Source: Methylococcales bacterium
GTDB taxonomy: Bacteria; Pseudomonadota; Gammaproteobacteria; Methylococcales; Methylomonadaceae
Assembly: GCA_028714175.1 (NCBI GenBank)
Contig: JAQTMV010000086.1
Coordinates: 1-20,103 of the forward strand
Reading direction: 5' to 3'
DNA: 20,103 nt
Shown: positions 1-20,103 of the stretch, piece after piece
How the letters are laid out: each line of letters starts with the position of its first letter
Numbering within the stretch: the first letter of the stretch is position 1
Made by a program: the position numbers and the translations under genes
Notes under the pieces: model-generated
Told to the model about the DNA's origin: nothing
The model's database searches: none
What the model saw: only the letters and a program-made list of their open reading frames with translations

Positions 1-1080
1 GTTCGGCGCCGAAACTCGTTTCATCGATGGCCAGCACCCGCCGAATCAGGGGCTCCGCCTCGGCCAGGCGGTTGGTGGCTTTTAGCAGTTGCGCCAGGTT
101 GTTGAGGTCAATGGCGACATCGGGATGCTCGGCGCCGAAACTCGTTTCGTCGATGGCCAGCGCCCGCCCCATCAGCGGTTCCGCCTCGGCCAGGCGGTTG
201 GTGGCTTTTAGCAGTTGAGCCAGGTTATTGAGACGGATAGCGACCTTGGGGTGTTCGGCGCCGAAACTCGTTTCGTCGATGGCCAGCGCCCGCCGCATCA
301 GCGGCTCCGCCTCGGCCAGGCGGTTGGTGGCTTGCAGCAATCCCGCCAGGTTGTTGAGGTCGCGGGCGACATTGGGGTGTTCGGCGCCGAAACTCGTTAC
401 ATCGATGGCCAGCGCCCGCCGCATCAGGGGCTCCGCCTCGGCCAGGCGGTGGGTGGCTTGCAGCAGTTGCGCCAGGTTGTTAAGGTTGACAGCGACATTG
501 GGGTGTTCGGCGCCGAAACCCGTTTCGTCGATGGCCAGCGCCCGCCGCATCAGGGGCTCCGCCTCGGCCAGGCGGTTGGTGGCTTGCAGCAGTAGCGCCA
601 GGTTGTTGAGACGGATGGCGACCTTGGGGTGTTCGGCGCCGAAACTCGTTTCATCGATGGCCAGCGCCCGCCGCATCAGGGGCTCCGCCTCGGCCAGGCG
701 GTTGGTGGCTTGCAGCAGTTGCGCCAGGTTGTTAAGATCGACAGCGACATTGGGGTGTTCGGCGCCGAAACTCGTTTCATCGATGGCCAGCGCCCGCCGC
801 ATCAGGGGCTCCGCCTCGGCCAGGCGGTTGGTGGCTTTTAGCAGTTGCGCCAGGTTGTTGAGACGGATGGCGACCTTGGGATGTTCGGCGCCGAAACTCG
901 TTTCGTCGATGGCCAGCGCCCGCCGCATCAGGGGCTCCGCCTCGGCCAGGCGGTTGGTGTCTTGCAGCAGTTGCGCCAGGTTGTTGAGACGGAGGGCGAC
1001 ATTGGGGTGTTCGGCGCCGAAACTCGTTTCGTCGATGGCCAGCGCCCGCCGCATCAGGGGCTCCGCCTCGCGATAGAGCG
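1..1080. repeat. Tandem array of about 8.6 near-identical 126-bp units. The array continues beyond the window start and encodes the TPR repeats of the NLR-like protein on the minus strand.
   Basis: The motif ggcgccgaaactcgtttc recurs at 7, 133, 259, 385, 511, 637, 763, 889 and 1015 (offsets shifted by 6 versus an earlier rough estimate; the period is 126). Units are roughly 90-95% identical at nucleotide level. Differences cluster in a roughly 45-nt segment of each unit. Confidence 0.95.
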
Positions 1081-2875
1081 CTTTTGTTAAATACATCAGG
1101 CCAAGTTGATTCATCAGGCGGCTGGTAGGGTCGGCGATGCCCTGTTCATCGGCGTAGCGGACGACTGTCAGTGCATGTGGTGCCAACGGCTCAAGTACCG
1201 GCCAGGCTCGTACATCCTGAGGATCGCCAACAAACGCAGCATTGAGCCATTGCGCCATTTCGTTCAAGCGCAGTTGCTCAGGGTCTTTAACCTGTCGTCG
1301 TGTTACTTCCTGCACCAGCTTGTGGATCGTGAAACTGGGGCTGTCGGCAGCGCGGGTAACGAGTGAATACGCTTCCAGATCGGCCAAATCCGCAAACGGG
1401 TCGCCCTCACCGGCAACATGGGGTACCGGCACGTCCAGAAGCGCTTCCGGAACCGGCGCCGGACTCAGCCAGGCAAGGCGTTGCAATAATTGCCGGGCCG
1501 GTTCGCCAAGCTGGTCGAACGAGGTTTGCCAGGTGACAAAAACACTCTTCTGGTAGTTCATCAAGCGCGGGTCGTTCCAGGCCAGCAGCTTATCCCGTTG
1601 CCGGGACCATTCCTGTACATAATTATCCAGGGTCAGGCGGCGCTGGGCAATGTAAGCGCCGGCCTGTTCCAGCGCCAATGGCAGACAATCCAGTTCCCTG
1701 GCCAATGCCTCAGCCTGTTGGTAGTCATCAGGCTGACGGCGCCGTTTGCCGCCGGTGCGCCGCAGCAAGAAGTCACTGGCGGCGGTTTCCGATAGCACCT
1801 GCACCGGCAATACGGTCACAGCATTGCTGTAGTGGCTCAGTCGGCCGGTCACCAACAGATGGCCGCCGCTGAGCTGAGCAATCAGTTCTTCAACGGCGCC
1901 GGCCGACTCCTCGCTATCGACGTTGTCGAGAATCATGAGCCAGCCCGGATGTTGGTTTAGCCAACTTAAGGCCGCATCGCGTTTTTTACCTTCGTCGGTT
2001 TCAGCTTGTTCAGGAAGATCCAGTATCCTGCGTTGAGTTAATGCCGCCAGATTACTTTGTAATGCGGTGGCCGTATCCGCGCCTGCGAATAACCGGGCGC
2101 TGTAACTTTCCGCATGCCGCCAGGCGTACTCAAGGGCAAGACGGGTTTTGCCGACACCTCCCAGGCCGCTGAGCACCCGGGCGACGGCTGGCGAACCCGC
2201 CATGTCCGGCACCGGACCCAGGCTTTGGCTCAGGTCTTCAAGCCAGGCATCCCGGCCCATGAATTGATCGCCGATGCTGGCGTCCGGCAGGTAAACCGGC
2301 TTGGTAACCGCGCCAGCCCGGGCCAGAATATCGTGAAGTTTGGAACGCAACACATCGACCGCCAGCCGGTCAGCGCTGGCAAATTGAATTTCCGGGTAGC
2401 GTTCAACCGCAGCCAAGCGGGCAAGATGGTGCTGTTGCTGGCTGCGCTGTTCTTCGATCAGTGTATAACCGGCATCGCGTTTGGCATCCACAGTCGGGAC
2501 AGCGATGATTAAGGTTTTATCGTGGTAGAGCGCCAGCCACGCTTCCCATTGGGTATAAGAGAGCGCCTGCGCACCGGGTTGCAGACAATCAACCAGCGGC
2601 GGCAGTCTTTGGCCAAGGTCCGGATAGCGCGTGCGGATCAAAACCAATGAGGGCGGCTGCGCGAGCGCACCCGTCATGTCACCCACCAGATGGATCACGG
2701 CATCGCAGTGGCGGATGTAGTCATCCAGCTTATCCAGCGTTTCGGTGCCGGTCGCGATGAAATCTTCCTGTACTTTGACCGAAACGTTGGGGCGTTCCAG
2801 GTCATGGCGCAAGGCATCGCGGTAACTACGAAACTCATCGCTGACGGTGGACAGGAAAAGGCTAACCTGCGTCAT
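1..2875 (-). CDS. NLR-like STAND NTPase with a DUF4062-like N-terminal domain, an NB-ARC module and C-terminal TPR repeats. The C-terminus is truncated by the window start.
   Basis: The minus-strand frame is open from the ATG at 2875-2873 to position 1. An aagga SD lies 9 nt upstream. The N-terminus reads MTQVSLFLSTVSDEFRSYRDALRHDL...DAVIHLVGDMTGA, which fits a DUF4062-like pattern. NB-ARC motifs are the P-loop GLGGVGKTRLALEYA, Walker B LMILDNVD, an RNBS-B-like GGHLLVTGR and the GxP motif LDCLPLALEQAG. These are followed by 42-aa TPR_10/12-like repeats (AEHPNVALRLNNLAQLLQDTNRLAEAEPLMRRALAIDETSFG) filling 1-1080. It is absent from the ORF track only because it runs off the window edge. Confidence 0.85.
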   Translation of the reverse strand, partial: MTQVSLFLSTVSDEFRSYRDALRHDLERPNVSVKVQEDFIATGTETLDKLDDYIRHCDAVIHLVGDMTGALAQPPSLVLIRTRYPDLGQRLPPLVDCLQPGAQALSYTQWEAWLALYHDKTLIIAVPTVDAKRDAGYTLIEEQRSQQQHHLARLAAVERYPEIQFASADRLAVDVLRSKLHDILARAGAVTKPVYLPDASIGDQFMGRDAWLEDLSQSLGPVPDMAGSPAVARVLSGLGGVGKTRLALEYAWRHAESYSARLFAGADTATALQSNLAALTQRRILDLPEQAETDEGKKRDAALSWLNQHPGWLMILDNVDSEESAGAVEELIAQLSGGHLLVTGRLSHYSNAVTVLPVQVLSETAASDFLLRRTGGKRRRQPDDYQQAEALARELDCLPLALEQAGAYIAQRRLTLDNYVQEWSRQRDKLLAWNDPRLMNYQKSVFVTWQTSFDQLGEPARQLLQRLAWLSPAPVPEALLDVPVPHVAGEGDPFADLADLEAYSLVTRAADSPSFTIHKLVQEVTRRQVKDPEQLRLNEMAQWLNAAFVGDPQDVRAWPVLEPLAPHALTVVRYADEQGIADPTSRLMNQLGLMYLTKALYREAEPLMRRALAIDETSFGAEHPNVALRLNNLAQLLQDTNRLAEAEPLMRRALAIDETSFGAEHPKVAIRLNNLAQLLKATNRLAEAEPLMRRALAIDETSFGAEHPNVAVDLNNLAQLLQATNRLAEAEPLMRRALAIDETSFGAEHPKVAIRLNNLALLLQATNRLAEAEPLMRRALAIDETGFGAEHPNVAVNLNNLAQLLQATHRLAEAEPLMRRALAIDVTSFGAEHPNVARDLNNLAGLLQATNRLAEAEPLMRRALAIDETSFGAEHPKVAIRLNNLAQLLKATNRLAEAEPLMGRALAIDETSFGAEHPDVAIDLNNLAQLLKATNRLAEAEPLIRRVLAIDETSFGAE

Positions 2876-3134
2876 GTTGATGTCCTTGTAACTGAGTGAT
2901 TGGTTTTATCTCGCCTCAGCAGGCGCCACTATAAAGAACAGGGTCAGATTTCAGTTATATAACCTATTCAAGTCATAAAACCATCTGCTTTTAAATTGGG
3001 GAAGCAGGTATGGATTTTTAGCCTCAAGCTATCATCCCCAGCCTATACAGCAAGCATTAACTATTCGGGGCAATGATCGATTGGAATTCATTTGTGCTAA
3101 CGAAAATTATACGCGCTACCAGGAAATATTAACA

Positions 3135-3260
3135 ATGGTTGCCGCAAACACGGCTTTTACAGATGGGCTGGCAAGCGATTCGGTTGCTTATCCGTGGCCT
3201 GGTTATCATTCCAATGCCTTATTGAATGTCTGTTTATCCCATTTTAAAGGTCAGCTCTAG
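3135..3260 (+). CDS. Hypothetical small protein of 41 aa (MVAANTAFTDGLASDSVAYPWPGYHSNALLNVCLSHFKGQL).
   Basis: An ATG at 3135 is preceded by aggaaa 8 nt upstream. The TAG stop at 3258-3260 is followed 12 nt later by a strong hairpin terminator. The ORF is below the length cutoff of the ORF track. It has no recognisable domain, so coding status is unproven. Confidence 0.25.
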   Translation: MVAANTAFTDGLASDSVAYPWPGYHSNALLNVCLSHFKGQL

Positions 3261-3272
3261 TAAATTTTGGGC

Positions 3273-3300
3273 GGCCACTATGCATAGTGGCCGGTTTTTG
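3273..3300 (+). terminator. Rho-independent terminator-like hairpin.
   Basis: A perfect 20-nt palindrome ggccactatgcatagtggcc at 3273-3292 is followed by ggtttttg. Confidence 0.5.
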
Positions 3301-3361
3301 CCTGTCAGACCTTGTCGATACCAATGGCCGCTGTAATAATCGTTAGCTGCCATTCTCCACA

Positions 3362-4795
3362 TTGTTTTCAGGAAGTTCATCCTGCTGGAACCAGCCGAAA
3401 TATTATATTGCCAGTAATGGAAGCCTTGGCGCGAAAAGCGTAACGGATAAGCCTGGCGCACTGGAAAGCATCGCGCAGCTCATGCACAACTATGACATTA
3501 CGCCCGCCGAAGTCGAAGCCGCCTTTCATGCGCCTGCCGCTTCCCGGCCTGTGCCTGCTCGGCGCAGCAGCGGCGATATCGCCAAGACCCTCTTCACTTA
3601 TCTCGGCGCAATTTTAATTGTCTCGGGCATCAGTGCCTATATCGGTACATTCTGGGAGAGCATGGGCAGTGTGATGCGGATTTTTGTGACACTAGGCGTT
3701 GGCTATATTCTGACCATCGTGCTGATTTCAGCTCTGCATGAGAAAAAATATCCGAGGCTTATCCTGCCGTTTGCGCTAGCCTCCGTGTTCATGCTGACAG
3801 GTGGCTGGTTCGTGCTCATCCACGAGTTGTTCCCGCACGGCGACAACTGGCGTGCCGCAGTGCTCTTCGTTTTCGGTGTTATGGCCCTGCACCAAGGTGC
3901 GCTGCTCAGCAAATACGGGCTAACGGTGCTGGCATTTACGGCACTCTTTTTTGTTTATGGATTTTTGCAAGTGGGCTTCGATCTGCTCGGCGTCCCGATC
4001 GCTGTCATCGCCATTGTCCTTGGCTGCTCGCTATTCCTGGTCGCCACCGCATTAGAGAACACGTCTCACCGCATACTCGCAGAACCCGCTTTGTTGAACG
4101 GGACCTGCTGGCTGAACGGCGGCCTGTTCGACCGCATCGCCATTGCCATCTCCGCGAACTGGGCGAGTCTGCTCACTGGTGTGTGCGTGATGTCCGCTGC
4201 CTATGGGCTGCAGAAGGCGGGGCGGTATTCGCGCCTGACCGGTCTCGGCTTTTTTGTCGGATCGATCATGGCCTATGACGGCTTGTTTGACCTCGTGCGC
4301 AACACGCCCGCCGAACTCTTCTACCTCGCAGTAACGACATCGATGCTCTATGCCTGCGTGGTTCTACAAAGCTGGTCGCTGTTATTCACCACTGTCGTTG
4401 CCATGCTCGGTTTCATCGGGTTTTACACTGCGCAATATTTCGCAAATTCTTTGGGCTGGCCCATCTCGCTTCTCCTCATGGGTGTCGCTTTCCTGGGCGT
4501 CGGCACGATTGCCATGAAGGTAAGACGATACATCCATCTAGCTATTCCTGGAAAATTTAGCTACAGGGAAATTAATTCTAAACTCAGCCCCCGGCCTGAC
4601 ATTAATCACATCGATCTTTCCATTCATATTCATCGTCATCTGATGTGCCAACGCCAACCCTATTCCAGTGCCTACAGTTTCACGAGTAAGCTCGTTTTCG
4701 CTGCGGTAAAACAGTTTAAAAATTTTCTTCATCTGGTCTTTGGCAACGCCGGGTCCAAAATCACGGACTATAAATTGCACACAGCCGGTAGTTAA
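3362..4795 (+). CDS. Polytopic inner-membrane protein with about 10 predicted TM helices and a soluble N-terminal region of about 70 aa. The start is uncertain. The last 90-odd codons lie past a compositional junction and are probably not native.
   Basis: A long ORF begins with TTG at 3362 and has internal ATGs at 3482 and about 3650. It contains many hydrophobic helices, for example LFTYLGAILIVSGISAYIGTFW, IFVTLGVGYILTIVLISAL, LILPFALASVFMLTGGWFVLI and LLGVPIAVIAIVLGCSLFLVATAL. GC falls from about 60% to about 40% near 4520, and after that the ORF runs antisense through the 3' end of the histidine-kinase gene. Confidence 0.55.
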   Translation: MFSGSSSCWNQPKYYIASNGSLGAKSVTDKPGALESIAQLMHNYDITPAEVEAAFHAPAASRPVPARRSSGDIAKTLFTYLGAILIVSGISAYIGTFWESMGSVMRIFVTLGVGYILTIVLISALHEKKYPRLILPFALASVFMLTGGWFVLIHELFPHGDNWRAAVLFVFGVMALHQGALLSKYGLTVLAFTALFFVYGFLQVGFDLLGVPIAVIAIVLGCSLFLVATALENTSHRILAEPALLNGTCWLNGGLFDRIAIAISANWASLLTGVCVMSAAYGLQKAGRYSRLTGLGFFVGSIMAYDGLFDLVRNTPAELFYLAVTTSMLYACVVLQSWSLLFTTVVAMLGFIGFYTAQYFANSLGWPISLLLMGVAFLGVGTIAMKVRRYIHLAIPGKFSYREINSKLSPRPDINHIDLSIHIHRHLMCQRQPYSSAYSFTSKLVFAAVKQFKNFLHLVFGNAGSKITDYKLHTAGS

Positions 4796-6664
4796 TAAAT
4801 GGCAGCTTAGTTCAATCACTTTTTTATCTGCCCTAGCGGAAAATTTGATGGCATTATCGACCAGATTAATCATGATTTGAATCAACGAGTCGGGATTTAC
4901 CTTGATTTTGGCTTGAGCCGCCTCCTGATCACAGGACAATTTTAATTCAAACCCCGCCCGCATGATTTGGCTGGAAACTTTCGATTGAATGCCGTCCATC
5001 AATTCGGCAGCCGTCAGACATTTCAGATGAGGCGGTTTATCGTTGCGAGTCAATTTGGCAAGCTGCAGTACATTATTGATCAAACGTGTAAGACGTTCGC
5101 TTTCATCCAGGATAAAATCGTAATAGGATAGTTTCCTGCATTCATCGACCCAGCCTGCTTGAAGCATTTCGCCGTACATGCGGATCGAAGTGAGCGGGGT
5201 TTTCAATTCATGGCTGACCGCAGAAACAAAATCCTGCTGTTGATTGACCAGCTTTATTTGGCCGATGCCGAGCCGGTACAAAGCATAAAATCCGCCAAAA
5301 AATACGATGACCAGTACGATTGTCAACCAGATAATGACCCATCCTCCAGAACCGACAGGAAGCCGGGTTATGCTGAAAATAAGTTGTAATTCACTTAATG
5401 GATCAGACAACTGGGCTTGATAAAGCAACTCGCCGGTTAACTCTTTAGCGCTAGATAAATATCCACGCGGACTTCGACCGGTAAAAGCAGACAGTACATT
5501 GCCTTGAAAAACAACGAGCAAATCGCTCATTTGTGAAAGCGCGGTTTCCTGAAAAGCAGAATTGATATTTCCCTGTAGGAAAAAATCTTTTTCAATCAAT
5601 AAGCCCTGGATATAACGCTGACCATTCAGCCACACTTTACGAAACAGGACAAAGTGGCCACTGTCGAGTTGGCTGAATTCAAATGGATCAATGGCGCTTT
5701 CAAATGTGCGGATTCGCAAAGGTTTGGCATCAGACCTAATGGCAGACGTTGCCGGGAAGCTGCTTTCTTCCATTGCGTAGCCGGCTGTTTTTTTTGCTTT
5801 CCCGATTCCTTCGGGCAATATATTTTGTTCGGTTCGCGCTTTTTTTTGTAACTTGCCTGTTATGTTTTCCTTTGTTTCCGCCAGTTTTGGTTTGGTGGCT
5901 TCAACTTGAAATGATTGCCTTAATTCTACATCCTCCAATCGACCCAATTTGTTTTCCTGCTGGCTTTTCCCTGGAGCAATTTTATTGAGTTCGTCAAAAG
6001 CCGCCTGACCTTCGCTTGCGGGAGATGCAGCTGATTTTTCAAGCTTGCCTTTCAGGGTGCTTGCACCAGAGGAGACGGCATCTTTTTCCCTTTCGGCCAA
6101 ACCGCTATCCGGTTTATTAAGCGAATTACTGTGTACGTCCTTATCCTGTTTCCCAGAAATGGCGGTTTGAGTCCTCACCAAACGGTTTTTGTTCAATATC
6201 AGTTGTATCCGGTTCTGCAAGTCGATTCTTGCCGCCAGTTCTTGTTCAGTAATGCCGTAACTTCCGGCTTTTTCGTTGTCTTCCGGGATAAAAGGCGTTA
6301 CTAATTTACCTGCCGCATCCACCTGGAAATAACCGATTAAACCGGGTATTTCCGATTGAACAGGGTACTTGGAAAGCGGCGAACATTGTAAAAAGTTAGC
6401 GCTTGAAACACCCGCCACGTTTAAAAAGGAATAATCGGTGAACGCCCGTTGCTCTTCGATAGTAATCAGCCGAATCAAATGATTGTTGATGCGGTTGGTC
6501 AGTTCGTCCGCCATCAACTGATGCTGGTGAAAAGTTTCCCATTTCAACCGGCTATAGGATTGCTGAATCAATAGTGTAGTGGGTATCGCCAGGGTCAGGA
6601 ATAGTACTGTCAACCACCACCGGAGTGTGCTTTTATTCAGCCTTTCAAGATGATTGCGTTTCAT
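4538..6664 (-). CDS. Sensor histidine kinase (two TM segments, periplasmic sensor domain, HisKA and HATPase_c).
   Basis: TM1 is WWLTVLFLTLAIPTTLL and TM2 is GGWVIIWLTIVLVIVFFGGFYALY. The H-box is SAVSHELKTPLTSIRMYGEML, the N-box is LVDNAIKFS, G1 is VRDFGPGV and G2 is GTGIGLALAHQ. Its start overlaps the upstream response-regulator stop by 4 nt (ATGA). Confidence 0.9.
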   Translation of the reverse strand: MKRNHLERLNKSTLRWWLTVLFLTLAIPTTLLIQQSYSRLKWETFHQHQLMADELTNRINNHLIRLITIEEQRAFTDYSFLNVAGVSSANFLQCSPLSKYPVQSEIPGLIGYFQVDAAGKLVTPFIPEDNEKAGSYGITEQELAARIDLQNRIQLILNKNRLVRTQTAISGKQDKDVHSNSLNKPDSGLAEREKDAVSSGASTLKGKLEKSAASPASEGQAAFDELNKIAPGKSQQENKLGRLEDVELRQSFQVEATKPKLAETKENITGKLQKKARTEQNILPEGIGKAKKTAGYAMEESSFPATSAIRSDAKPLRIRTFESAIDPFEFSQLDSGHFVLFRKVWLNGQRYIQGLLIEKDFFLQGNINSAFQETALSQMSDLLVVFQGNVLSAFTGRSPRGYLSSAKELTGELLYQAQLSDPLSELQLIFSITRLPVGSGGWVIIWLTIVLVIVFFGGFYALYRLGIGQIKLVNQQQDFVSAVSHELKTPLTSIRMYGEMLQAGWVDECRKLSYYDFILDESERLTRLINNVLQLAKLTRNDKPPHLKCLTAAELMDGIQSKVSSQIMRAGFELKLSCDQEAAQAKIKVNPDSLIQIMINLVDNAIKFSARADKKVIELSCHLLTTGCVQFIVRDFGPGVAKDQMKKIFKLFYRSENELTRETVGTGIGLALAHQMTMNMNGKIDVINVRPGAEFRINFPVAKFSRNS

Positions 6665-7368
6665 CGCGATTGACCGAGCAACCGGTAACCGGCGCCACGC
6701 ACTGTAATCAGAAATTGAGGTTCGGCTGGATCAACTTCAATTTTACGGCGGAGTTTGGCGATGTGGATATCAACGGTACGGGTTTCTATGTCCAGATGCC
6801 TGGCATAGCCCCACACTTTATTTAACAATTCTTCGCGGGATACCGGGCGTTCCGTATTGCTTTGCAGGTACTGCAGAATCTCTATTTCACGCCGTGTGAA
6901 GGAAAAGTTTTCGGCCCCGTACCGCCCGGTGAGATTTTGGCAATCAATTGATAAATCATTGCCCAATTGTATCGTTTTATTTTGCGCTAACCCATTTCGG
7001 GTTCGACGTAAAACAGCCTGCACCCTGAGTACCAGTTGCGCCACCGAAAACGGCTTGGCGACATAATCATCCGCACCCAGCGATAACCCTTCAATAATAT
7101 CTTCATCACTGCTTTTTGCCGTCAGCATAATAATGGCATGATCATGAGCCTGCTCACGGATTCGATTACAAATTTCAAAACCGTTCATGCCCGGCAACAT
7201 GACATCCAGCAGAATCAAGTCGAATTTGCCGGTTAAAGCCCTATCCAAGCCTTCAACGCCATGCCCGGAAAAGTCGACCTCGTAGCCGTGATAGACGAAC
7301 ACATCGATCAGTCCGATACGGATAGCGGCTTCATCTTCAATAATCAGAATGCGTAATTTACGGGACAT
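6661..7368 (-). CDS. OmpR/PhoB-family response regulator (receiver domain plus winged-helix Trans_reg_C).
   Basis: Chosen start is MSRKLRILIIEDE (ATG at 7368). The ORF track extends it to a TTG at 7407. The receiver shows the conserved acidic pocket and LILLDVMLPGMNG, with the phosphoacceptor Asp in LLDVMLP. The C-terminal domain reads TVDIHIAKLRRKIE...VRGAGYRL. Confidence 0.9.
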   Translation of the reverse strand: MSRKLRILIIEDEAAIRIGLIDVFVYHGYEVDFSGHGVEGLDRALTGKFDLILLDVMLPGMNGFEICNRIREQAHDHAIIMLTAKSSDEDIIEGLSLGADDYVAKPFSVAQLVLRVQAVLRRTRNGLAQNKTIQLGNDLSIDCQNLTGRYGAENFSFTRREIEILQYLQSNTERPVSREELLNKVWGYARHLDIETRTVDIHIAKLRRKIEVDPAEPQFLITVRGAGYRLLGQSR

Positions 7369-7434
7369 GGCAACTAGTGGGCCGGATAGAAACGAATAGT
7401 TTAGCAAGAGGAAGACATTTTCCTGCTTTTCATA

Positions 7435-7451
7435 TGTAAATTGTTTGTAAA
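7435..7451. promoter_or_regulatory. Direct repeat TGTAAA-N5-TGTAAA (11-bp periodicity) in the intergenic region between the two-component operon and the divergent pspA-like operon. Candidate OmpR-family binding site.
   Basis: TGTAAA at 7435-7440 and again at 7446-7451. OmpR/PhoB regulators typically bind direct repeats with about 10-11 bp spacing (established knowledge). Binding is not shown. Confidence 0.3.
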
Positions 7452-14888: not shown

Positions 14889-15287
14889 TTAATTAATGTC
14901 CGACGACCACTTGATATCGTGAATCTCAGGATCAGATTCAAGAACTTTCTTTAACGCCTCAGCAGTATGACCAACCTTTGTCCTCGTATCCCATTTTTTA
15001 AGCCACCGCCTGATAAATGGCTTGGAGGGTTCAATAAAACATAATAATTCATCTGGCTCGCCATTTTGATGACCGCAGCCAATCCATAAAGGAAAGTCTT
15101 CATTTTCAAGTTCAACCATCCAGCCCCAATCTTCCCCACCGATACTGGTGACCTTAAGACCATAATGCGGAAGTTTTTCTTGAAGATACTCAGCCAGACG
15201 CTTACCCCAAAGACCCGGATTTATTGCCTCTTCCTCGCCATTGTATGGCGGAAATTTGTTTGATTTAAATTCGACCAGCGTTTTCAT
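14889..15287 (-). CDS. Hypothetical protein of about 132 aa with no recognised domain.
   Basis: The ORF reaches up to 15350 but would overlap the upstream SDR gene. The internal ATG at 15287 (MKTLVEFKSNKF...) avoids the overlap. GC is lower than in neighbouring genes. Confidence 0.45.
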   Translation of the reverse strand: MKTLVEFKSNKFPPYNGEEEAINPGLWGKRLAEYLQEKLPHYGLKVTSIGGEDWGWMVELENEDFPLWIGCGHQNGEPDELLCFIEPSKPFIRRWLKKWDTRTKVGHTAEALKKVLESDPEIHDIKWSSDIN

Positions 15288-15300
15288 ATCGCATTTTTCA

Positions 15301-16149
15301 TTACACGTAATTCCGATAGTTACCGATTGAGTAGTTTGCACATATCTCATACAGAGCGTTCACTGCTTGCCTGTCGCGGCTGTAAGTACAGTTGGCTTCG
15401 GTCCTATGTTCATAATATCGGCCTGTCTTTTGCTGTCCGATGGGATGAGTCGCAAGCCAAACCGGCGTTTCGGCTCCCTGATCCGGCGTTTCATGTCCAC
15501 CAAATCCCAAATTATTACTCAACTCTGAATTCACATCGCCAGGATGACAGGCATTGACAGCGATCTGATAGGGCTTTAATTTTTCGGCAAAGACTGAACT
15601 TAACATACGGTTGGCTTGTTTGGATTGTCGGTAAGCCAAGTCATTATCATAGCTTCGGCGAGTGAATTCCAAATCATTGAGATCCAGTCCTCCAGCCCAG
15701 TAGCTGGCTACATTAACAATACGCGCAGGCGCTGATGCTTTTAATATCTCCATGAATTCGTCGATTAACCAATAGTAGCCAAGAACATTAGTGGCAAACT
15801 GCATTTCAATGCCTTCAGGTGTTTCCTGTCGAGAGCGGGGTGTACAAGCTGCATTGTTGATCAAAACATGTAAAGGTCCTTGCCACCGTTGTGCCAAGTT
15901 GTGGATTTGTTCATATCGGCTTAAGTCGGCAAGCACATAGCCCACTTCGGAATTTCCGGTCAGAGACCTTATTTCATTGACCGCCAATACCGCTTTCTGT
16001 TGGTCGCGGCATACTAATACCACACTGGAATCTTGTAGGTTAGCCAATTGCCGGGCAATGGCCTTGCCTATCGCCCCGGTAGCACCGGTGACCAGGAAAA
16101 CTTTGGTGTGAGTATTTTGCCCACTTGAAGACTGTGCAGTGATTCCCAT
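15301..16149 (-). CDS. Short-chain dehydrogenase/reductase (SDR) family oxidoreductase.
   Basis: Rossmann motif VFLVTGATGAIGKAIA, NNAA motif, and catalytic YxxxK (YRQSK). Confidence 0.85.
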   Translation of the reverse strand: MGITAQSSSGQNTHTKVFLVTGATGAIGKAIARQLANLQDSSVVLVCRDQQKAVLAVNEIRSLTGNSEVGYVLADLSRYEQIHNLAQRWQGPLHVLINNAACTPRSRQETPEGIEMQFATNVLGYYWLIDEFMEILKASAPARIVNVASYWAGGLDLNDLEFTRRSYDNDLAYRQSKQANRMLSSVFAEKLKPYQIAVNACHPGDVNSELSNNLGFGGHETPDQGAETPVWLATHPIGQQKTGRYYEHRTEANCTYSRDRQAVNALYEICANYSIGNYRNYV

Positions 16150-16256
16150 CAGCTCAATGCTTTATAGCGATATTGAAAGGTATAGTTATATTCATGTTAA
16201 AAACATTACGTCTACTCTATACCGCTACCCATTACTCCACAAAATCATCATAACGG

Positions 16257-16496
16257 CTAGCCTTTCAAGGCGATGGTCTCAACCCGGTCAACTGTATCGA
16301 GAGTTATTTTGCCTTCCTGAGCTAACCAGCCAATGCTGCGCTGGATGATTTTTTCTTCTTCAGGAAGCTCCCGAATCAATTTGGCAACAGGGGTCGCATC
16401 ATTTTCAGCCAAGTAATGCCACACGTTTCCCGCAGTCAAACCCACGCGTTCAGGCATAGCTATTTCAGGCGCCGCTGCATTCGGTTGGGGAGCCAC
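16257..16496 (-). CDS. Small winged-helix protein, DUF2582-like.
   Basis: AGNVWHYLAENDATPVAKLIRELPEEEKIIQRSIGWLAQEGKI resembles the DUF2582 wHTH pattern. The ORF track start at 16496 is a GTG. An alternative ATG at 16457 gives MPERVGL. Confidence 0.55.
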   Translation of the reverse strand: MAPQPNAAAPEIAMPERVGLTAGNVWHYLAENDATPVAKLIRELPEEEKIIQRSIGWLAQEGKITLDTVDRVETIALKG

Positions 16497-16782
16497 GGCT
16501 TGAGCCTTTTTAGCGGGTTTCTGATCCGGGCTTGGTTTTGAAGGTAAGTAAACGCGGATAATAGGATAGACTCGACCAGATAAGGTTTCTATACGGTAGT
16601 TATTATAAATATCCGGTGTTGATGCATAAACATTTTCTGGTAAACCGGCGATTTAATGTTTAATAACGGAATCAATACCCTTTGAACTGGCCGTTGCTTT
16701 ATTTGGCTACTCAATAGCAGCATAAGATAAGCCGTATCCTGTCGCTAAATCTTGTGCCTGGAAAGGTTTTGCACTACCGCAA

Positions 16783-17739
16783 TCATGGCTTGATCTTAGC
16801 CGCAAAACGAATAATGTCGGGAAGCAATTGCAGATAGACAGCAAGCTTTCCTAAAACATCCACCGCATCACTTGGCGGTTTGATGACACGTATCCTCACA
16901 TGCTCAATGATTTCAAGTAACATTTTTTTGCCTCGAAATCGATTGATGCCAACTTCCAGCAAAGGCGCTAAAAAAGGCGCGATTATGAGCGTTGCCATTA
17001 ATCCGCTTGTCGCTCCAACCAAACCTACCCAAGAAGGAACTCCGGTTAGACTCACCCATAGACTGCCCCACCAGGATAAATTGCTTGTATAAATCGCTGT
17101 TGCAGCCGCTTGACCAGTAGCAATGCTACTTCCAAAGCCACTGGCTCCCAGACCTTTACCCATTAGGCCGGTCAATAAAAACATCAATGCTTCTCGTGAA
17201 CCTTCAACAGGAAGAGACATTCGTTCAATATGATGGGAGAGTTGTCTTTCAACTTCCTCACGCTGATTTGTTGGAAGTCCGTTAAGTAAATCACTCAATT
17301 TGGCATCGAAATTGGCTTGATACTGAGCGACATAGTCCTGAAGCTTTTTGTCCAAGCCGCGTAAATCAAGCAAATCGACTTCAATCGCGGTATACAATTC
17401 AAGTTGCTTACCCGATAAAGAAATAGAATTGAGTTGTTTATCCGGCTGATTTTTCTTAACGGTGGCTGCTGACTTGATAAACCCCCAGGCAGAACGAGGC
17501 AGGGTAGCTAACTCCTTGGGAATATCGCCTCGGTGTCGCCAATGGCGGCTTAAGACAACACTCGGCGAAGCAAAATACTTCAAATAGACTGGCGTGACAC
17601 GATTTTTTGCCTCGTTAAGGTGCGACTCAACGATGTCGTTTAAATTTTGCCGGTGTTGTTCAGTAGCTTGGGCGTAACCACAAGAAAAGCGCTGGTCCGG
17701 AAGCTTTGCTTGATCGTTTTTATTACCTGGCTGATACAT
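16783..17739 (-). CDS. Hypothetical 318-aa protein with a soluble N-terminal domain and a C-terminal glycine-zipper-like membrane region.
   Basis: A long clean ORF. The C-terminal part reads LLTGLMGKGLGASGFGSSIATGQAAATAIY...GLVGATSGLMATLIIAPFLAPLL (small-xxx-small repeats). No family was recognised. Confidence 0.6.
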   Translation of the reverse strand: MYQPGNKNDQAKLPDQRFSCGYAQATEQHRQNLNDIVESHLNEAKNRVTPVYLKYFASPSVVLSRHWRHRGDIPKELATLPRSAWGFIKSAATVKKNQPDKQLNSISLSGKQLELYTAIEVDLLDLRGLDKKLQDYVAQYQANFDAKLSDLLNGLPTNQREEVERQLSHHIERMSLPVEGSREALMFLLTGLMGKGLGASGFGSSIATGQAAATAIYTSNLSWWGSLWVSLTGVPSWVGLVGATSGLMATLIIAPFLAPLLEVGINRFRGKKMLLEIIEHVRIRVIKPPSDAVDVLGKLAVYLQLLPDIIRFAAKIKP

Positions 17740-18177
17740 TCAATTCAAATTTTTTCGGCTTGTCAAACAGTTGGGGAAATTTGCCCGTTTAAAAAAAAAT
17801 AGCATTACAGTTTATCCCTATCCTCAGCATCGGCTTCGTGCTTTTCCCCCTCGTCCTTTATGTATTTCCACATGCCGTTTTGATGCAGCCATATTGGATC
17901 AGCATTTTGTTGGATATACTCTTCAGCATCAATTCCTTCGATCATGGGCGGTCTTTTGATTCTTACCTGCTTTCCATTTAGGAATACCCATTGGTACTTC
18001 TTTTAATTTTCTTCTTTTGTCTTTTTTCTTACACGCTTCTGAGCAGTTGTAAGCTTCTTTTTTAACTTTGCCATAGTTCAATTTTATAATGCTGGTTTTA
18101 TCTGTTTCCCAGAGCCACAATATTTACTCTGTCATCGGTCACTTGCGTCCCTTGGGGTTGTTTTATGATTTCACTCA

Positions 18178-18937
18178 TCACAAGTCCTGAGCATGTTTGC
18201 TTACTAACTGCCATAATCCCAGCACACTAACTGCGACCAGGCCACCGCCAATCCAGCGTTTAAAAAGCAAATCATTGCGCATAATGGCGTCATGCGCTTT
18301 CAAACCCACTAGGTGTCCTATGGCAGCAATCGGTAAAAGCGCGAGTGCCGTTAGAAAATGCAAATCAACGGATAGAGCGATGAACGTCGTCATTTTGATG
18401 CTTACCAGAATGAACCATAATACAAATAAGGTGTCCCGCAATTTGTATTTGCTGACATTATGCATATAAACGGCGACCATCAGCGGTGCTCCGCTCAAGG
18501 AGATCCCGGCAATGTAACCTCCTAAAACGAGCAGGCCTCTATCCGCCCACACATGATGACTTTCAATACCTCGGTTGAATAGCCAGGTAAAACCATACAG
18601 CAAGGTAACCGAATAAATAAAGCTATTCAGCCATAAGACCGGTAGATTCACCAGTCCAAAAACGCCTATGATAGCGGGAGGAATAATGTAAATGGAAGAG
18701 TGCCGCAAATACTGCCAGTCGACATTATGCAAGCGGTTAAGCAGCGTTAAGCCGGAAAAAAATAGTAAATGCACCGCAATGATTGGCAACCATAAAAGCG
18801 GATTATTATGCACAAATAACATCAGCGGTAACCCTAATGCGGCGCCACCAAAACCTAGCCCCGTCCGAACAAAGCCGGTCCAAACAAACACCAGAGCAAT
18901 GGTCAGTATTTGATAAAGAGAAAAATCGGATAACATA
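18178..18937 (-). CDS. TauE/SafE (DUF81) family anion-exporter-like permease.
   Basis: GFVRTGLGFGGAALGLPLMLF is typical of the family, with about 7-8 TM helices. Start chosen at ATG 18937 (MLSDFSLYQ). The ORF track extends it to a TTG at 18963. Confidence 0.8.
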
Positions 18938-19239
18938 ATTTTAAAATATAAGCCATTTTTCAAAACAGCCGGCTATGATCCTCACCTAACGGCCAACTGT
19001 TGGTTGTAAGCGTCCGTAACAATCCGGAAGCTTACCGGATTAGCTCAATCATACCTCAGTTAGTTCAATCATAATTGACAATTATCCGGGAAATGCAATG
19101 AGACCAAAACTTAGACAAGCCATCATAAATGCCAATCCTGATTATTTTTTTGGGATAAAGCCCATCAAGAAAAGTACAGAAAAACTATTCCCAAAGAGGA
19201 ATATCAAATAATCCGAAATCATCTATTTATTTTGTAAAT

Positions 19240-19509
19240 GTGTCACAGGGCGAATTGGATCCGTGCATGACGATTATTGCTTCTGATCCCGAAGTAATGA
19301 AAGAAATACGTTTTAAATCAATCATTGCTGATTGTCGTCACTTTGAAAAAGATGCGGCTACTGTTTTGTGGAGAGCAGAAAACGAACAAGCCCTACTTAA
19401 ATCCTTTATACAAAAAGAGTTTGATGACATTATGGCTAATTTCGATACCAAAATTGTTAAATTAAAAAAGAAAAACAAAGTCGTTATTTGCAATGGCGTT
19501 GTTATTTAA
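19240..19509 (+). CDS. Hypothetical small protein in the AT-rich region. Weak call.
   Basis: An ORF of 89 aa with a GTG start (ATG alternative at 19267) and no recognisable motif. It lies in about 38% GC DNA with nearby ORF-free sequence. Confidence 0.3.
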   Translation: MSQGELDPCMTIIASDPEVMKEIRFKSIIADCRHFEKDAATVLWRAENEQALLKSFIQKEFDDIMANFDTKIVKLKKKNKVVICNGVVI

Positions 19510-20103
19510 TCAACTTCCTCGCACTCATACAGTGCATATCTATAGAAACGCGAAGAAACGGAATTAATCGTTTTGATATTTATTGATTCTGAAAATTCAG
19601 ACACCGAAAATCCACAAAGCAGTCATTCGCAACTATTCAATACTGGGATGGCTGACAGCCTATACCCGACCCATTTGAGACATTCGGATATGGATTTAAG
19701 CTTCCTGATACCGGTCATTGGCAAAGTAGCAGTATCGACCCACTAGAGTCACTCAATCCAAATTTCCGAATGGCAGCATACTCACACTGATAGCGACCAG
19801 TCAATTCTAGCGTGCTAAGTGTATTATAGGTATTTATACGTATTGTTTTTTTAGCTTGAAGTGTTACAGTTTTTTAAGAGTTGAAAAGGTTCATTTTTTA
19901 CTATGAATGGCCGGTGGCAGTTCTGTTGATCATCGTACCAATAGTTTAAGTGTGGCTTTTATTAACAGTGTTGAAGAGCAGAAACTAACGCAGTCTTATG
20001 CGCTCTGTGCTCCTTAATACCTCCGGGCAACACACAGTAATCGCGACGTAAGCTCTGAAAACGGGGCGATTTAATATGTGTTTACGCAGCCTGGTAAAGT
20101 CCA

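Follow-up and report, generated by a model that had tools for sequence, protein, structure and literature searches.

Three preprints from 2026 describe DUF4062 (NIR) as a TIR-like NADase that depletes NAD+ in the Avs2, Swarozyc, Vulcan, Vesta and Evangelion systems. Defence was lost in the catalytic-glutamate mutants PsAvs2 E108Q, KpSwz E97A, Vulcan E98Q and VstA E103Q, and NAD+ depletion was gone in each mutant assayed (PsAvs2, KpSwz, Vulcan and VstA); in Evangelion (Eva01), both F11 and E87 are needed, and their mutation abolishes defence (2026 preprint). Genes for NIR proteins adjoin defence genes in 20% of cases, compared with 3.9% expected (2026 NIR preprint). The output of Swarozyc, Evangelion, Vulcan and Vesta is NAD+ depletion and abortive infection; these four lack a STAND NTPase and sense through small auxiliary domains, HEAT repeats or a partner phosphatase. 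In PsAvs2 (NIR/DUF4062-Avs2 from Pseudomonas chlororaphis; Le Mouellic et al. 2026, preprint, 10.64898/2026.09.04.749371), the sensor is an irregular, terminase-binding Avs2 domain.

Fungal NB-ARC-TPR NLRs of Podospora anserina (Dyrka et al. 2014, PMC4986451; 4Y6C/4Y6W) combine an NB-ARC module with 42-aa KLC-type TPRs of >85% mutual identity, and show repeat-number polymorphism, with variable residues on the ligand-binding face. These eukaryotic proteins carry HET, sesB-like, amyloid-motif and other effectors, with functions in allorecognition or cell death. The eukaryotic proteins NPHP3, TTC41, NWD1/2 and TEP1 follow the module order NIR-like domain, P-loop STAND NTPase and repeats, but their NTPase is of the NACHT/NPHP3_N type and their roles are ciliary, vault-related, telomerase-related or not known. 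AfsR (the Streptomyces SARP-NB-ARC-TPR protein; 8K60/8JKE) activates transcription and binds DNA through an N-terminal SARP domain, while Apaf-1 and plant NLRs join CARD, CC or TIR domains to WD40 or LRR repeats.

The window analysed here is an entire contig of 20,103 nt from a Methylococcales MAG, and at its left end lies the greater part of a single gene, horizontally acquired, that encodes an NLR-like protein. The minus-strand ORF starts with ATG at 2875 and stays open through base 2 (958 codons, with no stop); because the window is the whole contig, the C-terminus is missing through an assembly break inside the repeat array. The gene belongs to a large NIR-NB-ARC-TPR family, with ~2000 homologues, the closest being 93% and 82% identical. 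Effector, STAND NTPase and repeat sensor follow one another in a single polypeptide, and the tripartite STAND/NLR-like architecture proposed in an earlier note on this DNA (DUF4062-like, NB-ARC, TPR) was borne out by Pfam, structure prediction, fold search and profiles. The motifs listed there were all present: LFLSTVS (aa 6-12), GLGGVGKT (237-244), LMILDNVD (313-320) and CLPLALEQAG (397-406). Judged by homology, the protein is a putative member of a class of antiphage sensors known since 2026. It has its effector domain and motifs in common with Swarozyc, Evangelion, Vulcan and Vesta, from which it differs by an insert of ~35 aa in NIR between strand C and helix C. It differs from PsAvs2 in its NTPase, which is of the NB-ARC/AP-ATPase type with no PADLOC Avs match, and in its sensor, where 42-aa KLC-type TPRs recur regularly and almost unchanged. 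The coordinates are collected in Table 1.

Table 1. Positions within the 20,103-nt window of the NLR-like gene, its predicted domains and motifs, and the adjoining upstream elements.
Feature	Position	Strand	Basis or remark
Partial CDS, NIR(DUF4062)-NB-ARC-TPR STAND protein	1..2875	−	Translation, Pfam, homologues, contig end
NIR/DUF4062 TIR-like domain, aa 1-190	2306..2875	−	~35-aa helical insert, strand C to helix C
Glu111 codon, predicted catalytic glutamate (S106-Y-T-Q-W-E111)	2543..2545	−	Invariance and Eva01 alignment
NB-ARC module (predicted NBD-HD1-WHD), aa 204-567	1175..2266	−	Pfam, NCBIfam NF040586, AF2 and Foldseek, profile
P-loop GLGGVGKT	2144-2167	−	Motif coordinates
Walker B LMILDNVD	1916-1939	−	Motif coordinates
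Sensor-1 LLVTGR, aa 340-345	1841-1858	−	Motif coordinates
GxP motif CLPLALEQAG	1658-1687	−	Motif coordinates
MHD-like His, FTIHKLVQE, aa 515-523	1307-1333	−	Motif coordinates
Tandem 126-nt units (42-aa KLC-type TPR repeats), ~8.4-8.5 copies, array incomplete	1..1070	−	TRF
~160-nt upstream leader or promoter region, travels with gene	2876..3037	−	L007 identity ends at 3037
Perfect 9-bp-stem palindrome with T-run, terminator-like	3272..3303	+	Where L090 homology ends

We consider it reasonably probable that the product of the gene works on its own as an NLR-like sensor of innate immunity (abortive infection) with ligand-triggered NAD+ depletion. At rest, the protein would be held closed by its NB-ARC module, and the long TPR solenoid would act as the ligand sensor, with a variable face at positions 23, 26, 27, 33, 36 and 37 of each 42-aa repeat. 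By analogy with Apaf-1, plant NLRs and Avs, binding of a foreign protein, most probably from a phage, to the TPR array would let the NB-ARC module exchange its nucleotide and oligomerise, bringing the N-terminal NIR/DUF4062 domains together. Once clustered, these domains would be expected from homology to form an active NADase using Glu111, an output established experimentally for other DUF4062 proteins outside this protein's clade (2026 preprints). If this mechanism is true, the newly described NIR/DUF4062 NADase effector extends to the NB-ARC chassis of plant and animal apoptosome-like proteins, and places that chassis in methanotrophs, nitrifiers and polyphosphate accumulators, groups of environmental importance with little-studied antiphage systems. 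The family would then also allow fungal HIC-NLRs and human NPHP3-type proteins to be compared directly with a bacterial system, and its regular, designable 42-aa TPR array would be a tractable model for writing or rewriting NLR specificity.

The TPR repeats named in the earlier note were confirmed by Pfam (TPR_12, 5.8e-94; TPR_10, 1.5e-72); the note overlooked the main oddity of the gene, a near-identical tandem array in which variation falls at a few set positions. The 126-nt units show 91% matches across the array (TRF) and 87-96% pairwise nucleotide identity, with pS of 0.146 and pN of 0.060. Over the eight full repeats, 29 of the 42 positions are invariant and five are clearly variable; the hypervariable positions in the window are 23, 26, 27, 33 and 36 of each unit. 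The same positions vary family-wide, within-protein entropy being highest at these five and at position 37 (58 proteins, 468 repeats), a spacing that, from the sequences, would fit one face of helix A. The region matches the KLC1/2 TPRs (2.5e-38) and the Podospora 42-residue repeats (4y6c/4y6w), and scores 220.7 bits against a cut-off of 100 with Pfam TPR_NPHP3. Copy number is at least 8.4 here, compared with 17.3 in a 91%-identical relative (L171), and ranges from 1 to 9 over the sampled family. The array thereby shows both properties by which fungal HIC repeats are recognised, namely >85% identity over at least 100 aa and repeat-number polymorphism. We tentatively raise the possibility that the family is a bacterial counterpart of these highly internally conserved repeat NLRs, a self-contained one-gene cassette with a repeat-shuffled sensor. 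Such a cassette, with its own upstream region, would move between phyla; recombination would both homogenise and reshuffle its near-identical 42-aa TPR units without loss of hypervariability on one helix face, so that new specificities could arise from repeat shuffling and not from point mutation alone. The family might then represent the prokaryotic form of the NIR-STAND-TPR architecture of eukaryotic NPHP3 and TTC41.

The NLR-like gene is mobile as a one-gene cassette, the form in which its family has spread across phyla. In a 92.6%-identical relative (L090), the gene is absent at the same locus, homology with this gene-less contig stopping at window position 3288, while L171 carries the whole gene with ~17 repeats. 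An unrelated contig (L007) holds a version that is 85.6% identical at the nucleotide level, copies are found on Sinorhizobium megaplasmids, and tandem paralogues occur. The contrast of about 15 GC points reported in the earlier note is real (0.613 at 1-2875 versus 0.457 at 4538-20103), though the stretch 3362-4537 also stands at 0.55, and the related contig L090 has a GC of 0.52-0.58 beside the junction. GC3 is 0.70 for the NLR-like gene versus 0.38-0.56 for its neighbours. Across L171, GC runs from 0.43 in one flank through 0.57-0.70 in the gene to 0.41-0.49 in the other flank, and the gene exceeds its flanks in all six low-GC contexts (the window, L002, L003, L006, L007 and L171); in the high-GC contig L005 it equals them. 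Horizontal acquisition, as the earlier note had proposed, is upheld by the absence of the gene from the L090 locus, the GC anomaly and the 85.6%-identical copy in an unrelated context. We rejected the view that the whole of 1-4500 is one acquired island, since the DUF2157-like gene (GC 0.55) is also present in gene-less L090, and the view that high GC merely reflects an Ala/Arg-rich TPR composition, since GC3 is 0.70 overall and still 0.63-0.66 outside the repeats. Megablast of positions 1-8000 against E. coli genomes matched nothing, and an exact 34-mer from the window had no match among metagenome contigs.

The term "defence island" did not hold: the GC profile of L171 confines the GC-rich segment to a single gene, and a scan of 10 neighbouring proteins in the window revealed no defence effector, the sole PADLOC match being RtcR. 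Six homologue contexts inspected gene by gene had mostly housekeeping neighbours, and in a survey without a control set, known or candidate defence genes (SIR2-HerA, MADS-like, PDC or Cas1) lay within 10 kb at about 4-5 of 26 loci. Likewise, "Avs-type" is apt as an analogy, given the effector-STAND-repeat order, but not as a family assignment: no PADLOC-DB v2 family (Avs, bNACHT or any other) matched the protein at E ≤ 0.1, in a library dated 2023 that has no Avs6-21 or NIR models. The protein lies outside the Avs1-5 and bNACHT families as modelled in PADLOC. The candidate-defence reading itself is supported by the architecture, the conserved catalytic residues, effector swapping, mobility and the diversification of the putative sensor.

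The weak association with known antiphage genes would also suit the same machine engaged in another conflict, in which plasmids, mobile elements or non-kin cells are sensed in place of phage and NAD+ depletion kills or arrests the cell. Fungal allorecognition/NLR genes are typified by near-identical repeats with a hypervariable face and by polymorphism in copy number, and the bacterial hosts of this family are environmental and often aggregate-forming (Nitrosomonas, Accumulibacter, Zoogloea, methanotrophs). However, all DUF4062/NIR systems tested to date are antiphage, and no partner or allelic system is visible; we regard a non-phage target as fairly unlikely.

The N-terminal domain has a TIR-like / nucleoside-deoxyribosyltransferase-like alpha/beta fold. 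When the proposed HMM searches were carried out, the TPR assignments (TPR_12, TPR_10) stood, while DUF4062 and NB-ARC each fell just under the Pfam gathering score. For DUF4062 (PF13271), the match reached 23.9 bits where 24.7 are required (E 5e-5; aa 7-71, model positions 3-67 of 82) and breaks off at the 35-aa insert; precomputed PF13271 matches are found on most homologues and precomputed PF00931 matches on many. The check by structure prediction, together with fold search and profiles, supports both assignments. Searched against PDB with phmmer, the first 200 aa gave a chance match only and did not retrieve the KpSwz or TEP1 structures. E111 is invariant, occurring in all 149 cluster representatives, and F7 is kept in 134 of the 150 sequences obtained when the window protein is aligned with them. 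Alignment with Eva01 (hhalign) equates F7 with F11 and E111 with E87; its probability is only 30%, yet the motifs match exactly. The earlier statement that no effector role is established for DUF4062 is out of date, as the 2026 preprints show NADase activity and the catalytic glutamate and N-terminal aromatic residue are kept here. The motif reads SYTQWE, compared with SYTEME in Eva01, Gln replacing Glu85 of Eva01; given this substitution and the ~35-aa insert, the substrate or regulation of this NIR domain could differ. That the domain is instead a nucleotide/nucleoside N-glycosidase (CMP hydrolase- or deoxyribosyltransferase-like) or a TIR-type signal generator that does not deplete NAD+ seems to us distinctly unlikely. 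The same NIR subtype is also fused to NACHT-like, NPHP3_N plus TEP1-like WD40 propeller, and TIR-containing proteins.

The NTPase is an AP-ATPase/NB-ARC whose nearest relatives are AfsR and the NB-ARCs of plants and animals. Pfam NB-ARC (PF00931) scored 22.9 bits against a cut-off of 23.5 (E 6e-5; aa 235-450, model positions 23-243 of 248) and DUF7779 matched at 8.6e-10 (aa 452-532). Walker A, Walker B, sensor-1 (T-x-R), GxP and the MHD-like His were all found, and their key residues are invariant in alignments. In the AF2 model (aa 196-600, pLDDT 86.6), the module is predicted to adopt the NBD-HD1-WHD fold; Foldseek placed it nearest to resting NRC2 (1.2e-11) and ADP-bound Apaf-1 (TMq 0.65), with further matches to CED-4, ZAR1, Sr35 and Roq1. 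A NOD profile built from 21 homologues retrieved AfsR, the nearest solved relative by profile (1.6e-13), the NB-ARC protein 9h2l (1.7e-7) and plant NLRs from PDB sequences; with phmmer, the single NOD sequence matched nothing except KLC through its first TPR, so the profile was needed for the AfsR match. At least 80 loci share this NOD chassis (31-56% identity), and 36 of them carry NIR as the N-terminal module; the seven non-NIR N-termini scanned comprised three TIR_2 domains and one each of SEFIR, Mrr-type nuclease, Ser/Thr kinase and canonical DUF4062. The best locus among the matches listed in a scan of genome contigs was 56% identical.

That the top PDB sequence match of the NOD is a transcription regulator, AfsR, and that some chassis relatives bear Ser/Thr kinase N-termini would agree with a non-immune regulatory STAND in the style of AfsR, MalT or NPHP3, whose TPRs respond to a metabolite or protein of the cell itself and whose NIR domain modulates NAD-linked physiology. 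Housekeeping neighbours in several genomes point the same way, as does the interspersion of defence and non-defence clades in a 2026 Nature survey of STAND proteins, which reports 198 defence-associated clades. Yet the protein has no DNA-binding or other regulatory output domain, and the gene has no conserved neighbour or operon. The patchy distribution, the GC anomaly and presence or absence between near-identical genomes also argue against a regulator, as do the hypervariable positions of the putative sensor face and the swapping of the N-terminal module with TIR, SEFIR and Mrr nuclease domains, and we judge this role improbable.

Identity with FxsT, the TPR protein of FxSxx-COOH peptide processing in Actinobacteria, is suggested by the NCBIfam equivalog NF040586 (303.4, just over the curated cut-off of 300; aa 204-567), by plasmid homologues annotated fxsT and by the like UniRef name of one homologue (P0040), but is very improbable and was rejected, since this homology is limited to the NB-ARC/WHD part (model positions 7-370 of 830), the NIR domain lies outside the model, the hosts are Proteobacteria, Nitrospirota and others and not Actinobacteria, and no radical-SAM, peptidase, maturase or FxSxx precursor gene was found in the window upstream of the gene, in L171 downstream of it, or in L002, L003 and L005-L007. 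Short-read assemblies break in the repeat array, and the NLR-like family may therefore be systematically truncated and mis-annotated in MAGs. The practical lesson is that PADLOC (2023) misses this protein and the NCBI equivalog model would call it "FxSxx-COOH system TPR protein".

The NLR-like gene, on the minus strand, runs for 958 codons to the window's first base without a stop. Neighbouring proteins, looked up by exact match, identified the window as the whole of a 20,103-nt contig from a Methylococcales MAG, so that the left end is a contig end rather than an arbitrary cut; the assembly evidently broke within the TPR repeat array. The intergenic region before the ATG measures 486 nt (43% GC). 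Searches against Pfam returned very strong matches to TPR_12 and TPR_10, as well as TPR_NPHP3 (220.7 bits, cut-off 100) and DUF7779 (8.6e-10); DUF4062 (23.9 bits, cut-off 24.7) and NB-ARC (22.9 bits, cut-off 23.5) both fell just short of threshold, the NB-ARC match spanning nearly the entire model. A model of the N-terminal domain (aa 1-200), built with an alignment of 34 homologues, has a beta-alpha-beta flavodoxin-like core (pLDDT 88, pTM 0.85), and the DUF4062 domain of the published defence protein PsAvs2 gives the same kinds of structural match (CMP hydrolase, ribosyltransferases, many TIR domains; Le Mouellic et al. 2026, 10.64898/2026.09.04.749371). The modelled NB-ARC nucleotide-binding oligomerisation module (NOD; aa 196-600, pLDDT 86.6) matched resting-state NRC2, ADP-bound Apaf-1 (TMq 0.65), CED-4, ZAR1, Sr35 and Roq1, while its sequence profile, compared with solved structures, matched AfsR (1.6e-13), the NB-ARC protein 9h2l and plant NLRs. 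Every NB-ARC switch motif can be recognised and is conserved: P-loop (GLGGVGKT), Walker B (LMILDNVD), sensor-1 (LLVTGR), GxP (CLPLALEQAG) and MHD-like (FTIHKLVQE). The C-terminal region resembles kinesin-light-chain (KLC) TPRs (2.5e-38) and, among solved structures, the 42-residue repeats of Podospora (4Y6C, 4Y6W). The TPR matches, predicted folds, NOD profile and switch motifs bear out the tripartite DUF4062-like/NB-ARC/TPR architecture proposed in the earlier note.

The same note regarded the effector role of DUF4062 as not established, a view overtaken by three 2026 preprints on this domain retrieved by full-text search. DUF4062 was shown to be a TIR-like NADase by Osinski et al. (2026 preprint); their Klebsiella Swarozyc system responds to phage portal, depletes NAD+ and needs E97. 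Le Mouellic et al. (2026 preprint, 10.64898/2026.09.04.749371) renamed the domain NIR, found that E108Q in an Avs2 protein with a NIR effector abolishes both defence and NAD+ depletion, and reported NIR as the effector in Vulcan and Vesta as well. In the Evangelion system, F11A and E87A each destroy defence by Eva01 from the S. aureus plasmid pMW2 (Ibarra-Chavez et al. 2026 preprint). When this Eva01 was aligned with the family profile (hhalign), F11 corresponded to F7 of the window protein, and S82-Y-T-E-M-E87-Y paired with S106-Y-T-Q-W-E111-A, with the motifs in exact register; the alignment probability was low because the target was a single sequence. Searching 1.84 billion representatives by profile yielded 2032 proteins with the NIR subtype of the window gene, and E111 is unvarying in the best representatives (149/149). 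Given the alignment of F7 and E111 with Eva01 and the invariance of E111, the predicted catalytic apparatus is intact at the level of sequence. Relative to Eva01, the subtype has a helical insert of ~35 aa that separates strand C from helix C, and it carries Gln where Eva01 has Glu85.

At the other end of the protein, Tandem Repeats Finder delineated 8.5 copies of a 126-nt unit (91% matches). The eight complete 42-aa repeats in the window are identical at 29/42 positions and vary mainly at 23 (N/K/D), 26 (I/V/L/R), 27 (R/D/N), 33 (Q/L/G) and 36 (Q/K); elsewhere the changes are isolated ones. Their pairwise nucleotide identity of 87-96%, with a mean pS of 0.146 and a mean pN of 0.060, indicates recent origin or homogenisation. 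In 468 repeats from 58 family members, entropy within proteins peaked at positions 23, 27, 33, 26, 36, 19 and 37, and the near-fixed structural positions were E1-A2-E3, L10, I12, G18, H21-P22, L28, N30-L31, L34-L35 and R40. The variable sites are spaced (i, i+3/4, i+10, i+13/14) as expected for a single face of helix A, the putative binding face of the array. Copy number ranged from 1 to 9 among sampled proteins and reached 17.3 in L171, a noisy long-read contig. In fungal NB-ARC-TPR NLRs, too, the repeats are >85% identical within a protein and polymorphic in number, and their hypervariable sites fall on the concave face of TPRs modelled on KLC2 (Dyrka et al. 2014, PMC4986451).

The GC content of the gene is 0.613 and its GC3 0.70, compared with a GC3 of 0.38-0.56 in its neighbours; its non-repeat parts have a GC3 of 0.63-0.66, and amino-acid composition therefore does not account for the excess. 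The gene arrangement of the window is common to the related contigs L008 (96.7% identical) and L001 (99.97%). The 108-kb contig L090 shows 92.6% identity across window 16101-3418 and 3422-3288 and has the same order of genes (SDR-RtcR-RtcB-SPFH-VWA-PspA-RR-HK-DUF2157). The NLR gene is absent from its syntenic locus: homology ends at window 3288, within a perfect palindrome, after which L090 runs into an RND efflux operon. L007, from an unrelated context, matches window 153-3037 alone (85.6% identity), a stretch covering the gene plus ~160 nt upstream. L171 is 91% identical to window 3-3275 and contains the whole gene. Its array (96% matches) leads into a C-terminal cap with the pattern "SYGFEH..QNYYVLGQSLGWSENQILEAV", beyond which lie ligase-OB, lepA, lepB, rnc, era and recO; GC rises from 0.43 upstream to 0.57-0.70 within the gene and falls back to 0.41-0.49 downstream. 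Because these four sources (L008/L001, L090, L007 and L171) bound the unit, the GC-rich "island" amounts to this one gene. The DUF2157-like gene at 3362-4537 (GC 0.55) was ruled out as part of the acquisition, since L090 has it too.

Beyond the window and L171, gene GC exceeded that of the flanks in Nitrosomonas communis (0.57 vs 0.43-0.47), Nitrosomonas sp. PY1 (0.52 vs 0.43-0.44) and the related contigs L006 (0.64 vs 0.47-0.48) and L007 (0.58 vs 0.43-0.48); no such excess was seen in L005, from a high-GC host. Homologues 57-93% identical occur in Nitrosomonas, Nitrospira, Halomonas, Accumulibacter, Variovorax, Zoogloea and Methylococcales, and Sinorhizobium megaplasmids carry copies at 40.7% identity; none were found in the phage genomes searched. 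GC excess, presence and absence, homologue spread and plasmid copies speak for a one-gene cassette transferred horizontally on repeated occasions. The horizontal acquisition suggested earlier holds on the GC contrast, the gene-less L090, the unrelated context of L007 and the megaplasmid copies, a picture clearly different from that of an immobile core gene. The palindromes at the synteny breakpoint (see table) may be REP-like or terminator hairpins.

Coordinates of the features discussed, in the window and in related contigs
Sequence	Coordinates	Strand	Feature	Remarks
Window	1-2875	minus	NLR-like ORF (partial)	ATG at 2875
Window	1-1070	minus	TPR repeat array	
Window	3272-3303		Perfect palindrome CGGCCACTATGCATAGTGGCCG + T-run	Exactly at end of homology with gene-less L090
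L008	~4560-4640		~36 extra nt, more palindromes	At breakpoint spot
L090	14133-14267		Counterpart of window palindrome site	Additional 848 bp with 199-aa ORF nearby
Window	3362-4795	plus	DUF2157-like membrane-protein ORF	30.9 bits, cut-off 32.4; raised GC (0.55); overlaps convergent histidine-kinase gene by 258 nt
Window	7513-11271		PspA/IM30-like gene, small membrane protein, VWA, SPFH/Band-7	Between two-component system and rtc genes; set kept in L090
Window	11439-11510, 11513-11584	minus	Two tandem tRNA-like genes	Rfam tRNA, 54.3 and 62.1 bits; immediately 3' of rtcB
Window	11736-12959		rtcB	
Window	13186-14802		rtcR	Divergent
L007	5119-5390		End of P0002, closest full-length homologue (82% identity)	SEC-C-type zinc motif (GRNDPCPCRSGKKFKKCCG; Pfam PF02810) in place of the family's usual short C-terminal cap
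L100 (JGI Ga0302323_100025432)	3694-5207		Copy of the gene	92.8% identical to window 970-2310
L002 (N. communis CP011451)	2535-9899, 13327-20047		Elements on either side of homologue P0010	One side: 500-aa Cas1 + 1138-aa family-B DNA polymerase (casposon-like); other side: tyrosine integrase + Toprim/DUF3987 primase element
L016, L024, L029, L056	7557-13627 (L016), 3480-11908 (L056)		Arrays of 2-3 paralogous NLR-like chassis genes	Variovorax rhizosphaerae, Planctomycetota MAGs, Holophagales MAG

A scan with the NOD profile, taking one genome per species, confirmed at least 414 of 600 candidates, from Acidobacteriota, Planctomycetota, Cyanobacteria, Proteobacteria, Verrucomicrobiota, Chloroflexota and even Methanothrix; 80 loci were kept. 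NIR sat on this shared NOD chassis in 36 of them. Of seven non-NIR N-termini scanned, three were TIR_2, and the others were SEFIR, an Mrr-type restriction nuclease, a Ser/Thr kinase and a canonical DUF4062. The NIR subtype is in turn joined to NB-ARC+TPR, a NACHT-like module (NCAB2), NPHP3_N with TEP1-like WD40 propellers, or a giant TIR-rich protein. These combinations point to an interchangeable N-terminal effector, a modularity typical of NLR-like conflict systems. Several genomes hold tandem paralogues of the chassis gene (2 copies in Variovorax, 3 in a Holophagales MAG). In the metagenomic copy on L100, homology is confined to the part from aa ~190 onward, with the ORF opening just 78 nt before it; the DNA upstream is unrelated to the window, which means that this variant has lost its NIR domain or had it replaced.

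The term "defence island" overstates the context, as the GC-rich segment is a single gene with non-defence neighbours. PADLOC gave no match for the NLR-like protein itself, and its sole match among 10 window neighbours was RtcR, as a CARF-AAA-HTH regulator; the others are a two-component system, PspA, VWA, SPFH, RtcB, SDR and membrane proteins. Elsewhere, the N. communis homologue adjoins a casposon-like pair of Cas1 and family-B polymerase and an integrase/primase element, the Nitrosomonas sp. PY1 homologue is bordered by zapD on one side and a cupin gene on the other, AAA_13 and Fic genes being 6-8 kb away, and housekeeping genes surround the homologue in two further genomes. A PADLOC survey of 291 ORFs around 26 NIR-NLR loci (E<=1e-10) returned SIR2+HerA, MADS-like components, PDC-S06, PDC-S68 and Cas1. 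These fell at ~4-5/26 loci, a descriptive figure without a control set that resembles the published 20% of NIR genes near defence genes (3.9% expected; Le Mouellic et al., 10.64898/2026.09.04.749371).

The best-supported reading, which we consider probable, is that the gene encodes a single-protein NLR-like immune sensor. By analogy with homologous systems, a ligand would bind the TPR array and release the NB-ARC switch, NB-ARC oligomerisation would cluster the NIR domains, and their Glu111-dependent NADase activity would deplete NAD+ and abort infection. In this NIR-STAND-TPR working the window protein would resemble PsAvs2. By the tests available, it falls outside the Avs and bNACHT families as modelled in PADLOC 2023; its NTPase belongs to the NB-ARC/AP-ATPase clade and its predicted sensor is a KLC-type array of highly internally conserved (HIC) repeats. 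Lee et al. (Nature 2026) document a broad range of defence-associated STAND clades. It is unlikely that the same machine is aimed at non-phage targets, and somewhat less likely still either that this NIR subtype uses another substrate or makes a signalling product, or that the protein is a non-immune regulatory STAND protein. The annotation FxsT (NF040586) is very improbable as the true identity: its score barely passes (303.4 bits, cut-off 300), but the match is limited to the NB-ARC region and no FxsT partner genes were found in any context inspected. For the putative immune sensor, the proposed repeat shuffling and the clean one-gene cassette behaviour are worth following, and so are the systematic truncation and misnaming of family members in short-read MAGs.

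Several neighbouring features merit a brief record. The DUF2157-like ORF is shorter in relatives (351 aa in L008, 397 aa in L090), so its 3' end in the window looks like read-through; its 5' end differs from that of L090. The PspA-to-SPFH gene set may be a membrane-stress module. ARAGORN assigned no anticodon to the tandem tRNA-like genes ("tRNA-???", 2-nt anticodon tt), which may be tRNA-like RNAs linked to the Rtc RNA-repair operon.

Follow-up and report, generated by a model that had tools for sequence, protein, structure and literature searches.

The window analysed here, which is the whole stretch of 20,103 nucleotides deposited as GCA_028714175.1 (JAQTMV010000086.1:1-20103), belongs to a Methylococcales bacterium. 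From position 4538 on, it carries in this order a sensor histidine kinase, an OmpR-type response regulator, PspA, an unknown 198-aa protein, a VWA protein and an SPFH protein. The kinase (708 aa, 4538-6664, minus strand, stop codon at 4538-4540) is the last gene of this cluster, the remainder of which (VWA, unknown, PspA and response regulator genes) occupies 6661-9886; two tRNA-like genes, RtcB, RtcR and others follow farther to the right. The kinase and the five-gene cluster are syntenic in Methyloglobulus morosus (kinase 77% identical at the amino-acid level), Methylomicrobium and other Methylococcales, and the order is also kept in Methylophaga, Leucothrix and Cocleimonas, Thiotrichales being also among the syntenic groups. 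Comparison loci are designated below by L numbers. The closest genome is L005, the MAG of an uncultured gammaproteobacterium, in which the kinase is 92% identical and RtcB and RtcR are 98% identical to those of the window. Judging from this synteny and these identities, the host is a Methylococcales methanotroph (a gammaproteobacterium) with about 46% GC. The kinase is a native host gene with an intact C-terminus, which is conserved across relatives. The kinase cluster was also considered as the foreign part of the locus, a proposal rejected on account of its synteny across Methylococcales, Methylophaga, Leucothrix and others.

To the left of the kinase, a plus-strand ORF of 477 codons extends from 3362 to 4795. 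It contains, at 3424-4534, a remnant of a DUF2157 membrane-protein gene, which corresponds to codons 27-397 of a 397-aa form and appears to be derived from Gallionellaceae. The score of this ORF against the Pfam DUF2157 model (PF09925) is 30.9 bits, just below the cut-off of 32.4; its place in the family is given by homology, since it is 76-95% identical to more than 100 proteins that have precomputed PF09925 hits and are named DUF2157 by their source. Homologues at 76-86% protein identity number in the hundreds and, among the 120 best listed, the named ones are mostly from Gallionella and Sideroxydans. The copy found in L002 is 95% identical to that of the window. With the 397-aa DUF2157 protein of Sideroxydans lithotrophicus ES-1 (P0095, CP001965), the identity is 78% over 370 residues; the hydrophobic segments align without gaps and the C-termini follow a similar pattern, KVRRYI in the window and KVRRQL in ES-1. 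Unlike the ES-1 protein, the window copy has no residues 1-26, no upstream partner gene and no in-frame stop at the family end and, unlike the Gallionellaceae proteins, it is substituted at positions that are uniform in every other aligned homologue.

Still farther to the left, a STAND-type NTPase gene (<1-2875, minus strand, GC 0.613) runs off the start of the window. Pfam and NCBIfam matches attribute to its product a DUF4062 domain, an NB-ARC-like P-loop, DUF7779 and nine 42-aa TPR repeats, the TPR units being encoded by a tandem array of 8.5 copies of a 126-nt unit at 1-1070. Among the fetched loci, this gene is limited to the window, L001 and L002, and its homologues are scattered over Nitrosomonas, Nitrospira, Accumulibacter, Zoogloea, Variovorax and others, not Gallionellaceae. 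On this distribution, the STAND gene is considered to be a separate, lineage-specific acquisition and not a part of the DUF2157 insert. It is followed by an AT-rich spacer (2876-3287, GC 0.42) restricted to the window/L002 lineage, with matches in L001 and L002 (89.6%) among all fetched loci. A -10/-35-like site is found on the minus strand at 3135-3106, and the spacer probably carries the STAND promoter region. A perfect 11+11-nt palindrome (CGGCCACTATG/CATAGTGGCCG; 3272-3293, plus strand), followed by GTTTTTG and thus terminator-like in appearance, is the sole inverted repeat found; L002 has an additional 36-nt palindromic unit at this place. A search for defence systems with PADLOC gave no hit for the STAND protein, the DUF2157 protein or its partner protein.

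The base composition of the window reflects this layout. The GC content is 0.613 in 1-2875, 0.429 in 2876-3423, 0.560 in 3424-4534 and 0.457 in 4538-20103, and a 300-nt sliding profile displays three alternations of high and low GC in the left part. The sequence-only reading had placed an abrupt compositional junction near 4520, and this drop is real, as sliding GC, change-point and tetranucleotide analyses all find it. In a maximum-likelihood search, the best change point of the right-hand step lies at 4507-4513 (log-likelihood gain 19.9), with further change points at 3418 and 2822. Several details of that reading have to be revised. The left side does not keep 58-62% GC throughout from 1 to about 4520, given the three segments above; the right side measures about 43-50% and not 35-45%; and the homology boundary of the right edge lies at 4534-4538, no more than 3 nt from the kinase stop, instead of some 20 nt beyond it at 4520. 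The DUF2157 segment has the composition expected of horizontally acquired DNA. Over its 1111 nt, its GC content is 3.65 sd above that of equally long host windows, none of which exceeds 0.515. In tetranucleotide usage, it correlates at 0.28 with the host part and at 0.77 with Sideroxydans DNA, host windows correlating with the host at a mean of 0.77 and a minimum of 0.655. Its GC3, at 0.68, stands between that of eight host genes (0.44-0.56) and that of the donors (0.76-0.87).

The distribution of the gene points in the same direction. DUF2157 appears to be native to Gallionellaceae, where relatives at 76-86% identity occur in a neighbourhood that is conserved in L040, L042, L043 and L045 and comprises a cNMP-binding protein, DUF6629 and an ABC ATPase. 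In this donor setting (ES-1 and three other contigs), DUF2157 is the second gene of a pair and is overlapped by 4 nt by a partner gene encoding 200-204 aa. Among Methylococcales, DUF2157 adjoins the kinase only in the closest relatives of the window; it was not found downstream of the orthologous kinase in L006-L012, L024, L031 and L037, which include Methyloglobulus, Methylomicrobium and other Methylococcales. The synonymous distance between the window and L043, a Gallionellaceae locus, is 0.30, while that between L040 and L043 is 0.49. The window copy therefore lies inside the synonymous diversity of Gallionellaceae and, since the gene is absent after the kinase in other Methylococcales, its transfer probably went from Gallionellaceae to Methylococcales. 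The interpretation of the step as an edge of horizontally acquired DNA is upheld by the Gallionella and Sideroxydans homologues, by the donor-like composition and by this absence. That the gene is native with an odd composition was also considered, and rejected on its phylogenetic distribution. A comparison with empty sites, which had been proposed as a check, was only partly informative. The gene is indeed absent in ten Methylococcales loci, but neither a clean empty site nor a target-site duplication can be defined because the DNA downstream of the kinase differs in every genome, no two of the ten loci sharing any gene there. In the literature searched, no mention of DUF2157 together with Gallionella was found.

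The right-hand junction can be followed base by base. The window protein matches eight aligned homologues through the last residues, GTIAMKVRRYI, where all the others stop. Nothing is therefore truncated at the 3' end, and the DUF2157 gene is complete on this side. In L002, L003 and L004, which come from other samples and whose kinases are 91-98% identical in amino acids, DUF2157 adjoins the kinase in the same manner and the two gene calls overlap by 4 nt. This overlap is the sequence CTAG (4538-4541 in the window), in which CTA (4538-4540) is the kinase TAG read on the minus strand and TAG (4539-4541) is the ancestral DUF2157 stop on the plus strand. DNA alignment of the relatives reveals a 4-nt tandem duplication, CATC|CATC, just before it (4531-4538, plus strand; copies 4531-4534 and 4535-4538). 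The window and L001 have it, whereas L002, L003 and L004 do not, the aligned junctions reading CGATACATCCATCTAGCT in the former and CGATACATCTAGCT in the latter; within 4525-4545, the sequence carrying the duplication is CATCCATCTAG, against CATCTAG without it. The ancestral TAG is now in the +1 frame. The duplication thereby shifts this stop out of frame and the ORF reads 86 further codons, which with their stop make a tail of 261 nt (4535-4795, plus strand) antisense to the 3' end of the kinase, whose own coding sequence is left unchanged. The extension of about 270 nt into AT-richer DNA antisense to the kinase, described from the sequence alone, was thus correctly seen. Its proposed cause, truncation or fusion of the membrane-protein gene at its 3' end by the junction, does not hold, since the C-terminus is complete, a normal stop follows the gene in relatives that have this junction, and the CATC duplication that gave rise to the tail is later. 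The contiguous arrangement is shared by relatives, but the end of the ORF differs among them; a genuine C-terminal tail of this kind is found in no aligned DUF2157 homologue.

This event resembles the loss of a stop codon by short tandem duplication through replication slippage, in that the same 4-nt unit is duplicated just before the stop, with a +1 shift and read-through as the outcome. It is unusual in that the ancestral stop shared bases with that of a converging gene, so that the extension is wholly antisense and the kinase is unaltered. A sequencing or assembly error at this place, with a real gene ending at TAG as in L002-L004, is very improbable. The duplication is admittedly seen in one lineage only, and L001, being 99.97% identical to the window over 6743 nt, may represent the same population or even the same reads. 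The two assemblies nevertheless differ at 2 positions and both carry the duplication, the CATC repeat is not a homopolymer, and the window branch has accumulated 10 nonsynonymous and 2 synonymous changes, several at uniform residues, which fits a gene that is no longer maintained.

L005 and L047 preserve an earlier form of the junction, with 36 nt between the two stops. This spacer (CCTGCATTTACAGTATTTTTTTGAGA) has its homologue in the 3' flank of the kinase of L008 and of Methyloglobulus L007, and so belongs to the host. The donor sequence consequently ends at the DUF2157 stop or no more than a few bases from it. Compared with L005, the window clade has lost exactly 40 nt between two TAGC repeats, which has the signature of a microhomology deletion and suggests this mechanism. 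The adjacency of DUF2157 and the kinase in L001-L005 and L047, in different samples and with diverged kinases (91-98% in amino acids), argues that the junction was inherited and is not an artefact. The source is probably a metagenome and the two parts come from different bacterial classes, as would also be the case if an assembler had joined Gallionellaceae and Methylococcales sequences near 4530. Such a chimera is nonetheless scarcely credible, with the junction recurring in six or more contigs or MAGs, obtained from different samples with different assemblers and diverged on both sides (the window and L001-L004, and L005 and L047 with the 36-nt spacer), and with a GC3 intermediate between donor and host.

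The left-hand junction tells of another loss. Full-length homologues start with MIWLL and, after 26 residues in all, continue with LGAKSV. Upstream of CCTTGGCGCG, the window and L002 no longer match L004, L005 and the Gallionellaceae locus L043, which places a break at 3423|3424. At this deletion junction, about 857 nt of L005 (14132..13278) are missing from the window, namely about 40 nt of flank, about 140 nt of donor upstream DNA, the gene of the 199-aa partner and DUF2157 codons 1-26; an imperfect TGGAA microhomology is present at both ends of the deletion. The DNA to the left of the break (3288-3423, GC 0.456) is shared with L005 (93%), L047 (96%) and L048 (90%) and has no homology to Gallionellaceae DNA. 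These 135 nt match L005 at 14269-14133, and the blocks matching the flank and DUF2157 lie about 857 nt apart in that genome. Homology between the Methylococcales-context and Gallionellaceae sequences begins about 140 nt upstream of the partner ATG. With this left limit, the original insert measured about 1.9 kb, 3288-3423 is an old flank on the recipient side and the deletion took away the original left junction. The other boundary of the island had been supposed to lie outside the window; the remnant of the insert ends inside it, at a secondary deletion junction.

Marks of a mobile element were looked for at these ends. There is no integrase or transposase domain in the scanned ORFs of the window and there are no direct repeats at the ends of the insert (the stop codon on the right, about 140 nt upstream of the partner gene on the left); the tRNA-like genes lie 7 kb from the insert. 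The window DNA thus differs from a classical integrative genomic island in its integrase or recombinase, att repeats and adjacent tRNA gene, of which it has none. It does not behave as an integron gene cassette either, for the DNA after the stop in L005 and L047 is the host kinase flank, and an IntI-like gene was found in none of the loci.

To the left of 3288, within the right arm of the palindrome, four lineages diverge completely. The window has the STAND gene there, L005 RND efflux genes, L048 an Endonuclease_NS gene and a PIN/MazE toxin-antitoxin pair, and L047 yet another sequence without a recognised gene; Rfam gave no match in the alternative flanks of L046, L047 and L048. The region to the left of the kinase looks, from these comparisons, like a variable hotspot that would have received several independent acquisitions, and not like one island. 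As in integration hotspots, every relative differs downstream of the conserved kinase cluster, and the four lineages part at one and the same base on the left of their common 135-bp flank and carry different cargo. Unlike hotspots with two known borders, only the flank on the kinase side is conserved, and there is no recombinase or att site in the DNA examined. The sequence-only reading had taken positions 1 to about 4520 as a single acquired block, with its far boundary beyond the window start and an insertion or deletion at its edge truncating or fusing the membrane-protein gene. The real GC step at 4507-4538 and the GC content of the STAND and DUF2157 genes, both higher than that of the host, agree with such a block, which is otherwise highly unlikely. 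DUF2157 is complete to its last codon and relatives with the same junction keep a normal stop. The two high-GC genes are separated by a spacer of 43% GC and differ in their distribution and relatives, the STAND gene being confined to the window, L001 and L002 with other genes at the same point in L005 and L048. Finally, the insert has its other edge at 3423|3424.

The locus is thus very probably explained by a Gallionellaceae insert next to a native kinase, followed by three small lesions that produced the remnant and its tail. In an ancestor shared with L005, about 1.9 kb of Gallionellaceae DNA would have landed just downstream of the native histidine kinase, comprising about 140 nt of upstream sequence, a 200-aa gene and the 397-aa DUF2157 gene up to its stop; the GC step near 4520-4538 would be its right edge. 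A 40-nt deletion between the TAGC repeats would then have removed the host spacer and brought the two stops into overlap as CTAG, the state seen in L004, L002 and L003. A second deletion, of about 857 nt, would have taken out the partner gene together with DUF2157 codons 1-26, creating the second GC step at 3423|3424 (L002, L003 and the window). The last lesion, a 4-nt slippage duplication in the window lineage, would have put the TAG out of frame and added the 86 antisense codons. Direct observation covers the homologies, where the junctions lie, the three indels and the numbers of substitutions given below; we infer the order of the events, and slippage and microhomology as their mechanisms.

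The beginning of this history may have been more complex. In a neighbour-joining tree (without support values), the window, L005 and all the other copies in a Methylococcales context fall into one clade of 12 sequences, a topology that favours one acquisition and is compatible with repeated transfer or exchange of the unit between strains. L048, whose DUF2157 is 92% identical to that of the window, and L046 carry the two-gene module with no kinase within 527 and 870 nt, respectively. They share a different right flank of about 95 nt, for which tblastx against all the loci gave nothing relevant, the only matches being short ones of the L048 upstream region to L005. These modules without a kinase indicate that the history is not a simple single insertion followed by decay. 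The window and L005 are 0.37 apart in synonymous distance for DUF2157 and 0.19 for the kinase, and the former value is no smaller than the 0.30 that separates the window from L043. This mismatch could stem from separate acquisitions, from gene replacement or from faster change during compositional adjustment.

It is conceivable, even if rather unlikely, that the two-gene unit of about 1.9 kb is a discrete mobile cassette lacking its own recombinase, with 4534-4538 as a recurrent recombination end instead of a one-off scar. The unit is found in Methylococcales strains with sharp ends, in at least four left and three right contexts. The site itself is a hotspot beside a conserved PspA/VWA and two-component cluster, with a terminator-like hairpin at the point of exchange. 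The unit would also have crossed from Gallionellaceae (Betaproteobacteria) to Methylococcales (Gammaproteobacteria). Were it a cassette, the Gallionellaceae pair, which is highly conserved, might have a selectable role at iron- and methane-rich oxic-anoxic interfaces.

Under the preferred history of an insert and three lesions, what remains of DUF2157 can be questioned as to its function. The dN/dS between the window and L002 copies is 1.08 (19 nonsynonymous and 6 synonymous changes), against 0.17-0.31 for full-length copies and 0.28 for the kinase in the same pair. When polarised with outgroups, the changes that followed the 5' deletion amount to 14 nonsynonymous and 4 synonymous, of which 10 and 2 fall on the window branch and 4 and 2 on the L002 branch. 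With 830 nonsynonymous and 280 synonymous sites, this ratio has P = 0.0005 under an omega of 0.2 and fits an omega of 1, the counts being small; a Fisher test of the DUF2157 changes against those of the kinase gave P = 0.06 only. Among the window-branch changes are substitutions at otherwise uniform residues, such as I to N in PALLIGT and S to D in AYSGLFD. Ten substitutions go from GC to AT and 3 from AT to GC and, together with the intermediate GC3, this AT bias fits a drift towards host composition. Two properties of a pseudogene are thus present. Parts of the gene are gone, with codons 1-26 and the partner deleted and the stop lost by the 4-nt duplication, and selection appears relaxed (dN/dS 1.08; 14 nonsynonymous to 4 synonymous changes), on small counts. 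Since changes have accumulated at a neutral ratio since the 5' deletion, the remnant is best read as non-functional. It is quite improbable that the shortened and extended ORF is still a working gene starting at ATG 3482, with a tail that is tolerated or newly useful. Such a gene would have 437 uninterrupted codons, its start was chosen by the gene callers in L002, a sigma-70-like site lies at 3312-3340 and the protein retains 95% identity with that of L002. On the other side, the deleted 26 codons encode the first transmembrane helix, which is gone together with the translationally coupled partner gene; the substitution ratio fits an omega of 1 and rejects 0.2; and the tail, found in no homologue, is simply the antisense of the kinase. 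The DUF2157 gene of the window is therefore best regarded as an incipient pseudogene, probably decaying towards host composition, its loss of function being deduced from these sequence comparisons.

In the classical model, foreign DNA drifts towards the composition of its host (amelioration) and decays when it is not selected (pseudogenisation). The locus shares with this model an atypical GC content, GC3 and tetranucleotide usage with a sharp edge, donor-like relatives and a patchy presence in the recipient order, as well as the intermediate GC3, the AT-biased substitutions, the loss of the 5' end and of the stop, and a dN/dS of about 1. It differs from a typical foreign insert in that it is not marked by an integrase, a tRNA gene, an IS element or direct repeats; it is also very small (about 1.9 kb, two genes), and its right end coincides with a stop codon within a few bases. 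The finding is explained as ordinary genome evolution and decay, which is well documented, and leaves the current understanding unchanged. For annotation, it means that the ORF at 3362-4795 should not be taken for a membrane-protein gene with a new C-terminal domain, as it would be a 5'-deleted foreign gene that lost its stop and now reads antisense to a kinase. It also provides a cleanly dated example of decay, in which sister lineages keep each state: the insertion, the 40-nt deletion, the 857-nt deletion and the 4-nt slippage. Lastly, the locus would record a flow of genes from iron-oxidising Gallionellaceae to methanotrophs of the same habitat.

The sequence flanking the DUF2157 insert on its left has a sharply defined edge. 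Position 3288 of the window is equivalent to position 14269 of L005, 265 of L047 and 3938 of L048, three related contigs, and in all four lineages homology begins rightward at exactly this one base, the sequences to the left being unrelated. The cargo on that left side consists of the STAND NTPase gene in the window, of RND efflux genes in L005 and of a nuclease with a PIN/MazE pair in L048; no recognised gene was found in the L047 flank to the left of position 265. This point may be a recombination hotspot. Positions 3272-3293 of the window form a perfect 11+11 palindrome with a T-run after it, and the related contig L002 carries, at about 2160-2230, an additional 36-nt unit holding a second, different palindrome (GGCCGCTATGGATAG/CTATCCATAGCGGCC). 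The palindromes of these two sequences suggest a small REP-like hairpin element of variable copy number.

The STAND gene itself, on the reverse strand, contains a 126-nt tandem array (window 1-1070, 8.5 copies, 91% matches), the units of which encode 42-aa TPR units that are almost identical to one another. Its product scores 303.4 bits against the NCBIfam model FxSxx_TPR, barely above the cut-off of 300; no FxSxx-COOH system partners are encoded within the window, and PADLOC returned no match for this protein. Between the window and L002, identity is 92.5% for the STAND protein and 98.4% for the histidine kinase. In the L005 MAG, at least 8 kb at 53-59% GC were also observed downstream of the DUF2157 pair (14444-22124). 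This region, which encodes RND efflux components (AcrB, HlyD, OEP) together with ExbB/ExbD, may be a further foreign block; its AcrB is split over two ORFs, possibly by a frameshift or a long-read error.

The two-gene DUF2157 unit is also found in other contexts. Its right flank differs in L048 (6044-6571) and in the contig L046 (2166-3036), about 95 nt of it being common to these two, and the kinase is absent from both flanks. The left flank in L046 is different as well: a CobB-like gene ends there. Either movement of the unit or more than one acquisition is possible.

Two further features belong to the remainder of the window. Directly downstream of rtcB (11736-12959, reverse strand), two tandem tRNA-like genes (11438-11584, reverse strand) match the Rfam tRNA model with 62 and 54 bits. 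Both have aberrant anticodon loops, for which ARAGORN called 2-base 'anticodons', and the fold of one of them includes a 4-nt loop. A matching pair, likewise downstream of rtcB, is present in L005 (5081-5230). One possible reading is that these genes are tRNA mimics with a link to the RtcB/RtcR RNA-repair operon. Finally, the 708-aa kinase (4538-6664) belongs to a divergent cluster, the rest of which lies at 6661-9886: PspA, a 198-aa unknown protein and a VWA protein are encoded on one side, the OmpR-type regulator and then the kinase on the other. This gene order is kept not only in Methylococcales but also in Methylophaga, Leucothrix, Cocleimonas, Thiolinea and others, and the cluster may constitute an uncharacterised envelope-stress module.
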